Shown piece after piece: positions 1 through 64,000 of a stretch of 64,000 bases of DNA. The notes beneath the pieces are model-generated. The model made no database searches and was not told where the DNA came from. It worked only from the letters and a program-made list of their open reading frames with translations. Location of the stretch: sequence record OP380604.1; one strand, given 5' to 3'. How positions within the stretch are numbered: position 1 is the first letter of the stretch; each line of letters begins with the position of its first letter. Both the position numbers and the translations under genes were made by a program.

Positions 1-135
1 CTACAGTGGGCTAGTCCGAACTGTGATGTTACCCGAGATAGTCATATGAAAACTGATCGTGGTAACTGGTATCGAATCGAACTGAATTTTGAACGTGGTG
101 AGATTGAGTTATCACCTACCGTACTACGTTACTAA
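1..135 (+). CDS. 3' end of a hypothetical protein (partial, runs off the window start)
   Basis: Frame 1 is open from base 1 to TAA at 133-135 (LQWASPN...SPTVLRY*). Confidence 0.5.
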   Translation, partial: LQWASPNCDVTRDSHMKTDRGNWYRIELNFERGEIELSPTVLRY

Positions 136-269
136 TCGAAGATTGCGGCGTTAGCCGCTAACTCGTTGAATAGTAAGAAGAAGACAATTTAGATTCTCAT
201 ATAAGATATATAAGAGATTTTATTTTGTCTTTTTGTAACATCTAGCTCGCTACGCTCGCAATCTTCGAT
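135..269. repeat. Dispersed nested-palindrome element, copy A
   Basis: 13-bp terminal inverted repeat ATCGAAGATTGCG (135-147) / CGCAATCTTCGAT (257-269) encloses an AT-rich imperfect hairpin AAGACAA...TTGTCTT. The core is similar to copies at about 23290 and 47950. Confidence 0.85.
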
Positions 270-278
270 GAAAAAAGT

Positions 279-307
279 ATTGACATCTGATTTAAGAAGA
301 GTATTAT
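279..307 (+). promoter_or_regulatory. T4-type early (sigma70) promoter
   Basis: ATTGAC-17 bp-TATTAT, followed by GAGGA and ATG at 333. Confidence 0.7.
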
Positions 308-332
308 GGCGTTATCAACTTGAGGACACACT

Positions 333-506
333 ATGAACTACCTGAAACGTCTTATGAATCGTATGAAGTACAAGCCGATGATCAAAATCAATGCTTATGC
401 TATGCAGATCCATACCGCTTCTGGTGCTTCTGTGTGTACTCCTGACGGTATTGCTATTAAGCAGCGTATCGAACGGCTTAAACGTGAAATGAGAATGAAT
501 AAATGA
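333..506 (+). CDS. Small early hypothetical protein (57 aa, not in ORF track)
   Basis: SD GAGGA, ATG 333, MNYLKRLMNRMKYKPM...EMRMNK*. The stop overlaps the next ATG (ATGA). Confidence 0.65.
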   Translation: MNYLKRLMNRMKYKPMIKINAYAMQIHTASGASVCTPDGIAIKQRIERLKREMRMNK

Positions 507-1060
507 TTTGTAAAATTGTTAATCCAAAACGTCTTAACGTTGGTGATGTTATCGACTTCGGGCGGTATCAACTGCTGACCATCGACAAGATCGAAGGTAA
601 GAAAGTTTACTTGACTGACGGTGAAAGCGGTGAAAAAATAGAAATGGAATTCTATCAACTGAGTTCCAAGTCATATCGTTACACAGGACATAACTCAGAA
701 CGAGGCTACACGGTTTCTGGTAGCGGTATGAACTCTCGCTATGGCATGAGTCTTGGTATGCTGTATGATTACGGCGTAAAGCAGCCAATCGCTGCTGGCG
801 AAGAGATTGATTATTGCGTTGAGTCTACCTATTACAAGGGCACAGTCGTTGCGGTGGGCTCGTTTGCAATCAACAAAGCTCAGATTATTTTCAATCCAAG
901 TCGCGGCGAGAAAAACGCGGTTGTGGTGAAAAACGAAGACGGCAAAGAGCGCGTTATTATCGGAACCGGTCAGACTCTTTACTTTGTAGAGCCCGACGAA
1001 AAGGGTAATATGTTTATCAACAATACTCATATCTGTGTAGTCAATCAATATCGGGGTTAA
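503..1060 (+). CDS. Hypothetical protein (beta-rich)
   Basis: 185-aa ORF translationally coupled within the early operon. Confidence 0.7.
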   Translation: MICKIVNPKRLNVGDVIDFGRYQLLTIDKIEGKKVYLTDGESGEKIEMEFYQLSSKSYRYTGHNSERGYTVSGSGMNSRYGMSLGMLYDYGVKQPIAAGEEIDYCVESTYYKGTVVAVGSFAINKAQIIFNPSRGEKNAVVVKNEDGKERVIIGTGQTLYFVEPDEKGNMFINNTHICVVNQYRG

Positions 1061-1061
1061 T

Positions 1062-1583
1062 ATGTTTCGTTATTCAGAAGAAAAGAAAAAAGTTGAAATC
1101 GGTAGTCTGATTCGAGTGAAGGGATTACAAGGTGTCTTAACAGAAGTTACCGATAACACAATCAAAATCACGATTGCTGAGATCGCTTATTCCGAGTTTG
1201 TGTTTGAAAACGGGCGCTGGCATAATGCGAAAGATCCGATCAATAATCGTATGCACCTGCTACATTTGTCCGATTACACAATCAAAAACGGCGAGCTTTT
1301 CTATACCAATCGCAGTGAAATTGGTGTCGGTAGTTATGTTGATGAAATGAAAGTTGTTGCCGAAACCGGAATCACTCTGGTATGGGATAAAACTGGCTCT
1401 AAAGTCGAGAGTGTGCGAATTGGTATCATAGAACAAGATCCTTGTTTGATTTTGATTGACAACAAAGGCATGGCACACTATGCTATCGCTGTTGAAGATG
1501 GTGATTATGAAGCCGTTCAACTCTACTCTACCAATTGTGGTAAGCTGGAACACATCATCGATCTGCCATGGAGATATGATTAA
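1062..1583 (+). CDS. Hypothetical protein
   Basis: 173-aa ORF tightly packed in the operon. Confidence 0.7.
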   Translation: MFRYSEEKKKVEIGSLIRVKGLQGVLTEVTDNTIKITIAEIAYSEFVFENGRWHNAKDPINNRMHLLHLSDYTIKNGELFYTNRSEIGVGSYVDEMKVVAETGITLVWDKTGSKVESVRIGIIEQDPCLILIDNKGMAHYAIAVEDGDYEAVQLYSTNCGKLEHIIDLPWRYD

Positions 1584-2173
1584 TGTTTGTAATTGAACAA
1601 ATAACAAAGCCAGAGGATCAATACCGAGAGCTGTGTATTGGTGATTATACTATCATCAAAAGTAAACGCTGTCGGCTTGTTGAGTTTGATCCGAAAGCAA
1701 AAGTGGCCACGTTTCTCATGACAATCGGTGATATGGATGTCACTGCTAAGTTTCATCATCTGACCCGTGATAACTGGATCAATAATGAGTATTCGAGTCC
1801 AATCAATCTAATATTGAAAGATGATAAGATCTGGGTCGGCATCGATGCAAAACGACAAAAAGAAATTGCAATTGGACGAAATTTCCCACTTCGGATTATG
1901 AGCCAAGAAAACGGTATTCCTCCCAGTCGTATTGTTACTCGATTTATGGGCTTTGTTCAGGGATTCATGGAACAAGGTGGACTCATTAGTTATACGTCGT
2001 TTACCAATAACCCATCATCGAATGCAATGTTGTTTATGAGTCAGACTGGGCTAATTTATGCTTATGACAAAAACGGCAATTGGTATATGCACAAAGACGG
2101 TAAAATGGTGAAATCAAACATCAAATATATCGAAACGCATCAAGTCCTGAAATGGGTAGATAACCACCTGTAA
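1583..2173 (+). CDS. Hypothetical protein
   Basis: 196-aa ORF with TAATG overlap. Confidence 0.7.
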   Translation: MFVIEQITKPEDQYRELCIGDYTIIKSKRCRLVEFDPKAKVATFLMTIGDMDVTAKFHHLTRDNWINNEYSSPINLILKDDKIWVGIDAKRQKEIAIGRNFPLRIMSQENGIPPSRIVTRFMGFVQGFMEQGGLISYTSFTNNPSSNAMLFMSQTGLIYAYDKNGNWYMHKDGKMVKSNIKYIETHQVLKWVDNHL

Positions 2174-2175
2174 CA

Positions 2176-2214
2176 GCTAAATAGAGTCATATCACCTAAT
2201 TGGAATGACTCTAT
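2176..2214 (+). promoter_or_regulatory. Late promoter plus RBS-occluding hairpin of gene 49
   Basis: GCTAAATA (2176-2183) overlaps the left arm of a 10-bp inverted repeat ATAGAGTCAT (2181-2190) / ATGACTCTAT (2205-2214) ending 1 nt before the ATG. This matches the known T4 gene 49 layout. Confidence 0.75.
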
Positions 2215-2215
2215 C

Positions 2216-2701
2216 ATGTTGCTTACTCCCAAAACATATGACTCCGCAAAAGAAAAACTGTATCATGAACAAAACGGAATTTGTCCGATTTGCAAACGCG
2301 AACTAGACAAAGAGATTAACAAAAATCATCTTGATCATGATCATGAACTTGACGGTCCGAATGCCGGTCGTGTTCGTGGACTCCTTTGTAATCTATGTAA
2401 CGGATCGGAGGGACGAACTCGCCACGAGTTTATGCGCTCTGGATTAGCAGGACGTGGTATCGATTACATCGAGTATCTGGAAGCGTTGTTGGCTTATCTG
2501 AAAAAAGATAGCAGCAAAAACGACATACACCCGAAACTTGTGCCTGATACTAAAAAGCGATTCGCTCGCCAAGATAAGCCAGCGATGATCGCGGAACTCC
2601 AACGCTACGGATTCGCGTATAACGACGGAATGACTAAAGCCGAACTCTGTAAAGTGTTCAACAAAGAATTTCCGAAAATGATGAAAAAACTTCATAACTG
2701 A
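2216..2701 (+). CDS. 49: Recombination endonuclease VII (Holliday junction resolvase)
   Basis: CPIC...LDHDH...VRGLLCNLCN Zn/His-Me motifs; size and C-terminal helical domain as in T4 gp49. Confidence 0.95.
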   Translation: MLLTPKTYDSAKEKLYHEQNGICPICKRELDKEINKNHLDHDHELDGPNAGRVRGLLCNLCNGSEGRTRHEFMRSGLAGRGIDYIEYLEALLAYLKKDSSKNDIHPKLVPDTKKRFARQDKPAMIAELQRYGFAYNDGMTKAELCKVFNKEFPKMMKKLHN

Positions 2702-2702
2702 T

Positions 2703-2736
2703 ATTGACACCTAAGCCAGTCTCACGTAGACTGGCT
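2703..2736 (+). promoter_or_regulatory. Early promoter with inverted repeat across -10
   Basis: TTGACA-17-TAGACT; IR AGCCAGTCT / AGACTGGCT. Confidence 0.7.
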
Positions 2737-2759
2737 TTATTGTTTTAGAGGATAATATC

Positions 2760-2930
2760 ATGACGCTAGATGAAGCATTTGAAATCAGAGAAAAGATTAA
2801 CGCTATGCTCAAGAGCAAAGACAAAACCGAACGATCTATCGCTCTTGTAATGGAAGGTGTTCTCCGCGGTGAATATCTTAGTATTGAAGACGCAAAAGAA
2901 GATATCAAATTTCTTTCCGAAACTAATTGA
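2760..2930 (+). CDS. Small early hypothetical protein (56 aa, not in ORF track)
   Basis: SD GAGGA, MTLDEAFEIREKINAML...KFLSETN*. Confidence 0.7.
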   Translation: MTLDEAFEIREKINAMLKSKDKTERSIALVMEGVLRGEYLSIEDAKEDIKFLSETN

Positions 2931-2983
2931 CAACGAGCGCGAACGTGATAAGATGTTCGCATCAAACAAACGAGGAATATATC

Positions 2984-3838
2984 ATGAACGAACTGCGAAC
3001 CCGCATCATCAACGACCCGATGATTTCCGAAGCTGTTAAGCATTACGTCAAGAACAAAGACCGTTTTGACGTAACAAAAGCCAAACTGGACGATGTAATC
3101 TGCGGTCGTATCACCCGCGAAGAATGCAAGGTCGGTCTGTGCTATGTGACCGGTTCGAGAGCTGGTGGTATTGATTTGTGTAGTCTTGGCACACTAGACG
3201 ACTATAAATTCTATAGTGGATATGAAGGTCACTGCATTATCATTGGTAATCCAGACGAAATGGAAGATCCGCTGAAAGAAGCAATTCGACAGTATCACGA
3301 AGAAGATGAAGTTGGCAACGACGAATACTGGGCTGCGCGTCTGGAGTTAGCTCGCCACTGGTTGCGTTATATTCTGAAACTTCAATCGGAGTATTGCGAT
3401 GCGGTGGAACGTCAAGCTAAAATGAACGATTTGATCCGTCATTATGTAAGCAATCGTTCTGCGTGGGAAGAATCTCGTCAAATTCTGCGCGATGTAATCG
3501 GCGGTAAAATCACTCGCAAACAGATCAGCGAAGGTCTGTGTGAACTGATCAAAGTCAAGCTGAATGATGAATATATTCTTCAAGACTACAAATATTGGAG
3601 TGGTTGGAAAGGTTATATCATCCTGCTTGAAACCGATGCAGTCAAGAACTTTATGCCGGATCCTCGCGCAAAGAACTTTACAATCGATGATCATAAACGC
3701 CGTCAAGCAATCGAACAATTCAAAGCGGAACATCACGGTTTGATGAAATACGATACCGCATACTATGAAGCTCGTTTGGAACTGGCTCGTCATTGGCTTA
3801 AAGTCATTGAAAATGTGATGGCTATCGCTAAAAACTAA
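2984..3838 (+). CDS. Hypothetical protein with two tandem RLELARHWL domains
   Basis: True start is probably ATG 2984 after GAGGA; the ORF-track start at 2927 is the TTG of a promoter -35 box. Internal duplication of about 140 aa. Confidence 0.8.
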   Translation: MNELRTRIINDPMISEAVKHYVKNKDRFDVTKAKLDDVICGRITREECKVGLCYVTGSRAGGIDLCSLGTLDDYKFYSGYEGHCIIIGNPDEMEDPLKEAIRQYHEEDEVGNDEYWAARLELARHWLRYILKLQSEYCDAVERQAKMNDLIRHYVSNRSAWEESRQILRDVIGGKITRKQISEGLCELIKVKLNDEYILQDYKYWSGWKGYIILLETDAVKNFMPDPRAKNFTIDDHKRRQAIEQFKAEHHGLMKYDTAYYEARLELARHWLKVIENVMAIAKN

Positions 3839-3871
3839 TTGACACCTAATGCCAGTAGCGTATACTGGCAT
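3838..3871 (+). promoter_or_regulatory. Early promoter with inverted repeat across -10
   Basis: ATTGAC-17-TATACT; IR ATGCCAGTA / TACTGGCAT; near-duplicate of the 2703 promoter. Confidence 0.7.
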
Positions 3872-3894
3872 TATCTTATAGAGAGGGTTATATC

Positions 3895-4362
3895 ATGTTT
3901 ACTGCGCTGCGAGCAAAAATCAAATCCGTTTTCATGAGCAAGAACGAGCGTCTGAAACTGAAATTTCTGGACGACTCTAGTCTGACAAAGTATTATGATT
4001 TGCTGAAACTTCGAATCGAAAAGCCAGATCGATACGCCGAAGCAATGAAAAAACTGTATAGTATTACAGACAGAACGTTTTCACGGAAGACAATTGCATG
4101 TGGCATCTGCTATCATGTTGGATTTGAAGTGGCTAGTATTCTGCGAGTTGATTCGCTTATGACTATGTATCCACACTGGGACAAAGAAACATGTAACGAC
4201 TTGTTTCTGATTGACATCAAAGACGGTAGTAGTCCTCAAATGCAGTATGCAGAAGAACGTTATTATCGGAACAATTCGAAATACTATGAAGCGAGGCTGG
4301 AACTGGCTCGCCATTGGCTTAACGTGATGACGTTCGTTGATAATCATTACAATCAAAAGTAA
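3895..4362 (+). CDS. Hypothetical protein, third RLELARHWL domain paralog
   Basis: Ends YYEARLELARHWL like both halves of 2984-3838. Confidence 0.8.
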   Translation: MFTALRAKIKSVFMSKNERLKLKFLDDSSLTKYYDLLKLRIEKPDRYAEAMKKLYSITDRTFSRKTIACGICYHVGFEVASILRVDSLMTMYPHWDKETCNDLFLIDIKDGSSPQMQYAEERYYRNNSKYYEARLELARHWLNVMTFVDNHYNQK

Positions 4363-4364
4363 AT

Positions 4365-4392
4365 AAAAGATCCCGTTAAGTCGGGATTTTTT
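4365..4392 (+). terminator. Rho-independent terminator
   Basis: AAAAGATCCCG-ttaagt-CGGGATTTTTT. Confidence 0.75.
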
Positions 4393-4413
4393 AAAAGTTT
4401 AAAGATGTAACTT

Positions 4414-4442
4414 GTTTACATCAACCGTGATTGTTGTATAAT
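4414..4442 (+). promoter_or_regulatory. T4 consensus early promoter for nrdA
   Basis: GTTTAC-17-TATAAT, a perfect T4 early consensus. Confidence 0.85.
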
Positions 4443-4479
4443 GTAACTCTCCTCCAACACATAACACAACGGAGCTTTA

Positions 4480-6714
4480 ATGCTGGTAAGAAAATCAAGT
4501 GGTATAACTGAGAATTTTGATTCCAACAAGCTGTTGAAAATTCTTGGGTTCGCCACTGCTGGAACTCGAATCGATTCAAACGAAATCATGAGTGGTATTA
4601 TGCCTTCAATCACTGACGGCATGAGTACAAAAGACATTCAAAAGCTGGCAATCAAGTTTGCAGCGGATAGAATCTCTATTGAACAATCTGATTATCAATA
4701 TGTTTCCGCTCGTCTGCAAATGTACGCTATTCGCAAAGACGTTTATAATCAGTTTGATCCGATTCATCTGAAACGGCACACTCTGGACTTGGTACAAGAC
4801 GGCATCTATGATAAAGATCTTGTCTCTAAGTGGACAGACGAAGAATTTAATGAGCTGAATGCCTATATCAAGCATGAACGCGATTTTAATCTGGCTTATG
4901 CTGGTGTAATGCAATTCAAAGAAAAGTATTTGGCGAAAGATCGCAGTACCGGCGAATTGTACGAAACCCCGCAAATGTTGTATATGCTTGTTGCAATGTG
5001 CTTGCACCAAGACGAAAAAGCAGATAGAATCTCTAAAGTTAAAAACTTTTATGACGTAACTTCTTTGGGCAAACTGAGTCTGCCTACACCTATTCTTGCA
5101 GGTGTTCGTACTCCGACTCGTCAGTTTAGCTCATGCGTCAAGATTGAATGTGGTGATGAACTCGATAGCATTAACGCTACCGCAAGTTCAATCGTTGACT
5201 ATATCAGCAAACGAGCTGGTATCGGTATCAACGGTGGTGCTATTCGTGCCGAAGGCTCTCGCATTCGAAGTGGTGAAGTTCGTCACACTGGTATTATTCC
5301 TTTCTGGAAACATTTCCAGACTGCGGTAAAAAGTTGCTCACAGGGTGGTGTTCGCGGCGGTGCTGCTACACTTTACTACCCAATGTGGCATCTTGAAGTT
5401 GAAAAAATCCTTGTGCTGAAAAACAACAAGGGCGTGGAAGAAAATCGAATTCGTCAGCTTGACTACGGTATCCAAATCAACAAGCTGTTTTTCGAGCGTC
5501 TGAAAAATGACGACTATATCACGCTCTTTAGCCCAGACGTTCAAAACGGCGAGCTTTACGATCTGTTCTATCGCGATCCGGTGAAGTTCAAAGAAATGTA
5601 CGAAATGCTGGAAAACGAGCCTTGGTGTCGTAAGAAGCGTATCAAAGCTTCCGAGTTGTTCAATCTGTTCGCACAAGAAAGAACTGGCACCGGTCGCATC
5701 TATCCGATGTTCGTTGATAACGTTAACAGTGCTACTCCGTACAAAGAGCCGATTCGTATGGGTAATCTGTGTATCGAAATCGCTCTGCCGACTTATCCCG
5801 TTCATCGTGACGGTACCGGAGAGGTGGCGCTTTGCACCTTAGCAGCATATAATCTCGGTGCAATTGAGGGATATGAAGACTTCCTAAACGTTGCTCGCGC
5901 TGCTGTTCGCGCACTGGATAACTTGCTTGACTATCAGGATTATCCCGTTGTTCAAGCACTGGCAGCTAAGAAGCGTCGCGCATTGGGTATTGGTGTAACA
6001 AACTTTGCTTATTTCCTGGCGAAGAATTTTGTTAACTACTCTAGCGGCAATGCAAACAAGCTTGTTCACCGCACCATGGAAATGATGCAGTTTGCGAACT
6101 TGGTAGCGTCTATGGAGCTGGCGAAAGAACGCGGTGCAAACGAGTGGCATCATAAGACAAAATGGGCTGATGGCCTGCTGCCGATTGACTGGTATAACAA
6201 AAACGTTGATAATATCGTTCCGAATGATCTGAAAATGGATTGGGAATGGCTACGTTCTGAGATCAAAAAGCACGGATTGCGAAACGACACTCTAAGCGCA
6301 TTTATGCCCTGCGAGAGTAGTTCACAGATCACCAACAGCACAAACGGTATTGAGCCACCACGCGGTCTAGTGAGTACCAAGCAATCGAAAGATGGTGTCT
6401 TTAATCAGCTAGTGCCTGAGGTAGACATGCTTGGTAGCGAGTATGAAACAGCTTGGCAGATGACCAAACACGGCATGAAGGGTTACTTAGACATTGTAGC
6501 TATCATGCAGAAGTTTGTGGATCAAATGATTAGTGCGAATACTTATTATGATCCTGCTGTGTATCCGGGTGAGAAGATCCCGATGAAGGTTGTTCTGAAA
6601 GATATTTCAAGAGCACAGAAACACGGCGTTAAGTCTCTGTATTACTCAAACACTCGCGACGGTGCAGACGGCACAGAAGATACTTCTTCCGACTGCGAGA
6701 CGTGCAAGGTCTAA
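4480..6714 (+). CDS. nrdA: Class Ia ribonucleotide reductase alpha subunit
   Basis: N-terminal ATP cone, PTPILAGVRTPTRQFSSC, NLCIEI catalytic motif, C-terminal CETC; no intron or intein. Confidence 0.97.
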   Translation: MLVRKSSGITENFDSNKLLKILGFATAGTRIDSNEIMSGIMPSITDGMSTKDIQKLAIKFAADRISIEQSDYQYVSARLQMYAIRKDVYNQFDPIHLKRHTLDLVQDGIYDKDLVSKWTDEEFNELNAYIKHERDFNLAYAGVMQFKEKYLAKDRSTGELYETPQMLYMLVAMCLHQDEKADRISKVKNFYDVTSLGKLSLPTPILAGVRTPTRQFSSCVKIECGDELDSINATASSIVDYISKRAGIGINGGAIRAEGSRIRSGEVRHTGIIPFWKHFQTAVKSCSQGGVRGGAATLYYPMWHLEVEKILVLKNNKGVEENRIRQLDYGIQINKLFFERLKNDDYITLFSPDVQNGELYDLFYRDPVKFKEMYEMLENEPWCRKKRIKASELFNLFAQERTGTGRIYPMFVDNVNSATPYKEPIRMGNLCIEIALPTYPVHRDGTGEVALCTLAAYNLGAIEGYEDFLNVARAAVRALDNLLDYQDYPVVQALAAKKRRALGIGVTNFAYFLAKNFVNYSSGNANKLVHRTMEMMQFANLVASMELAKERGANEWHHKTKWADGLLPIDWYNKNVDNIVPNDLKMDWEWLRSEIKKHGLRNDTLSAFMPCESSSQITNSTNGIEPPRGLVSTKQSKDGVFNQLVPEVDMLGSEYETAWQMTKHGMKGYLDIVAIMQKFVDQMISANTYYDPAVYPGEKIPMKVVLKDISRAQKHGVKSLYYSNTRDGADGTEDTSSDCETCKV

Positions 6715-6762
6715 TATCAAGTCTATCACTAGGGGCTTCGGCCCCTATAACAAGGAATAAAA

Positions 6763-7893
6763 ATGGATACCGTATTTAATAAAAATGTAGTTGATCACAT
6801 GAAAGCGCCACTGTTCTTGGGCGAAGCTATGGGATTGGCTCGATATGAAACAGTAAAACACCCAGCGATTGATAAGCTTACCGAGAAACAGTTGAGCTTT
6901 TTCTGGCGTCCCGAAGAAGTGGATTTGTCCAAAGATGCAATCGACTACAATCAACTGAGTGAAGCCGAACAGCATGTTTTCACCCAGAATCTGAAATATC
7001 AAAGTCTGCTTGACTCCGTGCAGGGTCGCGCACCTAACTTGGTATTCTTGCCAATCGTGTCCGATGTTGCGCTTGAGACTTGGATCACTACTTGGAGTTT
7101 TAGTGAGACAATTCATAGCCGTTCTTATACTCACATCATGCGGAATATCTATGTTGATCCGTCTGCTGTGTTTGATAAGATTCTGCTTGACAGTAAGATC
7201 ATGGCACGTGCCACTTCTGTAACTCAGTATTACGATAACTTGATCAAAGAGTTGAAAACATACGATCTGGTATCACAGCCGGTATTCTCTCCGGAGTTGC
7301 GAATTGCACAACTGACCAAGGTCAAAGAAGCGTTGTATCTTGCAATGCACGCCGTAAACGCTTTGGAAGCAATTCGTTTTTATGTTAGCTTTGCTTGCAC
7401 CTTCTCGTTCGCTGAACGAGGTATCATGGAAGGCAATGCTAAGATCATGCGTCTGATTGCGCGGGATGAACAGCTTCACCTGAAAGGCACCCAGTATCTG
7501 ATCCGTGCTTGGCAGAATGCAGAAGATGATTCCGAAATGTACGAGATTGCTAAACGTCTCGAACACAAAGCGGTACAAATCTTCTTGGAAGTTGCTGAAC
7601 AAGAGAAAGACTGGGCAAGAGACTTGCTTGGTAATGTGACTATTCCTGGCCTGAGTCTATCTAGCATGTTGGATTACATCGATTATCTGACTGTAAGCCG
7701 TATGCGCTCTGCTGGTCTTCCTGCACCGGAAGAACTGAATACCAGTATGAAACACCCTCTGCCATGGATTCGCAAGTGGCTGAATAGTGATTCCGTTCAA
7801 GTCGCTGCCCAAGAGGCTGAGTTGTCTAGCTATCTGATTGGACAAGTTGATTCAACTCTCGATGATAGTTTCTTTGAAGAACTAGAAGTTTAA
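6763..7893 (+). CDS. nrdB: Class Ia ribonucleotide reductase beta subunit
   Basis: FFWRPEE, SETIHSRSY, EAIRFYVSFAC and RDEQLH di-iron ligands; uninterrupted. Confidence 0.97.
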   Translation: MDTVFNKNVVDHMKAPLFLGEAMGLARYETVKHPAIDKLTEKQLSFFWRPEEVDLSKDAIDYNQLSEAEQHVFTQNLKYQSLLDSVQGRAPNLVFLPIVSDVALETWITTWSFSETIHSRSYTHIMRNIYVDPSAVFDKILLDSKIMARATSVTQYYDNLIKELKTYDLVSQPVFSPELRIAQLTKVKEALYLAMHAVNALEAIRFYVSFACTFSFAERGIMEGNAKIMRLIARDEQLHLKGTQYLIRAWQNAEDDSEMYEIAKRLEHKAVQIFLEVAEQEKDWARDLLGNVTIPGLSLSSMLDYIDYLTVSRMRSAGLPAPEELNTSMKHPLPWIRKWLNSDSVQVAAQEAELSSYLIGQVDSTLDDSFFEELEV

Positions 7894-7896
7894 CAG

Positions 7897-7920
7897 AATC
7901 CGCCTTCGGGCGGATTTTTT
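7897..7920 (+). terminator. Terminator with CUUCGG tetraloop
   Basis: AATCCGCC-TTCG-GGCGGATT followed by a T-run. Confidence 0.85.
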
Positions 7921-7990
7921 ATTTCCAAAAAGTGTTGACACTTGGTATCGTTCTGCTAATATGGACACATCTAAACAAGAGGAACAAATC

Positions 7991-8254
7991 ATGAAATACC
8001 AAATTCGAGTTTTCAAGAACGAACAAACTAAGCAAGCTTATGTTGCTGCAAACGGAGAGGCTATGGCGTCAGAAAACAAAGATTTCGCGCACCGTATGTT
8101 TGGTATGGTGTTCTATGATATGAACACATCTGAATTTGACTCTGATATCATGAACATAGAAGCAAAGAGCAAGTTCGGTGCTTTCTGTGCTGCTCGTTCG
8201 ATTGTTCGTAAACAAGGTTTTAAACTCATTACTCAATGCGAGGATCTGAAATGA
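7991..8254 (+). CDS. Early hypothetical protein
   Basis: Start at 7991 after GAGGA; promoter GTTGAC-17-TAATAT upstream at 7934-7962. Confidence 0.75.
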   Translation: MKYQIRVFKNEQTKQAYVAANGEAMASENKDFAHRMFGMVFYDMNTSEFDSDIMNIEAKSKFGAFCAARSIVRKQGFKLITQCEDLK

Positions 8255-8337
8255 AAGGCTTTACTCTGATTGAACTGATTGTTGTTGTTGCAATCCTGGG
8301 AATTTTGTTCAGCGTTGTTGCTCCTGCAATTTTCTAA
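8251..8337 (+). CDS. Mini type IV prepilin (leader plus N-terminal assembly helix only, 28 aa)
   Basis: MKG|FTLIELIVVVAILGILFSVVAPAIF*. Exact N-methylation motif (G-1, F1, E5) with the conserved G14 and P22; SD GAGGA at 8240-8244; ATGA coupling to the upstream gene. Confidence 0.85.
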   Translation: MKGFTLIELIVVVAILGILFSVVAPAIF

Positions 8338-8399
8338 AAGTAGTTGACACACCGGGCCATCATGATAAGATGGCCATATCGACAAGAGAGGAATACATC

Positions 8400-8684
8400 A
8401 TGATCAAAGTTGCTTGTTTTATCTCCCCGAAAGCTGGTTGTGTCTGGATTACTTCCATGGTGAATTACACAAAGCTTTCACCGGAAGATGCATTGAAACG
8501 CGCCAAACGTCGAGAAGCAAGCAGCCATGGTCAGGTAGATATCTATTTGAGTCAAGTTTTGGAGTTCAATGATGTTTATTGTACAATCAATGAATACCAA
8601 GACGTAGAATCTGTGATTCGTGCTGTTGATGCTGCTGGATATCGTATTATTGGTTTCCCAGCAAAAAAAGTGATTGACAGATAG
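8400..8684 (+). CDS. Early hypothetical protein
   Basis: Start at 8400 after GAGGA; own promoter GTTGAC-17-TAAGAT with IR GGCCATC / GATGGCC. Confidence 0.75.
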   Translation: MIKVACFISPKAGCVWITSMVNYTKLSPEDALKRAKRREASSHGQVDIYLSQVLEFNDVYCTINEYQDVESVIRAVDAAGYRIIGFPAKKVIDR

Positions 8685-8731
8685 GACATCCGTGATAGGA
8701 TGTCCACATTAACGAACAAGAGGAAGATGAC

Positions 8732-9127
8732 ATGAAACAAGATACCATCGTTGTAATTCCAAGTCGCGAAATGGACGGTGCTACTGGTTGTCTAAGTTTC
8801 GAGCGTATGCTGAAAGAGAAGAAAGCACAGGGCTTTATTGGCGCGGTTGATCGTTTAGCAACTATCAACCACATTGCTATCGTTGACAAAGGCAACAAAG
8901 CTTATTTCGCTGATATCATCGAGATTTACAGTGGCACAGATGCCGAAAAGCAACTGAACACAAACGACATTTATTTTGACAACGTGCGTCCGATTCCACT
9001 CTCTGCTTTGAAAGAGGCTGGTATCAACGTCAACTCCGGACGTTGCTCGATTCGTTATGCCGCACTGGCTAACATCGTTGCAAATCTGAAAAAAGAAGAT
9101 ACCGAGTTACTTTCTTTGTTCGGCTAA
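8732..9127 (+). CDS. Early hypothetical protein
   Basis: Own promoter ATTGAC-17-TAGGAT with IR GGACATCC / GGATGTCC; SD GAGGA. Confidence 0.75.
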   Translation: MKQDTIVVIPSREMDGATGCLSFERMLKEKKAQGFIGAVDRLATINHIAIVDKGNKAYFADIIEIYSGTDAEKQLNTNDIYFDNVRPIPLSALKEAGINVNSGRCSIRYAALANIVANLKKEDTELLSLFG

Positions 9128-9160
9128 GTTTATTACCGACATAAATAGTATTACTATAAG

Positions 9161-9188
9161 AACGAGTCGAAAGACTCGTTTTTCTTTT
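9161..9188 (+). terminator. Terminator
   Basis: AACGAGTC-GAAA-GACTCGTT followed by a T-run. Confidence 0.75.
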
Positions 9189-9213
9189 CCTACACACTCA
9201 CAACGGAAACAAA

Positions 9214-11328
9214 ATGCAAGTACAAAAACGCGACGGTCGAATCGTTGATTTTGATCGTTCTTTTATTGAAACCGCAATCTCCAACTCCCTCAAGTCAATC
9301 GGCATCAATGATATGACTTTCCCTCAACACGCTACCGAGGCTGTTGTTCGTAAGCTCATTGGACGCTCTACAGTAACGATTGAAGAAATCCAGCATACTG
9401 TAGAAGATACCCTAATGAGATCTCGCTATCCTGCTGTGGCTCGCGCTTATATCGAATATCGATATGATCGTGATGTTGCCCGCGATCTTAACTCTGACAT
9501 GACAAAGCGTATTATGGGCCTGATGCGTCAATCCGACGAATCAATCATGAACGAAAACGCCAACAAAGACGCTAAGGTAATCCCTACTCAACGCGATCTG
9601 GTAGCTGGTATTGTTAGCAAGCATTTTGCAAAGCATTATCTGCCTGTCGAAGTCATGCAAGCACATGAAATGGGTTGGATTCATTTCCACGATCTTGACT
9701 ATTCACCGTTCTTCCCGATGTTTAACTGCCAGCTCATTGATGTTAAAGGCATGTTAGAACGTGGATTCCGTATGGGTAATGCACAGATTGAAACTCCGAA
9801 AAGCATTTCTACCGCTGCTGCTGTAGTCGCTCAGATTATTGCACAAGTGGCAAGTCACATTTATGGCGGTAACACAATCAATCGCATTGACGAAGTGCTG
9901 GCACCGTATGTTAAAATGACTCACGAAAAGCATTTGGACGAAGCCCGCTATTGGAAGATTCCAGACGCGAAAGAATATGCTATTGCAAAGACTCGCAAAG
10001 CTGTGTATGATGCAATGCAGGGTCTCGAATACGAAGTGAATACTCTTCACTCCGCAAACGGCCAAACCCCGTTCTGCACATTCGGATTTGGTCTAGGTGA
10101 AAGCTGGGAAGCCGAACTGATTCAAGAAGCGATCTTGAAAGTTCGATTGGCTGGACTCGGCAAAGAGGGTATCACTCCTGTATTCCCGAAACTTGTGTTT
10201 GCTCTGAAAGACGGACACAACTTAAAGCCGACTGACCCGCTTTATCGAATCAAGCAACTGGCACTGGAGTGCGCTTCTAAGCGTATGTATCCAGATATCC
10301 TGAGTTATGATAAAGTTGTTGAAATCACAGGTAGCTTTAAATTCCCTATGGGATGCCGTAGTTTCTTGCATCGTTGGGAAGACGAAAACGGTAATGAAGT
10401 TCACGACGGTAGAAATAATCTCGGTGTTGTGACTCTGAATCTGCCGCGTATTGCTCTTGACTCAAACGGAAATCATATGCGTTTCTGGGAGATTCTGGAA
10501 GAGCGCATGGAAGTAGTTAAGCAAGCACTATTGGCACGTGTTGATCGTCTGCGTGGTGTTAAAGCCAGTGTGGCTCCGATTCTTTACGTCGAAGGCGCTT
10601 GTGGTGTACGTCTGAATCCAGATGATGATATCATGAAAGCGTTTGATAACGGTCGCGCTTCCGTGAGTATTGGATATATCGGTCTGCATGAAGTCACCGA
10701 AATTATGATGCGTGGTATCGATGAACACATCATGGAAAATCAATCAAAACAAGTATTTGCTGTTTCTGTTCTTCAACGAATGAAAGAGCTGGCAGATGCA
10801 TGGAAAGAACAAACTGGACTCGCTTTTAGTTTGTACGGCACTCCGTCCGAAAGTCTGTGCTATCGTTTCGCCAAGATTGATCGCGAAATGTATCCAGAAA
10901 ATAAAGTGTTCGATAAAGATTTTTACACAAACAGCTTTCACCTCGACGTTCGTCATAATACTAATCCGTATGACAAGATCGATTTTGAAAAGCAATTTAT
11001 TCCTCTGAGTACAGGCGGATTTATTTCATACGGTGAATATCCGAATATGAAAGATAATCTGAAAGCGCTGGAAGACGTTTGGGATTATGCTTATCTGAAC
11101 ACACCGTATTACGGAACAAATACTCCGGTTGATGTTTGCTTTGAATGTGGCTATCATGGCGAATTCACTGCTACTTCCAAAGGGTACGAATGTCCGAAAT
11201 GCGGCAATCACGACGGCAAGAAAATGAACGTTATTCGTCGTGTTTGTGGTTATCTGGGAGAAGTAAATGCTCGTCCATTCAACCACGGGAAACAACAAGA
11301 AGTTATGTTGCGGTGTAAACATTTGTGA
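9214..11328 (+). CDS. nrdD: Anaerobic (class III) ribonucleotide reductase with N-terminal ATP cone
   Basis: MQVQKRDGR ATP cone, MGCRSFL catalytic Cys, CFEC/CPKC Zn site and RVCGYL glycyl-radical loop. Confidence 0.97.
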   Translation: MQVQKRDGRIVDFDRSFIETAISNSLKSIGINDMTFPQHATEAVVRKLIGRSTVTIEEIQHTVEDTLMRSRYPAVARAYIEYRYDRDVARDLNSDMTKRIMGLMRQSDESIMNENANKDAKVIPTQRDLVAGIVSKHFAKHYLPVEVMQAHEMGWIHFHDLDYSPFFPMFNCQLIDVKGMLERGFRMGNAQIETPKSISTAAAVVAQIIAQVASHIYGGNTINRIDEVLAPYVKMTHEKHLDEARYWKIPDAKEYAIAKTRKAVYDAMQGLEYEVNTLHSANGQTPFCTFGFGLGESWEAELIQEAILKVRLAGLGKEGITPVFPKLVFALKDGHNLKPTDPLYRIKQLALECASKRMYPDILSYDKVVEITGSFKFPMGCRSFLHRWEDENGNEVHDGRNNLGVVTLNLPRIALDSNGNHMRFWEILEERMEVVKQALLARVDRLRGVKASVAPILYVEGACGVRLNPDDDIMKAFDNGRASVSIGYIGLHEVTEIMMRGIDEHIMENQSKQVFAVSVLQRMKELADAWKEQTGLAFSLYGTPSESLCYRFAKIDREMYPENKVFDKDFYTNSFHLDVRHNTNPYDKIDFEKQFIPLSTGGFISYGEYPNMKDNLKALEDVWDYAYLNTPYYGTNTPVDVCFECGYHGEFTATSKGYECPKCGNHDGKKMNVIRRVCGYLGEVNARPFNHGKQQEVMLRCKHL

Positions 11329-11368
11329 TTAAAGGGGCGAAAGCCCCTTTTCTTATTAAGGAAAATAT

Positions 11369-11848
11369 ATGAAGATCTTGGATTATAAGTCGTTAGATGT
11401 ATTAAACGGAACTGGTACTCGCGCAAGTATTTGGCTTGCTGGATGTAGTCACCAATGCAAAGGTTGTTTTAGCAAGAGCACATGGAAGTGGGACGGCAAG
11501 ACGGAAGAAGAAATAGGTCTGCGGAAGCTCGTGGAACGCGATATGAACGATTCCCGTATCAAACGCGATGGGATATCACTACTTGGTGGTGATCCGTTCT
11601 ATGAACGCAACCTAGACGCTTTGGTAGATTTCTTAAAGTGGTTCCGTGCTGAGTTCCCGAATAAAACAGTTTGGCTATGGACTGGATATACTCGCGAAGA
11701 ATGTTTACTGGAACCACGAAAAAATGTTATAGTTACGTCACTGATAGACGTTTTGGTTGACGGGAAATTCGTTGAAGAACTCAAAGATATTGATCTAAAG
11801 TTTCGCGGATCCTCCAATCAGAGAATTATCTATCTCTCAAACACCTAA
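11369..11848 (+). CDS. nrdG: Anaerobic RNR activating enzyme (radical SAM)
   Basis: CSHQCKGC motif, LLGGDP, C-terminal FRGSSNQR. Confidence 0.95.
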   Translation: MKILDYKSLDVLNGTGTRASIWLAGCSHQCKGCFSKSTWKWDGKTEEEIGLRKLVERDMNDSRIKRDGISLLGGDPFYERNLDALVDFLKWFRAEFPNKTVWLWTGYTREECLLEPRKNVIVTSLIDVLVDGKFVEELKDIDLKFRGSSNQRIIYLSNT

Positions 11849-11873
11849 ACACATACACAAAGGTAAATAATAA

Positions 11874-12146
11874 ATGATTGAGCTTTACGGATTTGACCCC
11901 CTCGAACTTGAATGCAAACCATGCCTGAATGCCAAGCGTCTGCTTGATACCAGAATGGTGGATTACGTTTTTCTGCCTATCGCAAAAATCAGTAAGACGG
12001 AAGAGCACAAAGTTAACAAAGCAGATCTGACTCGTCGCGCAAAAGAGCACGGTGTTACCGTTACTTCTATGCCGCAAGCATTCATCGACGGACAATATAT
12101 CGGTGGCTTTGAAGAACTGAAAGCCTGGGTAAACGAAAACGCATGA
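11874..12146 (+). CDS. nrdC: Glutaredoxin (T4 NrdC-like)
   Basis: YGFD...CKPCLNAKRLL...MPQAF..G.YIGGFEEL resembles T4 NrdC. Confidence 0.8.
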   Translation: MIELYGFDPLELECKPCLNAKRLLDTRMVDYVFLPIAKISKTEEHKVNKADLTRRAKEHGVTVTSMPQAFIDGQYIGGFEELKAWVNENA

Positions 12147-12427
12147 AAATAGAAATCTACGGCATACCGGAAGACTTATTCAAATGTCCAGGGTGTATTG
12201 CTGCCGTTGATTTCTGTCGCTCATATGGGCTCGATTATACATTCATTCCGGTTATAGTTCGAGATTCAAATCAAATAGGGTTTGCATATAACAGACCCGC
12301 TATTGAAGAATGTCGAATTAGAGCAGGCAAAGATACCTCTCCTCGGCAATATCCACAGATATTCGTTGACGATAAGTGGATAGGAAGTTTTGAGACTTTC
12401 AAGCAAAAATACGGGGAGCAGGTATGA
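12143..12427 (+). CDS. nrdH: Glutaredoxin (NrdH-like)
   Basis: MKIEIYGIPE...KCPGC...YPQIF resembles T4-family NrdH. Confidence 0.8.
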   Translation: MKIEIYGIPEDLFKCPGCIAAVDFCRSYGLDYTFIPVIVRDSNQIGFAYNRPAIEECRIRAGKDTSPRQYPQIFVDDKWIGSFETFKQKYGEQV

Positions 12428-12924
12428 CTGAATCGGACGTACAAAAAGCAATAGGACGAACACCTGAATTTCAGAAACGATATGATCTGATTGTCCCAAA
12501 TTGTTACACTCTATATGACAACGAAGCAGATTTATTTTGCTTGCGTCCGAGTGGCTTGTGTGATGAAATAGAGATCAAGGTAAGTAAAGCAGATTTCAAA
12601 GCCGATGCTAAGAAGTCTGTTCGCATATTTGAAAAATTAGAGAAACCCACACTGTATCGAACGCATAAGATGACTCGCAAGACGAAACGAGAAGCGTTGG
12701 AAGCCGGAGATATGTCAAACTATTTCTGGTATGCAGTACCCGAAGGACTCATTTCGCCAGATGACGTTCCAACATGGGCAGGGCTGATCTACATTCGTCC
12801 CGACGGCTGGGCTAAAGTAGTCAAAAGCGCGAAACGTTTGCACAAACAACCGTTACATCCCGCTGAATGCTACAAGACAGCACGAAAGATGAACTATAAG
12901 TATTGGAACAAGGTTCTGGCGTAA
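12424..12924 (+). CDS. MmcB-like PD-(D/E)XK nuclease
   Basis: EADLFCL...EIEIKVSKADFKAD...NYFWYAVPEGL...WAGLI pattern. Confidence 0.7.
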   Translation: MTESDVQKAIGRTPEFQKRYDLIVPNCYTLYDNEADLFCLRPSGLCDEIEIKVSKADFKADAKKSVRIFEKLEKPTLYRTHKMTRKTKREALEAGDMSNYFWYAVPEGLISPDDVPTWAGLIYIRPDGWAKVVKSAKRLHKQPLHPAECYKTARKMNYKYWNKVLA

Positions 12925-12999
12925 GTCAGAACCTTTTTTGTTGACTAAAGTCCTGTTCTATGCAAGAATAGTGCTTATACAGTAACGAGAGGTGAATAA

Positions 13000-13248
13000 A
13001 TGAACGTCGTTTTTGGAAATGTCTGCAATACAAGAATCGTTGAAGCTGTTGAAGCTCGCAAGAAAACTGGATTCGCTTGTGACCCAGCTTGGCTAGACGA
13101 ACAGGTAGAGTGGATGCATGATGCGGTTACAAAAGTCGTAGAAGATACTCCATGGATGAAGAAAGCTCTCCGCGAACATCTGGTTGCTTTTATTCTCCGC
13201 GAGTACGATACTATTGCTTTTGGTGTAGATAATGGCATTAAACGTTGA
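13000..13248 (+). CDS. Hypothetical protein
   Basis: SD GAGGT, 82 aa, overlaps the next gene. Confidence 0.65.
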   Translation: MNVVFGNVCNTRIVEAVEARKKTGFACDPAWLDEQVEWMHDAVTKVVEDTPWMKKALREHLVAFILREYDTIAFGVDNGIKR

Positions 13249-14671
13249 GATTCTACAGGCAGTTCCGGCTGCTGGTAAGACAAAAGCAATTCTGACTCAT
13301 GTTAGAAAGAATAAAAAGCCTTGTGTGATTGCGTCAATTAGTTGTCAACTATCACAACAAAGCTATGACTTCTATAACAACTTGGGAGGAGAAAATGATA
13401 GTATTATCATCGACTCGGATCATGTTAGTAGAAGCAAAAGCGTGGCTGAGGTAATCAAAGAAAGTGCTGGCAATTATCGAGTGTTGTTTATTACTCACGC
13501 CGCATTGTTGACATATCCAGATTATGAAGATCTGAGTGGTCACGAATTGTATATTGACGAAGTACCTGATTTTGTGCAGTTGAATCAATTAAAGTTCACG
13601 GACAACCTTGACTTTATTGGAAAATACTGTAAGATCGAAGACGGTAGAATGACGCTGGATGAAGATCATAGAGAAAAACTAAACAAGATAGCAACAGACG
13701 GTCTATATGGTCATGATGTTGTTTCTAGCTCCGTTTTCTCGTTGGCTCGCTCGTTGTTGCAGGGGATTCCCGTTATCGTCAAAGATAATGTGGTATATTT
13801 CATCGATGATAGCACAACTCAAAAGTGGAACAAGTTCGATAAGATCACAATCGCTTGTGCTAACTTTAGAGAAACGTTTACCGGCGTTGTACTCAAAGAC
13901 TTTTGTGGCTGGAAGTTTAAAACAAGTCCGCTAATGAAGAAGCTGGATTTCATTCAGTATCCGAACTCAAATCGAGTTGAGATTATTCCCGTTTATGACG
14001 GCATATGGTCTAGATATGCGGCAGATAAGGACGTCAACGGTGAAAGCGTTTATAACAAAGTCAAGGACGTTGTTTACGACTTGGTTGGAATAAGCCCATT
14101 CATCTATACAACGAACAGCTATAGAGCGGCACTGAAAGTAGGGCACAGAGTAGCGTATAATCCACATGGACTTAATAGTTACATGAGCCATACGACTGCG
14201 GTAGCGTTATTCAGTTATAACCCAATGCCATGGCAAATAGAGTTGCTTAAATGCTTGTCGAGTTGCCATAATATGGACACAAACAAACTAATCGACGCTT
14301 ATCTGGTATCGAAATATCTTGAGCCTGTGTTCCAGCTGTGTTTGCGAACTGATATTCGAAATCAGCATTCGAAATGGAAAGTGACGCTAATCGTTCCAGA
14401 TATGCGAGCCGCTGAATATCTGAAATCGAGATATCTACCAGAGGCAAAGATTGATACCGATCATATGGTGAGTGGTCCAGAACGCAAAGAGCGTAAGAAA
14501 GAAACTACACCAAGAAAGAAGAAAGTCACGTTTGGCACCATGTTTGAATTATCAAAAGAAGAACAAGGAAAGTTCTATCGCTGGTGCAGAAAATTGGATT
14601 TTAAGCTTGACATTATACAACCGGAGCATGTTAAAATGGTCCGAGATTGGGTTTCTACAATTCGTCCTTAG
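13232..14671 (+). CDS. Helicase-like P-loop NTPase
   Basis: Walker A variant AVPAAGKT, Walker B LYIDE, C-terminal QLCLRTDIR resembling SF2 motif VI, basic tail. Confidence 0.6.
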   Translation: MALNVEILQAVPAAGKTKAILTHVRKNKKPCVIASISCQLSQQSYDFYNNLGGENDSIIIDSDHVSRSKSVAEVIKESAGNYRVLFITHAALLTYPDYEDLSGHELYIDEVPDFVQLNQLKFTDNLDFIGKYCKIEDGRMTLDEDHREKLNKIATDGLYGHDVVSSSVFSLARSLLQGIPVIVKDNVVYFIDDSTTQKWNKFDKITIACANFRETFTGVVLKDFCGWKFKTSPLMKKLDFIQYPNSNRVEIIPVYDGIWSRYAADKDVNGESVYNKVKDVVYDLVGISPFIYTTNSYRAALKVGHRVAYNPHGLNSYMSHTTAVALFSYNPMPWQIELLKCLSSCHNMDTNKLIDAYLVSKYLEPVFQLCLRTDIRNQHSKWKVTLIVPDMRAAEYLKSRYLPEAKIDTDHMVSGPERKERKKETTPRKKKVTFGTMFELSKEEQGKFYRWCRKLDFKLDIIQPEHVKMVRDWVSTIRP

Positions 14672-14733
14672 TTTATAACATCAACTTTTCATAGTATACT
14701 TCTCTTGTAAACAAACGAGGGAAGTATACCTTT

Positions 14734-15255
14734 ATGGCAAATTATGTTGATAACGAGGAACTTTACCAGGCATTTGTCGCTTGGAAAGAGAAGTTAAAAG
14801 AAAACCCAAATGAAAGAATGCCCGAATTTATCGGGGGAGCGATCATGAAGATCGCAGAAGGATTTACGCATCATTGGCGATTTAATCGCTATACCGACAC
14901 ATGGAAAGAAGCAATGGTAGGTGCGGCAATCGATGTATGCTTGCGATATTGCAAGAACTTTGATACCCAGCGTTATAGTAATCCACATGCATATATTAGT
15001 ATGATCTGTGCCAGAGCCTTTTTCAATCGAATCAAATTCATGAAACAGGAAGAAGCGGCTAAATACAAATATTTCTTGGAACATGTTCACGACGGCGAAG
15101 ACGAAGACATGGCCAAACTTGTGGATGTTGCCTTCTATAATGACATGATGACGAAAGCGAATGAGTTTGAGGCTAATAGAAAGATTAAGCCCAAGAAACC
15201 CAAGCAACTCGGCGGACTGTCATTCCTTGAGGATGATGAAGATGACAGCGAATAA
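14734..15255 (+). CDS. 55: Late transcription sigma factor gp55
   Basis: NYVDNEELY...IGGAIMKIAEG...NFD..RYSNPHAYISMIC..AF..RI and acidic C-terminal tail. Confidence 0.95.
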   Translation: MANYVDNEELYQAFVAWKEKLKENPNERMPEFIGGAIMKIAEGFTHHWRFNRYTDTWKEAMVGAAIDVCLRYCKNFDTQRYSNPHAYISMICARAFFNRIKFMKQEEAAKYKYFLEHVHDGEDEDMAKLVDVAFYNDMMTKANEFEANRKIKPKKPKQLGGLSFLEDDEDDSE

Positions 15256-15472
15256 TATCTCATTATCCATAAATCCCATCGACTTATTAATTGAGTCAAA
15301 CTATGAACTAGATCTAGTTCCCTATATGCTAAATTTAAAATTGCTCGAATCTGGAATCCCGGTGATTATTGATCCTCTTTCTATTCGTTCTAACCGTATG
15401 GTATTAAAGCATGGTGAATTATCTGTTGTAGATAACGGTTTGACTATCACTTACACATGGAAAAATAAATGA
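15242..15472 (+). CDS. a-gt.5-like conserved hypothetical protein
   Basis: VPYMLNLKL..SGIPVIIDPL resembles T4 a-gt.5; syntenic after 55; start probably ATG 15242. Confidence 0.6.
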   Translation: MTANNISLSINPIDLLIESNYELDLVPYMLNLKLLESGIPVIIDPLSIRSNRMVLKHGELSVVDNGLTITYTWKNK

Positions 15473-15864
15473 CTGAAACACAACTTGAATCTGTAATTGC
15501 CGAAGATCAACGCGAAATCGAAGAAGCGAAAGAGCGTGAACAAGCCGCGATTAAATCTATGGTAGAAAAGAAGAGTAAGAAATATCTTGCCAAGAATCGG
15601 AAAGAGATTGAACGTCTGAGATTACACGCGGAAGAATGTCTGCATGTATGTAACAAAGACGGGTATATCTACGCAATCGAGAAACTCCGTGTTCTGACTT
15701 TGCAAAAGCCTATTACCAGAGACGTTCTGGAATCGCTCTGGATGAGTTCCAAACAGCGTTATGACGAGCTAGTAATGGAAGCATATCAGAAAGTAAAAGA
15801 AAGCAAGCCAGAAGCTGCCAGCGAGACTGAGAAAGTTTCACTGACACCAGTGTGTTCTGTCTAA
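15469..15864 (+). CDS. a-gt.4-like conserved hypothetical protein
   Basis: KNRKEIERLRLHAE...YIYAIEKLR resembles T4 a-gt.4; syntenic. Confidence 0.7.
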   Translation: MTETQLESVIAEDQREIEEAKEREQAAIKSMVEKKSKKYLAKNRKEIERLRLHAEECLHVCNKDGYIYAIEKLRVLTLQKPITRDVLESLWMSSKQRYDELVMEAYQKVKESKPEAASETEKVSLTPVCSV

Positions 15865-15866
15865 AT

Positions 15867-15890
15867 AAAAGGGAGCTTCGGCTCCCTTTT
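15867..15890 (+). terminator. Terminator (CUUCGG)
   Basis: AAAAGGGAGC-TTCG-GCTCCCTTTT. Confidence 0.85.
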
Positions 15891-15896
15891 TGTTTT

Positions 15897-15904
15897 GCTA
15901 AATA
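15897..15904 (+). promoter_or_regulatory. gp55-type late promoter
   Basis: GCTAAATA right after the terminator; the same 8-mer precedes gene 49 and both long fibre genes. Confidence 0.65.
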
Positions 15905-15927
15905 ACATAAAACATAGGAGATTTAAA

Positions 15928-16215
15928 ATGGCACAGACAATCCCAAACGTGATTGTTGGTAAAGCATGGATTTCTCTGAACGCTGCTACTGGTATTCCTG
16001 TTGGCACTCAGTTTAAAATCCAAAATTTACACCCACGAGTTGCTGGTATTTTGGCAGAGGGTACTAAGCCTGCTAACGGTTCCAGAGACGGAGAAATGAT
16101 TAACGGTAGAGTTTATTTTGGCTCGCAGGTAATCGCTGCCGCTGGTAGTTTAGAAGTATGGATTCGCTCGGAAGATGATGTTTCGAGAATCGAAATTAGC
16201 GTAGCCACGGTTTAA
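15928..16215 (+). CDS. Small putative virion protein (95 aa)
   Basis: SD GGAG and ATG 15928; late promoter upstream; beta-rich. Confidence 0.65.
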   Translation: MAQTIPNVIVGKAWISLNAATGIPVGTQFKIQNLHPRVAGILAEGTKPANGSRDGEMINGRVYFGSQVIAAAGSLEVWIRSEDDVSRIEISVATV

Positions 16216-16226
16216 GGAGATAACAA

Positions 16227-18533
16227 ATGCCATTTATTGTAATGGGAGGTGGTTCTGGCGGATCTGGCGGATCATTGGTAATCCCAAATGATTTGCGATT
16301 CGCTTCGGTTGCTGAACGAGATACATTTTTCACTAATAACGCAAGTCGTTTAGTTGATGATGTTATTGTTCTGGTAACAACAGGACCGGGACAATATCAA
16401 TTGTTCCAATATAAGAAAAATGAAACTGCTTGGAAAGAAATTACTGCCGCTATTGTTGGTGCTAAAGGCGATAAGGGTAAAGACGCATTAAACGTCAAAG
16501 CACAGTATTCGGTTGACGGAACAACTTGGGTGGATGCTGCCACTAATACTACCAAGTATATTAGAACGTCGATTGACGACGGCACAACTTGGACTCCTGC
16601 ATTCAAGATTGTTTCCGATGAAGTAGTGTATCAGTATTCTCCGAACGGAACAGATCAATGGGCAGATAGTTTTGATGTTGCACAGCACAAATATGCCAGA
16701 CTGTCGATTGATGAAGGTAAGACTTGGAACGCTTCATTCAAAATTTCTGCCGATGAAATTGTATATCAATACGGAGAATCTGAAATTGGTCCTTGGAGTC
16801 TTGAGTTCAATAAAGACTTGCGTCCTTGGGGTCGTATTAGTATCGATAGCGGAAAGAATTTCAGCGCTCCTTTTAGATTCGTTGCACAAGACGGATTAAG
16901 CTTTATCGCTCAATATTCGGCGTCTGAGTTGGGTCCTTGGACTTCATTCTTCGTTGACGGTGTTCATGAATATGTTCGTTTCAGTAATGATAATCAGAAT
17001 ACTTGGACACCAGCTCAACGATTCAAAGCGGTTCCGTTTGGTGTAAACCAAGACGATAGAAATATTATTGACTTGGGTGGACACAAGATTATTTCTAATA
17101 ACGAGAATATCGCGTTTAGAAATATTTTTACAGGTGATAACTTCTATCCGGTGTGGCAGGGTATCTCAAACGACGGCTCAGCCATTTATCGTGCCGCTGA
17201 GGTAATGTTTTCGGAGCGAGTAAACAGACAACCGTTTAACGGTGATAAGGGAGCAACGTCTGTTCCGTATAATTTCACACGCGCATATCCAACACGCATG
17301 GCAATTCTCCGAATGGCATTTGTTCCGACGGAAGACTTTGTTGGGGATATTAAGTTCCAGTTGTGGTCTCAGGGTGGACTTGTTCTGATTTATTCACAGA
17401 CAATGAAAAACGCGGAACTCGTAAACGGAAGAGAATTTGTTATTAGCTATCAGGGTAATTTGTTTGTTCAACCCGGAAACATCCTTAACGTTCGAGTCGT
17501 GAAAGCAGACGGTACTCCTGTTCAAGCGTTAGCTGGTTCTACTGTTGCAACTGAGCCATGGCGAGTCGTTGATTATATGCCTATGGAACCAGTTCGTCTT
17601 ATCAACGAGAAAGACGGCAAAGATGTTGCGCGTATGCTTGAGACTTTACAGGGTGCCGAGCGTCTGAGTATTAACTCGTTGAAAGACGTTGATCAAATTA
17701 AAGTTGGATCACTGAGAGGTGATATTGACTTTAACCGAGATCTATCCCAATTTGTTCCGTCTACTAAAAACGATTACTGGAAATCGACTCGCGAAATCAA
17801 TTACGGTGGATTAGCATTCAAAATTGGCGACAAGCTGATTGCGATGCGAAATATTGCCGCAAACGAAACGATTACGACTTTGGTAGATCCAAATACTTTC
17901 TATTTGGAAAGAAACTTGGCGAACGTAGCGAAACCAGCTGAGTTGGGTCTAGTGATGCCTGGAAGAAACACACTCGTTAGCGCAACCGGTGAGCTTTATG
18001 TTCGTCCGGCTACCGCTGAAAACGACGGTGCTGTTAAACTTGGTGTTCCTGGCGGCGCGGCTAAGTTGGGAGAAGACGGTAAAGTTAGCGTGGAACAGCT
18101 TCCACCGATTGATACACTACGCCGTGTTAGTGTGAATGACGAAGCAGCGCGTCTAGCTCTTCCTGTTGCCAATCGCTTTACAATCGCTATCCAGATTGAT
18201 ACACAGGATCAGTGGTATCTTGATGCATTCTTGTTACCTAGTATCAAAGCAAACTGGGTATATGGTGGATCTGTTGCTGCTAACGTTTCGTCGTTCAATA
18301 ACAGAAACGGTAACGTTCTTCCGCAAGCCGGCGACTATACTGCCGATATGGTAGGAGCTCTAGCTAAACCAGCAACGAATGACGGCAAGCGTCGCGTTGT
18401 TGTCGGTGATAAACTCGTTGAAGAAGCAATTAAGCAGGATGAAATTCTGGATACAGCAACAAATATCACGTATGTGTTAAAAATTGAAGCTGGTGTTCCA
18501 TATCTCGATCCAACAAATAGCGAAGATGTTTAA
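16227..18533 (+). CDS. Putative fibre/appendage protein with collagen-like triplets and Asp-box repeats
   Basis: GAKGDKGKD; four SxDxGxTW-like repeats; C-terminal VNDEAARLAL...VSSFNNRNGNV motif typical of phage fibres. Confidence 0.65.
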   Translation: MPFIVMGGGSGGSGGSLVIPNDLRFASVAERDTFFTNNASRLVDDVIVLVTTGPGQYQLFQYKKNETAWKEITAAIVGAKGDKGKDALNVKAQYSVDGTTWVDAATNTTKYIRTSIDDGTTWTPAFKIVSDEVVYQYSPNGTDQWADSFDVAQHKYARLSIDEGKTWNASFKISADEIVYQYGESEIGPWSLEFNKDLRPWGRISIDSGKNFSAPFRFVAQDGLSFIAQYSASELGPWTSFFVDGVHEYVRFSNDNQNTWTPAQRFKAVPFGVNQDDRNIIDLGGHKIISNNENIAFRNIFTGDNFYPVWQGISNDGSAIYRAAEVMFSERVNRQPFNGDKGATSVPYNFTRAYPTRMAILRMAFVPTEDFVGDIKFQLWSQGGLVLIYSQTMKNAELVNGREFVISYQGNLFVQPGNILNVRVVKADGTPVQALAGSTVATEPWRVVDYMPMEPVRLINEKDGKDVARMLETLQGAERLSINSLKDVDQIKVGSLRGDIDFNRDLSQFVPSTKNDYWKSTREINYGGLAFKIGDKLIAMRNIAANETITTLVDPNTFYLERNLANVAKPAELGLVMPGRNTLVSATGELYVRPATAENDGAVKLGVPGGAAKLGEDGKVSVEQLPPIDTLRRVSVNDEAARLALPVANRFTIAIQIDTQDQWYLDAFLLPSIKANWVYGGSVAANVSSFNNRNGNVLPQAGDYTADMVGALAKPATNDGKRRVVVGDKLVEEAIKQDEILDTATNITYVLKIEAGVPYLDPTNSEDV

Positions 18534-18540
18534 TAAATAT

Positions 18541-18569
18541 AGCCACCTTCGGGTGGCTTTTTATAAATA
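18541..18569 (+). promoter_or_regulatory. Terminator plus T4 consensus late promoter
   Basis: AGCCACC-TTCG-GGTGGCTTTT, then TATAAATA at 18562-18569. Confidence 0.8.
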
Positions 18570-18593
18570 AATCAGAATTACCAAGGAGTTCAT

Positions 18594-20471
18594 ATGTCAA
18601 GAATAAATCTGGTAACCCACCCAGAAAAAACTACTGAACCCAAAGTGTGGGTTGACGGTAAGTGGGATAATGTATCGAATACAAAAATCGTTCAAGCGCA
18701 AGCTAACGGAAAAATAAATAAGGATTTATTGCCGGAGGATGTCGGAGGAGTTGTCGCTCCTAGATGGGATCCGGCAGTTATGTATCAAGAAGGGGATTTG
18801 GTTTACCACAACCACAAAGTTTATCGATCTTTTGGACAAAATCAGGGGGGATTTCTCGAAGTAATAGATGACCCAAACACACCAGAAGACGTTAAAGCTA
18901 GAGTTGGGTTCACTCTGGTTTCAGACGATGGAACATCATACGCAACTACGTGGACACAATGGCAACAGTCCGGTAAATTCTTTAAAGAAGGTCAGCTATT
19001 CGAACACTTCGGTGCTTTATATCGAGCAAAACAGGCTGGAATAAATCAAGAAATATCCAATCCTCTGTATTTTGATAAGATATCTGGATATGTTCCTCCT
19101 AGAACATGGAATTCAAACTTTTCGTTTGCACAGGGAGAACTAGCACAATATCAGGGAACGATGGTACAGGCAAACGGAACAATAAACGGAGGAACACAAT
19201 TTAGATGGGGAACATCAGGAACATCTTTTAGGCCACTGTTGAGTTCGAATAACTATCCCTTGCGATGGATTGGCGTTGCAGATTCAACAACAAGTTATTC
19301 CGTTGGCGATGTTGTTGCTCAATCTAACGTCTCGTATATTCTTTATGTGTGTACTTCTCCTGGAACATTCTCATTAGTAAACGGACTTCCTGACTCGGAG
19401 AAATGGGCACCTCTAATTGAGAGTAAGCCTGTCATTGTCCAAGCGAAAGCTCCTCCGGTTCAAGTAATAAACGCCCGCAACTGGGATTTTAATGTAGCGT
19501 ATTCTATTAACGACATTGTGACGTATAACGGAGTTGTTGTTCGTTGTAAAAATCCAGTTGGTCAGAGCGTGCAATTTTCTTATTCTAACTTCGAAGAAGT
19601 TGGTGCCAATGCATTCGTAAAGGCTAAAAACTGGGAAGCAAATAGACCATACGATTTAGGAACAATTTGTTTCCAAAACGGCGAAATGTATATGGCAAAT
19701 AGCAACTTGGCAGCAACCGGTTCATTTAACGTTGGATTTACCGGAGCGACTTGGAAAAGAATAAGTCCCGATCCTGCTCCAATTATTCCAGACTGGACAA
19801 GCACAGTTTTTTATTTCGCAGGATCCACGGTCCGTTATAACGGAGAAACATACCTTGCTAGATCAAATATTTCCTCAGGAACTGCTTGGAACTTTGCAAA
19901 CTGGCAGCGGATTTCGGACACACGAGTATTCGGAGATATGAAACAAGGTTTTATGACTTCGAATCACGACGGCTGGTATTTGTGTAACGGTGCTGCTATT
20001 ACTACTCTACCGACAAACGCTAGAGCGAGAGCCAGTTCGTTAGGATTCACAAGTACATTGCCGGATATGCGGGATCGTGTTCCTGTTGGTGTGGGATCTA
20101 CTCACGCGCTAAGAGTTGCATATGGAAGCAACTTCATTGCACAGAACAACTTGCCTAATGTCACGGTATCTTTCAGCGGAAGCGGTAGCGGCACAACTGG
20201 AGGCGCATCGAGTACAGCGCAAGTTCTAGGCCTTTCTAATAACCCTATTGTTTATTTTACGGATAACGGTGGTAGTTGGAGTGGAACAGGATATCGTGTT
20301 CCTAACTTCTCTAGCTATGCTAACTTCTACAGTTACAGCACAAGTCACACTCATAGCTTTAGTGTGAGTGTTAGCGGATCAACTAGCTCTATTAACGGTG
20401 GCGTTAGTCAACAACGTTTCGAACAACCTGGACTGGGTGTTAACTTCTTCATCTATCTAGGTCTTGATTAA
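18594..20471 (+). CDS. Fibre/adhesin with about 7 CBM5/12-like repeats and a C-terminal tail-collar domain
   Basis: Repeats such as WDFNVAYSINDIVTYNG and WTSTVFYFAGSTVRYNGETY; collar motif GDMKQG...GWYLCNG...LPDMRDRVPVG. Confidence 0.7.
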   Translation: MSRINLVTHPEKTTEPKVWVDGKWDNVSNTKIVQAQANGKINKDLLPEDVGGVVAPRWDPAVMYQEGDLVYHNHKVYRSFGQNQGGFLEVIDDPNTPEDVKARVGFTLVSDDGTSYATTWTQWQQSGKFFKEGQLFEHFGALYRAKQAGINQEISNPLYFDKISGYVPPRTWNSNFSFAQGELAQYQGTMVQANGTINGGTQFRWGTSGTSFRPLLSSNNYPLRWIGVADSTTSYSVGDVVAQSNVSYILYVCTSPGTFSLVNGLPDSEKWAPLIESKPVIVQAKAPPVQVINARNWDFNVAYSINDIVTYNGVVVRCKNPVGQSVQFSYSNFEEVGANAFVKAKNWEANRPYDLGTICFQNGEMYMANSNLAATGSFNVGFTGATWKRISPDPAPIIPDWTSTVFYFAGSTVRYNGETYLARSNISSGTAWNFANWQRISDTRVFGDMKQGFMTSNHDGWYLCNGAAITTLPTNARARASSLGFTSTLPDMRDRVPVGVGSTHALRVAYGSNFIAQNNLPNVTVSFSGSGSGTTGGASSTAQVLGLSNNPIVYFTDNGGSWSGTGYRVPNFSSYANFYSYSTSHTHSFSVSVSGSTSSINGGVSQQRFEQPGLGVNFFIYLGLD

Positions 20472-20475
20472 AATA

Positions 20476-20512
20476 AGGCACCTTCGGGTGCCTTTCTTAT
20501 ATCTTATAAATA
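20476..20512 (+). promoter_or_regulatory. Terminator plus T4 consensus late promoter
   Basis: AGGCACC-TTCG-GGTGCCT, then TATAAATA at 20505-20512. Confidence 0.8.
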
Positions 20513-20536
20513 AAGAAAACACTAAGGAGAATTATA

Positions 20537-22597
20537 ATGTCAAGAATAAATCTTGTCACATATCCTGTAAAAGATAATAATCCAAAAGTATGGCACGACG
20601 GTCAGTGGAAAAACGCTAAAGACGTTGATGTTGTTCTTTTGAATGGCGGCGAATTAGATCCAACTATTCTTCCTAGAGAAGCAAGAGTTGCAAACGCTCC
20701 TACTCATAGTCCAGACTTATCTTGGCACTCAGGAGATGTTGTTTATAGAAATGATAAACTGTATCGTGCAAATAGCGATATTCCGGAGGGAGTTGCGTTT
20801 AAAGAAGGCGACTTAGCACAACAGTGGAAACCAGTTTCAATCACAGATCAGATTCCAAATGTTCCAGAATTCAATGTATATAATCCGGGATTAGATAAGC
20901 AAATCAAAGCGGGAGAGCTATTCTTTGATAACGGTATTCTGTATCGCGCAAAGTTGAACTCTATTGGAGTCCAAGTAAATTCACCAAACTATTTTGATAA
21001 ACTGGGTGGATTTGTAATGCCTCCTGCTTTTACTACAAGCAAAACTCATTTATCCGGTGAGATTGTGAAACTGCATGGGTATTATGTCGCTGCAAATAGC
21101 GATATTCCAGCTGGAACTTCATTTGCATGGGGTTTGCCAACTCAACTCAATACATGGAGACCGGTAATTTATAACGGATTCTTACAATATAACTGGAGAG
21201 GCGTTGTTTCTTCGACATCCACATACGCTTATGGAGATGTTGTGTCCGTCACCGATAGATCTATTGCTCTTTATGTTTGTATTGCTGTGAGTGCAAACGG
21301 ATTTTCCGTAGAAACAACACCGGATTCGTCTTGGACTCTTTTGGTAAATGATACTCCTCTTATTCTGAGTCAGTATTCCAAGAAAACGGACGATGTGGTT
21401 GTAAACGATTGGGCCGTATCTCATTTGTACGCTAAAGGAACAATTGTTAAGTATACCGATGGAAAATATTATTCAGCAAACGCAGTTATACCTCCAAATA
21501 CACCATGGGCTCCTGGATTGTGGACAGAAATAGTTGATACGTCTGGATTCGCAACAAAAACGGAAGTTGAATTGATTTCAGATCAAATGAGTCTAAAACA
21601 GAATATTATTAACGGTGCTGCATCCACTATTACACTCGGCAACTTGGCAACAAACTCTGTTGTAATTACGGACGCTAACGGAAAAATAGCAGCGAATAGT
21701 AACGTGAGTGCAACAGAAGTAAGTTATTTGGACGGAGTTACATCTAATATTCAAACTCAGTTGAACGGAAAACAAAACACTATTAACGGCGCGGCTTCAA
21801 CAATAACCACTGCTAACTTGGCAACAAACTCAGTTGTTATAACTGATGGCAACGGAAAAATTGCGGTGAATAGTAATATTAGCGGAACGGAAGTAAGTTA
21901 TCTGGACGGAGTTACATCTAATATTCAAACTCAGTTGAATAATAAGATGGACAAAACTCACGTTACAATTGGATATGATCTAGTTCAGTCTGCACAACCA
22001 AGAGCGGTGTTTAGGGATAAATTCCTAACTTCCGGTCCATCAAACACAACAGTTTCGTGGCAAAACGTTCCTTGGATTTATGCAAACATAGATCAAGCAG
22101 AAAGAAGTCTACCATACTGGATCCAACAACTTGCTACTTTCTTTAAGAACTTCGAAAACGATAATCAGTTTGATCAGTTGATTGGTGGAATACCAGCTAA
22201 CTTTAGTATTCCTTTTGGATCATGGGGTGTTGCTCCTAGTGGTTCGACCGATATGGACAACGCGATTTTGTCGGCTTCTGGTAACTACGGGGCTGAGGTA
22301 TTTGAGTTTATTGTTGGAAGAAGTCCGTCTGGGAACGAGATATACACGTTCCAATTTACATTTGCGTTACAGACATCTGGACCAAGTGACGCGAGCGGTG
22401 CTATGTATCCGTTCAGAATGATATATCAGACAGGGAGAAACCAATCAACACACAACTGGTCCGGAACCGTAGTCGGTGCTATCGCATCGTCTGTTCCTCG
22501 TTGCACTGCAAGACCTTCCAGCTTTACGACTGGCACATATAACGCATCTTCTTTCCCGTTGATGTATGAGCCAATCACACTAGAGATTAGTAAGTAA
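20537..22597 (+). CDS. Second fibre/adhesin paralog with CBM-like repeats and a variable tip
   Basis: N-terminus MSRINLVT.P...PKVW.DG.W.N shared with 18594-20471; EVSYLDGVTSNIQTQLN fibre repeats. Confidence 0.7.
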   Translation: MSRINLVTYPVKDNNPKVWHDGQWKNAKDVDVVLLNGGELDPTILPREARVANAPTHSPDLSWHSGDVVYRNDKLYRANSDIPEGVAFKEGDLAQQWKPVSITDQIPNVPEFNVYNPGLDKQIKAGELFFDNGILYRAKLNSIGVQVNSPNYFDKLGGFVMPPAFTTSKTHLSGEIVKLHGYYVAANSDIPAGTSFAWGLPTQLNTWRPVIYNGFLQYNWRGVVSSTSTYAYGDVVSVTDRSIALYVCIAVSANGFSVETTPDSSWTLLVNDTPLILSQYSKKTDDVVVNDWAVSHLYAKGTIVKYTDGKYYSANAVIPPNTPWAPGLWTEIVDTSGFATKTEVELISDQMSLKQNIINGAASTITLGNLATNSVVITDANGKIAANSNVSATEVSYLDGVTSNIQTQLNGKQNTINGAASTITTANLATNSVVITDGNGKIAVNSNISGTEVSYLDGVTSNIQTQLNNKMDKTHVTIGYDLVQSAQPRAVFRDKFLTSGPSNTTVSWQNVPWIYANIDQAERSLPYWIQQLATFFKNFENDNQFDQLIGGIPANFSIPFGSWGVAPSGSTDMDNAILSASGNYGAEVFEFIVGRSPSGNEIYTFQFTFALQTSGPSDASGAMYPFRMIYQTGRNQSTHNWSGTVVGAIASSVPRCTARPSSFTTGTYNASSFPLMYEPITLEISK
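21597..21944 (+). repeat. 174-bp (58-aa) tandem duplication within the fibre gene
   Basis: GAAGTAAGTTAT.TGGACGGAGTTACATCTAATATTCAAACTCAGTTGAA starts at 21716 and at 21890. Confidence 0.85.
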
Positions 22598-22598
22598 T

Positions 22599-22622
22599 AA
22601 AGCCACCTTCGGGTGGCTTTTG
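22599..22622 (+). terminator. Terminator (CUUCGG)
   Basis: AAAGCCACC-TTCG-GGTGGCTTTT. Confidence 0.85.
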
Positions 22623-22679
22623 TTTACTATTCAAATAAAGTGTGCCATAATTAGGTTATGAAAAACTAAAAGAGGTATC

Positions 22680-23243
22680 ATGAGAGTAATAATGCTATTA
22701 GGTATTCCTGGCGCAGGAAAAACTACCTATATGTATTCGCTTGTAGATAAATTCAATCCGGATGCAAGAAATAAAATAGATTGTCCTTCTCCAAAAGGAG
22801 CAACGGTTAGTTATACCAAGTTCAACGATAAGATTTGTGCCATAGGAGCATATGATCGAAATAAGAAATGTAGGAGTTCAAATCATACATATCATTGTTT
22901 CGAAACAACTCCTGCCGTGCAATTTTATAGTGCATTGCAATATTCTTTAGAACAACTCGAATCTATGGGATATGAGTATGTTATTTTGGACGGCCATAAG
23001 CCTGTCATAGAGTATAAGCGACTTAAATACGATTTTGTGTTGGTAGAGTTTCCTATCGATGAAGCATTAGCAAGACAGAGATATGAGAATCGGTGCGGAA
23101 AAGATTACGACGCTATGGGAACAAAGTATCAGGAAAAGATCAAGGAAGTTCTTTCTCTTGACAAAGAGCGGTGGACGAAAGAAGAGTTGGAACAATACAT
23201 CGAACAAACTGGATACATCAAAGCTAAGACGCTTGACATTTGA
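22680..23243 (+). CDS. P-loop nucleotide/DNA kinase-like protein
   Basis: LLGIPGAGKTT Walker A at the N-terminus, VILDG Walker B-like, LARQRYENR lid-like motif. Confidence 0.6.
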   Translation: MRVIMLLGIPGAGKTTYMYSLVDKFNPDARNKIDCPSPKGATVSYTKFNDKICAIGAYDRNKKCRSSNHTYHCFETTPAVQFYSALQYSLEQLESMGYEYVILDGHKPVIEYKRLKYDFVLVEFPIDEALARQRYENRCGKDYDAMGTKYQEKIKEVLSLDKERWTKEELEQYIEQTGYIKAKTLDI

Positions 23244-23286
23244 GCCACCTCCGGGTGGCTTTTTCATATGGTAGTGGCTTGTCCAC

Positions 23287-23380
23287 TGCGAAGCTAACTC
23301 ATTGATTACCTTAAGGAAGACAAAATAGATTCTCATTAAAGATCTATAAGAGATTTTGTTTTGTCTCGCTACGCTCGAAG
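23287..23380. repeat. Dispersed nested-palindrome element, copy B (arms degenerate)
   Basis: GCTAACTCATTGATTACCTTAAGGAAGACAAAATAGATTCTCATTAAAG...ATAAGAGATTTTGTTTTGTCTCGCTACGCTCG. Near-identical to the reverse complement of copy C and similar to copy A. Confidence 0.85.
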
Positions 23381-23449
23381 TGCTGCGCACATGTTGACTA
23401 CTCACTGAACTTGATGTATCATGGCTATACTTATTCACGAGGAAATAAT

Positions 23450-24478
23450 ATGAAACTTATCATTGAAGGCGATAAGCATGTTGGAACTCAAAAAGATAGT
23501 TCATACATGCAAAACGCTATCTATCTGGGTTCCAAATTTCTGTGCGATTATGCCAAGAAACACGGTATCAAAACGCTGATTCAAACTGGCGACTGGTTTG
23601 ACGTTCGTGCTGGTCTCTCACAAGAGACGATGAAGTTCCAACGCGAAGTGCTTAGTCCGATGTATCAGGATGCGTTTACAGACGAGTATATCATTATCGG
23701 CAACCACGATATGCATCTTAAAGACAAGATCATGCCGAACAGTGTTACCGAAATGTTTCATGACGTACCTGGTATCCATATCATCGACAAGCCGACCACC
23801 GTTGCGTTTGGTGATACTCTCTGGGATCTGTATCCGTGGAAGTGTGCCGAAAACAAAGAAGCAATCGAGAAATACGCCGCCGAGACGGATTCCGAATACT
23901 GCGTTGGACACTGGGAGCTTGACGGATTCGAGTTCTACAAGGGCATTCCGTCTACTGGCGAGGCGATTGACTTCTTGAGCAACTACAAGCAAGTTATCAG
24001 TGGCCACTATCACACATCAAGCCGTAAGGGCAATGTATTGTATACCGGTACGCCGTATACCCTGACTATGGGCGATTGCAACGAGATTCGCGGATTCTGG
24101 GTATTCGATACTGATACTAAAGAACTGGAATTCGTCGCTAACCCAGATATCTGGCATCTGCGAATCGATTACAAGAAAGATTTTGATCCAAAAGTCATTG
24201 ACAAATGCAAGGACAAGATCGTAGAATTGGTAATCTATGAGTTCGATGACAAACTTGATGCCGTCATGGCGCAATTCGAAAACGTGTGCTATGAGTTCCG
24301 TCATAAACAGGTGTATAGCTTCTCTTCCGATGTTGAAGATATTACCGAAACGAAAAAAGTTATCGAGCAAATGAAAGACTATGTTACTGGACTGGCACTT
24401 GACGACGACGATAAAAAGTCCGTTGGTGGCTATGTTCAGGAGCTTTATGCAGTTGCAAACTCCGGTAAGGGAGCATAA
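23450..24478 (+). CDS. 47: Recombination nuclease gp47 (Mre11/SbcD-like)
   Basis: GDKH, TGDWFD, IGNHD and SGHYH metallophosphoesterase motifs; start at 23450 after GAGGA; promoter TTGACT-17-TATCAT. Confidence 0.95.
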   Translation: MKLIIEGDKHVGTQKDSSYMQNAIYLGSKFLCDYAKKHGIKTLIQTGDWFDVRAGLSQETMKFQREVLSPMYQDAFTDEYIIIGNHDMHLKDKIMPNSVTEMFHDVPGIHIIDKPTTVAFGDTLWDLYPWKCAENKEAIEKYAAETDSEYCVGHWELDGFEFYKGIPSTGEAIDFLSNYKQVISGHYHTSSRKGNVLYTGTPYTLTMGDCNEIRGFWVFDTDTKELEFVANPDIWHLRIDYKKDFDPKVIDKCKDKIVELVIYEFDDKLDAVMAQFENVCYEFRHKQVYSFSSDVEDITETKKVIEQMKDYVTGLALDDDDKKSVGGYVQELYAVANSGKGA

Positions 24479-26796
24479 TGGATATTTCATTTCACTGGGT
24501 AAAATACCAGAATATTATGTCAGTTGGCGCGAAGGCAATTCGCGTCACTCTTGACGAACACAAGAAAACGCTTGTCACTGGCACTAACGGCGCGGGTAAG
24601 TCTACTTTCATCGAAGCACTTACTTTCCTGCTTTATGGCAAAGCGTTTCGTGATGTAACAAAAGCGCAACTGGTGAACTCTCAGAACAAGAAAGGTCTCC
24701 ATGTTGAAGGTGAATTGAGTGTTGGTAAAGATCGCTATCATATCGAGCGCGGTATCAAGCCCAACATTCTGAAAATCACCAAGAACGGCGAGCCGCTGAA
24801 AGAAGTTGCAAGCGCGACGGAATACCAATCGTATTTTGAAAACGAGTTGCTTGGTATCAGTTACGACAGTTTCAAGCAGATCATCGTTCTTGGCACTGCT
24901 GGATATAAGCCGTTCATGGAACTGCCTGCTGGTAAGCGTCGCGAACTCGTTGAAGATCTTCTGGATGTTTCCGTTATAGGCGACATGGACAAGATCAACA
25001 AAGGGATCATCAAAGAGAAGAAGGGCGAGCTTGAACTTTTGCGCGTAAAACTAGCTTCCGCGGAAAGCGAACAGCAAACTGCCGAAGCGTCGATTGCAGC
25101 ACAACAAAAACAGACTGATAACATGATCGCTATGTTCACCACTAACTTCCGTTCGTTGGTAGATCAGGCGAAAGCGTTTAAAGAAAGTGTTGCCAAAAAT
25201 AAAAATGAGCTTGAATCTCTGGTAGAGCCAGTGTATATTGAGCAGGACGATTCACAAGAAGTTGAAGACAAACGCGCTAATCTGAATTCTCAGATTGATG
25301 AACTCCAATCTTCCCACAAAGAAGAGTTGGACGAGATTCAATCCAAGATTGCTATGTTGCGTTTGGATCAGCCTCATGAATGTGCATTGGATCATGACGA
25401 AATGATGTTGCGCGATTCTAAGCCAACTCAAGAAGATCTGATTGTCAAGACTGCCGCTGTTCCTATTCCCGAGGAACCGGTGTACGTGGAAGCGTCTGAG
25501 CCGACTGTGGTGAACGTTCGCGAAGAACTGAAACTAGCTAATCAGCTAAAGATGGCATTCGAACTGGATAAGCGCCAGCTCGTTGGACGTCGAGAATTTT
25601 TTGAGAAAGGTGGTGAGTGTCCAACTTGCGGCACCGATTGCTCTACGCATTCTCATGATCGCATTGCCGAAATCGATAACGAAATCGCTAGTTTTGATGT
25701 TAAAATTTCTGAGCAAGAACAGATTATTTCCGATCTGACTGCACAGGAACAGCAATACGAAATTGATCTCAAATCATATCGGTCAACTGTTGACGAAAAC
25801 GAGCGTAAACGCCGTGAGTACGAAAAGCAGACGGCAGATTATGCCTATCAGTGTCGTACTATCAGCGAACAGCACGAAGCCGAGATCCGTCGAATTGATC
25901 GAGAGATCGAGGAAATGCGCCTGAGTCACGCAAATCAGGTAATCGAGTATGATCGCAATATGCGCAAACTCGAAGACGAAAAACGTTTGGCTATTGACAG
26001 TTTCAAAGACAACAAAGCCGAACTGGAAGATCGTCTGTCTCAGTTGGAAGACGAAGTTGAACGTTTGAAGTCGGAACGTGTTGCAAAACACAATCTGGCT
26101 GTTGCACAATACAAAGCGAATGTGGAAGCGTTGAGAGCCAGTATCGCTACTGGTACCGAGTCCTATGAGACTACCGCAGAAAACGCAAGAAACTTGAAAA
26201 AACAGATTGACGACTTGAAAGCTACCGAGTATGATCGTTCTCAAGTTGATGCAGCACTTAAACGAGCTAATGAGTTAAAGGAAGAGATCGCTAAGATTGT
26301 TCTTGAACTCCATCACCGTTCGATTGTTGCTGATATGCTGAAAGACAACGGCGTGAAAGCGCACATTGTTAAGCGGTATATCCCTGTGTTTAACAAGAAG
26401 ATCAATGAGTATTTGAAAGCATTGGGTGCCGACTATGTGTTTGCGCTTGATGAAGGATTCAACGAATCTATCAAATCTCGTGGTAGAGAAGATTTTTGTT
26501 ATGCTTCCTTCTCAGAAGGCGAGAAAGCGAGAATCAACCTCAGTTTGTTGTTTACATGGCGCGATGTTAGCAGTATGATTAGTGGAGTTAATATCAACCT
26601 GCTATGCATGGACGAAGTGTTCGACGGATCCTGTGATGAAATGGGTATCGTTGGAATCAACAAAATGCTGGATAGTATGAAGTCCAACATAATTGTTATC
26701 TCGCATCGTAAAGACGCTATGGATGACAGTTTCAATCGCCACATTCGTATGCATAAGCAAGGTCGCTTTACTACGATGGTGGAGAATGTTCGATAA
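24478..26796 (+). CDS. 46: Recombination ATPase gp46 (Rad50/SbcC-like), long coiled coil
   Basis: GTNGAGKS Walker A, CPTC zinc hook, FSEGEKARI signature, MDEVFDG Walker B. Confidence 0.95.
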   Translation: MDISFHWVKYQNIMSVGAKAIRVTLDEHKKTLVTGTNGAGKSTFIEALTFLLYGKAFRDVTKAQLVNSQNKKGLHVEGELSVGKDRYHIERGIKPNILKITKNGEPLKEVASATEYQSYFENELLGISYDSFKQIIVLGTAGYKPFMELPAGKRRELVEDLLDVSVIGDMDKINKGIIKEKKGELELLRVKLASAESEQQTAEASIAAQQKQTDNMIAMFTTNFRSLVDQAKAFKESVAKNKNELESLVEPVYIEQDDSQEVEDKRANLNSQIDELQSSHKEELDEIQSKIAMLRLDQPHECALDHDEMMLRDSKPTQEDLIVKTAAVPIPEEPVYVEASEPTVVNVREELKLANQLKMAFELDKRQLVGRREFFEKGGECPTCGTDCSTHSHDRIAEIDNEIASFDVKISEQEQIISDLTAQEQQYEIDLKSYRSTVDENERKRREYEKQTADYAYQCRTISEQHEAEIRRIDREIEEMRLSHANQVIEYDRNMRKLEDEKRLAIDSFKDNKAELEDRLSQLEDEVERLKSERVAKHNLAVAQYKANVEALRASIATGTESYETTAENARNLKKQIDDLKATEYDRSQVDAALKRANELKEEIAKIVLELHHRSIVADMLKDNGVKAHIVKRYIPVFNKKINEYLKALGADYVFALDEGFNESIKSRGREDFCYASFSEGEKARINLSLLFTWRDVSSMISGVNINLLCMDEVFDGSCDEMGIVGINKMLDSMKSNIIVISHRKDAMDDSFNRHIRMHKQGRFTTMVENVR

Positions 26797-26962
26797 CATA
26801 CAAGACGTGTACCCAGATGTGGAATTCTGGGTACTATCAAACAAAGGGATTGACCACGAGATCAAAGTCACGTATAATCAGTTGGTAGCCAGATTTGGCG
26901 AAGAACAATTGACACGTATTATCAACAACTTTGATCCTCATTGGATAGCATGGAAGCTATGA
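26786..26962 (+). CDS. Small conserved protein (45.2-like by synteny)
   Basis: GGAG and ATG 26786, 58 aa, located between 46 and rpbA. Confidence 0.55.
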   Translation: MFDNIQDVYPDVEFWVLSNKGIDHEIKVTYNQLVARFGEEQLTRIINNFDPHWIAWKL

Positions 26963-27129
26963 TAGACCGAATAATACTGACAATAATGTTTCCGATTATT
27001 TGTCTATTAGCACTTTACTTTTGGATCAAGTCGTGTATAATGCACGACAACAGAGACAAGAAACAAAAACACTTGTCTCGTTCTATGAAACGTTACATTA
27101 CATACCTGATTGGAGTACGAAATGATTGA
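26959..27129 (+). CDS. Small membrane protein
   Basis: N-terminal hydrophobic helix IILTIMFPIICLLALYFWI. Confidence 0.5.
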   Translation: MIDRIILTIMFPIICLLALYFWIKSCIMHDNRDKKQKHLSRSMKRYITYLIGVRND

Positions 27130-27418
27130 TTTTATCCCTGGTGATTCCCTGAAAACTCTGAGCGCGGCTTTCTTCTATCAGAATCTGGCTCGTAAAAACT
27201 GGGTCCGACTCATGTCTCAGGAAGACTATGACCGCCTGCAATGTCTGGAACGTGATGTTCGTTTTGAGATTTACAAAGAATTTGACGATGATGTAATCGA
27301 AACTGCGATTCGTCTGAGTCAGAAGTTCCGTACCGAAAATCTGAACTGCAAACGCGAGTTCGAAGAATTTTTCCCTGATGCTGCTGCTCTTGTTTACTCC
27401 GAGTGGAAAGCAGCGTAA
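27122..27418 (+). CDS. rpbA: RNA polymerase-binding protein RpbA-like
   Basis: QNLARKNWVRLMS...RFEIYKEFD aligns by eye with T4 RpbA QNKIRRAWVLSLS...HAYYEAID; immediately upstream of 45. Confidence 0.6.
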   Translation: MIDFIPGDSLKTLSAAFFYQNLARKNWVRLMSQEDYDRLQCLERDVRFEIYKEFDDDVIETAIRLSQKFRTENLNCKREFEEFFPDAAALVYSEWKAA

Positions 27419-27454
27419 TATACCTATCTAACTGAATTGAACTGAGGAAATAAA

Positions 27455-28132
27455 ATGCAACTGAGCAAAGAAACCGTAGAAATCCTGTCTAACTTCGCAA
27501 AAATCAACCCGTCTGTGGTACTGAAACCTGGTACTTTTGTCAACACCAAGAGCGTGAACAACGTTCTGTATGCCGAAAGCACCATCAAAGATACCGTAGA
27601 TAGTGAGCTGCGAATCTACAGTCTCGGTGAATTCTTGGGTGTTGCTGCGATGGTTGGTCTGCCTGCTGATGTTACCGAAGACGGTGAATATATCACTATC
27701 AAGAATGCATCCGGTGGCAAAGCTATGGCAAAAATCAAAATGGCAGAAGCCGGTACTATCGCACATCCGAAGAAAGCACTGACCATGCCAACTGCTTCCG
27801 TTGTGTTCGAGATTACTGCCGAGCAACTGAAACAAATCGACAAATCTGCCTCTACTATGTCCCTGGTAGATCTGCACTTTGTCAACGACGGTCGTAAGAT
27901 TATCGCTCGTCTGACCGGCGGTGAAAGCAACTCCAACAGCTTTGAGATTGCTATTGCTGATGACTTCGAAGGCGACGACGCTACTTTTGATTTCATCGTT
28001 GCGATTGGTAACATGAAGATGATCGACGGCAAATATACCGTGATGATCGCAAAAGAAGGCGCAATCTGCTTCAAGGGTGCAACTGCAAGCTATATCATTG
28101 CAATTGACTCCAAATCCAAGTACACTGCTTAA
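27455..28132 (+). CDS. 45: Sliding clamp gp45
   Basis: MQLSKETVEILSNFAKINPSVVLKPG..., IYSLGEFL; synteny. Confidence 0.95.
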   Translation: MQLSKETVEILSNFAKINPSVVLKPGTFVNTKSVNNVLYAESTIKDTVDSELRIYSLGEFLGVAAMVGLPADVTEDGEYITIKNASGGKAMAKIKMAEAGTIAHPKKALTMPTASVVFEITAEQLKQIDKSASTMSLVDLHFVNDGRKIIARLTGGESNSNSFEIAIADDFEGDDATFDFIVAIGNMKMIDGKYTVMIAKEGAICFKGATASYIIAIDSKSKYTA

Positions 28133-28224
28133 TAACTGTCGGGGAGGGCAACCTCCCCACTTTAGAATAGTTTTGAATGCTAGTTATTCCAAACTGTTTT
28201 ACCCATGCACTGAGAGACATATAA

Positions 28225-29190
28225 ATGACTGTGACTATCACCGATCCAAAAGAGTTTATGTGGGAACAAAAGTACCGTCCTGCATTGATTTCCGAATGTA
28301 TTCTTCCGTCTGCTGATATCGAACGTTTCAAAGGTATCGTTGCGACTGGCAGAATCCCTCATATCCTGCTGTTCTCCAAAAGCCCAGGTACTGGCAAAAC
28401 TACCATGGCGCGTGTTCTTTGTAACGAGATCGATGCCGAAGTTATGTTTATCTCTGGTGGTAAACTGCGTATCGATGACTTGCGCAACGACCTTACCGCA
28501 TTCGCGTCTACCATGACTCGCAAGCCGGGTGGCAAAGTTATCATCATCGATGAAGGCGATAACAAGGGCATGAAAGCCGTTCACGAAGAACTCCGTTCTT
28601 GGATGGAAGCGTTTAGCTCGAACTGTTCTGTTATCATGACTTGCAACAACGTAGAAGCTATCCCTGGTCCTCTGAAATCTCGATTCCGTCAGATTGAATT
28701 CGGTAATCCTACCGCAGACGACAAGCTCCGCATGATGAAAGAAATGATCGTACGGTGCGAAACTATTTGCGAAATGGAAGGCGTTGTAGTAGAATCTCGT
28801 AAAGCTATCGCTGCTCTTGTGAAACAAAACTTCCCTGATCTGCGTGGCACTATCACAATGCTTGATAGTTATGCAAAATCCGGTAAGATCGATGAAGGTG
28901 TTTTGACTAAAGCGACGCAAGCAACCGAAGACATGAACGACGTTGTTACTATGCTCAAGTCTAAAAAGCTCGGTGATGTTCGTTCGCTTGTTCCTAAGTT
29001 TACCGTTGATTATGATAGCTTTATCACCAAACTGTATGAGCGTCTTTTCGTTGAAGTTAAACCGACTTCTCTGCGTGTGATGATCAAGCTTATTGCTGAA
29101 AATCAGAAATACGCTAACGGTATTCCGAACATGGAAATTCATCTGTTTGATCTACTTGCTGATCTCAGTATGGAAATGGAGTGGAAATAA
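28225..29190 (+). CDS. 44: Clamp loader large subunit gp44
   Basis: WEQKYRP, SPGTGKTT, IIDE and LKSRF AAA+ motifs. Confidence 0.96.
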   Translation: MTVTITDPKEFMWEQKYRPALISECILPSADIERFKGIVATGRIPHILLFSKSPGTGKTTMARVLCNEIDAEVMFISGGKLRIDDLRNDLTAFASTMTRKPGGKVIIIDEGDNKGMKAVHEELRSWMEAFSSNCSVIMTCNNVEAIPGPLKSRFRQIEFGNPTADDKLRMMKEMIVRCETICEMEGVVVESRKAIAALVKQNFPDLRGTITMLDSYAKSGKIDEGVLTKATQATEDMNDVVTMLKSKKLGDVRSLVPKFTVDYDSFITKLYERLFVEVKPTSLRVMIKLIAENQKYANGIPNMEIHLFDLLADLSMEMEWK

Positions 29191-29191
29191 A

Positions 29192-29773
29192 ATGTCTCTC
29201 GCCTGTTTTATGGACGAAGAAGATTTAAACGAGCATGAGATTGCATGGCGTTCCAGGGATTGGAACGCTGTAAAAGAGCTTGCCAAGCAGTTTAAGGTAC
29301 CGGCTGAACAATCCCTGTTCGAAATAATCGATAACGTTACACAGAAGCGGGGACACGGCACAGTTGATCGATTCTCTGATTACGATCAACATGCAATAAA
29401 CAATGCTCTGTCCCAGCATGTTACCATGAGTGGTTATGCTTCTGAACTGAATTCTATGGAAGGGTTTATTAGCGATCAGATGCATTACGATTACCTGTAT
29501 TTTACTGTTCGGAAGTGTAGTCTACCGAAAGTAAAGTTCGCTAAACTCACGGACGATTGGGAACAAAGAGTATTCGAATACCTTGTTTCTGATTATTACG
29601 AGGTCTCGATTCCACGAGCCAGAGAATATATTGATTATTTTTCTGATGAACAAATCAAACGGTTAAAGAAAATGTTTTCTCCTACCGTTAATGACGTCAA
29701 CGCCCGTTGCTTGACTGTTATCCCAACTAAAACTGAGCGCGAAAAAATTCAACGCGCTATCCGATCTTGGTAA
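29192..29773 (+). CDS. 62: Clamp loader small subunit gp62
   Basis: INNALSQH, HYDYLYFTVRK; start at ATG 29192; synteny 44-62-regA. Confidence 0.9.
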   Translation: MSLACFMDEEDLNEHEIAWRSRDWNAVKELAKQFKVPAEQSLFEIIDNVTQKRGHGTVDRFSDYDQHAINNALSQHVTMSGYASELNSMEGFISDQMHYDYLYFTVRKCSLPKVKFAKLTDDWEQRVFEYLVSDYYEVSIPRAREYIDYFSDEQIKRLKKMFSPTVNDVNARCLTVIPTKTEREKIQRAIRSW

Positions 29774-29782
29774 AAGGACATA

Positions 29783-30151
29783 ATGAAAATGATGCTACAA
29801 ATTCAACTGAAAAAAGACGAAGACTTCCTGAAAATCCGCGAAACTCTGACCCGTATCGGTATCGCGAACAACGTAGAAAAGCGACTGTATCAAAGCTGTC
29901 ACATTCTTCAAAAACAAGGCAAGTATTACATCGTTCACTTCAAGGAACTGCTCCAGCTCGACGGCCGTCAAGTGGAAATCAGCCAAGAAGATATCGACCG
30001 TCGTAACGATATCGCGGTGTTGCTGAAAGAATGGGGAATGTGTGATATCGTGAGTGAGCACAACGCACCAGGCAACAACTTCTTCCGCGTGATCTCTCAC
30101 AAAGAGAAAGCTAACTGGACTCTGGTACACAAATACAAGTTCGGCTCTTAA
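29783..30151 (+). CDS. regA: Translational repressor RegA
   Basis: DFLKIRETLTRIGIAN...LYQSCHILQKQG.YYIVHFKEL. Confidence 0.96.
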   Translation: MKMMLQIQLKKDEDFLKIRETLTRIGIANNVEKRLYQSCHILQKQGKYYIVHFKELLQLDGRQVEISQEDIDRRNDIAVLLKEWGMCDIVSEHNAPGNNFFRVISHKEKANWTLVHKYKFGS

Positions 30152-30159
30152 TACAAACG

Positions 30160-30194
30160 GCGCTCTTGACAACACTCAAGAGCGCATTTATAAT
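30160..30194 (+). promoter_or_regulatory. Consensus sigma70 promoter for gene 43 embedded in a 10-bp inverted repeat
   Basis: TTGACA-17-TATAAT; IR GCGCTCTTGA / TCAAGAGCGC. Confidence 0.85.
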
Positions 30195-30221
30195 CAACTT
30201 TCATTTTGTGAGAGGTTTATT

Positions 30222-30338
30222 ATGAATGTTTCACCTAAGATGCGACCCCTGAAAGGCGCACTGACAAGAGGTAGTAAGTTTGTTTTATACCAACGTATGT
30301 ATTCAAGGCAATACTGTTCTGGAACGTTATGTCGATGA
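30222..30338 (+). CDS. Putative leader ORF (38 aa) overlapping the gene 43 start out of frame
   Basis: SD GAGAGGT and ATG downstream of the promoter; MNVSPKMRPLKGALTRG...GTLCR*. Confidence 0.4.
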   Translation: MNVSPKMRPLKGALTRGSKFVLYQRMYSRQYCSGTLCR

Positions 30339-33039
30339 TAACGGTATCAGTCGAAGTCGAAAAGTTAACTTTGGCCCAACGCTGTACAAGCATAGCAACA
30401 ACGGCGAGTTGAAAGACATTTACGGAAAGCCAGCTACGGCAGTTGAGTTCGATAGCATTGGCGATGCCAGACGCTGGATGAAAGATATGCGAGACATTAA
30501 TCGCGAGCCACTTGGCATGGACGATTTTGTTCTCCAATATCTGTATCACACCTATAGCGGTCCAGTTTCGTTCAAGTATGAGCAAATTGATATTGCGTTT
30601 GTGGATATCGAGGTCCCGACTGACGGACCATTCCCCGAACCTCATATCTGTGACTGGGAAATTGACGGCATCTGCCACTACAGCACAAAACGCAAACGGT
30701 ATTCACTGTTTACTACTCGTCCGTGGGACAAGGCCAAATCGATTCTTGATAAAGACGACAAGGGTAACGCTGTTGATATCTTAGAGCGTGTGGATTACGT
30801 GTTCTGTGAGTCTGAGCGCGAGCTTTTGATCCGGTATCTCAAGTTCTTTAGAGACAACACCCCGGATGTTTTCTCCGGTTGGAACTCTGAAATGTTCGAC
30901 TTGCGTTATATCGTAAACCGGTATCGTAAAGTTCTTGGTGATGTATATGCGAACAAGCTTAGTCCTTGGGAACAAATCATCGAGCGTACTGTTTTCAAAG
31001 ACGACGACGAAGGTGAAGAAGCCGAAGAGATCGTGACGTATGAATTGCTTGGCATTGCTTGTCTCGATTACATGGCAGCTTACAAGAAATTCACGTTTAA
31101 GACTCGTCCGACTTACAAGTTGGATTACATCGGTCAGATTGAACTCGGCATGAAAAAGCTGGATCTTACCGAGAAAACATACTTGGCATTCAGTCAGAAA
31201 AACCCACAGAAATATATCGACTATCTTATCCGAGACGTTGATTTGTTGGTTAAACTTGACGCTCGTTTGTCTTTGATGGCGCTGATTACCAGCGTAAGTT
31301 ATTACGCAAAGATCAACTATAACAACACCTTTAGTCCTTTGAAGACTTGGGACGCGATCATTCATAACAGTCTGATTGAACAGGGTATTGTTGTGCCAGA
31401 AAACAAGCGTACTTCTAAAGTCAAGTATGCGGGCGCGTTTGTTAAAGACCCAGTTACGGCGTTTTATCGCTGGATTCTGAGTTTCGACTTAACATCCCTG
31501 TATCCACACTTGATCATGGGTTGGAACATTAGCCCAGAGACTATTGTTGATTGCTATGATGTTCCTCGCATTTTCGTGAAAGACCGCATGGTGCCAGATA
31601 TCGTTGGCATGGGACTTGTTGACAAGAAATTCCAAGTTCCAAATGATGATATGTCATTCGCTGCTAACGGGATGCGTTACACCAGAAAGAAACGTGGTAT
31701 TATCCCGACTGAAATCGAAAAAGTGTTCTTGCAGCGTAAAGCCGCGAAGAATGCCGAGTTTACAGCGGATAAGATTGCGACAATCGCTTGGGATACAATC
31801 GTTGACCGCAAAGATAATAATATCGCAGATACCAATATTGAGTTCGACGCACACGGCATTGATCTCTCTATTAAGGGAGAAGCGTTTGATAATTTCGTCG
31901 CGAATCTGAAAACGTTCAACAACGAATCTCTACATGGCATCGTTGATTACTGCCGATTCATGGAGAAACTCGAAAACGTTAACCAACAAGCACGTAAGGT
32001 ACTTATCAACTCACTTTATGGTGCATTGGGCAACGAACACTTCCGTTATTATGACGTTCGAAATGCAGAAGCGATTACCATGAGTGGTCAATTTGCGATT
32101 CGTTGGATCATGCGGAAGATGAATGAATACATGAATGCGCTGTGTCAGACTAAAGACGTGGATTATGTCGTTTACGGCGATACTGACTCCATTTATCTGA
32201 CGTTTGAAAAGTTCGTTAATCTCATGGCAGCGAAGAAGGGTATTCAAGTCGGTGACATTGAAACTATTCGTTGGGTAGATTTCCTTGCTAAGTTTGCCAA
32301 AGAGAAATGTGAGCCGTATATCGATCAAAGCTATCGCGAACTCGCAGAATATGTCCAGTGTTATGATCACAAGCTGTTCATGGACCGAGAAATCATCGCT
32401 GATACTGCTTTCTGGACTGCTAAAAAGCGGTACGCTGCTAACGTGTGGGACTCAGAAGGTAAGCGCAAGCTTGACGAACACGGTAACGTTGTTCCGAAGT
32501 TGAAGATCATGGGCATTGAAACTCAACGTTCTAGCACACCGGTATTCGCTGGTAAATCGCTGGAGAAGAGTATCAAGCTGATCCTGACTAAGGGTGAGAA
32601 GGCAATGCAAGACTACGTTAAGGAAGTCAAGGCCGAGTATCCCAAGCGCGATTATCGAGAGATTGCGGCAGTATCGAGTGCAAACAACATCGAAAAGAAT
32701 CACAACAACTGGGTACCGGTTAAAGGTTGTCCGGGTCACATCAAGGGAGCACTCGCTTACAACAAAGTGGCAGAGCAGCGAAACCTTGACATGATTCGAA
32801 GCGGCGAGAAAATCCAGATCGTGATGTTGAAAGAGCCGAATCATATTCATTCTCCGGTACTTGCTTTCCCGAGTGGTGACAAGATTCCAGATGAATTTAA
32901 TCTTGATTTGTCTAAATATCTCGATTTCATGGGCATGTATCAAAAGCATTACCTGAAACCACTCGAAAATATCTGTAATGCGATTGGCTGGGAAACTGAG
33001 AAAGTATCCAGTCTGTCTGATCTTTTCGGTGATATGTAG
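30280..33039 (+). CDS. 43: Family B DNA polymerase gp43 (single chain, TTG start)
   Basis: DIEV exonuclease motif, SFDLTSLYP, NSLYG, YGDTDS; SD GAGG precedes the TTG. Confidence 0.98.
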   Translation: MFYTNVCIQGNTVLERYVDDNGISRSRKVNFGPTLYKHSNNGELKDIYGKPATAVEFDSIGDARRWMKDMRDINREPLGMDDFVLQYLYHTYSGPVSFKYEQIDIAFVDIEVPTDGPFPEPHICDWEIDGICHYSTKRKRYSLFTTRPWDKAKSILDKDDKGNAVDILERVDYVFCESERELLIRYLKFFRDNTPDVFSGWNSEMFDLRYIVNRYRKVLGDVYANKLSPWEQIIERTVFKDDDEGEEAEEIVTYELLGIACLDYMAAYKKFTFKTRPTYKLDYIGQIELGMKKLDLTEKTYLAFSQKNPQKYIDYLIRDVDLLVKLDARLSLMALITSVSYYAKINYNNTFSPLKTWDAIIHNSLIEQGIVVPENKRTSKVKYAGAFVKDPVTAFYRWILSFDLTSLYPHLIMGWNISPETIVDCYDVPRIFVKDRMVPDIVGMGLVDKKFQVPNDDMSFAANGMRYTRKKRGIIPTEIEKVFLQRKAAKNAEFTADKIATIAWDTIVDRKDNNIADTNIEFDAHGIDLSIKGEAFDNFVANLKTFNNESLHGIVDYCRFMEKLENVNQQARKVLINSLYGALGNEHFRYYDVRNAEAITMSGQFAIRWIMRKMNEYMNALCQTKDVDYVVYGDTDSIYLTFEKFVNLMAAKKGIQVGDIETIRWVDFLAKFAKEKCEPYIDQSYRELAEYVQCYDHKLFMDREIIADTAFWTAKKRYAANVWDSEGKRKLDEHGNVVPKLKIMGIETQRSSTPVFAGKSLEKSIKLILTKGEKAMQDYVKEVKAEYPKRDYREIAAVSSANNIEKNHNNWVPVKGCPGHIKGALAYNKVAEQRNLDMIRSGEKIQIVMLKEPNHIHSPVLAFPSGDKIPDEFNLDLSKYLDFMGMYQKHYLKPLENICNAIGWETEKVSSLSDLFGDM

Positions 33040-33098
33040 TTTATAAACATTCGGGGCTATGAGATAATAGCCCCATATCAGTGAGGTGAGAGAATACA

Positions 33099-33185
33099 AT
33101 GATTAGTATGAAATCTAAAATCGTAACAAGAGGCAAAACTGAAAAATGGCGAAAGGTATTAAAACTGCGAAAACTGGTAACTTAG
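33099..33185 (+). CDS. Putative leader ORF (28 aa) overlapping the uvsX start out of frame
   Basis: GAGGTGAG upstream; MISMKSKIVTRGKTEKWRKVLKLRKLVT*. Confidence 0.4.
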   Translation: MISMKSKIVTRGKTEKWRKVLKLRKLVT

Positions 33186-34381
33186 GCAATCTGATGTCCA
33201 AACTGGCAGGCACATCAAGTAATAAAATGAGTGCCGTGCTGGCAGAAAGTAAATTCTTCAATGATAAGGACAGTGTTCGAACCCGTGTTCCTCTGCTGAA
33301 CTTGGCAATGAGTGGTGAACTTGACGGTGGATTGGCACCTGGCTTGACTGTACTGGCTGGTCCTTCTAAGCACTTCAAATCAAACCTGTCTCTGGTATTC
33401 GTTGCTGCTTATATGCGCAAATATCCAGACGCGGTATGTATTTTCTTTGACAACGAATTCGGCTCGACTCCTGGTTATTTCGCATCGCAGGGTGTAGATA
33501 TCTCCCGTGTTATTCATTGTCCGTTTAAGAACATCGAAGAACTGAAATTCGATATCGTTAAGAAGCTGGAAGCAATTGAGCGCGGTGATCGTGTTATTGT
33601 GTTCATTGACTCGATTGGTAACGCTGCATCCAAGAAAGAGATTGACGACGCGATTGACGAAAAATCTGTGTCTGATATGACCCGAGCAAAACAGATCAAA
33701 TCTCTGACTCGAATCATGACTCCTTACTTGACTGTTAATGATATTCCTGCGATCATGGTTGCACATACCTACGATACCCAAGAAATGTACTCCAAGAAAG
33801 TTGTTTCCGGTGGTACTGGTATCACTTACTCCGCTGATACCGTTATCATTATCGGTCGTCAACAAGAGAAAGACGGCAAAGAGCTGCTGGGTTATAACTT
33901 TGTTCTGAACATGGAGAAATCCCGTTTCGTCAAAGAGCAATCTAAATTGCCGCTTGAAGTAACTTTCCAAGGTGGTATCAATACTTATTCTGGTATGCTT
34001 GATATTGCACTTGATGTTGGCTTTGTTGTTAAACCTTCGAACGGTTGGTTTAGTCGTGCATTCTTGGACGAAGAAACCGGCGAGCTGATTGAAGAAGAAC
34101 GCAAGTGGCGCCGTGCAGATACCAACTGTCTTGAATTCTGGAAGCCTTTGTTTGCTCATGAGCCGTTTAAACGAGCTTGCTCCGATGCATACAAACTGAA
34201 ATCCGTTGCAGTCAAAGACGAAGTTTTTGATGAAGTTGATGAACTGTTTAGTGGTGAAGCTGAACTGCCTGTTAATATGGGACGCAAGCTTGAAACCGCG
34301 GATCAAGACGAACTCGATCAACTGGAAGAAGTGGACGTAGAAGGCTCCGATGCCGACGAACTGTTCGCTAATCTGGACTAA
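33146..34381 (+). CDS. uvsX: RecA-like recombinase UvsX
   Basis: LAGPSKHFKS, FIDSIGN, VSGGTG, KSRFVKE; acidic tail. Confidence 0.97.
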   Translation: MAKGIKTAKTGNLGNLMSKLAGTSSNKMSAVLAESKFFNDKDSVRTRVPLLNLAMSGELDGGLAPGLTVLAGPSKHFKSNLSLVFVAAYMRKYPDAVCIFFDNEFGSTPGYFASQGVDISRVIHCPFKNIEELKFDIVKKLEAIERGDRVIVFIDSIGNAASKKEIDDAIDEKSVSDMTRAKQIKSLTRIMTPYLTVNDIPAIMVAHTYDTQEMYSKKVVSGGTGITYSADTVIIIGRQQEKDGKELLGYNFVLNMEKSRFVKEQSKLPLEVTFQGGINTYSGMLDIALDVGFVVKPSNGWFSRAFLDEETGELIEEERKWRRADTNCLEFWKPLFAHEPFKRACSDAYKLKSVAVKDEVFDEVDELFSGEAELPVNMGRKLETADQDELDQLEEVDVEGSDADELFANLD

Positions 34382-34386
34382 AAACA

Positions 34387-34408
34387 AAAGAGGGCTTCGG
34401 CCCTCTTT
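34387..34408 (+). terminator. Terminator (CUUCGG)
   Basis: AAAGAGGGC-TTCG-GCCCTCTTT. Confidence 0.8.
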
Positions 34409-34459
34409 ACTTTTATGTAAGACTCTGATAATCTGGTACTATCTTATCAAGGAGAGATT

Positions 34460-35185
34460 ATGAAAATCGATCTGCAAAAAGTTCACACCGCTGTGTTCGC
34501 TAACGGTGAGCGTAGAGACGGCAAGCTTATCGATCTCGTCAAGTCCACAAATCGACTGTGGAAATTCGGGACGCATTTACACGTTGGTACTTACTCCAAG
34601 TTTTACCACGAAATTCGCGACGGCATCGATAAAAACGGATTTCACGTTCATGACGGATATCGTTTGACTGGGCTTGTGTATCGTAAAGAAAATTTTGCTG
34701 GACGAGAAAGCTGGTTTGATATTTTCAAAGGGTTTTCTACCTGCGCTGGTATCATTCTCGGTGACATGGACAGAGTGATTGATCCTGTTCTGATCTTGCG
34801 TGAATACGACAAACAAGTTAAGCCAAAGACTCGTCAGTGGAATGATCGTGGCGCTCGTAAACATGCTTATGGTAGCCGAAATCGTCACATTTTCGGTAAA
34901 ATGTTTGCCTATATCGAGTCAAAGCGCAAACAAGATACCAGCTATAGTGATTATGAGCGAGAGCTGGATATGGAGTATTACGACGACGGTATCTATGATC
35001 AGTGTCTTGAGCCGTGGTGTGATGTTCATGTTCCTCAGATTCGCCGTAACAGTCTCGTTGATGCTTTCATGCATCGAGAGCGTTGGTGGGACAATGCAGG
35101 TCGATCTGTTGAAAAGAGCTGGAAATATCAGAGCAAACGGAGACACCAATGGAAGCCCAAGAAAGAAATTATCGAGACGTACTAG
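34460..35185 (+). CDS. Hypothetical protein with basic C-terminal SWKYQSKRRHQWK motif
   Basis: SD AAGGAG; own promoter; inserted between uvsX and 40. Confidence 0.75.
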   Translation: MKIDLQKVHTAVFANGERRDGKLIDLVKSTNRLWKFGTHLHVGTYSKFYHEIRDGIDKNGFHVHDGYRLTGLVYRKENFAGRESWFDIFKGFSTCAGIILGDMDRVIDPVLILREYDKQVKPKTRQWNDRGARKHAYGSRNRHIFGKMFAYIESKRKQDTSYSDYERELDMEYYDDGIYDQCLEPWCDVHVPQIRRNSLVDAFMHRERWWDNAGRSVEKSWKYQSKRRHQWKPKKEIIETY

Positions 35186-35466
35186 AAGACGCATTAAAAG
35201 CAGTTAAGCAAGAGCTTGTTATTCTTGTTGACGGCAATCCGTTCATCGTGTATATTCACGATCTAACGTATATTAACGGACAAGTTCACATCGACTGGTC
35301 CACTCCCCATAGTGAAGAAGAGATAATGAAAGATGAATTATTCAAACATGTTCAAGCCGCTATACAAGCGCAAATCAAAGAAGGTAGTGAATGTCAATCG
35401 AACAATCTATTCTCACGAATCTCCTTGTTTCTGAGGAATACTTTCGTCAAGTCTTCCCGTTCTTAA
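35149..35466 (+). CDS. 40: Head vertex assembly chaperone gp40
   Basis: VKQELVI...IVYI...DW...ELFKHVQAAI resembles T4 gp40; overlaps 41. Confidence 0.8.
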   Translation: MEAQERNYRDVLEDALKAVKQELVILVDGNPFIVYIHDLTYINGQVHIDWSTPHSEEEIMKDELFKHVQAAIQAQIKEGSECQSNNLFSRISLFLRNTFVKSSRS

Positions 35467-36848
35467 AATCGGAGTATTTTCCGAGAGGACCGATTCGAAT
35501 CATTTTCGAATTGATTCAAAAGCATTATAACGAATACAAGACTATTCCGACTCATAACGCGCTGGTGATTGCGCTGGAGAAACGAACCGGCATCGCACAA
35601 GTTGAGTTTGACGAAGCGTATGCTGGTATCGCTGAACTCACTGGTGTGCCGGAAGATCTCGCTTGGCTGCTTTCTGAAACCGAGAAGTATTGTCAAGAAA
35701 GAGCGATGCACAATGCTTTATCGGAAGCAATTCGAATTCAAGAGAATCACGCTAAACCTCTTGATGAACGAGATAAACGAATTGCCGACATCGGTGCTAT
35801 TCCCGATTTGATGAAAAACGCTCTTGCTGTTGCGTTTAATATTGCAATCGGCCACGATTACTTTGATGATGTTGAATCGCGATTCCAAAGTTATCGGATG
35901 AAAGCTAAAAAGATTCCGTTTACAACTCGCATTCTGAATACAATCACCAAAGGTGGTGTCGAGCGTAAAACACTGAACTTGATCCTCGCCGGTGTTAACG
36001 TCGGTAAGTCTCTGGGTCTGTGTCACTTGGCTTGTGAGTATCTGTTACAAGGTTATAACGTGCTTTACGTGTCCATGGAAATGGGCGAAGAAGTATGCGG
36101 TAAACGTATCGATGCCAACTTGCTTGATGTTAGCTTGGATGATATCGATGATGGCTTGATCTCTGAGTCTGATTTTATGCGTCGATTCGGCGCACTGAAA
36201 CAGAAAAACTGCGGTAAGCTTGTTGTCAAGCAATTCCCAACCGGTGCGGCTAACGTCAACCACTTGAACAACTTGATGGCAGATTTGCAGATCAAGAAAG
36301 GTTTCAAGCCAGATATCGTTATCGTGGATTATCTCGGTATCATGTGCTCCAAGCGTATGACTGCTTATTCCGAGAATAGCTATACGCTTGTTAAAGCAAT
36401 CGCCGAGGAACTGCGTGGCTTTGCTGTGGAGCATAACGTTGTTGTGTGGTCCGCTGCTCAAACTACTCGTGGTGGCTGGGATAGTTCTGATATCAGTATG
36501 TCAGACATTGCTGAATCTGCTGGTCTTGCTGCTACTGCTGACTTTATTCTTGCTGCTATGGAAACAGACGAACTAGCCGAAATCGGCCAACAATTGATGA
36601 AGCAGATCAAATCCCGTTATGGCGATAAGAACAAGTTTTCACGCTTCAATCTTTGTGTTGATAAGAGCAAGCAGCGTTGGTCCGAGCCGGAAGGTAATTT
36701 CGGTGGTAATCTGAATGATGCAAATGATCGTATGCAAGCGACACACAAGGAAAATGTTGCGAAAGCCAAAGATATGAGCACTCGGAATAAAATGGAACAA
36801 CTTGCTGCGATGAATGATGCAAGCGACGCGGTTGATTGGGGGATTTAA
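35391..36848 (+). CDS. 41: Replicative helicase gp41 (DnaB family)
   Basis: AGVNVGKS, VSMEM, IVDYLGI, AESAGL, KSRYGD. Confidence 0.97.
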   Translation: MSIEQSILTNLLVSEEYFRQVFPFLKSEYFPRGPIRIIFELIQKHYNEYKTIPTHNALVIALEKRTGIAQVEFDEAYAGIAELTGVPEDLAWLLSETEKYCQERAMHNALSEAIRIQENHAKPLDERDKRIADIGAIPDLMKNALAVAFNIAIGHDYFDDVESRFQSYRMKAKKIPFTTRILNTITKGGVERKTLNLILAGVNVGKSLGLCHLACEYLLQGYNVLYVSMEMGEEVCGKRIDANLLDVSLDDIDDGLISESDFMRRFGALKQKNCGKLVVKQFPTGAANVNHLNNLMADLQIKKGFKPDIVIVDYLGIMCSKRMTAYSENSYTLVKAIAEELRGFAVEHNVVVWSAAQTTRGGWDSSDISMSDIAESAGLAATADFILAAMETDELAEIGQQLMKQIKSRYGDKNKFSRFNLCVDKSKQRWSEPEGNFGGNLNDANDRMQATHKENVAKAKDMSTRNKMEQLAAMNDASDAVDWGI

Positions 36849-36881
36849 TCCCCTTTTCATAAATAAGAGTTTGGAGGTGTT

Positions 36882-37349
36882 ATGAGTGCAAAGACGATTA
36901 TGGATGCGGTTTACGCATACCGTTTAGCTACTCTATTAGGGAAATCTTTCTCTAAGTGGGAAGCGCATAAGCTAGGTATCATTGACGATCAAGGCAACGT
37001 GTTGCGACGTCCTGAGACTCCCAGAGAAAAATCGCATTATACCAAGTTTCATAGCATGGTAAGAAGTCTGAAACAGACAATTCAGCGATTTAGTGGTGGG
37101 TTTGGGACGACTGCATTGGCAGTGAAGATGGGGTGGAACGCCGTTATCAAAGAATATGGCGAGCCGGATCTATCTCGGATGCCGCTAGTTGAGTGTGAAG
37201 AAGATAGCGATTTGCACAAGCTGATCGAAATGGTCTCCGGTGATTGTGGTGGCGATGCTACTAAGATCGCAACTGGCGAGAAAAGTGGTTCTGTTACAGA
37301 TATGAGCGCTGGACAGACGAAAAAGATTGATAAGAAAAAGAAAAGCTGA
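36882..37349 (+). CDS. Conserved T4-like protein (often annotated 61.1), late promoter upstream
   Basis: AYRL..LL.K.F..WEA.KLGIID..G..L...YT.FH..V..LK family; CATAAATA at 36858-36865. Confidence 0.7.
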   Translation: MSAKTIMDAVYAYRLATLLGKSFSKWEAHKLGIIDDQGNVLRRPETPREKSHYTKFHSMVRSLKQTIQRFSGGFGTTALAVKMGWNAVIKEYGEPDLSRMPLVECEEDSDLHKLIEMVSGDCGGDATKIATGEKSGSVTDMSAGQTKKIDKKKKS

Positions 37350-37390
37350 TACAATGCCCCTTAATTGGGGCATTTTTGTTTGGAGAAACT

Positions 37391-38425
37391 ATGCTTTATC
37401 TACAACGTCATATGGCGCACCAGATCGCGTTTGTGTTGCCGATGTTTTCTGATCACAGTCGAGCGCACGAAATCAAGTACAATTTCCGTTGTCATATTTG
37501 CGGCGACTCGCAGAAAGACAAGTATAAATCGCGTGGCTGGTTTTATGAGCGCGACGGTCAAGTTTGGTACGGTTGTTTCAACTGCGGCAAACAGTTGCCG
37601 TTTTCGCTCTATCTCCAGATGTATCACGAAGAATTATACCGTGAGTACATCAAAGAGAAGTACAAAGATAACGAGCGTCCAAAGCGCCAGGAAGTCAATC
37701 TAAATCTTGGTTCAAAACTTGAGAAAAAAGAGCAAAAAGTTGTTTCCGATCTCCCTTTTTGTGTTAAACTATCCGAACTGAGAGAAGATCATCCAGTTGT
37801 TCGATACATGATTGATCGATGTATACCGAAAGATAAACTGAAACTGTTTTATTTCACCGACAACTGGAAAGCTCTGAGCAATCACATTAAGCCAGAGACG
37901 TATAAGGTCGTTGATCGTGAATACCGACTTGTTATTCCTATTCACAATCAAGACGGAACTGTTAGCTGTATTCAGGGACGCGCATTGGGTAATGTTGACA
38001 AGAATCAACGATATCTGACTGTTAAGCCCGATGATCAAGCTAATAAAATTTATGGACTTGAACGTGTTGACGGCAGTAAAACTGTCTTTTACTTTGAAGG
38101 TCCGATTGACAGTGTTTTTATTCCAAACTCTCTAGCTATCGTCGGTGGCTCCATGCATCTAAACGACGCTCCATTCAAGAGCAAGCGCGTATGGGTGCTA
38201 GACAACGAGCCGAGATCGAAAGAGACGGTAGAGCGGTTGGAGAAGCTTATCGACGCTGGCGAGAAAGTGGTTGTGTGGTACGAATGTCCTTGGAAGTCGA
38301 AAGACATTAACGACATGATCAAAAACGAAGGCGCTACTGCCGAACAAATTGAACAGTATTTAAAGCAGAATATCGTTTCTGGTTTAAGTGCTAAACGTAG
38401 ACTATCCGAATGGAGAAAAATCTGA
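37391..38425 (+). CDS. 61: DNA primase gp61
   Basis: FRCHICGDSQ...CFNC Zn finger, EGPIDS, LDNEPR, KDIND TOPRIM motifs; ATG 37391 after GGAG. Confidence 0.96.
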   Translation: MLYLQRHMAHQIAFVLPMFSDHSRAHEIKYNFRCHICGDSQKDKYKSRGWFYERDGQVWYGCFNCGKQLPFSLYLQMYHEELYREYIKEKYKDNERPKRQEVNLNLGSKLEKKEQKVVSDLPFCVKLSELREDHPVVRYMIDRCIPKDKLKLFYFTDNWKALSNHIKPETYKVVDREYRLVIPIHNQDGTVSCIQGRALGNVDKNQRYLTVKPDDQANKIYGLERVDGSKTVFYFEGPIDSVFIPNSLAIVGGSMHLNDAPFKSKRVWVLDNEPRSKETVERLEKLIDAGEKVVVWYECPWKSKDINDMIKNEGATAEQIEQYLKQNIVSGLSAKRRLSEWRKI

Positions 38426-38911
38426 ATGAATGTTATTCCTGTAATCCGACTGCCTCATTATCTGCCTGAGTGGGAACTGCCCGCTTTCAAATCTGCCGAA
38501 GCCGCTGGTATCGATCTGCGAGCCGCTATCGGTGAAACTGTAGTTCTGAAACCGGGCGAAGATATCGTGATCCCGTCTGGCCTGAAAATGGATATTGGTG
38601 CTCTGCAACTCGCAAATGTGTTTCTCGATATCGGTGTTTATGGCTGCATTCTGCCGCGCTCCGGTCTGGGATTCAAGCATTATGTCCGTCTCGCTAATAC
38701 CGCTGGTGTTATCGACTCTGACTATCACGGCGAGATCATGATCAAGCTGCGTAACGAAGGAACTGACGATCTGGCTATCGTGCCGGGTGATCGTGTTGTG
38801 CAGATGGTATTTCATCTGTATGTTAAGGGATTCGAGCTAAAAGAAGTTTCTGAATTTTCACGTAACACCGAACGCGGCGAATCTGGATTCGGGAGTTCTG
38901 GCGTTAAATGA
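38426..38911 (+). CDS. dut: Trimeric dUTPase
   Basis: AAGIDL, PRSGLG, GVIDSDYHGEI, GDRVVQ, RGESGFGSSG. Confidence 0.96.
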   Translation: MNVIPVIRLPHYLPEWELPAFKSAEAAGIDLRAAIGETVVLKPGEDIVIPSGLKMDIGALQLANVFLDIGVYGCILPRSGLGFKHYVRLANTAGVIDSDYHGEIMIKLRNEGTDDLAIVPGDRVVQMVFHLYVKGFELKEVSEFSRNTERGESGFGSSGVK

Positions 38912-39588
38912 TTCAAGTTCCAGAGTACGATGATTATATCATCGACATGGAGACATTTAGCAATAAAGCGAACGCAACAGTTATTGATCTAGCTGCTATC
39001 GTTTATCGGGAGGATATTCAGAATCCTCCCAGCTTTCAAGAACTTGTGTCCCGTGGCATCAAGATCAAATTTGACTTGAAATCCCAGTCAAATCGACATA
39101 AAATGAAATCCACAATCGAGTGGTGGAAGAATCAGAGTCCAGATGCTAAAAAGAACTTGAAACCCAGCTTGGATGATGTTAATATCAACGTCGGCATGGA
39201 AAAGTTCTTTGACTATATCAGACGTCCTGGTTTCAAAGTTGACTATTGGAAATCACTCGCGTGGTGTCGTGGTAATAGTTTTGACTTTACGATATTCGAG
39301 GATATGCTTTCCGAATATCTCGAACAAGATGATACGATTTTTGAACAACCTGTTAACTTCTCTCGCCAACGCGATATTAGAACAGCAATTGAACAAAACT
39401 TGTGTTCAAGAATGCAAACTATTTGCCCACTTCCGAAAGGAACACTTGACGGATTCGTGAAACATGATAGTATTCACGACGCCGCAAAAGATGTTCTCAT
39501 GTTGATCTACTCTAAGCGTTATGCTTGGGGACTAGAAGAAATGCCAACTGGCGACAATGTAGACCCACATTCTATTTTAAGAGGCTAA
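38908..39588 (+). CDS. dexA: Exonuclease A (DEDD) DexA
   Basis: IIDMET, WCRGNSFDF, RDIRT, HDSIHDAAKD. Confidence 0.9.
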   Translation: MIQVPEYDDYIIDMETFSNKANATVIDLAAIVYREDIQNPPSFQELVSRGIKIKFDLKSQSNRHKMKSTIEWWKNQSPDAKKNLKPSLDDVNINVGMEKFFDYIRRPGFKVDYWKSLAWCRGNSFDFTIFEDMLSEYLEQDDTIFEQPVNFSRQRDIRTAIEQNLCSRMQTICPLPKGTLDGFVKHDSIHDAAKDVLMLIYSKRYAWGLEEMPTGDNVDPHSILRG

Positions 39589-39590
39589 AG

Positions 39591-39773
39591 ATGAAAATCA
39601 ACGAAGTACGTTATAATGAAATCCTGGCTACCGTCGAAGGCGCATTTGAGCATACTTCGTATGGCTTCGGCGAAATGACCACTGTAATTTACGACAAAGA
39701 CGGCAAAGCGTTGGCAGAACGAATCGTTACCGATGCTGGCACCGAATACACTGAATACAACGAGGAACTGTAA
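39591..39773 (+). CDS. Hypothetical protein
   Basis: GAGG and ATG 39591; 60 aa. Confidence 0.6.
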   Translation: MKINEVRYNEILATVEGAFEHTSYGFGEMTTVIYDKDGKALAERIVTDAGTEYTEYNEEL

Positions 39774-39976
39774 TGGAAGAAAGAATTTTTACTGAGTTCG
39801 AACAAAAACAAATCGACACTCTGGATCGCACTGTGTACAACCTGATCGAAAGTTCACGCGAAGTTATCTTCCGTGCGATCATGGATCTGCGTGTTCCGTC
39901 TGATATCGATATCGAATCTCGGGTAGACGGTATCATTGCCAGCTACAAACGTGCATACGCTTTTATTAAGGGTTAA
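39773..39976 (+). CDS. Hypothetical protein
   Basis: 67 aa, TAATG coupling. Confidence 0.6.
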   Translation: MEERIFTEFEQKQIDTLDRTVYNLIESSREVIFRAIMDLRVPSDIDIESRVDGIIASYKRAYAFIKG

Positions 39977-39978
39977 AA

Positions 39979-40479
39979 ATGTTTCCACTTGATGTTCGTC
40001 TTGCTCCTGTGAATCGCATCGATTGTGAGCGAGAATTTCAGAAAGCATACAACTGGGAAAATCTGAACGAAGAACAGCGTTTCATTGTTCGCGGTGGCTG
40101 CTGGAATACTTGGGTAATGGGCTGGAATGCCGCTCAAAATCTCAAGTCAGTTGACCCCATCGCCAAAGTGTTGGAAACGTCTCAGATTGCAGATGTACAA
40201 CGTAGCCAACACTATGTACTGGGCAAGTGTACGGAAGAGCTTGGTGAAGCGGCTACCGTGATTAACAAGCCACATAAGCAACACCCAGAGCCACTGCATT
40301 GTGAGATCGCAGATCTGATTATCAGCGGCGTCGACCTTGTTTACGTTGAGTTGTACGAGCGACTTTCAAAAGAACTAGGTACCAAGGTAGATGAAGCACT
40401 TGTTGCCGACAAAGCGCGTGAAATGATCGTTAATGCTATTATCAGCAAAAACGAAAAGTGGAAGAAACAGGTAATCTAA
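39979..40479 (+). CDS. MazG-like nucleotide pyrophosphohydrolase with N-terminal extension
   Basis: KCTEELGEAA...EIADL all-alpha NTP-PPase motif. Confidence 0.7.
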   Translation: MFPLDVRLAPVNRIDCEREFQKAYNWENLNEEQRFIVRGGCWNTWVMGWNAAQNLKSVDPIAKVLETSQIADVQRSQHYVLGKCTEELGEAATVINKPHKQHPEPLHCEIADLIISGVDLVYVELYERLSKELGTKVDEALVADKAREMIVNAIISKNEKWKKQVI

Positions 40480-40480
40480 C

Positions 40481-40509
40481 GTTTACCTAATCGATTTTTT
40501 GTGTATAAT
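40481..40509 (+). promoter_or_regulatory. T4 consensus early promoter for topoisomerase
   Basis: GTTTAC-17-TATAAT. Confidence 0.85.
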
Positions 40510-40544
40510 GTGGAGTCTAAGTGCTCCACATATAAGAGGTATAA

Positions 40545-42386
40545 ATGTCACAAGAGTTTAAAGTTTTATCCGACAAAGAACACTGCCTTATCAATACGGA
40601 CATGTACATCGGGAGTACGAGCCTAGAGGTTCACGATGTTCTTGTAGATGGCAAGTTTGTTCCGATTGGTTATATTCCAGGTCTAGTCAAGATCACGGAT
40701 GAAGTAATCGATAACTGTGTGGATGAAGCAATTCGGACTAACTTCGAACATGCCAATCAAATCGAAGTGTCTATTAAAGACAATCAGGTATCAGTGAAAG
40801 ATAACGGTCGTGGTTTGCCCCAGGGTATGGTAGTCACTCCGGAAGGCGTTGAAGTACCGTTGCCACTTGCGGCTTGGACTCGCGCTCGCGCTGGCTCTAA
40901 CTTCTCCGCAGATCGCAAGACTATCGGTAAAAACGGTGTTGGATCCGCGTTAACTAACTTTTTCTCTGATAGTTTCGTTGGTGAAACCGGTAACGGCACA
41001 AATACCGTAACTGTACGTTGCACAAACAACGCGGATGAAGTAAGTTACACAACTAAAGCGGGTAAATTCAAGGGCACGACTGTAACGTTTGTTCCTGATT
41101 TCACCAGATTTGGTGTGTTCCAGCTTGATGAAGATTTCGAGCAAGTTATTCAGTCCAGACTGTTGACTCTTGCTGTAAACTTCCCGCAGATTACTTTCAA
41201 GTATAACGGCAAGAAAGTTGAAGGTAAGTTCAACAAATTCGCTGCACAATTTGGTGATGTTGTAAGCCACAACGATGAAAACGTTAGCTTGTTCTTTGCG
41301 ACTTCCGAAGAATACAGACAACTGAGCTTTGTTAACGGTGTTCACACAAAGCAGGGTGGTAATCACGTTTATGGCGTGTTGGACTCTCTGAGCGACGAAC
41401 TGATTCCGATGATCAAGCGTCAGCACAAGATCGAAATCAATAAGGCTCGTATCAAAGAATGCTTGCTTATTGGCTTGTTTATTCGTAATCTGGTAGCGCC
41501 GAAGTATGACGGTCAGACAAAAGAGCGACTGAGTTCTCCATGGGCACAGATTCGCGATCATATGAATCTGGATTATAAGGCTCTTGCTCGCAAGATTCTG
41601 AAAACTCCAGAAGTGATTGACCCGATTATTGCGTCTGCGCTGGCAAAGAAAGAAGCGGCAGATAAAGCCGCGGCAACTAAAGCCCAGAAGAAAGCAAAGA
41701 AAGCAAACGTAGCTAAACACGTTGCAGCGGCTGGTCTAGGTAGAGTTAAAACTATGTTGTTCCTTGCAGAAGGTGATTCGGCGATTGGTCCGTTCACTCG
41801 ATTCCGCAACGAAGAAACACAAGGCTCGTATCCCCTGCGTGGTAAGATGCTGAACGTATGGAATTTGCCTGATCATGAAGTGTTGAAAAACAAAGAGATT
41901 GCAGATCTACTTGGTATTCTCAACGTAGAACTCCGTTCGAAAGAAGCGCCCGCATATAGCGAAATTGCTATCATGACAGACGCGGATCAAGACGGTAAGG
42001 GTTCTATCGCTATGTTGGCTATTGCGTTTTTCTACAAGTATTGGCCACATTGGTTTGATCAGGGACGAATTTATATCGTTCGAACTCCTGAGTATATCAG
42101 CACAAACGGCAAAAAGACTGATTGGAGTTATTCTCGCGACGAGTTTAGAGCTAAGAAGTTCGACGGCAAGTGGACGCATCGACACATCAAGGGTCTTGGC
42201 TCGTTGACTGTTGAAGGCGATGATTGCGAATACAAACAATGTATTGAAAATCTCGTGTTGGAACAAGTCGTTATCGATGATCAAACTGCCGAAATGCTGG
42301 AAATGTTGTTCGGTGATGATGAACACAAGCGCAAACAGTGGCTTGGTTTCGATGATGATATCATTATTGAAGAGGAAGAGGGTTGA
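40545..42386 (+). CDS. 39: Type II topoisomerase large subunit (fused gp39+gp60)
   Basis: GHKL motifs EVIDN, DNGRG and GKNGVG plus TOPRIM motifs EGDSA, PLRGK, MTDADQDG and KGLGS in one ORF. Confidence 0.96.
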   Translation: MSQEFKVLSDKEHCLINTDMYIGSTSLEVHDVLVDGKFVPIGYIPGLVKITDEVIDNCVDEAIRTNFEHANQIEVSIKDNQVSVKDNGRGLPQGMVVTPEGVEVPLPLAAWTRARAGSNFSADRKTIGKNGVGSALTNFFSDSFVGETGNGTNTVTVRCTNNADEVSYTTKAGKFKGTTVTFVPDFTRFGVFQLDEDFEQVIQSRLLTLAVNFPQITFKYNGKKVEGKFNKFAAQFGDVVSHNDENVSLFFATSEEYRQLSFVNGVHTKQGGNHVYGVLDSLSDELIPMIKRQHKIEINKARIKECLLIGLFIRNLVAPKYDGQTKERLSSPWAQIRDHMNLDYKALARKILKTPEVIDPIIASALAKKEAADKAAATKAQKKAKKANVAKHVAAAGLGRVKTMLFLAEGDSAIGPFTRFRNEETQGSYPLRGKMLNVWNLPDHEVLKNKEIADLLGILNVELRSKEAPAYSEIAIMTDADQDGKGSIAMLAIAFFYKYWPHWFDQGRIYIVRTPEYISTNGKKTDWSYSRDEFRAKKFDGKWTHRHIKGLGSLTVEGDDCEYKQCIENLVLEQVVIDDQTAEMLEMLFGDDEHKRKQWLGFDDDIIIEEEEG

Positions 42387-42438
42387 CACCCTCTTTTTCA
42401 AAGTGTAGAATCATTCCATGCTTTGAAAAGGAGAGCGT

Positions 42439-42927
42439 ATGTTACTTGAAATTGAACGTAAGTATCTGGTAAATCAGGAAGTAGTAATCGAAGATGAACC
42501 GATTCGTAGGATAGAGATTGAGCAGTTTTATCTTGGTAAGCTGCGATTCCGTAAGCAACACCATGGCATTTCTACCTACTTCTGGAATATGAAGTTCGGT
42601 AAAGGTATGAGTAAGATTGAACTGGAAACACGTATTCCCAAGTTCATCTATGAGTTTGCCAAACGTCGTGCTCCGGTTGGTGGCGTGTTGAAAAAACAAC
42701 GTAGCGTCTATCAGCATGGTAAGCATAAGATCGAAATGGACGAGTTCCAGAGCTATCCCTATGAAGGGTTTAAGATTGCTGAGATTGAACTTGCCCACGA
42801 AAATGAAGAAATTCTCCCGCTTCCTAAGTGGATTGGACTTGAAGTAACGGGCGACAAGCGTTATAATAACCGTCGTATGGCTAAGAAAGCTTCTAAAAAG
42901 GTGTTGAATCAACAATGGGTAATCTGA
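42439..42927 (+). CDS. CYTH / triphosphate tunnel metalloenzyme
   Basis: N-terminal EIERKYLV (ExExK), K.R, EMDEF, AEIEL and W.G.EVTGD.RY.N. Confidence 0.85.
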   Translation: MLLEIERKYLVNQEVVIEDEPIRRIEIEQFYLGKLRFRKQHHGISTYFWNMKFGKGMSKIELETRIPKFIYEFAKRRAPVGGVLKKQRSVYQHGKHKIEMDEFQSYPYEGFKIAEIELAHENEEILPLPKWIGLEVTGDKRYNNRRMAKKASKKVLNQQWVI

Positions 42928-43226
42928 CTAAGAATTTGGGCGATATCTCTAAGAAAATCAGTCCGTGCATTAAAATCGGCAAGATGACTTTTCTCCGTGA
43001 GAAGTTTATCAAGTTCATCGATGTAAAGTTCGGTGAATGGGAAATGTATTGTGAAGAACACGAAATCAAAGTTCTGCATACCGTGAAAAAAGAAGTCAAG
43101 AAGTTCCGCGAATCTCTGAAAGAGACTAGCGAGATTACCCATAAAACCGCTAATCTGAATTTGATCTTCGGTTACGAAGTTGATCTGGAAGAGCTGGGCG
43201 AACGTTGGTTTGACGAGTATCTGTAA
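42915..43226 (+). CDS. Hypothetical protein
   Basis: 103-aa ORF overlapping the CYTH stop. Confidence 0.6.
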   Translation: MGNLTKNLGDISKKISPCIKIGKMTFLREKFIKFIDVKFGEWEMYCEEHEIKVLHTVKKEVKKFRESLKETSEITHKTANLNLIFGYEVDLEELGERWFDEYL

Positions 43227-43323
43227 AAACAGTTTGACTCTGTGAATCAATCCTGATAATCTGTTTTCAAATAAACCGGTGGCTGGTGTCAGCCACTTTC
43301 TGATGTTATGTGAGGAATATATT

Positions 43324-43410
43324 ATGTCAACAATGAGAGTAAACAATGAAAATCCATCAAGAACAAACCGAGATTTACGGAAGCGCGGCAGATCAAAGCT
43401 CTGGCTTTAA
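43324..43410 (+). CDS. Putative leader ORF (28 aa) overlapping the rIIA start out of frame
   Basis: GAGGA-7 nt-ATG downstream of promoter TTGACT-17-TAATCT; MSTMRVNNENPSRTNRDLRKRGRSKLWL*. Confidence 0.4.
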   Translation: MSTMRVNNENPSRTNRDLRKRGRSKLWL

Positions 43411-45544
43411 GATTCTGGCGAGTGCAAAAGCATTCAAGATTCTGTCCAGCTCTTTGTACAAATACAAGCAACGTGCGATCATTCGTGAACTATGTTGCAA
43501 CGCCGTAGATGGCCACATCGCTCTGAAACGAACTGGCGTAGAAGTTAGCAAGACTTTCGACGTCACTCTGCCGAGCATGTTGAATCAACAATTCAGCGTC
43601 CGTGATTACGGTATTGGTCTGAGTGAGGAAGATGTTACCGGACTTTACTGCACTTACTTTGCAAGTACCAAGTCCAACAGCAACGACGAAATTGGTGGTT
43701 TCGGTCTGGGATGTAAATCTCCGTTTGCATACACTGATACTTTCACCGTTACTTCTTGGTTCGGTGGAAAGAAAATGATTTTCAGCGCATTCATGAAAAA
43801 CGGCGAGCCGAATATCATGAAAATGTATGAGGAAGATTCTTCCGAACACACTGGCGTTGAAGTTACTGTTCCCGTGTCTAACGACATGAATACTTGGGAA
43901 GCAGAAGCCAAGCGCGTATTCTGTTCGTTTGGTGAGTATCGTCCTCGTTTCATTGGCAAGCCGATCACTGTAAACTACCTTGAGTTTGACAAAGACGGTA
44001 TTTGTAAGATTGACGGCAATTACTACTCACAACACGGCAACGGTGTATTCGCTGTTATGGGTGGTGTAGTGTATCCGATTCCGGCTGAATACTGGAACAA
44101 CACCATGATTGGGTTGTATGCCGCTCGTAAGACCTATTATGTTCGCTTTGAAATTGGCGAACTGGATATGACTCCGAGCCGTGAAGAACTATCATTGGAT
44201 CCGGACACCATCGCGTCAATCAATAAGCGGATGAAACTTTTGAACAAAGTTCACGAGGTAGAGATTGACGACGCATTCAAAAAATGCAAAGATATTCGTG
44301 AGCTGCATTCACACATGATGGGAAGATTCCCAAGCGAAGTGTGGCAACGTATGATTCAAAAGCGTGTGTTTCGCAAGAAAACTATCGAGCAGTGGAAAGC
44401 ACAACTGAGTTCATATACTCGTCCTAATGCGGATGTTCCTATCGTTCGTGCGAGTGTCGGTGCGGGTACCGTTCGCAAAGTTAAACAGCGTTGGTCAAAC
44501 GGCGTAGATATTAGCTTTGGCTCAAGTTTCCGTCCGGTGATCATCAACGATCTGAAAACTGGTGCTGCCGAAGTTATGTACGGACTTGATCGTCTGAACA
44601 AATTCCGAGTTGAAGGTGCATTCGTTTTTGATGTATTCTCCAACGTAAAAGTTGACGAGAAAGATCCGAAAAGCACTACCGTTGGTAAAGCGAATCGCGA
44701 AAACATGGTAGAGTACCTGAAATATTTCCCGACTCGAATGAAAGACGGTAAAGTCATTCTGTTGTCTAAAGTACGTGCGGAAGTTCTGAAAGAAATGAAG
44801 GACAAAGGCTTTATTCAGCCTAAGAAGCGTACCGGTAAGGCAACTAACGTTGTAAAATACGAGAACGGCGTTACATCCGAAGTCCAGATGTATGTCGAAG
44901 ATATCGATGATCTGAAAGATGTTATCTGGTGTGCCCATGAATATGGATATCTCAAGATTGCAACTCCGACGATCACTACCGAGACTCTGAAAAACGGCAA
45001 GACTCGCGAAAAGTACGATAACTGGAAAACTGTTACCACGTTCAATGATCGAATCATTAAAACTTGGTCTAAACTGGAAGGTAAAACTGTTTATGTTTTC
45101 AAGTCCCAACACTGGGCACGGGCAGATAAAAACAAGAATATCGAGCAGTTTAACGAGTCCATGGTTACCGATTATGTCGTGGATCAGATGGACAAAGTCA
45201 CTATGGATCACTTCGGCGTTACTGTGAATGAGCGTTGGATCAACCGTTTGGCATCTAACCCAATCACTAAGCCGTTGACTGACGATCTGTGTGGTCATAA
45301 TGGTCAACGTAGCGATATCGGTGAATTCCTGCTGTTGGTTCGTGATTCTCGTTCCGACTTGAAAGACGCCAAACAACGCACTCTTAACGAAGTGGTATCC
45401 AAACTCGTTAAGGAAGCAACTGACCGCGCTTATGCGAAAGTTCGCGAATTTGAGAAGAATAACCCTCTGATCATTGGGTATCTCAATCAGATCTATGACC
45501 TGAAAGATGCAATCGCTAAAAACATCGTAGAAGTCGCAAAATAA
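43346..45544 (+). CDS. rIIA: RIIA protein (N-terminal GHKL/HATPase domain)
   Basis: F.ILSSSLY..K.RAIIREL..NA.D.H, VRDYGIG, STK..SN..IGGFGLG.KSPF.Y. Confidence 0.95.
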   Translation: MKIHQEQTEIYGSAADQSSGFKILASAKAFKILSSSLYKYKQRAIIRELCCNAVDGHIALKRTGVEVSKTFDVTLPSMLNQQFSVRDYGIGLSEEDVTGLYCTYFASTKSNSNDEIGGFGLGCKSPFAYTDTFTVTSWFGGKKMIFSAFMKNGEPNIMKMYEEDSSEHTGVEVTVPVSNDMNTWEAEAKRVFCSFGEYRPRFIGKPITVNYLEFDKDGICKIDGNYYSQHGNGVFAVMGGVVYPIPAEYWNNTMIGLYAARKTYYVRFEIGELDMTPSREELSLDPDTIASINKRMKLLNKVHEVEIDDAFKKCKDIRELHSHMMGRFPSEVWQRMIQKRVFRKKTIEQWKAQLSSYTRPNADVPIVRASVGAGTVRKVKQRWSNGVDISFGSSFRPVIINDLKTGAAEVMYGLDRLNKFRVEGAFVFDVFSNVKVDEKDPKSTTVGKANRENMVEYLKYFPTRMKDGKVILLSKVRAEVLKEMKDKGFIQPKKRTGKATNVVKYENGVTSEVQMYVEDIDDLKDVIWCAHEYGYLKIATPTITTETLKNGKTREKYDNWKTVTTFNDRIIKTWSKLEGKTVYVFKSQHWARADKNKNIEQFNESMVTDYVVDQMDKVTMDHFGVTVNERWINRLASNPITKPLTDDLCGHNGQRSDIGEFLLLVRDSRSDLKDAKQRTLNEVVSKLVKEATDRAYAKVREFEKNNPLIIGYLNQIYDLKDAIAKNIVEVAK

Positions 45545-45667
45545 TAGTTGACATGGCGCTATCGACATGAGACAATAGCGCCATGTTGTTGAGAAAGAGA
45601 TAATGTTTATTATGAAACCAAAAAGCGTTAAACTAATCAAACCTGACAAATGAAGGAAACTGTAAAA

Positions 45668-46984
45668 ATGGCTAAACTGACTGAACAACAAAAAGCACGT
45701 ATTCTGGCTGGCACTCTGGGTCGTGTCGTACTCGCTCGCGAACTGGGTATCAAAGAATCCGAAGCTCGCAAAATGATCGAACTCGTTAAAGCTGAGGCCG
45801 AACGAGAAGCAAAACAGAAAACCGGTGGTGTGACTGAGGCAATGCGCCAAGAAATCGTCGCTGGTAAACTGGGTCGTGTGGCTCTGTCCAAGAAACTGGG
45901 CATCAAAGAGCACGAAGCGCGTAAGATCATTGAAGCAATTCGTTCCGAAAAGCCGAAAACTGCTGATGTTCAAAAGCCTGTTGCAAAAGTCGCACCGGTT
46001 GCACCGAAAGCAGAAGTAGAGAAGAAAGAGGATCATCTGGGTGCTCGATTTCGTGAAACCGACAAGCGAGCAGACGAGCGAGACGCCAAAATCGTTGAAC
46101 TCTATTCAACCGGAGAGTACAAGTCACAAAAGACTGTTGCCGCGCTGGTTGGTTGCTCTGAAAGCACTGTTGGCGAAGTTCTGAAACGTGCTGGTGTAAA
46201 AGCTCGCCGTCCGGGGTCTCCTGCTGCTAAAGTTGAGCCGAAAGTTGAAGCTCCGAAAGAACTCAAGTGGTTCGCTTCTACCAAGTTCATCAACATCATG
46301 GCAGACGGCAAGACTTTCACCGCTGATAGCAGCCACGAAAGCTTCCGCAAGGCGCTGGATCTGTGTATCGCTGGTGATGTTCTGAAAGCTCTGGGACTGA
46401 TCAACGTTGCTAAGGGTGTTAGCTCTTATGCTGGTACCAATATCGAGATCAAAAACGATACTGTGTATTTCAAAGGCATGGAAGTTGGCAACTCTGTTGT
46501 TGAACGTATCATCCAGTCCATGCACGAAGGCAAGCCGTTCGAAAAGTGGGTACGTTTCCTTGAGAAGCTGCTGGCTAACCCGAACAAGCGAGTTGTTGGT
46601 GAACTGTTCAAGTTCCTGGAAGCAAAAGATATCGTCGTAAACGATAAAGGTGATGTTGTTGCTTACCGTCGTGTTCGTAACGACTACAAAGATTTCCACT
46701 CTGGGACTGTACTCTACAAAGTCGGCACAGAAGTCAAGATGGATCGATCTAAGTGTGACGAAAGTTCCGCAACCTGTTCTCGTGGTCTGCACCTGTGTAG
46801 CAAAGGATATCTGCCTCACTTTCACGGCGGTAGCGGGAAGATTCTGGAATGTACTGTTAGCCCAACTGACATTGTATCTATTCCGGCTGACTACGGCTCC
46901 TCTAAGATGCGTACTTGTAAGATGTTCGTTCTCCGAGAAATGACCGAAGCACAAGTAAAAGCACTGATTGGAAACAAGAACTAA
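45668..46984 (+). CDS. rIIB: RIIB protein with duplicated N-terminal HTH-like repeats
   Basis: C-terminal NP...V.ELF.FL...I...G...AY..VR.DY.D.HSG...C.RGLH domain; likely start at ATG 45668 after AAGGA (45650 is possible). Confidence 0.9.
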   Translation: MAKLTEQQKARILAGTLGRVVLARELGIKESEARKMIELVKAEAEREAKQKTGGVTEAMRQEIVAGKLGRVALSKKLGIKEHEARKIIEAIRSEKPKTADVQKPVAKVAPVAPKAEVEKKEDHLGARFRETDKRADERDAKIVELYSTGEYKSQKTVAALVGCSESTVGEVLKRAGVKARRPGSPAAKVEPKVEAPKELKWFASTKFINIMADGKTFTADSSHESFRKALDLCIAGDVLKALGLINVAKGVSSYAGTNIEIKNDTVYFKGMEVGNSVVERIIQSMHEGKPFEKWVRFLEKLLANPNKRVVGELFKFLEAKDIVVNDKGDVVAYRRVRNDYKDFHSGTVLYKVGTEVKMDRSKCDESSATCSRGLHLCSKGYLPHFHGGSGKILECTVSPTDIVSIPADYGSSKMRTCKMFVLREMTEAQVKALIGNKN

Positions 46985-46989
46985 TCACT

Positions 46990-47015
46990 AAAAGCCACCT
47001 TCGGGTGGCTTTTTT
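46990..47015 (+). terminator. Terminator (CUUCGG)
   Basis: AAAAGCCACC-TTCG-GGTGGCTTTTTT. Confidence 0.85.
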
Positions 47016-47086
47016 ATTTCCAAAATTGCTTGCTAACTAAATCCAATCCAGTATACTAAGTTCACACCAACAAGAGGTATAAAGTA

Positions 47087-47644
47087 ATGAAAAAGTTCAA
47101 TGACTGCATCGAAGTAGAATCCGGCGCTCGTGGCAAATCCGACGCGGCTTTCGTATGCTTCTACTGTGATAAAGTGCAGCCGTATATCAACTCCACGGAC
47201 CCTTCTTTCCCAGAAGACAAGAAACACGTTTGGGCTCATAAAATTCTGCTGAACGTTCGCTGGGATTCTCGCTTTGGCTTCCCCGGTGGTATGGTAGATG
47301 AAGGTGAGACTTTGATTGAAGCAGCGGTGCGTGAGTGCAAAGAAGAAATCGGATACACTGTTAATCCTGATCATCTTCTGCATCTTTGCACTCACAAGAT
47401 CCCAGAAAGCGGTATGCATTGCCACCTGTACATGTGTCGCGTTCCTGAGGAAGAGCTGTACACTATGCAGCGACTCGCTATGGATGCTTGCCATAGTCGG
47501 ATTGAAGCGTTTGGCAACGCGGTGGCTCATTTGACTCCTCCTACCGTAAAGCAAATGAAACATGCAAACTGTGCCCGTACTGTAAAAGCAGAACTCATGG
47601 AAGTATTTGATTTCCTGGGCGTTGACTATGACTGGAGCAACTGA
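47087..47644 (+). CDS. Nudix hydrolase, NUDT16-like subfamily
   Basis: Nudix box GGMVDEGETLIEAAVRECKEEIG preceded by ILLNVRWDSRFGFPGG. Confidence 0.85.
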   Translation: MKKFNDCIEVESGARGKSDAAFVCFYCDKVQPYINSTDPSFPEDKKHVWAHKILLNVRWDSRFGFPGGMVDEGETLIEAAVRECKEEIGYTVNPDHLLHLCTHKIPESGMHCHLYMCRVPEEELYTMQRLAMDACHSRIEAFGNAVAHLTPPTVKQMKHANCARTVKAELMEVFDFLGVDYDWSN

Positions 47645-47645
47645 T

Positions 47646-47861
47646 ATGAAAATCACTGTTCCACATATGTACGATCTGATCCGAGCGTCTATTCAACAAA
47701 CAAATGATAGCTATCGTTTCGGACAAGCGTTGTTCAATAATCTGCCACAAGAACTAGCAGATTCAATTCGTGGTACCGATAAAGACTTCTTTTATTGGGA
47801 CAATAAGCGTCAACAAGAGATCATTCAATACTGTTATGATCATATGACGCTTCCAAAGTAA
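47646..47861 (+). CDS. Hypothetical protein
   Basis: Start probably ATG 47646; YRFGQALFNNL small phage family. Confidence 0.6.
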   Translation: MKITVPHMYDLIRASIQQTNDSYRFGQALFNNLPQELADSIRGTDKDFFYWDNKRQQEIIQYCYDHMTLPK

Positions 47862-47871
47862 TAGGAAAGCG

Positions 47872-47933
47872 TTGGAGCGATTCTGTATGATATAGCAATA
47901 CAATGTTATAGCTATCATATGGGATCGCTCCAA
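47872..47933 (+). other. Long imperfect hairpin (candidate structured RNA)
   Basis: TTGGAGCGAT / ATCGCTCCAA outer stem continued by G-U pairs and TATGAT / ATCATA. Confidence 0.55.
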
Positions 47934-47951
47934 ATCATTTCCAAGTAGATT

Positions 47952-48087
47952 GTCGAAGACTGCGGCATAGCCGCTAGTTAATTGAGAAAGACAAAATAAA
48001 ATCTCTTATAATACTTTAATGAGAATCTATTTTGTCTTCCTTAAGGTAATCAATAAGTTAGCTCACTACGTTCGCAATCTTGCGATC
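47952..48087. repeat. Dispersed nested-palindrome element, copy C (inverted)
   Basis: Arms GTCGAAGACTGCG / CGCAATCTTGCGAT; core AAGACAAAATA...TATTTTGTCTT; the reverse complement matches copy B. Confidence 0.85.
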
Positions 48088-48191
48088 ATCGATTTCTGGA
48101 GCCGATTAGTTAATAGTCAATTCGATTGCCTATTGACACTATCATTCAACTATGTAATACTGGTACCACTTCTTAACAAAAGGTAAATGAA

Positions 48192-48704
48192 ATGAAAACT
48201 AAAATGTATATCGGTAATCTTGGTAGTCGTTATACCTACATCGGTTCACTGTTTCCGAACAAAGAGGGTATCATTGAGTTCAAGAATTGCCAAAATGAAA
48301 AAATTGGCAGTGTGAATCACGATCTGACTACTCCAGGTTTCTATCTGATTGGCGTTTCTGCTGAGTCAACTCTTACTCTTGAGATCGCTACCGTGAACCA
48401 CGTCGGTATTCAGAAACGTAAGTCCGGTTTCAAAGAAATCCTGTCTCGACTGAACAATCCTCGTACCGAACAAAACAAAGCTCTGGGAGATTTTCTGTGT
48501 AAACGTGCTACCGATATCTTCAATAATCAACGTCTGATTCGTGCTTTGCGTGAGGTTAACGCTCGCCATCGTGTATACTTCATGACTTATGCGCAAATGC
48601 GAGATCTACTGGGAATCGAAGAATACAGCGCCAAAAACAACGGACTGGCTATGATTACCGAGCTGCGCACCAAATATGAATTCTTCGGCCGTCAGAAATC
48701 CTAG
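48192..48704 (+). CDS. ndd: Nucleoid disruption protein Ndd-like
   Basis: DLTTPGFYL...HVGIQKRKSGFKEILS resembles T4 Ndd DILSKPGFYF...YVGNQRSKQGFSAVLS; syntenic between rIIB and 52. Confidence 0.7.
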   Translation: MKTKMYIGNLGSRYTYIGSLFPNKEGIIEFKNCQNEKIGSVNHDLTTPGFYLIGVSAESTLTLEIATVNHVGIQKRKSGFKEILSRLNNPRTEQNKALGDFLCKRATDIFNNQRLIRALREVNARHRVYFMTYAQMRDLLGIEEYSAKNNGLAMITELRTKYEFFGRQKS

Positions 48705-48762
48705 TGTTGACTATTTCAGGCAGTTGTGTATAATGGCATAACTGTTTGAAAAGAGGTAAAGA

Positions 48763-50079
48763 ATGCAAGTAACAAAACGTGGAATCTCAAGTCTGGTAAA
48801 CAATGAAGCTAAAGAATTTGCAATGTACACAATCGAGGAACGCGCTCTTCCGTCTATGATTGACGGGTTGAAGCCAGTTCAACGATATGTGCTCTTTAGC
48901 GTATTGAAAAACGCCGGACGTGAGTTCAAGAAAAATGCCGCGATTGCTGGTGTTATTTCTGAATACGGATACAATCACGGCGAAATGGCTGCGATGGATG
49001 CCGCTTGTTTGATGGCTTCTACTTGGAACAACAACTTCCCTGTTATTCAGGGTCGTGGTAACTTCGGTTGTCGTGCTGTTCAAGAAGGCGCCGCGGCTCG
49101 TTACATCTTCTGTAGCAAACACGAAAAATTCGAATCTATGTTCAAGGACATGGAGTTGCTGGAAGAATCTACTGCCGACGGCTCTATTCTACCGCGTTAT
49201 TATCTGCCGATTCTGCCAACTGTATTGCTTAACGGTGTTAGCGGTATCGCTACCGGCTTTGCCACAAAGATCATGCCGCATAACGTTCAAAGTGTTGCAA
49301 AATGTGTTGAACAAGTGCTAAAATCTGGCAAGTGCGACGAACCCGAGATTCAATTTCCTAAATTCTTCGGTAAGATTCTGCCGATTGAAGGTGAAACTCA
49401 GTCTTGGAAAGTAGAAGGCGATTATGAGCTTAGTGGCAAAACTAAGTTGATTATCAATGAATTGCCTCCGAAGTATGATCGTTTGAAGTACGTCACACAC
49501 CTCAACAAACTTGTTGAAACTGACAAGATTGTGGGTTATGATGAATCCAAGATGAAAGATCGAGAGTTTTGCTTTAAGGTAACACTCAAGCGTGATTTTG
49601 ATGTTAGCCACGAAAACATCATCAAGGTGTTTAAGCTATCTCAGAACGTGAGTCAATATATCCGTGTTATCGATGAAAACGGCAATTTGAAGCCGTACGA
49701 TAAGGCATCCGATCTGATTGTTGATTTCGTGAATTTTAGATTTAATGTCTTGCAAAAGCGAATCGACAATGCTATCATTGCCACACGTGAGAAACTTGAT
49801 TTCGCACAAGCAAAGGTAGATTTCATCAAGCTAGTTCTGGCTGATAAGATTGTTTTCAATCGTCAGACTCGGAAACAGGTAATCGAACAGATCAATGCTT
49901 TCGATAATCTGAAAACCTATGCAGATCAACTGGTACAAATGAATCTGTACCATATGACCGAGGACGAAGTATCCAAGCTTGAAAAGCAAGTTGTGGAGCT
50001 TCAAAAAGAACATGACTTCTGGAAGACAACTACTCCCAAGAAGCAATACCAATCTGATATTAAGGAATTTTTGAAATGA
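48763..50079 (+). CDS. 52: Type II topoisomerase medium subunit gp52
   Basis: RALPSMIDGLKPVQR, YNHGE, GRGNFG and AARY catalytic Tyr; promoter GTTGAC-17-TATAAT at 48706-48734. Confidence 0.96.
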   Translation: MQVTKRGISSLVNNEAKEFAMYTIEERALPSMIDGLKPVQRYVLFSVLKNAGREFKKNAAIAGVISEYGYNHGEMAAMDAACLMASTWNNNFPVIQGRGNFGCRAVQEGAAARYIFCSKHEKFESMFKDMELLEESTADGSILPRYYLPILPTVLLNGVSGIATGFATKIMPHNVQSVAKCVEQVLKSGKCDEPEIQFPKFFGKILPIEGETQSWKVEGDYELSGKTKLIINELPPKYDRLKYVTHLNKLVETDKIVGYDESKMKDREFCFKVTLKRDFDVSHENIIKVFKLSQNVSQYIRVIDENGNLKPYDKASDLIVDFVNFRFNVLQKRIDNAIIATREKLDFAQAKVDFIKLVLADKIVFNRQTRKQVIEQINAFDNLKTYADQLVQMNLYHMTEDEVSKLEKQVVELQKEHDFWKTTTPKKQYQSDIKEFLK

Positions 50080-50354
50080 GTATTATTGCATTTTTTCTGA
50101 AAGCCAAGAAACGTGTTACCCGTCACCTGAACGGCGACGATGAACTGAATATCGGTCCTCGTGCCCTGACTGATATTGTTGGTCAACTGGAACAAAACGT
50201 GGTAGAGCTGCGTGAGCGTCAAGCTGCCGATATTGCTCAAGTTGAACAACTGGACAAGGATATCGCTGTTATCCAGAAGCGTCAAGCTAACAAGCGTCAA
50301 GATGCAGAACGCGCCGGTCGTATCGCTGACAAGTTCGCGGAGCTACTGAAATAA
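50076..50354 (+). CDS. Coiled-coil hypothetical protein
   Basis: 92 aa, ATGA coupling. Confidence 0.65.
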   Translation: MSIIAFFLKAKKRVTRHLNGDDELNIGPRALTDIVGQLEQNVVELRERQAADIAQVEQLDKDIAVIQKRQANKRQDAERAGRIADKFAELLK

Positions 50355-50776
50355 TGTTGCTTGCCACTCGATTGAATCGTGCTATGAAACAAGAGCGAAT
50401 CGAGTGGCAATCATTGTGCCGTGGGTTTGGTGTGTTTGGCATAGTGATTGTCGCTTGTAACGTCCTCGCTATGTTCGTAGACGGTAAGACTGCTTGGGTA
50501 CTGGGATTCAAAATCTGGTGTTCGCTATTCATGTTAGCGACGTTCATCAAATCATATCAGATTGAGTCCAAACGATATCTGATTGGAAACAAGTTCAAGC
50601 ATATTCTGATTTTCGATTATCTCTGCCGTCTGTCCGACGCGAAAGAGATCTCGGATGAAGTTGCCGACAAGTTTGACAGAATGACTCCGCAGGAACGTGA
50701 AGAAATAAATAAGAAACTGAATATTCAGCTATTGCTTTCTTATTTGATTGCTGCTACAATCTTTTTATCGTTTTAA
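50354..50776 (+). CDS. Membrane protein
   Basis: Two N-terminal hydrophobic helices and a C-terminal hydrophobic segment. Confidence 0.6.
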   Translation: MLLATRLNRAMKQERIEWQSLCRGFGVFGIVIVACNVLAMFVDGKTAWVLGFKIWCSLFMLATFIKSYQIESKRYLIGNKFKHILIFDYLCRLSDAKEISDEVADKFDRMTPQEREEINKKLNIQLLLSYLIAATIFLSF

Positions 50777-50788
50777 GAGGAACAAGAA

Positions 50789-50905
50789 ATGAATAACTTT
50801 GTTGCCAAACATGCTCGTGAGTTCAACAAAGCCACCGTTATGGTTGATCGCAAGAAAGAAGCCAAACGTGGCAAAGTGAAACACAAAAACAAATTCGATT
50901 ATTGA
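50789..50905 (+). CDS. Small basic conserved phage protein (38 aa, not in ORF track)
   Basis: GAGGA and ATG; MNNFVAKHAREFNKATVMVDRKKEAKRGKVKHKNKFDY*. Confidence 0.65.
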   Translation: MNNFVAKHAREFNKATVMVDRKKEAKRGKVKHKNKFDY

Positions 50906-50925
50906 TTGGATTGTGAGGTGAAGAA

Positions 50926-51279
50926 ATGAATATGGTAAAAATGAAACGATACTATGCTTTCAGAGCGAATAAAGTCTTCGCCGTTAACTCTTATAGACTC
51001 CCGTTGCGAGTAGCGATGATTGCCGATTTCATCTTTGAACAGGATGATTTCGGCACGCTACTCAGTCAAAAGAATCGAGCTTACAAAAAAGGTCATATCT
51101 ATGAAAATATGACTGCCGTGATCCGACACCTTGAGCGACAGGGACATTATTTTAACATCGAAGACGGCATTCCTCTTGTTAGCGAAACCGAATTAGAGGG
51201 AAAGCTTTTAGATGCCGCAAATGATTATTGTAACCGGGGCTGTTGTTCAAGGGCTTGCTCCGAACTGGGAAGATTCTGA
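50926..51279 (+). CDS. Hypothetical protein
   Basis: SD GAGGTG; 117 aa. Confidence 0.6.
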   Translation: MNMVKMKRYYAFRANKVFAVNSYRLPLRVAMIADFIFEQDDFGTLLSQKNRAYKKGHIYENMTAVIRHLERQGHYFNIEDGIPLVSETELEGKLLDAANDYCNRGCCSRACSELGRF

Positions 51280-51472
51280 CGTAAAAACTACGGTTGATAT
51301 TAACCTAGAAGATTATCAAATGACTGAGGTAGAGGTAACACTTTATCGTGATCACAAGAATGTAGTAACATCAAGCCTAGTCGTGCTAAATGATGGACAC
51401 CAAATTAGATTTAAGGGTAATGCGCTTTTCAACGCCGATATTACCTTGCGCGAAGTGGGTTATGAAGTATGA
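51212..51472 (+). CDS. Hypothetical protein
   Basis: Couples to asiA by ATGA; exact start uncertain. Confidence 0.5.
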   Translation: MPQMIIVTGAVVQGLAPNWEDSDVKTTVDINLEDYQMTEVEVTLYRDHKNVVTSSLVVLNDGHQIRFKGNALFNADITLREVGYEV

Positions 51473-51762
51473 ATGCCAAATTAGAACTAATTAAGGATAT
51501 CGTTGCTACCGTTTCTCTTATCATCAAACTTGAGGTAGACGGTGAAATCCTTGACACACAACAAAATCTGATCGACTTTTTGAATGAAGCTGGGTTCCGC
51601 ACTGTTCGAGGACTAGAATTCACCAAAATGAGTTTCAGACAGATGATAGGTAGACTCACACCGGAAGAACGTATGGAAGTTCTTTCTGAGTTCTCGGCAC
51701 AAGAGCATTATGAAATGCTGAACGCAATGCTGGGTCCTCGCAGTGACGTAGACTATGCATAA
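51469..51762 (+). CDS. asiA: Anti-sigma70 factor AsiA
   Basis: DIVATVSLIIK...N.IDFLNE.G...G...T..SFR.....LT.EE aligns with T4 AsiA; last early gene before the convergent late block, as in T4. Confidence 0.85.
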   Translation: MNAKLELIKDIVATVSLIIKLEVDGEILDTQQNLIDFLNEAGFRTVRGLEFTKMSFRQMIGRLTPEERMEVLSEFSAQEHYEMLNAMLGPRSDVDYA

Positions 51763-51766
51763 AAAT

Positions 51767-51789
51767 AAAGGGAGCCAACGGCTCCCTTT
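51767..51789. terminator. Bidirectional terminator between convergent early and late blocks
   Basis: AAAGGGAGCC-AAC-GGCTCCCTTT. Confidence 0.8.
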
Positions 51790-51791
51790 TC

Positions 51792-52106
51792 TTATTTCTG
51801 ACTTTCAATAACAGCCTGCAATTTATTGATCGACACATTTAAATTATTAAGTGTCTCGTTCATCTTCTCCGTTACTTCGGTAGTCTTTTCTTGTTGCTTT
51901 TGTAGATATTCCAGTTTGGTGTCTTGAGTTACGTTAATGCTATCGCTTTGACTAACCCTTTGTTCCACTCTGTCCATTCTATCAATAACTTTGTTTATCG
52001 CTTCTTCTGCCGAGCCAATACGATATCCACCAATGAAGACTCCACCAACTACGGTGCCTATCGCGATCCAATCGCTTAGGCTTAACTTGGAAGTAATCAT
52101 ATTCAA
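51792..52106 (-). CDS. Single-TM coiled-coil lysis-cassette protein (holin- or spanin-like)
   Basis: N-terminal TM helix followed by a coiled coil; directly downstream of the endolysin, at the T4 t position. Confidence 0.5.
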   Translation of the reverse strand: MNMITSKLSLSDWIAIGTVVGGVFIGGYRIGSAEEAINKVIDRMDRVEQRVSQSDSINVTQDTKLEYLQKQQEKTTEVTEKMNETLNNLNVSINKLQAVIESQK

Positions 52107-52615
52107 AAGCCATATGGAGCATAAGACCCCAGTTTCAAAACGCTGGCAACTCGTTTGGCGCGATTTGGAGTTTGTCTAGCCCATGCACTATCAAGTGCGT
52201 TTCTATAAGCGCCGTCCCAGTCTTTCGCTTTCAAACAACGAAGCATTCCCGGGAACTTCGATACGCCAACAGCTCCCATTTGAAATACCATGTTTTCGAT
52301 TGCAGTCTGACGCACCGTATCAAGACTAACATAAACGTCAGCCAAAGTCGGTAGGCTCATGATACCGCGCTTTAAAACGGATAGATCGCGCTCGAACAAA
52401 GCAAGCACTTCCGCGCCGGTGATCTTACCGTCTTTAACTACTCTTCCAATATGGGAACTCAATTCGCGATTGATTTCTCCCATATCTTTTGTTCTTTTCT
52501 TTAGAATAAGGTGTCCGATTCCAATTGTTGGGTAACCTTCTGTATCCCAATATACAGTCTCTTTATATCCCTCATCCTGTTTTAACATCTGTGCAAGCAT
52601 TTTAGCCTCCGTCAA
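52103..52615 (-). CDS. e: T4-type lysozyme (GH24 endolysin)
   Basis: DEG...Y.DTEGYPTIGIGHLI catalytic E/D/T; NMVFQMG; S.WARQTPNRAKRV. Confidence 0.93.
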   Translation of the reverse strand: MTEAKMLAQMLKQDEGYKETVYWDTEGYPTIGIGHLILKKRTKDMGEINRELSSHIGRVVKDGKITGAEVLALFERDLSVLKRGIMSLPTLADVYVSLDTVRQTAIENMVFQMGAVGVSKFPGMLRCLKAKDWDGAYRNALDSAWARQTPNRAKRVASVLKLGSYAPYGF

Positions 52616-53126
52616 TAGGATTCAGTGTAAATACAAACTTTTTACGCTCTTGCCATGTTCCTGCCGTTGCAATGCCAATAATCTTCCAACCGAATCTGAA
52701 ATAAAACTGTTGTCCGAATATACTCGGCTTTCTCACAAAGAATTGAAAATGACCGTCGGGTTGGGTAATGAAATACCACCCGAATCCGTGCTCTTTCCCG
52801 TTTGTATAACCCAATGAGCCCTTCCAATCGAAATCTTTAGATTTAGGCTGATAAGCTAAAACGGACCAAGCAAATCCATATGCAGGGTTTCTAATAAGCC
52901 ATAGCACTCTCTGAACATATCTAGGATATCCAGTACAACGTTCCACATGGCCGCTATCACCGTCTAATGGAGCATCTGGTGTTTGATACCAGCTCAACCA
53001 GTTAGGCAGTGTTTCTTTATTTAGTGCGAATAACGGAAGAACCGGTGATAAGATCCAGCACGTTAGGCACATAAACAAATGAATAGGAAGCAAAGTCCAG
53101 AATTGAAACATTCTTAAAGCTAACAT
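52602..53126 (-). CDS. Conserved phage membrane-associated protein upstream of the endolysin
   Basis: Hydrophobic N-terminus, LP.WLSWYQTPD.PLDGD...WLIRNPAYGF family. Confidence 0.6.
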   Translation of the reverse strand: MLALRMFQFWTLLPIHLFMCLTCWILSPVLPLFALNKETLPNWLSWYQTPDAPLDGDSGHVERCTGYPRYVQRVLWLIRNPAYGFAWSVLAYQPKSKDFDWKGSLGYTNGKEHGFGWYFITQPDGHFQFFVRKPSIFGQQFYFRFGWKIIGIATAGTWQERKKFVFTLNPIDGG

Positions 53127-53145
53127 ATTATCTCCTTTAAAAGAA

Positions 53146-53165
53146 AAGGGAGCCGAAGCTCCCTT
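53146..53165 (-). terminator. Terminator after fibre gene
   Basis: AAGGGAGC-TTCG-GCTCCCTT followed by a T-run on the minus strand. Confidence 0.8.
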
Positions 53166-53170
53166 ATTAT

Positions 53171-56100
53171 TTAGTTAACAGTTTGTAGGTTGTAACCAAT
53201 TACAAATCTCATGCGAGAGTTTTCTTTGTATGTTACGAATGTTTGGTTGTCTCCAGCAAAACGTCCGTACCACTCAATTCCACCCGCGCCACCAGAAATA
53301 TCATAGTTTACACCAATTGCTTGCATATACTCTAGGTCATAACGTGTAAATGTTTTTGATGTAAAACATTCATTATTATCCCAAGCGGCAACGAACAAGA
53401 TCATATCAAAGTTTGTCCATGGCTGATTCAAAGCAAAGTTACCTGCGTTTAAATCTCCTGACCACAATGTAACTGCACCTCTCGCTCTAATATTCAAGTG
53501 ATTATGACCACCGGCAGGAGGTGGGTTACTTGCAGAATAAACCCTGTTACCGGAATCATATACGCCAGCAGGAGCTTTAAAGTTGCCGCTAATATCAAAA
53601 TAATAGATCGCTTGTGTATTAGCTGTTCCAGCTTCCGCAGATCCAACACGAATAACACCTTGTCCCCAAGTGTTACCTTGACGAAGTACACCTAGATCAA
53701 CATCAGTTGTATATCCAGCTCCGGTTGCATATCCTCTACTACGAACAAGTGGATAATAATCACTCGCTCCTGGAATTGCTCCGTAATCTACATGAAACGG
53801 AGCAATCGTTGTATATTGCGCTGCATATGCATGTCCATATGCATTAGACCACGTAGCTCCATTAAGTTTAATAGTTGAAGTATTAATGGTCGCAATTCGA
53901 GCCGCTTCGCCAAACGCACCGTTAGAAGTGCCGATATTCAAATCGCCTGTAGTATGATCCACCCACATAATACGACCGTGTTTTCCGGGAACATGGAATT
54001 CAAGAACAGGATTACCGCCGGTTCGTATCTGGAACTGCCCGCTATTGACGTAAGTTTTTGGATTCAAATCGATATTATTTGCACCAAATCCAGCAATAGC
54101 CCTTGACATATCTGGAGTCTGTCCGTGTGAAATAACAATACCAGAATCCGGAGCTATCTTGCTGATATGATACCAAGCTTTGCTATTATCATTTCTAAAC
54201 ATAGCACTAGCACCGGCGTCAAATATAGCGGCACCGGATTGTCCGGCTTTAAGCGACATTTGGTTATTTGTGTTGATTTGAATTCCTTGGTCAACTGCCC
54301 ATGGAGATCCACCCATTCCCAAATATACCGATTCTGGCTTATCTCCACCACCGTAGAATCCAACTCCACCTGCAATAACCGAAGGGTCTGTGCCAGTGAC
54401 CAATGCCAAACCACGAGCCCAACCACCAACAAATCCACTAGGTCTAACGTAATATTGCGACAATCCATTTCTACTGTTTATCTCGAATCCATGAACAGCA
54501 GTAACAGTTTTGTTGTTATTGAACTCAAGAGCGCGATAAGCATAATCAACACTAATATATGGCAACTTATCCGTGCCCGCGCTGATTTCCATTGCCAGTT
54601 GCCGTCCGTTACTATCAACACCCACTGTATTACCAACAAACCATTTACCGATAACTTTGCCGTCTGCTTGGAAACTGGTAATATTACTCATATTTCCAAT
54701 GCCTCCCGGACGTATTTGAACCGAAGCTTGATCTGTTGTATTGGTACCACCGCCGATAATAGTTCTACCGTCTGCACCAACAAACATACCCTGACTAGCA
54801 TTTCTCGCAGAAACAAATCCAGCGTCGTCGTTTGATGTAAACTGTTTAGCGTTTACTGTTCCAAGTGCAGATACTCCGCCAAGTTGATTCAAACTAAAGA
54901 TTGATGTTTCGCCGTTGTTGCCATGGTTTATTCTCAATAAGTTACCGTCAACGAACATATGATAACGGGTACCAGCGCCATCTTGCATACTGATAGAGCC
55001 TTTGTTGTTTACCTGAATAGCATTTTTGATACTAGCAGCAACAAGAGTTCCGTTCATTGTATCCCCTGCTTTAGCAACGTTCTTTGCGTCGATTGCATCG
55101 GCATAGTCTTTACGAACAAGGGCATTTGGCAAATTAACTTGCGGTGTTGTTGATACCGGTTTACGAATTTCAGTATTTCCGTTTTCGTTCGCTCTTAACA
55201 CCATGTCCGGTTCGGTAATACCAGTTGTATTTTCGTGAATTCGGAATGTTTTACCGTCAGCGGCAAAACTCCAACGCTTATCTCCGTTATCAGTTTCAAC
55301 GAAATGAATCTGGGGTGCGTTGTTTTTAATAGTCAACGACCCTGTCATTTCGTCTCCGGCGCGACTTACGAGATTCAGATCGTCATTAGTTGGCTTATTG
55401 CCAGAACTATAGATCTTTTCTCTTGTGACGATATCGGTAACAGTTAATCCTGTTGCGTCGCTAATCAGAATAGGATCTTCGCCGTAAACATATCCGTCAA
55501 TATAAACATAGTTCGAGCTTGCTGTTCCTCTATACAATGCAATATATTCAACACCGTCTGTATGAGTGTGATAAACAAGTTTTGAATTTGCATAGGAACT
55601 AGCGTAATGAATCTCAACGTCCTGTTGTGTATAAGCACTAACTGCCGAAATATCGATATAGTTGGCTTGTAGATTAGAAACGGTTGAACCTCGTTCAAAT
55701 GTAATACGGCCAACGAATCCACGTTTTGACAATGCCTTATCTTTATATCTGGGAGCAAACAGAATTAACATAGGCTTAGCGTCTGCCTGATATCCAAGAC
55801 GCTCCATAGTACGTTTAGCGGCCCCGTCTCCGGTATCTAACGATTTTCTCCAAGGACCCCATTCCATTTTACCGTCATTACGAGTTCTTGTGTAAGATGT
55901 TCCGTTTACTTTGTTTGTTGCAATCTGAGTTACAAAAGTATTTCCGTCTTTATCTGCACCAGTAACAATCATTGTGCCGTAATCAAAGGGAGGAGGATTA
56001 ACGGACCCAGTAGCCCTTGCTAGATATAAGTTATAAAAGCCAGAACTCTCATATTCGTCAAAGTTAATAGGACCCCTCAGCATTTTAGACTTGCCTTCAA

Positions 56101-57247
56101 GACCAACTCGATCTTTAATACTAGCCCATGGAATAAATCCGTCGGTATCAACAAGAACTCTACCGTTACCAGCATTCCACTTCATTGCTTGATGTAGAAC
56201 AACGTTTTTGGTAGTATATACTTCCGATGTAGTATTATAACCCAAATACAAATCACCACTAGCGGCACTTAATGTAACGTTGCCGTTATTGTGATCTCTA
56301 AAAATCGAATACTCTTTGCTGTTATAGAGAGAGTTAATACCGCCAACGCCTTCCAGTTTGATAATACCGTTGTTCTTCATGTTGCCACCGCTTCGACTCA
56401 ATGCGTCGGCTGGTAAATCATCAAGCTTAACTTTATCGCTCGTACTCATTGAACCCGCTGCGGTACGAGTGGCAGCCGTGATTGCCAGCGTTGGAGTCAC
56501 ACCACCTGTAGTAGTAAGTGGGGCAGTTGTCGCAATGCTTTGGACAGCGGTACCAACTTTGGTATCGACGTATTTCTTGTTCGCTGCGTGTGTGTCGGCA
56601 GTCGGTTGATCTTGAATGACAGGCAAATCGGTGAAAGTCTTAGTTCCAGCGATATTCTGATTTCCAGTGATCTTTACGTTTTGCGCGTCTAGTGTATTGA
56701 TTCTGGTATTAGCAGTAGCCAAATCCGCAGTCAATTTATCAGTCGTTGTTTCCGCAAATTGCATTGCGCGATCAACTTCTTTGTCCACGTAATCTTTACG
56801 AGTTGCGTGTGCAGCGGAAGATGGTGTTGTTGCTTGAATACTAACTTGACCTCCACCGAAATCGGTATAGTTTGCCAAGTTGTTTGTGTAAATTCGGAAG
56901 TTACCGGCGTCGTTAGTTAGAACTTGAATACCAGCGCGAGCACTTCCGTTTTTACGACGACTTGCAAGCAGCCAGTGTGCGCCAGATGTATTATCAATCT
57001 GTTGTTGGAAAGCTGCGTTTGCGCTCCCGCCTTGCCATGCAGTATCAACACCAGCGGCGATAACTTGTGCCGTCGTATCTACTATTCCTTTTAATGACAT
57101 CGCGCCATTAATAGTTTGACCGCCTTTCGAGCTAATCAAATCGAACTCTTTATAAAATAGGCTATCATCAAGAGGGTTTAGCTCAAGAATGCCTTGGTGC
57201 CAGATTAGATTTCCGCCAATCTGAGATCCTAATTTCAGATCTGCCAT
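53171..57247 (-). CDS. 37: Distal long tail fibre B (gp36-like N-terminus fused to gp37-like body, self-contained tip)
   Basis: MADLKLGSQIGGNLIWHQG resembles the T4 gp36 start; TRKDYVD motifs, pyocin-knob-like block, gp37-type APF...YYPLV segment; no C-terminal chaperone. Confidence 0.8.
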   Translation of the reverse strand: MADLKLGSQIGGNLIWHQGILELNPLDDSLFYKEFDLISSKGGQTINGAMSLKGIVDTTAQVIAAGVDTAWQGGSANAAFQQQIDNTSGAHWLLASRRKNGSARAGIQVLTNDAGNFRIYTNNLANYTDFGGGQVSIQATTPSSAAHATRKDYVDKEVDRAMQFAETTTDKLTADLATANTRINTLDAQNVKITGNQNIAGTKTFTDLPVIQDQPTADTHAANKKYVDTKVGTAVQSIATTAPLTTTGGVTPTLAITAATRTAAGSMSTSDKVKLDDLPADALSRSGGNMKNNGIIKLEGVGGINSLYNSKEYSIFRDHNNGNVTLSAASGDLYLGYNTTSEVYTTKNVVLHQAMKWNAGNGRVLVDTDGFIPWASIKDRVGLEGKSKMLRGPINFDEYESSGFYNLYLARATGSVNPPPFDYGTMIVTGADKDGNTFVTQIATNKVNGTSYTRTRNDGKMEWGPWRKSLDTGDGAAKRTMERLGYQADAKPMLILFAPRYKDKALSKRGFVGRITFERGSTVSNLQANYIDISAVSAYTQQDVEIHYASSYANSKLVYHTHTDGVEYIALYRGTASSNYVYIDGYVYGEDPILISDATGLTVTDIVTREKIYSSGNKPTNDDLNLVSRAGDEMTGSLTIKNNAPQIHFVETDNGDKRWSFAADGKTFRIHENTTGITEPDMVLRANENGNTEIRKPVSTTPQVNLPNALVRKDYADAIDAKNVAKAGDTMNGTLVAASIKNAIQVNNKGSISMQDGAGTRYHMFVDGNLLRINHGNNGETSIFSLNQLGGVSALGTVNAKQFTSNDDAGFVSARNASQGMFVGADGRTIIGGGTNTTDQASVQIRPGGIGNMSNITSFQADGKVIGKWFVGNTVGVDSNGRQLAMEISAGTDKLPYISVDYAYRALEFNNNKTVTAVHGFEINSRNGLSQYYVRPSGFVGGWARGLALVTGTDPSVIAGGVGFYGGGDKPESVYLGMGGSPWAVDQGIQINTNNQMSLKAGQSGAAIFDAGASAMFRNDNSKAWYHISKIAPDSGIVISHGQTPDMSRAIAGFGANNIDLNPKTYVNSGQFQIRTGGNPVLEFHVPGKHGRIMWVDHTTGDLNIGTSNGAFGEAARIATINTSTIKLNGATWSNAYGHAYAAQYTTIAPFHVDYGAIPGASDYYPLVRSRGYATGAGYTTDVDLGVLRQGNTWGQGVIRVGSAEAGTANTQAIYYFDISGNFKAPAGVYDSGNRVYSASNPPPAGGHNHLNIRARGAVTLWSGDLNAGNFALNQPWTNFDMILFVAAWDNNECFTSKTFTRYDLEYMQAIGVNYDISGGAGGIEWYGRFAGDNQTFVTYKENSRMRFVIGYNLQTVN

Positions 57248-57273
57248 TATAGACTCCTCTCAGTTTATAGCTG

Positions 57274-57309
57274 TATTTAGCAAAAAGAAAAGGGAGCCGA
57301 AGCTCCCTT
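57274..57309 (-). promoter_or_regulatory. Terminator plus late promoter for fibre B
   Basis: CUUCGG hairpin, then GCTAAATA (57281-57274) and an SD on the minus strand. Confidence 0.7.
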
Positions 57310-57310
57310 A

Positions 57311-57763
57311 TTATCCAGTAAAAGTCCAATCGTATCGTTTTTGCGGTGAAAATGGCGCGTTACCAAAAGTAACAGTTGCACTACCACCAGAACTCCACGC
57401 TTTTCTAATCGTAACGCCAGCTAAACTCATTCGTTGCCACGTATTCGCTGCAATACCATCGAGCGCAATAGCACCAGATGTCGTAATGTAAATCCATGGG
57501 TCACCTGATATAATAGCATATTGAGCAGTAGAACCGTATGGTCCACCGTGCTTGATAATAGTATTCGTGCCATCAAACCAGAAATTAACTGGGATAAAAT
57601 TAAAAAGTCTAGGAGCTTCAATTAGATTCAGATATCGTTTATCAACAAGTTCGCTAATCATACCAGCAGCCGGCAATCCAGCTTGAGTTCTCATATTTGA
57701 ACCCCATCCGTTTGCTCTGAACTCCGCATTCGCGGTACTCATCATGAAAGGTAATGCTACCAT
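57311..57763 (-). CDS. Putative gp38-type adhesin or fibre tip protein (short)
   Basis: Directly downstream of the chaperone-bearing fibre; N-terminus weakly like the T2-type gp38 attachment domain. Confidence 0.45.
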   Translation of the reverse strand: MVALPFMMSTANAEFRANGWGSNMRTQAGLPAAGMISELVDKRYLNLIEAPRLFNFIPVNFWFDGTNTIIKHGGPYGSTAQYAIISGDPWIYITTSGAIALDGIAANTWQRMSLAGVTIRKAWSSGGSATVTFGNAPFSPQKRYDWTFTG

Positions 57764-57793
57764 AATAATAACGGGGATTTCTCCCCGTCCTCC

Positions 57794-60700
57794 TTATTTA
57801 AGTTTAGATTTAAGTTCTTCAATTTCGGCTTTAAGTTCTTTGATTGCTTCTACCAACAGCGCGTTAACGCCAGAGTTAGAAACTGTCAAGAATTCTTCGC
57901 CAGCGGTATTTTTAAAGCTACCAACTGCTTCCGGTAATACTTTTTGCAGATGTTGAGCGATAATACCAGCTTCACGCTTATCACAGCCAAACTTGTCAAA
58001 TGTTTGTCCACTCAGAGTGCAAACTTTATCAACTGCATTCAAAATCGGTTGGAAATTAGATTTCAATCGAATATCAGAACGAATCTGAACATCGTTGAAA
58101 CTACCGTTTCGACTGAATTGAACATCACCGTTTTCCAAGTTCAACGTCATTGGATGAATGCCGTTAGGACCCGAGTCAAATGTACCGTTGTTTGCGCTAG
58201 GGGACCTCAACACATAGAACAAGTTACTGTTGCAGTGTAAGAATGCTCCCATGTGATCTGTATCTTGCAATACGATAGTTGGAGCGCCGTTGTTGATGTT
58301 CATGTTCCCAGTTATGTTCAACGCACCGAGAGCGGTTAGACCTTTATTCAAATAGAAAGAAGGTCTGTCGGTGTAAATGTGAGCATAGCTAGTATTCTGA
58401 GCACCAATATCAATAGAACCGTTTGTGCTAACGATCTGCAATTGCTTAGAACCACCAACTTGTAAGCGAACATGGAAATCTTCATCTGCTATTTGAGTAT
58501 GGTGGAAATCAATGTATTGTCCAATCTCCATCACACCGTTAGGGCCGACGAATGGGATCTTATTAAGGATGCCATCTTTCGTTCCGGCTTGACCATAGTT
58601 GACTTCATGAGCATTCATTTGTCGTCTCCAACCCGGAGAATAAGCAGAACCATGATTCACGTAGATAAACTGTCCACTGGCGTTATTCTGTGAATTTGGT
58701 GTCAAACTAGAGCCTGTTGTTGTTGGCGTAGTAATACGAATCATGTATTGAGCTTTACCAATTACTTCAACAATACACCCAGCCAAGTGAATGTTACCGT
58801 ATCCAGTATCAGTCAAAACGTTATTACCAGCATAATCCCACGTGGCTTTACCGCACCAATAAACAGTCTTGAATGCTCCCATTGTAGTTAGCATTTCAAT
58901 CATACGAGCTGTGGTAATACCAGTTTCACCAGAAGTTTTACCTGTAGCTTTGTCTGCAAACACGATCTCTTGTCCAGTAACGCTTACGTTATTATACGCA
59001 ACTACGTTACCACCGGCATTAATAGTCTTTGCGACGCTCAAATCGCCAGCCGGCATAGTTATAGCTCTGTCGTTTTCGAATCGAATCGCTTGATAAGTAC
59101 CATCAACGCTAATGTATGGAATCTTATTTGTAGCATCAACTTCCATAGCCAAAATGCGATCATTCTTTTGAACTGCGAGATAACTATCACCAATAACAGC
59201 GCCGGTAACAAGCGATCTATCCGGACTTAATTGCATCAGATACTTGTCGTTCAACTTAACACCAAATCCAGCCGATCCGGTTGAACTACCTCTAACATGA
59301 CCAAATATCATATTATCTTTGTACCACTGTGAGAATACACCACCGATAATGCGAGTTACACCAGTATTGCCTGTGTATTCTGCGGCATCGTTGGTCAAAG
59401 TAAGTTCGTTTGATTCTCTAGCAGCAAGAACAACATCATGCATAAATGTCGTGTTCGCTTTCTTGATGTTTATTAAATCAACAGCCGCTTTGCCACTCGC
59501 TTGAGTTCTAAACTTGAAATACTCATTATCATCGTCACCAACGGTAAAGTGCATGTAACTATCGACATCACCATTTGAATCGTTTTTAAATCCAATTCTA
59601 GCGTAATCTGTATTACGTGACCATTGAAGAATACTGTCATTTGAGAATGTCAAGTTACCAGTCATACTATCGCCAGTCTTATTGACAGCAGCAGCAGGCA
59701 ATCCGTCCAGTTTAGCCTTATCGGCAGCGGACATTGCACCGTCGGCAGAGTTTGTTGCGTTTGTCAGACTAATAACTGGGTTAATTCCACCTGTACTCTT
59801 AACTGCACCTGTAGCCGTAACGCTCTGTACCGCTGTGCCAACTTTGGTGTCTACATAATCCTTACGAGTTAATGCGTTTGCGCTATCGCTCTGTGGCAAG
59901 TTGGTATAAACGCCAGTGCTGCTAACCCAGAATGGAGTCAGGTAAGCACCTCCTGCGTTTTTAACACCACTTAACAACTCAAGTCTATCAGTTGCGATAT
60001 CACCGGTTGTGGATTGACGAATGAAGAATCTGTTATCTCCGTTACGAGCGAACGTAATATAATTCGGACCGTCGTCAGTAGAGTTCAGGGTCAACATACT
60101 ATCGTATGTGCTTTCAATGACAATATTAGCCGTTGATTTCAACGTACCGCTAATTGTATCGCCCTTTTTATTCACAAACTGAACAGAAGATGCCTCGCCG
60201 TATATCTCTTTCCATTCGCTCCACGTGCTTGTTCCTCTACCGCGAATGTATTTCAGACCGGTGAAAGTTGTATATTCTTGTTGAATACCGTATGCGGAAC
60301 GAGAAACGACCAATGAGCCAGCAACGCCAACGGGATAATGTAATGCCGCCGTTGCATTTGCATTGGTATCTTGGTAATAAAAGCCGATCCCAGTGACTGT
60401 ATCCAAGTCAACCGACAATTTAGTTCTAATGTCCGGCATAGATTGTGTATCGTCGGCAGTTGGCTTATTCCATTCTCCGTAAGTTTCTTTGTTATTGAAT
60501 AGAAGCTTACCGTCAAAAGCCCATAACATATCATAATCTGCTTGTGTTGCGGATGATGAATTCTTACCGGTTTTTGGCCAAGCAATACCTTCGCTAGTTG
60601 TATCCGACGGATCGTTGAATACTAACTGATTGATTCCGCCGATAGACCCGTTATTCAATTGAATGCTGTATTTTCCGTAACCCATTGAATCCGGAACTTT

Positions 60701-61858
60701 CATATTCAATAGACCGGTCATTTCATCGCCGTCGCGTGATACCAGATTCAACTCAACGTTTGTTGGCTTATCATTCTCATGATAAATTCTTGAGCTAGGA
60801 GCCCAATCGGTTCTACCATGCTTAAACCAAAGACGTTTATCATCGGTGTCAGATCTTGAACTAGAAAAAATAGACCAAGATGCGTAAGTTGTATCCCAGC
60901 CTTTAACAGTGAAACCAGAAACCCAGTTTGTTGAAACGTCGCTCTTGTTTGTGAAATAAGCCGAAATTGTGCGAGCATCCAGCGCACTTGGCTGAATCAT
61001 TGCCGCTCTTTCGTCTTTAACTCTGATCCAGTGTTTGGCGTCAACCTCTGCTTTCGTATAAGCGTTTAGATCGCCAGGAGTTGGCTTGTTGACAGGACTA
61101 TATACTTCTTTGTCTGTATCAACAAACAAACGCCCTACAGTTGTCATTTTGCCGTTTCTGAGATCGAACCAAATACTGTTCTCTCCGTCGGCAACAACTT
61201 TACTTGTCGCTGTTGTTACGGTAGGACTAAAACCAACACCATACCAAGATTTGATTTGAATATTTGTTTTATCTTTTGCTGCCGCGTCGCCTGTTCCGCC
61301 GAAAACGCCAGTATTATTCGCAACTGAACCACCAGGAAATTTAACTCGGATACCTTGATTGTCATTATGAAAATCAAGGTTACCAGTCATACCGTCACCG
61401 GTTTTATTGACTTTCTTCGCATCTTCTGCCACAACATAATCCCTACGGGTAAAGCTATTAGCTGCACCAGATTGTGGGCTGTTCGTCAATACCGGATATT
61501 GAAACGTTGCGCTATCACCGTTATTCAGAATAAACTGTGGAGCACTGTCAGTTACACCAGTTGAAATTGTATATAGACGATCATTAATAGTTTCGTGCCA
61601 AATTGTAGACGCCGCACCGGAGCGCATTTTACGCAAATAACGCTTAACGCCACCGGGACCGTCACTCATACTCTCGATATCGTATACATCATTCGGTGTA
61701 CCAAACTTGATTGAGCCAAGCATCGTTTGATACCCTTTTGTAGTCATTATTTCCTGATCGCGATAAAATAGTTTATCGTCAACGGGATTTAATTCCAGGA
61801 TTCCTTGGTGCCAGATTAGATTTCCACCAATCTGAGACCCCAATTTAAGATCTGCCAT
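57794..61858 (-). CDS. 37: Distal long tail fibre A (gp36-gp37 fusion) with C-terminal peptidase S74 intramolecular chaperone
   Basis: gp36-like MADLK...WHQG and GGTGD...IKSWYGVGF; C-terminal SDIRLK...GIIAQ...VLPEAV...ALLVEAIKEL. Confidence 0.85.
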   Translation of the reverse strand: MADLKLGSQIGGNLIWHQGILELNPVDDKLFYRDQEIMTTKGYQTMLGSIKFGTPNDVYDIESMSDGPGGVKRYLRKMRSGAASTIWHETINDRLYTISTGVTDSAPQFILNNGDSATFQYPVLTNSPQSGAANSFTRRDYVVAEDAKKVNKTGDGMTGNLDFHNDNQGIRVKFPGGSVANNTGVFGGTGDAAAKDKTNIQIKSWYGVGFSPTVTTATSKVVADGENSIWFDLRNGKMTTVGRLFVDTDKEVYSPVNKPTPGDLNAYTKAEVDAKHWIRVKDERAAMIQPSALDARTISAYFTNKSDVSTNWVSGFTVKGWDTTYASWSIFSSSRSDTDDKRLWFKHGRTDWAPSSRIYHENDKPTNVELNLVSRDGDEMTGLLNMKVPDSMGYGKYSIQLNNGSIGGINQLVFNDPSDTTSEGIAWPKTGKNSSSATQADYDMLWAFDGKLLFNNKETYGEWNKPTADDTQSMPDIRTKLSVDLDTVTGIGFYYQDTNANATAALHYPVGVAGSLVVSRSAYGIQQEYTTFTGLKYIRGRGTSTWSEWKEIYGEASSVQFVNKKGDTISGTLKSTANIVIESTYDSMLTLNSTDDGPNYITFARNGDNRFFIRQSTTGDIATDRLELLSGVKNAGGAYLTPFWVSSTGVYTNLPQSDSANALTRKDYVDTKVGTAVQSVTATGAVKSTGGINPVISLTNATNSADGAMSAADKAKLDGLPAAAVNKTGDSMTGNLTFSNDSILQWSRNTDYARIGFKNDSNGDVDSYMHFTVGDDDNEYFKFRTQASGKAAVDLINIKKANTTFMHDVVLAARESNELTLTNDAAEYTGNTGVTRIIGGVFSQWYKDNMIFGHVRGSSTGSAGFGVKLNDKYLMQLSPDRSLVTGAVIGDSYLAVQKNDRILAMEVDATNKIPYISVDGTYQAIRFENDRAITMPAGDLSVAKTINAGGNVVAYNNVSVTGQEIVFADKATGKTSGETGITTARMIEMLTTMGAFKTVYWCGKATWDYAGNNVLTDTGYGNIHLAGCIVEVIGKAQYMIRITTPTTTGSSLTPNSQNNASGQFIYVNHGSAYSPGWRRQMNAHEVNYGQAGTKDGILNKIPFVGPNGVMEIGQYIDFHHTQIADEDFHVRLQVGGSKQLQIVSTNGSIDIGAQNTSYAHIYTDRPSFYLNKGLTALGALNITGNMNINNGAPTIVLQDTDHMGAFLHCNSNLFYVLRSPSANNGTFDSGPNGIHPMTLNLENGDVQFSRNGSFNDVQIRSDIRLKSNFQPILNAVDKVCTLSGQTFDKFGCDKREAGIIAQHLQKVLPEAVGSFKNTAGEEFLTVSNSGVNALLVEAIKELKAEIEELKSKLK

Positions 61859-61883
61859 TTCTAATCCTCATGTTATTTTCATT

Positions 61884-61928
61884 TATTTAGCGATTTTGAA
61901 ATAAAAAAGCCCTGACCGAAGTCAGGGC
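61884..61928 (-). promoter_or_regulatory. Terminator plus late promoter for fibre A
   Basis: GCCCTGAC-TTCG-GTCAGGGC and a T-run, then GCTAAATA (61891-61884). Confidence 0.7.
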
Positions 61929-61967
61929 AAACCCGCAAGTAGCGGTAAGGGTACCGGGTAGGTACGA

Positions 61968-64000
61968 TTAGATTGAGACCCAAGGTTTTGCATCCAGAAT
62001 ACTAACTCTTGCTCCGGATCCTTTCGGTCTAAAAACAACTTTCTTGGTTGAGTTCAACTCGCTAAACCAAGTTTTAACAGTTTCGTTTTCCGGAATTCCA
62101 TATCCAAACGCATCAACTGATTGATTTGCGTTGAATGTTCCGATTAACTGTTCGTTATTATTGTTGTCGATCTGGTACAACTCAACATCAACGGAATTAA
62201 ATGGTCTTTTATTTCCTACAAATCTCAAGTAGGCAGTATACCCACTCTTATTTATAGTAGTGAAAAGATCCATTTGATGCCCGTCAATAAACCATGAGTC
62301 TTTCATTCTTCCTATTTGGAATTCTTCTCCTTTGGTTCCGTCCCATCCAAATATTCCTTCTTTCGCGTCAATCTCTGCGATTCTCACGTATTTAATTGCA
62401 CCGAGTTCGTTTTCAATAACGGTGAAAGTAGGCTGCACGGTTGAATAATAAGAGAGATCGTAACGTCTGCTATTGCAGAGTTTTGTGCTACTGTCGATAA
62501 GTTCAACGAGATAAATGTCGTTGTTATATCTTAATCCAGTTTCTCTTGCTCCGATAAGTTTGACGTATTCTGTTCCGTCCGGATTCCACGCTCCACTAAC
62601 AGATTTCCCGTTCACATTTAACGTGACGTTATTCCCTGTTACTTTAACAAAGATGTCCAAAACGTCTCCCACTTTAGCTCCGGTTTTCAGCGTTACCCCG
62701 GTATTCAATACTTTTTTGGAGTTATAAGAGAATACACGTATATCGCCAACGCTACCAAACTGATCAATGTTGATTGTACTTGTATCGTACTTATCGCCGC
62801 TGATAATAGGATTAACAGAATCTCGCAATTCACCGACTTTACATTTTACCCTAATAGCCCAGTCTTTTGGATCTGGTTTCCATGCGTTTTCTACTAACAG
62901 ATACCCTTTGTTCGTTGCATTGAACTGCGGTACCCATTGTAGTCTTGCATTTGTTTTCATGACAGGAGATTCTCTTTCGTCCAGCTTATATTCTTTGCCT
63001 TCGGTATTACTAATGATTGCGTGGGTGTATACCTCGCTCACATTAAGTCTACTAACAAAAACAGTCTCATTCGCTTTAGGACTAATTGTGCGAATGTAGA
63101 TTCCGTGATTATCTGTGGTCACGTTATAGCACAACGATCCCCTATTACGACCAGCCGGAAGACGTTTTATAACCGGAGCGTTACCGTCATGGGTATTAGA
63201 GTATCTTAGTTCATATTCCGTTTCTCCGGAAATATCAAAATCGATCCTCAACATCATTCCTTTCTTTGCGTCTATTTTAAGAACTGATCCACTCGGAGTT
63301 GTAGCGGTATTGAACTTATAAGACTTTGTATTCTGCTTCACAGCGGTAGTAAAGAAAGAAAAGTCATTTAGATTCACATTGGAATAAATTGTTCTGGACT
63401 TTCCTAATTCGTCTCTGATATAGTTGTTATATGCATCATAACGACTCACGTTATAATTTTTGTAATAACGATCATCGGCAGATCCGTCAAATGAGAGATC
63501 CCAGATATAGCCTTTGAAATACTCAATATTGTTATATCGAGCGCCAATTCGGTTTACTTGGTTTCCTTCTCTGATATAACCACAAATCAGATAGTCTGTG
63601 TTAGGAACAACTTTCATTCCGTTGGTATACGGCATGCCGTTAATAGTAGATACAACAATAGACCCGCCTACGTTAATAGAGTCCGCGCTATTAATATAGA
63701 TATAGCCGTATTTGTTATCTGTTTCGGTAGACGTTCTTCCTTCTAACACGTATTGGGCTTGTCCGGTTTTCTCATAGTTGAACTTAACTTGAAACTCTCC
63801 CGGGCCTTTCCACATGGGAATATCCGCGCATTGATTGACTCCATTGAATCCAGCGATTTGCTTGTTAATATCGATCCAGTCAACGTTGGTAACGGTTCCG
63901 TTTATTTTTGGCGATGTAACACATTCTATTCTGACTTTCATAGTCTTTGCGTTTTTACCAGCTTCTTCAACAATCCAAGCTCCCGACGTTGGAGACAGTG
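61968..64000 (-). CDS. Large virion protein with LamG/ConA-like domains, probable extended gp35 hinge (5' partial)
   Basis: The frame stays open from 63941 to the window end; it sits in the gene 35 position upstream of the gp36-like fibre; beta-sandwich pattern. Confidence 0.55.
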   Translation of the reverse strand, partial: LSPTSGAWIVEEAGKNAKTMKVRIECVTSPKINGTVTNVDWIDINKQIAGFNGVNQCADIPMWKGPGEFQVKFNYEKTGQAQYVLEGRTSTETDNKYGYIYINSADSINVGGSIVVSTINGMPYTNGMKVVPNTDYLICGYIREGNQVNRIGARYNNIEYFKGYIWDLSFDGSADDRYYKNYNVSRYDAYNNYIRDELGKSRTIYSNVNLNDFSFFTTAVKQNTKSYKFNTATTPSGSVLKIDAKKGMMLRIDFDISGETEYELRYSNTHDGNAPVIKRLPAGRNRGSLCYNVTTDNHGIYIRTISPKANETVFVSRLNVSEVYTHAIISNTEGKEYKLDERESPVMKTNARLQWVPQFNATNKGYLLVENAWKPDPKDWAIRVKCKVGELRDSVNPIISGDKYDTSTINIDQFGSVGDIRVFSYNSKKVLNTGVTLKTGAKVGDVLDIFVKVTGNNVTLNVNGKSVSGAWNPDGTEYVKLIGARETGLRYNNDIYLVELIDSSTKLCNSRRYDLSYYSTVQPTFTVIENELGAIKYVRIAEIDAKEGIFGWDGTKGEEFQIGRMKDSWFIDGHQMDLFTTINKSGYTAYLRFVGNKRPFNSVDVELYQIDNNNNEQLIGTFNANQSVDAFGYGIPENETVKTWFSELNSTKKVVFRPKGSGARVSILDAKPWVSI

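Follow-up and report, generated by a model that had tools for sequence, protein, structure and literature searches.

Human NUDT16 is a well-studied Nudix hydrolase that takes part in cleaning the nucleotide pool, decaps RNA and removes ADP-ribose from proteins. Human NUDT16 and Xenopus X29 are U8 snoRNA-decapping enzymes that also hydrolyse (d)IDP/(d)ITP, ADP-ribose and metabolite caps, (d)IDP being the best substrates of NUDT16 (PMC4485890). Structural work has assigned purine stacking to His24 (PMC4485890, PMC6459841), phosphate binding to Arg50 and Asp52, reading of the purine 6-oxo group to the backbone of Phe57 in the GFP motif and metal ligation to Gly59 (PMC4485890), with a further metal-site residue, Glu136, lying outside the Nudix box (PMC4485890, PMC6459841) and Gln170 reading purine N1/N6. 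The GFP motif has been tied to a preference for 6-oxo purines (Tresaugues et al., PMC4485890). The related syndesmos is not a functional Nudix protein (PMC2566886). In the searchable literature the family is treated as limited to animals (PMC2566886; PMC12210691), and no report on the activity of its phage members was found there.

Among phage systems, T4 NudE.1, the product of gene e.1, hydrolyses NAD, FAD, Ap3A, ADP-ribose and NAD caps, and a sirtuin-centred RNA-repair/ADP-ribose (ADPr) module, for which processing of ADPr-cyclic phosphate (ADPr>P) was predicted, has been described by Iyer et al. (2022).

The gene and its surroundings

The DNA analysed here (the window) is a stretch of 64,000 nucleotides of record OP380604.1, from the T4-like Aeromonas phage avDM12-TAAL. 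The first-pass annotation had described an open reading frame (ORF) at 47087-47644 as encoding a phage Nudix enzyme resembling metazoan NUDT16. The ORF is exact (plus strand, ATG, 185 aa), and the four peptides quoted from its product are all present, at residues 53-71, 113-124, 135-143 and 169-179. The product, UYD60073.1, is a 'hypothetical protein' in avDM12-TAAL, and its orthologues in phages Aeh1, Ah1, PX29 and phiAS5 were named 'nudE' by their curators. The following elements were recognized:

46990 to 47019, plus strand: intrinsic-terminator-like hairpin (10 pairs) and T run, directly 3' of rIIB
47030 to 47057, plus strand: weak sigma-70-like promoter match (9/12 positions; consensus match only)
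47072 to 47077, plus strand: Shine-Dalgarno-like AAGAGG, 9 nt 5' of the ATG
47087 to 47644, plus strand: coding sequence of the NUDT16-family Nudix hydrolase, stop codon included (ATG start, 185 aa)
47646 to 47861, plus strand: 71-aa ORF, beginning 2 nt past the Nudix stop codon

The Nudix gene lies between rIIB and an Ndd-like gene, within a plus-strand early block of replication and nucleotide-metabolism genes (dUTPase, primase, topoisomerase, rIIA/B). As read from the DNA, it has a putative terminator, a promoter-like site and a ribosome-binding site of its own, and the predicted hairpin sets it apart from the rIIB transcript; promoter-like sites are no more frequent in the region than expected (7, against 5.5 +/- 2.5 in shuffles). 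The 71-aa ORF, the only gene tightly linked to the Nudix gene, is probably co-transcribed with it. It gave no Pfam match and is kept in the Aeh1-like group only, so that a conserved two-gene module made of the Nudix gene and this ORF was rejected; the small ORFs found 3' of the Nudix gene in other phages have no homology to that of avDM12. Thus, the local context gives no specific functional clue. The encoded protein is acidic, with a pI of 5.65 and 28 acidic versus 20 basic residues.

Assignment to the NUDT16-like family

Pfam model PF22327 (Nudt16-like) matches the window protein at 51.3 bits (cut-off 27), above the generic Nudix model PF00293 (46.7 bits), and it also matches all of its 100 best relatives. 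A first family profile of 100 sequences took in some of metazoan type, whose PF22327 matches were as strong as 9e-58, and this carried a risk of circularity; the PDB search was repeated with a subset of 32 relatives whose PF22327 scores all fell short of metazoan grade (best E-value, 8e-22), and the NUDT16 result held. This relatives' profile matched human NUDT16 with E=1.2e-20 (77 bits; profile positions 47-169 of 173), whereas the best generic Nudix protein was matched with 1.2e-11, in the Nudix box only. Profile-profile comparison by hhalign with a metazoan-type NUDT16 alignment gave a probability of 99.9% (E=1.1e-32), residues 18-185 of the window protein being placed onto residues 15-187 of the 202-aa nematode NUDT16. 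The AlphaFold model, calculated as a monomer (pLDDT 95.4; pTM 0.91), contains the Nudix core, the N-terminal strand and the C-terminal base-binding helix, and in a Foldseek search of the PDB its 39 best matches were all NUDT16, X29 or TIRR/syndesmos (TMq 0.65-0.76; 170-192 aligned columns), the next fold following at a TM of 0.47.

These results bear out the homology with NUDT16 that had been proposed from the letters, and they extend the 'end to end' likeness over the protein at the level of profile and fold. With the single sequence the picture is different. Pairwise identity to animal NUDT16 is only about 20-27%, the alignment with NUDT16 is limited to residues 51-143 and the best PDB match is a generic Nudix protein. 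A word-indexed protein search returned only the PX29 orthologue and one generic Nudix protein, and an exhaustive HMMER search was then used. Taken together, there is little doubt that 47087-47644 encodes a complete PF22327 (NUDT16-like) enzyme that is predicted to be catalytically competent. The window protein is a further member of a NUDT16-like family that was already known: phrog_9999 covers it over its full length, UniRef names the PX29 orthologue 'U8 snoRNA-decapping enzyme', and BFVD does likewise for the protein of Aeromonas phage 4_4572. The 'nudE' mis-annotation that has been propagated among the orthologues is thereby corrected.

Catalytic site and base pocket

The share of each residue was counted among 152 family members, with human NUDT16 numbering as the reference. 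The relevant elements of the window gene are:

47150 to 47152, plus strand: codon of Phe22 in the N-terminal strand, aligned with the purine-stacking His24 of human NUDT16
47258 to 47287, plus strand: R58-G67 (R-W-D...G-F-P-G), with the equivalents of human Arg50, Asp52, Phe57 and Gly59
47288 to 47356, plus strand: Nudix box G68-Y90, in which Glu83, Glu86 and Glu87 correspond to the catalytic/metal-binding Glu76, Glu79 and Glu80 of the human enzyme
47504 to 47506, plus strand: codon of Glu140, the family-specific metal-site Glu outside the Nudix box (human Glu136)
47573 to 47593, plus strand: C-terminal helix A163-E169 lining the base pocket, with Ala163, Thr165 and Glu169 in the places of human Ile164, Ser166 and Gln170

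All catalytic and phosphate-binding residues are retained. The three Nudix-box glutamates are invariant (152/152 members each), Glu is found at position 140 in 149 of the 152, and the shares in the R58-G67 segment are 151/152 for R58, 131/152 for D60, 129/152 for F65 and 91/152 for P66. In T4-type NudE the position aligned with Glu140 is an Asp, in an alignment that is unreliable beyond the Nudix box. Two residues of the base pocket are consistently unlike those of the animal enzymes, namely Phe for His24 and Glu for Gln170, so that specificity may differ. Position 22 is Phe in 137 of the 152 members and His solely in the metazoan-type sequences (6/152); position 169 is Glu in 126 and Gln in 15, a less strict feature, in that nematode NUDT16 likewise has Glu at the Gln170 position. 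[quoted passage not shown]

Phage, bacterial and animal branches

By its sequence, the window protein belongs to a large phage/bacterial branch of the NUDT16-like family, and the specifically metazoan character first attributed to it did not hold. A phage-type HMM scores it at 226 bits and a metazoan-type HMM at 62 bits; only 4 of the 150 best representatives score higher with the latter. Of 200 bootstrap replicates of a neighbour-joining (NJ) tree, which does not resolve the deep branches, one joins it to metazoan NUDT16 and 100 show the metazoan sequences as monophyletic. The NJ distances are saturated (2.05 between the window protein and metazoan NUDT16, 2.04 between it and T4-type NudE), and the one conclusion drawn from the tree was that metazoan NUDT16 and the window protein are not paired in it, the direction of any transfer being beyond its reach. 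Thus, of the HMM and phylogenetic check that had been suggested, the HMM part placed the protein in the NUDT16-like family, while the tree did not group it with animals, and neither the HMM scores nor the NJ bootstrap values gave a sign of gene capture from an animal. Membership among T4 NudE-type or generic Nudix proteins, the outcome that the first-pass annotation had named as refuting its proposal, did not emerge.

At 50% identity the family comprises at least about 130 distinct phage/bacterial clusters. Profile searching of viral contigs yielded nine loci, five of them new; a profile search of genomes with a motif that was too narrow returned only generic Nudix proteins, matched in the box. 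Two pocket types are seen among the phage/bacterial clusters, and one of them is strictly tied to Sir2 in jumbo phages. Four jumbo-phage genera have the homologue directly downstream of a Sir2 gene, close to genes for NAMPT, an NMNAT-like protein, a small 'RNA ligase' and PIN-PhoH; the homologues of phages BF and CBB carry a fused cREC domain. No Sir2, cREC, 2H or PIN-PhoH gene was detected in avDM12 by tblastn over all five pieces of the record, and in nine other phage loci of the type with the GFP motif the DNA up to 6 kb from the gene was likewise free of Sir2, cREC and 2H genes. These clusters, with their two pocket types, offer a concrete handle on the origin of NUDT16.

Proposed function

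Clean-up of (d)IDP/(d)ITP-type nucleotides to (d)IMP is tentatively favoured as the physiological role, by analogy with NUDT16. On the model of the solved NUDT16 complexes, the base of a purine nucleotide would be enclosed by Phe22 on one side and by Ala163, Thr165 and Glu169 of the C-terminal helix on the other, the GFP-motif backbone would read the purine 6-position and Arg58 would hold the alpha-phosphate, while Mg2+ bound to Glu83, Glu86, Glu87 and Glu140 would activate a water molecule for cleavage of the pyrophosphate to yield a nucleoside monophosphate. The enzyme would then work beside the dUTPase of the phage while nucleotide flux is very high during infection, turning (d)IDP and (d)ITP into (d)IMP, and may incidentally drain inosine nucleotides arising from adenosine-deaminase defences of the host. 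Like NUDT16, it is probably promiscuous.

Retention of the GFP motif points to a 6-oxo purine substrate, and the choice of (d)IDP/(d)ITP is suggested by a pocket that is like those of animal NUDT16 and of a bacterial homologue, P0074 (from the metagenome-assembled genome GCA_964451885.1), and unlike that of the Sir2-linked clade, together with the position of the gene in an early nucleotide-metabolism block. P0074, which joins a NUDT16-like domain to a Ham1 ITP/XTP pyrophosphatase, is one of the closest non-metazoan neighbours that metazoan NUDT16 has in the NJ tree, and its gene sits between those for adenylosuccinate synthetase and SAICAR synthetase. Further support comes from the early-block position, the dNMP kinase that avDM12 encodes and the (d)IDP and (d)ITP produced by deaminase-based defences. 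On the other side, the fusion argument for an ITP-type substrate comes from this one bacterial protein, and it is a backbone amide that contacts the 6-oxo group, so that retention of the Phe side chain bears on the substrate only indirectly. Furthermore, the presence of NAMPT near two GFP-type relatives, and of NAMPT and NMNAT-Nudix genes in avDM12, would speak for NAD or ADPr chemistry instead, and the lack of a T4-type NudE in this phage suggests that the window protein may fill the NudE role of NAD/cap hydrolysis. These two activities are close rivals of (d)IDP/(d)ITP clean-up.

The first, a somewhat unlikely alternative, is that the enzyme hydrolyses free ADP-ribose, ADPr-cyclic-phosphate, NAD(H) or ADPr-based immune signals to AMP and a phosphoribosyl product, working with the NAD-salvage genes of the phage in NAD+-centred conflicts. 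It draws on the Sir2-adjacent homologues of the four jumbo-phage genera and the cREC fusions of BF and CBB, with the ADPr>P processing predicted for the Sir2 module by Iyer et al., on a NAMPT gene 3-5 kb away in two GFP-type contexts, on the fusion of one relative to an NMNAT-like domain and on the NAMPT and NMNAT-Nudix of avDM12 itself. However, the remodelled base pocket of the Sir2-linked clade is absent from the window protein, the avDM12 genome has no Sir2, cREC or 2H gene, and the two NAD-salvage genes lie 38 kb and 150 kb from the Nudix gene; moreover, avDM12 already has a Nudix domain in its NMNAT-Nudix protein, one like those fused to the NAD-salvage adenylyltransferase in NadM-type proteins. 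As for the animal enzyme, human NUDT16 binds and cleaves ADP-ribose with the adenine buried, but with a high Km of 837 uM (PMC6459841).

Removal of NAD, FAD, dephospho-CoA or similar caps from host or phage RNA, as a non-orthologous replacement of T4 NudE.1, appears unlikely as well. X29 and NUDT16 decap RNA, and metabolite caps are among the substrates of mammalian Nudt16 (PMC2566886, PMC7337524); T4 NudE.1 hydrolyses NAD and NAD caps. No T4-type NudE was found in the avDM12 genome, at the lysozyme locus or elsewhere, the window protein being its only stand-alone Nudix protein and the NMNAT-Nudix gene the only other Nudix gene; in Aeh1, the genes flanking the lysozyme gene e are a DUF7338 gene and an unrelated small ORF. 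The early position would suit takeover of host RNA, and the nudE label of the relatives points the same way. Against decapping, the acidic character of the protein gives no hint of a surface for RNA binding, the Nudix gene has no linked gene of RNA metabolism, and the likeness of the protein to T4-type NudE is confined to the Nudix box.

The preferred (d)IDP/(d)ITP reading can be carried further, to a joint view in which the GFP-type phage enzymes are early counter-defence (d)IDP/(d)ITP hydrolases and animal NUDT16 descended from the phage/bacterial branch; the combination is improbable. The enzymes would drain alarm or toxic pools of inosine nucleotides that bacterial adenosine-deaminase systems (Kongming dITP signalling, RADAR, Cad1) would build from the nucleotide-kinase flux of the phage itself.

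The first-pass annotation had also considered a counter-defence against ADP-ribosylating systems such as DarT, a role that gained no specific support, there being no Sir2, cREC or 2H partner in the genome. Stripping of ADP-ribose from DNA, RNA or proteins modified by DarT-type or PARP-like toxins is highly improbable, even if human NUDT16 processes protein-linked ADPr, as the distal ribose is solvent-exposed (PMC6459841), and the window protein has kept the fold and the catalytic site. No ADP-ribosylation-related gene is linked in the clade of the window protein, the ADPr-linked context belonging to another clade with a remodelled pocket, and the variable 'mouth' residue, Met here, likewise argues against such a function. 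A Nudix cut leaves phosphoribose on the ADP-ribosylated target, which is thus not restored. The sole PADLOC match, the candidate PDC-S07, covers the Nudix-box region only and is uninformative.

Finally, that the window protein is an ordinary T4 NudE orthologue or generic MutT-like Nudix protein with a superficial likeness to NUDT16, as the curators' nudE label and the single-sequence PDB match might suggest, is practically untenable, being contradicted by the profile, profile-profile and fold searches, which single out NUDT16 by wide margins, by the T4-type NudE of phage ST0, which has no PF22327 match, no NUDT16 among its PDB matches and an alignment with the window protein confined to 66 Nudix-box residues, and by the lack of synteny with T4 e.1.

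Comparison with known systems

A structurally complete and predicted catalytically intact version of NUDT16 is thus a conserved early gene of T4-like Aeromonas phages, and it defines a class of phage enzymes, predicted to process nucleotides, at the meeting point with bacterial immune systems based on NAD, ADPr and inosine.

With T4 NudE.1 the window protein has in common that both are stand-alone Nudix hydrolases of T4-like phages that have been given the same curator name, and a shared or overlapping role is possible. The T4-type protein differs in its length (152 aa), in its RppH/MutT-like PDB relatives and in having no matching N- and C-terminal elements, and its gene adjoins the lysozyme gene e, whereas the window gene adjoins rIIB.

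The Sir2-linked Nudix and Nudix-cREC proteins (RaK2, BF, CBB, GAP32 and 121Q-like phages) share with the window protein the NUDT16-like family, the catalytic residues, Phe22 and Glu169, at an identity of about 30-33%, and the best viral structural match is that of CBB (TMq 0.83). They have no Phe in the GFP motif and a Trp/Tyr at position 24, where the window protein has Phe65 and Cys24, and they always adjoin Sir2 and are often fused to cREC.

P0074 also has Phe22, the GFP motif, Glu169 and the full catalytic set, with Val/Ser at positions 163/165, where the window protein has Ala/Thr, likewise small or hydroxyl-bearing; it is a two-domain cellular protein encoded in a purine-biosynthesis neighbourhood, unlike the single-domain early protein of the phage.

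TIRR/syndesmos (NUDT16L1) belongs to the family and shares its fold with the phage protein (Foldseek TM 0.64-0.71; profile E about 1e-12), but the phage protein retains every catalytic residue.

Human NUDT16 and X29 share with the window protein PF22327, the fold (TM 0.65-0.76), the Nudix-box glutamates, the Glu136/Glu140 position, the Arg50/Asp52 pair and the GFP motif. The window protein departs from them in having Phe for His24, Glu for Gln170, Ala for Ile164 and Met for Phe61, and in being the acidic product of a viral early gene that acts in a bacterial host with neither m7G cap nor snoRNA.

The gene and its locus

It could be shown that the early region of avDM12-TAAL contains an intact gene for a predicted Nudix pyrophosphatase of the NUDT16 family. 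The window corresponds to the initial 64 kb of this Aeromonas phage (OP380604.1; Straboviridae, Chrysonvirus), with 100% identity and unchanged coordinates, and the four peptides quoted in the first-pass annotation were all located within the 185-residue ORF at 47087-47644, a 'hypothetical protein' in the record. Its orthologs (88-99% identity) in phages Ah1, AsFcp_1/2/4, PX29, phiAS5, phiWae14 and Aeh1 are usually labelled 'nudE', and the entire protein is covered by phrog_9999 ('nudix hydrolase'; E=1.8e-82). The order on the + strand is gp41 helicase, gp61.1, primase, dUTPase, DexA, three small ORFs, gp39, two small ORFs, rIIA, rIIB, the Nudix gene, a 71-residue ORF, an Ndd-like gene, gp52, several small ORFs and asiA, and the late genes follow on the - strand from about 52 kb on. 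The names rIIA, rIIB, Ndd-like and gp52 are those of the Aeh1 RefSeq orthologs, all four being 'hypothetical protein' in the avDM12-TAAL record.

Features of the Nudix locus (window positions)
38426-38911, + strand, dUTPase
43346-45544, + strand, rIIA
45668-46984, + strand, rIIB
46990-47019, + strand, hairpin of 10 pairs with a T run, between rIIB and the Nudix gene
47030-47057, + strand, weak sigma-70-like match (consensus match alone, no better than shuffles, of little weight)
9 nt 5' of the Nudix ATG, + strand, AAGAGG
47087-47644, + strand, Nudix gene
47646-47861, + strand, 71-residue ORF starting 2 nt past the Nudix stop codon
48192-48704, + strand, Ndd-like gene
48763-50079, + strand, topoisomerase subunit gp52

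The 71-residue ORF is kept only in the Aeh1-like group (71-97% identity); it lacks a Pfam match, and the small ORFs found 3' of Nudix homologs in other phages are not related to it. One of the three small ORFs after DexA (39979-40479) has an Aeh1 ortholog labelled 'MazG-like pyrophosphatase', a label left unverified by a product with no Pfam match at E<=0.01. A 207-residue antisense ORF (47033-47656, - strand) spans the whole Nudix gene and is a mechanical, unsupported ORF annotated in no relative. The sign of the GC skew flips at about 51800-52100, the junction of the + early genes, of which asiA is the last, and the - late genes (lysozyme-like gene, tail fibres).

Family assignment

The top Pfam model for the single sequence is PF22327, 'Nudt16-like' (51.3 bits, cut-off 27), with generic NUDIX at 46.7 bits. 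A single-sequence PDB search yielded a modest match to human NUDT16 (E about 1e-5, residues 51-143), which was outscored by a generic Nudix protein. When 1.84 billion representatives were scanned exhaustively with HMMER, 894 relatives reached E<=1e-3 and 95 reached E<=1e-10. Many are approximately 175 residues long, with alignments that run from near residue 9 to near residue 175; all of the best 100 match PF22327. Since circularity was to be avoided, a profile was built from 32 relatives aligning from the N-terminus, which are not animal NUDT16 because their best PF22327 E-value is only 8e-22. Searched against the PDB, this profile picked out human NUDT16 (1.2e-20, 77 bits, covering positions 47-169 of its 173), X29 (1.2e-19) and TIRR/syndesmos (about 1e-12); the top-scoring generic Nudix, at 1.2e-11, was matched only in the Nudix box. 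Profile-profile comparison against a metazoan-type set of five NUDT16 sequences, seeded with a Plectus protein named U8 snoRNA-decapping enzyme in UniRef, aligned residues 18-185 with residues 15-187 of 202 (probability 99.9%, E=1.1e-32). An AlphaFold2 model made from that alignment (pLDDT 95.4, pTM 0.91) was compared with the PDB by Foldseek: NUDT16, X29 and TIRR/syndesmos account for each of the top 39 matches (TMq 0.65-0.76 over 170-192 aligned columns, E 7e-12 to 1e-9), and rank 40 is a CoA pyrophosphatase (TM 0.47). The NUDT16 likeness is real, and the 'end to end' resemblance noted in the first-pass annotation holds at the level of profile and fold. The assignment is already implicit in the precomputed PF22327 matches and in the UniRef and BFVD names.

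That the protein belongs with NUDT16 rather than with T4 NudE was also confirmed. The T4-type NudE of phage ST0 has neither a PF22327 match nor NUDT16 among its PDB matches, and its alignment with the window protein covers just 66 residues of the Nudix box; likewise, tblastn matches to the NudE genes of T4-like coliphages (hundreds) are confined to residues about 58-122 (E 1e-4 to 6). The ST0 gene adjoins lysozyme e, and there is no Nudix gene among those flanking e in Aeh1. Orthology to T4 NudE.1 was, thus, rejected, and the 'nudE' label is a misnomer.

The resemblance to metazoan NUDT16 proposed initially stands as a family likeness, but a specifically animal-like protein had to be rejected: the window protein scores 226 bits with a phage-type and 62 bits with a metazoan-type HMM, and in a neighbour-joining tree it grouped closely with metazoan NUDT16, within a small clade, in only 1 of 200 bootstrap replicates. 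Four of the best 150 representatives scored better with the metazoan-type HMM, the other four sequences flagged being the added NUDT16 comparators. The Aeh1-like clade was recovered in 200/200 replicates and a jumbo-phage clade in 163/200; the direction of transfer is unreadable from this tree because its deep branches are poorly resolved and its sample is biased towards the query.

Active site and base pocket

Residue roles follow the published structures of NUDT16-IMP and NUDT16-ADPr (PMC4485890; PMC6459841) and were mapped through printed alignments, with counts over a 152-sequence domain alignment.

Human NUDT16 residues and their window counterparts
Arg50, R58; Arg in 151/152
Asp52, D60; Asp in 131/152
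Phe57 (GFP motif), F65; Phe in 129/152
Pro58 (GFP motif), P66; Pro in 91/152
Gly59, G67
Glu76/79/80, E83/E86/E87; Glu in 152/152
Glu136, E140; Glu in 149/152
His24, F22; Phe in 137/152, His in only 6 metazoan-type sequences
Ile164, A163
Ser166, T165
Gln170, E169; Glu in 126/152 (likewise in nematode NUDT16), Gln in 15/152
Phe61 (lining the 'mouth' of the site), M69; variable position

The predicted catalytic residue set is complete. In the base pocket, an aromatic residue for stacking and a side chain able to form hydrogen bonds are both retained, with a chemistry unlike that of the animal enzymes. The protein also contains nine cysteines, a strikingly high number for a cytoplasmic enzyme of this size, and the position of Cys24 is variable.

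The GFP motif is kept in the Aeh1-like clade and its nearest metagenomic relatives, in HD and Ham1 fusions and in the metazoan enzymes. In the Sir2-linked jumbo-phage clade (loci L003, L015, L016, L017) and in a Lahexavirus protein, Ala, Gly or Thr stands in for the Phe of the motif, and window position 24 holds Trp or Tyr. For the Sir2-linked clade, this remodelled pocket suggests a substrate unlike that of the Aeh1-like clade.

Relatives and their gene neighbourhoods

Gene context was sampled at about 15 loci. In jumbo phages RaK2, BF, CBB and Turkey5 (four genera) a homolog of 30-33% identity immediately follows a Sir2 gene, with NAMPT, an NMNAT-like cytidyltransferase and a small 'RNA ligase' on the upstream side and PIN-PhoH on the downstream side; those of BF and CBB are Nudix-cREC fusions of about 300 residues. 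In the nine GFP-type phage loci examined besides that of avDM12-TAAL, the 6 kb around the gene contained no Sir2, cREC or 2H gene. Lahexavirus Aeromonas phages have a copy, as do many uncultured large phage contigs, two of them with NAMPT 3-5 kb off. In two IMG/VR contigs (L031, 236 kb; L032, 395 kb) the query match is limited to the N-terminal half and the family-HMM score is poor; these homologs may be divergent or incomplete.

Other forms are cellular or probably cellular: HD-domain fusions in both orders, one NMNAT-like fusion, a 312-residue form (P0018) on contigs >1 Mb, and P0074 (locus L011, 6001-7176; bacterial MAG GCA_964451885.1), which joins Ham1 (ITP/XTP pyrophosphatase) to a NUDT16-like domain between genes for adenylosuccinate synthetase and SAICAR synthetase. 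P0074 has the look of a 'double' sanitiser of inosine nucleotides in a cell. At the mapped positions it has Phe22, the GFP motif and Glu169 in common with the window protein, but has Val and Ser in place of Ala163 and Thr165.

Proposed substrate and mechanism

We tentatively favour 6-oxopurine (d)NDP/(d)NTP, i.e. (d)IDP and (d)ITP, as the physiological substrate, because the pocket type is common to the ITPase-fused homolog and animal NUDT16, because the clade with an ADPr context has a different pocket, and because the gene shares its block with those for dUTPase and replication; the fusion argument relies on single examples. The best substrates of animal NUDT16 are (d)IDP (PMC4485890). By analogy with solved NUDT16 complexes, Phe22 and the C-terminal helix would bury the purine between them, with the GFP backbone reading its 6-position, Arg58 seating the alpha-phosphate and Glu83, Glu86, Glu87 and Glu140 holding Mg2+; cleavage would yield a nucleoside monophosphate, with the remaining substrate facing the solvent.

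Hydrolysis of ADPr or NAD-derived nucleotides, a close rival, is somewhat doubtful; it is supported by NAMPT near the gene in two relatives and by links to Sir2, cREC and NMNAT within the NUDT16-like family. Removal of metabolite caps from RNA, with the enzyme standing in for the missing T4-type NudE, is also close and considered unlikely, the acidic pI of 5.65 speaking weakly against it. ADP-ribose removal from macromolecules, advanced in the first-pass annotation as a counter-defence, is very improbable.

Comparison with known systems

avDM12-TAAL has exactly two Nudix genes, that of the window and an NMNAT-Nudix gene, and no Sir2, cREC, 2H, PIN-PhoH or T4-type NudE gene was found in its whole genome.

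Other genes of OP380604.1
85,499-86,554, NMNAT-Nudix gene (L018), outside the window
161,860-162,546, dNMP kinase gene
196,853-198,298, NAMPT gene (L020), outside the window

NMNAT-Nudix and NAMPT are the gene pair of the NAD-reconstitution pathway NARP2 of the literature. The deaminase-based defences Kongming, RADAR and Cad1 work through (d)IDP and (d)ITP, and Kongming is triggered by phage dNMP kinases, a kinase type that avDM12-TAAL encodes; a connection between these defences and the Nudix enzyme is only one that we infer.

Two papers regard the NUDT16 family as metazoan or as 'likely limited to' animals (PMC2566886; PMC12210691), and our search found no paper on phage or bacterial NUDT16-like proteins; the window protein, thus, adds an uncharacterised member to a family already known, within a branch whose base pocket is consistently altered. 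Iyer et al. make no mention of NUDT16 and do not connect to it the Nudix protein of their sirtuin-centred module, for which a role in processing RNA 2'-phosphate ends and ADPr>P was proposed; the jumbo-phage Sir2/Nudix loci correspond to this module.

Follow-up and report, generated by a model that had tools for sequence, protein, structure and literature searches.

The window analysed here covers 64,000 nt of sequence record OP380604.1, which belongs to Aeromonas phage avDM12-TAAL (Straboviridae, Chrysonvirus; T4-like, Aeh1-type) with a genome of 231 kb. It contains two long tail fibre genes, referred to as A and B in the following, next to the gene for the hinge protein gp35, and the region is organised as follows:

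61968..64000, minus strand: enlarged gp35 kneecap/hinge protein, of which the C-terminal 657 aa lie in the window (phrog_11229)
57794..61858, minus strand: fibre A, a gp36-gp37 fusion distal half-fibre of 1354 aa (phrog_19567 over its full length)
57311..57763, minus strand: accessory gene of 150 aa, co-transcribed with fibre A (phrog_11523)
53171..57247, minus strand: fibre B, a gp36-gp37 fusion distal half-fibre of 1358 aa (phrog_26758)
52602..53126, minus strand: DUF7338 gene, just before the lysozyme gene e (Pfam DUF7338, E 6e-46)

The original prediction of two genes of about 1355 aa with a common start was borne out by the open reading frames of 1354 and 1358 aa, both of which begin with MADLKLGSQIGGNLIWHQGILELNP. 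Either chain corresponds approximately to T4 gp36 plus gp37, which are encoded by genes of 666 and 3081 nt, and this near-equal length fits a parallel rather than a serial use of the two proteins. Their proposed nature as gp36-gp37 fusions was verified by BLASTP, since residues 1 to approximately 170 of A and of B align with T4 gp36 1–186/188, starting from residue 1 (E 7e-12 for A; E 4e-13 to gp36 1–188 for B). In addition, fibre A matches phrog_1425 at residues 1–41 and the Pfam family Phage_T4_gp36 (PF03903) at residues 154–249 with 33.1 bits against a cut-off of 26, while fibre B gave no Pfam match, Phage_T4_gp36 and Peptidase_S74 included. A separate gene 36 is absent.

The similarity between the two fibres is concentrated at their very start, where both carry a peptide of the MADLK...GG..IWHQG type:

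61784..61858, minus strand: predicted docking N-terminus of fibre A, 25 aa, same as in B
57173..57247, minus strand: predicted docking N-terminus of fibre B, 25 aa, same as in A

A search of the 231-kb genome detected this N-terminus in only these two genes and no third copy. On the protein level, 35 of the first 52 residues are identical between A and B (BLASTP, E 9e-20), and beyond residue 52 only scattered shaft motifs are common to both. In T4, the N-terminus of gp36 binds to the gp35 kneecap, and by analogy the shared peptide of A and B would be the counterpart of the end joining gp35 and may serve for docking. Of 1346 phage records with this peptide, 1326 contain it a single time per genome and only about 20 contain two copies; the other two-copy phages identified were the Cronobacter phages S13 and LPCS28. 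These data also bear on the alternative that one of the two proteins attaches outside the knee and forms an additional set of fibres, e.g., at the baseplate or collar. We regard this as very unlikely because both N-termini are of the gp36 type, which in the records with a single copy is that of the hinge connector, and because both genes are located inside the gp34-gp35 module.

The identity of 52 of 56 nt at the 5' ends of A and B was reproduced, with a longest exact run of 23 nt, and extending the comparison to the first 75 nt yields 11 differences, four of which fall within the first 56. A comparison of 14 genes from seven phages revealed up to 21 nucleotide differences within the first 75 nt and at most two amino-acid changes. 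That the peptide is near-invariant while the DNA differs to this extent points to selection on the predicted docking peptide rather than to gene conversion. Gene conversion as the source of the common 5' ends was rejected because the distance between A and B in these 75 nt is not lower within a genome (13.7) than between genomes (12.5; seven phages). The further proposal that recombination between the repeats deletes fibre A and thereby acts as a host range switch turned out to be weak, since no relative lacks A and the DNA repeat is not maintained in other members. The expected 4.6-kb deletion joint was absent from the contigs of four metagenome runs, which contain the same order of A, small ORF and B, but they derive from diverged relatives and represent a weak test.

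Each fibre gene was supposed to have its own terminator and late promoter, and we confirmed these signals and their presence in seven relatives:

61909..61928, minus strand: intrinsic terminator after gp34-gp35, with an 8-bp stem, UUCG loop and U tail
61884..61891, minus strand: late-promoter motif GCTAAATA of fibre A, 25 nt 5' of the ATG
57290..57309, minus strand: terminator of the fibre A unit, after the small ORF, with an 8-bp stem, UUCG loop and U tail
57274..57281, minus strand: late-promoter motif GCTAAATA of fibre B, 26 nt 5' of the ATG
53146..53165, minus strand: terminator of the fibre B unit, with an 8-bp stem, UUCG loop and U tail

The terminator upstream of fibre A shows a folding energy of −23.4 kcal/mol (z −3.9) and is kept in the seven relatives. 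CTAAATA is the consensus of the late promoters of phage Aeh1 (PMC1524935). The motif precedes fibre B in all seven relatives, and genome-wide 15 of its 36 copies are located 10–45 nt before a long ORF, compared to 5% for permuted motifs. We therefore predict that A and B have late promoters of the Aeh1 type, with CTAAATA located about 20–30 nt before the start codon. Good Shine-Dalgarno sequences are present at both fibre genes.

The small gene following fibre A had been described as gp38-like. This holds for its position directly after a distal fibre gene and for its ribosome-binding site, which is split by a hairpin:

57770..57789, minus strand: hairpin that splits the ribosome-binding site of the small ORF, between its Shine-Dalgarno sequence AAGGAGG and its ATG

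The hairpin has a folding energy of −16.6 kcal/mol (z −2.9) and is almost invariant in seven relatives, and gene 38 of T4 shows the same split design (PMC3014915). Neither the sequence nor the fold of the product agrees with gp38. We obtained no hit to Pfam GP38 or Gp38_N in eight family members at E values up to 10, an hhalign probability of only 3.5% against gp38 of S13, and no blastp match to T4 gp38. The structural model consists of a disordered N-terminus and a generic Ig-like sandwich (pLDDT about 90) instead of the polyglycine sandwich of S16 gp38, and fold searches with this model gave a best Z score of 4.7, no Foldseek match with E ≤0.001 and no gp38 entry. A relationship to gp38 was thus ruled out by Pfam, hhalign and fold searches, and a weak Atlas lead to Gp38_N (0.77) was not upheld. 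The small protein combines a conserved N-terminus of about 40 aa with a variable C-terminal part. Co-variation with the tip of fibre A was likewise rejected, as both types of the small ORF are found with both types of tips. On the other side of the fibre module, the DUF7338 gene codes for a protein with a single N-terminal membrane segment (hydrophobic residues 7–37), which is 82–97% identical across the relatives irrespective of the tip of fibre B. It is unlikely to act as a chaperone for B, considering that it is still 82% identical in phage PX29, where fibre B carries a different tip with an assembly gene of its own. The DUF7338 gene adjoins the fibre module but is probably not part of it.

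The two fibres end in different domains, as had been proposed:

57797..58078, minus strand: predicted C-terminal intramolecular chaperone (S74) of fibre A, matching Peptidase_S74
53174..53500, minus strand: predicted C-terminal globular tip domain of fibre B, residues approximately 1250–1358, from an AF2 model and structure comparison

Fibre A matches Peptidase_S74 (PF13884) at residues 1261–1312 (E 2.6e-10; 40.9 bits against a cut-off of 22). The match contains the motif S-D-I-R-L-K, which places Ser1261 and Lys1266 five residues apart and is invariant in seven orthologues. A Ser-Lys dyad with this spacing is known from endosialidase, and the domain of fibre A is predicted to be a self-cleaving chaperone. 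Other segments of fibre A resemble the phage Mu fibre S/S' and the C-terminus of S16 gp37. Fibre B shows no S74 match, and the fold predicted for its tip resembles those of phage receptor-binding tips. The AF2 monomer model reached pLDDT values of 75–95 for the last approximately 105 residues only, and VIA-align retrieved the phi812 baseplate protein (Z 10.4), phage K gp144 (Z 10.2) and the T7 gp17 tip (Z 9.3; rmsd 3.0 over 88 aligned residues), followed by unrelated entries with Z ≤5.9. Foldseek gave a probability of 1.00, and the model suggests a C-terminal β-sandwich tip fold of the T7 gp17 type, with a receptor-binding domain of this kind at the end of fibre B. Residues 698–1226 of fibre B share 42% identity with a chromosomal tail-fibre protein of Aeromonas jandaei.

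These differences in the predicted C-terminal folding domains (S74 in A, a T7-like tip in B) also argue against the formation of mixed A/B heterotrimers, as does the restriction of common sequence beyond residue 52 to scattered shaft motifs, even though a random mixture of subunits has been mentioned by Trojet et al. (PMC3157838). An end-to-end arrangement of A with B is similarly contradicted by the full distal-half length of each chain alone and by the N-terminus of B, which copies the gp35-facing end of A and offers no partner for the A tip. We consider serial assembly or heterotrimers to be highly improbable.

Both fibres are kept in all ten Aeh1-like isolates (14 records) and in three metagenome contigs, and the two genes represent old paralogues that form separate lineages. 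In six of the seven relatives aligned in full, both genes are intact, the exception being fibre B in the record of phage Ah1, which as deposited shows an 11-nt frameshifting deletion. Because the same record also contains a 1-nt indel in gp35, an error might account for the frameshift in B. Should the frameshift be real, B would be dispensable on that host, and Ah1 may represent a natural knockout. The disrupted gene would agree with a situation in which only one fibre is functional per infection and the other is a spare, is limited by host or conditions in folding or assembly, or is never incorporated. Such "a single expressed version" has been raised by Trojet et al. (PMC3157838), and the predicted dependence of A on its own chaperone, perhaps also on the small ORF, would be consistent with it. 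Nevertheless, we judge this explanation unlikely in view of the same promoter motif with the same spacing and the good Shine-Dalgarno sequences at both genes, and of the intact state of both in the other six relatives. The conservation also counts against the mixed use of A and B favoured below: if a phage could manage with either fibre by itself, one of them should have been lost in some cases, but none of the 13 relatives lacks one of the genes.

The gp35 gene extends beyond the window to position 65924 and codes for a protein of 1318 aa, which is 3.5 times as long as that of T4 and belongs to a family annotated as "long tail fiber protein proximal connector" (phrog_11229). Only residues 5–317 match the T4-type family phrog_1154, leaving about 1000 aa beyond the T4-like part; given this size and limited similarity, the knee may work differently from that of T4. 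[quoted passage not shown] An enlarged gp35 could hold an A trimer and a B trimer at once, so that each of the six fibres forks. If true, there would be twelve distal rods per virion and both specificities on each fibre, an arrangement which to our knowledge is not known in the T4 family. Retention of both fibre genes without exception would fit this arrangement, as would the gp35 of S13, the other dual-fibre lineage, whose gene is also longer than that of T4 (1506 vs. 1119 nt). Moreover, branched fibres have been proposed for the T5-like phages DT57C and DT571/2 (PMC4728585). Against this stand the lack of an internal gp35 repeat in a blastp self-comparison, which would have provided two like docking sites, the fibre size in virions, which fits a single gp37 trimer according to Trojet et al. 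(PMC3157838), and the identical docking peptides, which more simply suggest one kind of site. Forked fibres thus appear rather unlikely to us.

Duplication of g37 as such is already known: Trojet et al. described it in 2011 as a tandem arrangement in the relative Aeh1 and in RB43 and raised the question of a mixture versus a single version (PMC3157838). Aeh1 (Aeh1p335, Aeh1p337) shows the same order of gp34, a giant gp35, fibre A, small ORF, fibre B, small ORF and lysozyme. Its fibre A is 72% identical over the full length and its fibre B 64% over residues 1–676 and 52% over 720–1244; the N-termini are the same, whereas the tips and the small ORF are of other sequence types, and its own 5' ends show 12 differences in 75 nt vs. 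11 in avDM12-TAAL. Phage S13 also contains two tandem gp36-gp37 fusions, which have the first 19 aa in common and are separated by a terminator and a late promoter, in this case TATAAATA. In contrast to avDM12-TAAL, its chains are only 851 and 763 aa long and both end in S74, its gp35 measures 501 aa, and downstream of the second fusion lies a true glycine-rich gp38 adhesin of the T2 type. S13 and LPCS28 belong to the RB43 kind, annotated as "gp36-37.2" in that phage. In Aeromonas phage 65, lysozyme e and asiA follow a 1286-aa gp36-gp37 fusion, which has an N-terminus of the gp36 type but is present as a single copy not adjoining gp34/gp35. T4 itself shares a homologous gp34 (33% identity over 984 aa), gp35 residues 5–317, the gp36 N-terminus, late transcription and a gene with a split ribosome-binding site after the fibre, but its genes 36 and 37 are separate and single-copy, and its gp37 has a needle tip and requires the gp38 chaperone. 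No homologue of gp38 or holin t was detectable in avDM12-TAAL. The tailspike pairs of K1-5/SP6 and LtfA/LtfB of DT57C are also encoded side by side as two receptor-binding proteins with an expected wider host range. In these phages, adaptors or distinct attachment sites place both proteins on every virion, whereas fibres A and B have one docking peptide in common.

Literature searches yielded no virion proteomics, microscopy or genetics of fibre A or B, and we base our model on the assembly of T4. Each chain would combine a gp36-like proximal part with a long gp37-like shaft and form its own homotrimer, fibre A being matured by S74 self-cleavage and made together with the small accessory protein, and fibre B bringing the T7-gp17-like receptor-binding end. 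Because A and B carry the same N-terminal peptide, either trimer should be mountable on the gp34-gp35 proximal half, with both competing for one site. As each gene would be expressed late from a CTAAATA promoter of its own, the virions released in a burst would be expected to bear both A and B among their six long fibres. We consider the chance somewhat better than even that the phage builds two complete distal half-fibres, A and B, which can replace each other on one kind of gp35 knee and are mixed on the virions, and they probably provide the virions with two receptor specificities. Two tips on one docking peptide would be a simple genome-encoded route to phenotypically mixed virions with two host specificities, which is relevant for predicting host ranges and for swapping fibres in Aeromonas phages used in aquaculture. 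For the latter, the conserved 25-aa adaptor would offer a natural splice point at which whole distal fibres may be exchanged.

By megablast, positions 52500-62000 of the window were 100% identical, at the same coordinates, to Aeromonas phage avDM12-TAAL (OP380604.1; Straboviridae, Chrysonvirus; host A. hydrophila). The region represents the long-tail-fibre module on the minus strand, including two fibre genes, here called A and B, and a small ORF following fibre A:

65935-69645, minus strand, gp34, outside the window
61968-65924, minus strand, enlarged gp35 (1318 aa; its last 657 aa lie inside the window, 61968-64000)
57794-61858, minus strand, fibre A (1354 aa)
57770-57789, minus strand, hairpin-split ribosome-binding site of the small ORF (Shine-Dalgarno AAGGAGG, 18-nt hairpin, 7 nt, ATG)
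57311-57763, minus strand, small ORF (150 aa)
53171-57247, minus strand, fibre B (1358 aa)
52602-53126, minus strand, DUF7338 gene
last of the module, after the DUF7338 gene, minus strand, lysozyme e

The original prediction of two gp36-gp37 fusions with the same N-terminus was confirmed by translation, BLASTP and DNA comparison. The first 25 residues of A and B are identical, as are 35 of 52 residues over the N-terminus (BLASTP E 9e-20), and the 5' ends of the genes agree at 52 of 56 nt, with a longest exact run of 23 nt. Using T4 proteins from NC_000866, residues 1 to about 186 of the 221 of gp36 aligned with fibre A (E 7e-12) and fibre B (E 4e-13), and no meaningful similarity to gp37 was found in either. 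When the rebuilt 231-kb genome was searched in six frames, the docking N-terminus, the counterpart of the gp35-facing end of T4 gp36, turned up only in A and B, and no separate g36 was seen. Because each chain is also about as long as T4 gp36 and gp37 combined, each fibre amounts to a whole distal half-fibre. The best genome-wide match to T4 gp36 lies in the C-terminal part of gp34 (66061-66300, outside the window; 47.5% over 80 aa versus gp36 residues 118-195, E 9e-15), not the distal fibres.

The same layout is present in phages Aeh1, Ah1, PX29, phiAS5, AsFcp_4 and phiWae14, and all 14 fibre genes encode the same starting peptide, including that of PX29 fibre B once its start, annotated 36 codons too late, is corrected. 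The A and B genes fall into two lineages of orthologues whose shafts and tips are mosaic, and no loss of either gene was seen among the relatives examined. In a tblastn search, the 52-aa N-terminus had matches in 1346 phage records, only about 20 of which contain two copies, namely those of ten Aeh1-like phages (14 records) and of Cronobacter phages S13 and LPCS28. The order of fibre A with its S74 domain, small ORF and fibre B also recurs in three metagenome contigs found via the small ORF. The first 75 nt of the fibre genes show up to 21 differences with at most two amino acid changes, and the mean A-B distance within genomes (13.7) is no smaller than that between genomes (12.5). This indicates purifying selection on the encoded peptide rather than ongoing gene conversion of the 5' ends. 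The 52/56 nt identity is a local trait of avDM12-TAAL, undercutting the proposal that a direct repeat is maintained as a recombination substrate. In a weak test of the deletion, no joint between the repeats was found in contigs of diverged relatives from four metagenome runs.

As predicted, each fibre gene has its own putative promoter and terminator. The motif GCTAAATA lies 25 and 26 nt upstream of the two start codons, and 8-bp hairpins with a UUCG loop and U tail lie downstream of gp35, of the small ORF and of fibre B. CTAAATA is the late-promoter consensus of Aeh1 (Nolan et al. 2006, PMC1524935); 15 of its 36 copies in the avDM12-TAAL genome lie 10-45 nt upstream of an ATG that opens an ORF of 100 aa or longer (5% for 30 permuted motifs), serving, among others, gp34, gp9, wac, gp15, gp19 and gp23. 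Seven relatives retain the hairpin together with (C/A)TAAATA upstream of fibre A and with CTAAATA upstream of fibre B. From this conserved arrangement, we predict three transcription units, gp34-gp35, A plus small ORF, and B.

Another CTAAATA is located between the fibre B stop codon and its terminator hairpin (53146-53174, minus strand), just before the DUF7338 and lysozyme genes, and is kept in six of the seven relatives (e.g., L002, L003 and L005-L007) despite differing B coding ends. Its transcript would start at or inside the hairpin, so that one hairpin may both terminate the fibre B mRNA and serve as the 5' end of the lysis transcript. The DUF7338 protein (174 aa, with a single N-terminal hydrophobic segment) is encoded where T4 has holin t, flanked by the fibre genes and the asiA side, and lysozyme e follows immediately. 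tblastn detected no holin t homologue in the avDM12-TAAL genome, and we infer a candidate holin-like protein.

The two fibres end differently. Fibre A contains Pfam domains Phage_T4_gp36 (154-249) and Peptidase_S74 (1261-1312), both above curated cut-offs, which bears out the predicted terminal chaperone. Its Ser...Lys motif (S1261-D-I-R-L-K1266) is invariant in seven orthologues, and cleavage probably removes the chaperone once the fibre has folded. The A shaft is in part similar to phage Mu fibre S/S', and the C-terminus is similar to that of S16 gp37. The end of the chaperone includes 41 nt (57803-57843) that match 'L-shaped tail fiber' genes in many T4-like Klebsiella phages at 95% identity; this looks like a small module common to phages of distant hosts. 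Over residues 698-1226, fibre B shares 42% identity with a tail-fibre protein encoded in the Aeromonas jandaei chromosome. That protein continues into an S74 domain, whereas fibre B continues into about 125 further residues; the B tip arose by replacement of the S74 domain. The predicted model of its last ~105 residues (pLDDT 75-95) matches the fold of receptor-binding tip domains, with Z scores of 10.4 for a phi812 baseplate protein, 10.2 for phage K gp144, 9.3 for T7 gp17 and 7.6 for a monocin side fibre (next rows at most 5.9), so that the earlier term 'self-contained tip' fits.

The small ORF had been called gp38-like, which holds for its position and translation signal but neither for sequence nor for fold. 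As in T4 gene 38 (PMC3014915), a hairpin between the Shine-Dalgarno sequence and start codon shortens the spacing, here from 25 to 7 nt, and this split site is nearly invariant in seven relatives. The phages that carry it here reportedly lack the gene 25 version of the arrangement. Comparisons with Pfam, hhalign, BLAST, Foldseek and VIA-align related the small ORF to neither gp38 type. About 40 N-terminal residues are strongly conserved in the family and the C-terminal part is variable; the model shows a disordered N-terminus followed by an Ig-like sandwich (pLDDT ~90). There are two small-ORF types and two A-tip types, with no co-variation between them. We read the small ORF as a candidate accessory of fibre A that may act as adaptor, adhesin or assembly factor.

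In T4, a gp35 monomer connects the rods formed by gp34 and by gp36-gp37 (PMC3157838; 2026 preprint 10.64898/2026.03.06.709160). With two full-length distal rods carrying the same gp36-type end and both predicted to be made late, the simplest outcome would be that each gp35 knee takes either an A or a B rod, making A/B-mixed virions a plausible mechanism. The matching chain lengths, the constant retention of both genes and the parallel layout of Cronobacter phage S13, whose two fusions (851 and 763 aa) have a common N-terminus and are separated by a terminator plus TATAAATA, fit this one-rod-per-knee reading. The avDM12-TAAL gp35 is T4-like at residues 5-317 only and continues for about 1000 more, and the enlarged protein might instead hold both rods at once in a forked knee; yet BLASTP found no internal repeat in it, and we consider this improbable. 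Among relatives, gp35 residues 1-200 are 85-97% conserved, but residues 201-300, matching the T4 whisker-binding CBM-like domain in position, only 40-44% in Aeh1 and phiAS5; another enlarged protein is fibritin (wac), with 1035 aa. In the Ah1 record, an 11-nt frameshifting deletion in otherwise identical sequence splits fibre B into ORFs of 792 and 582 aa (L013, 16784-20849). If real, fibre B would be dispensable on the host of Ah1, but we give this little weight because the Ah1 gp35 carries a 1-nt indel leaving it 83 aa shorter, and an A5/A6 homopolymer difference, called an error, splits the gp35 of PX29 (L016, 8024-11984).

Trojet et al. 2011 (PMC3157838) already stated that Aeh1 and RB43 'have duplications of g37' of unclear function, with either a random mixture in the fibre or a single expressed version being possible, and in the GenBank notes of Aeh1 both proteins are described as resembling gp37 and gp36. 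The two-fibre finding is therefore a correct re-discovery of a real and conserved feature. Beyond the prior description, the analysis indicates selection on the docking peptide and a conserved arrangement of promoters and terminators, finds two copies to be rare, rejects the small ORF as a gp38 homologue, and gives the B tip a predicted fold and an origin by S74 replacement.
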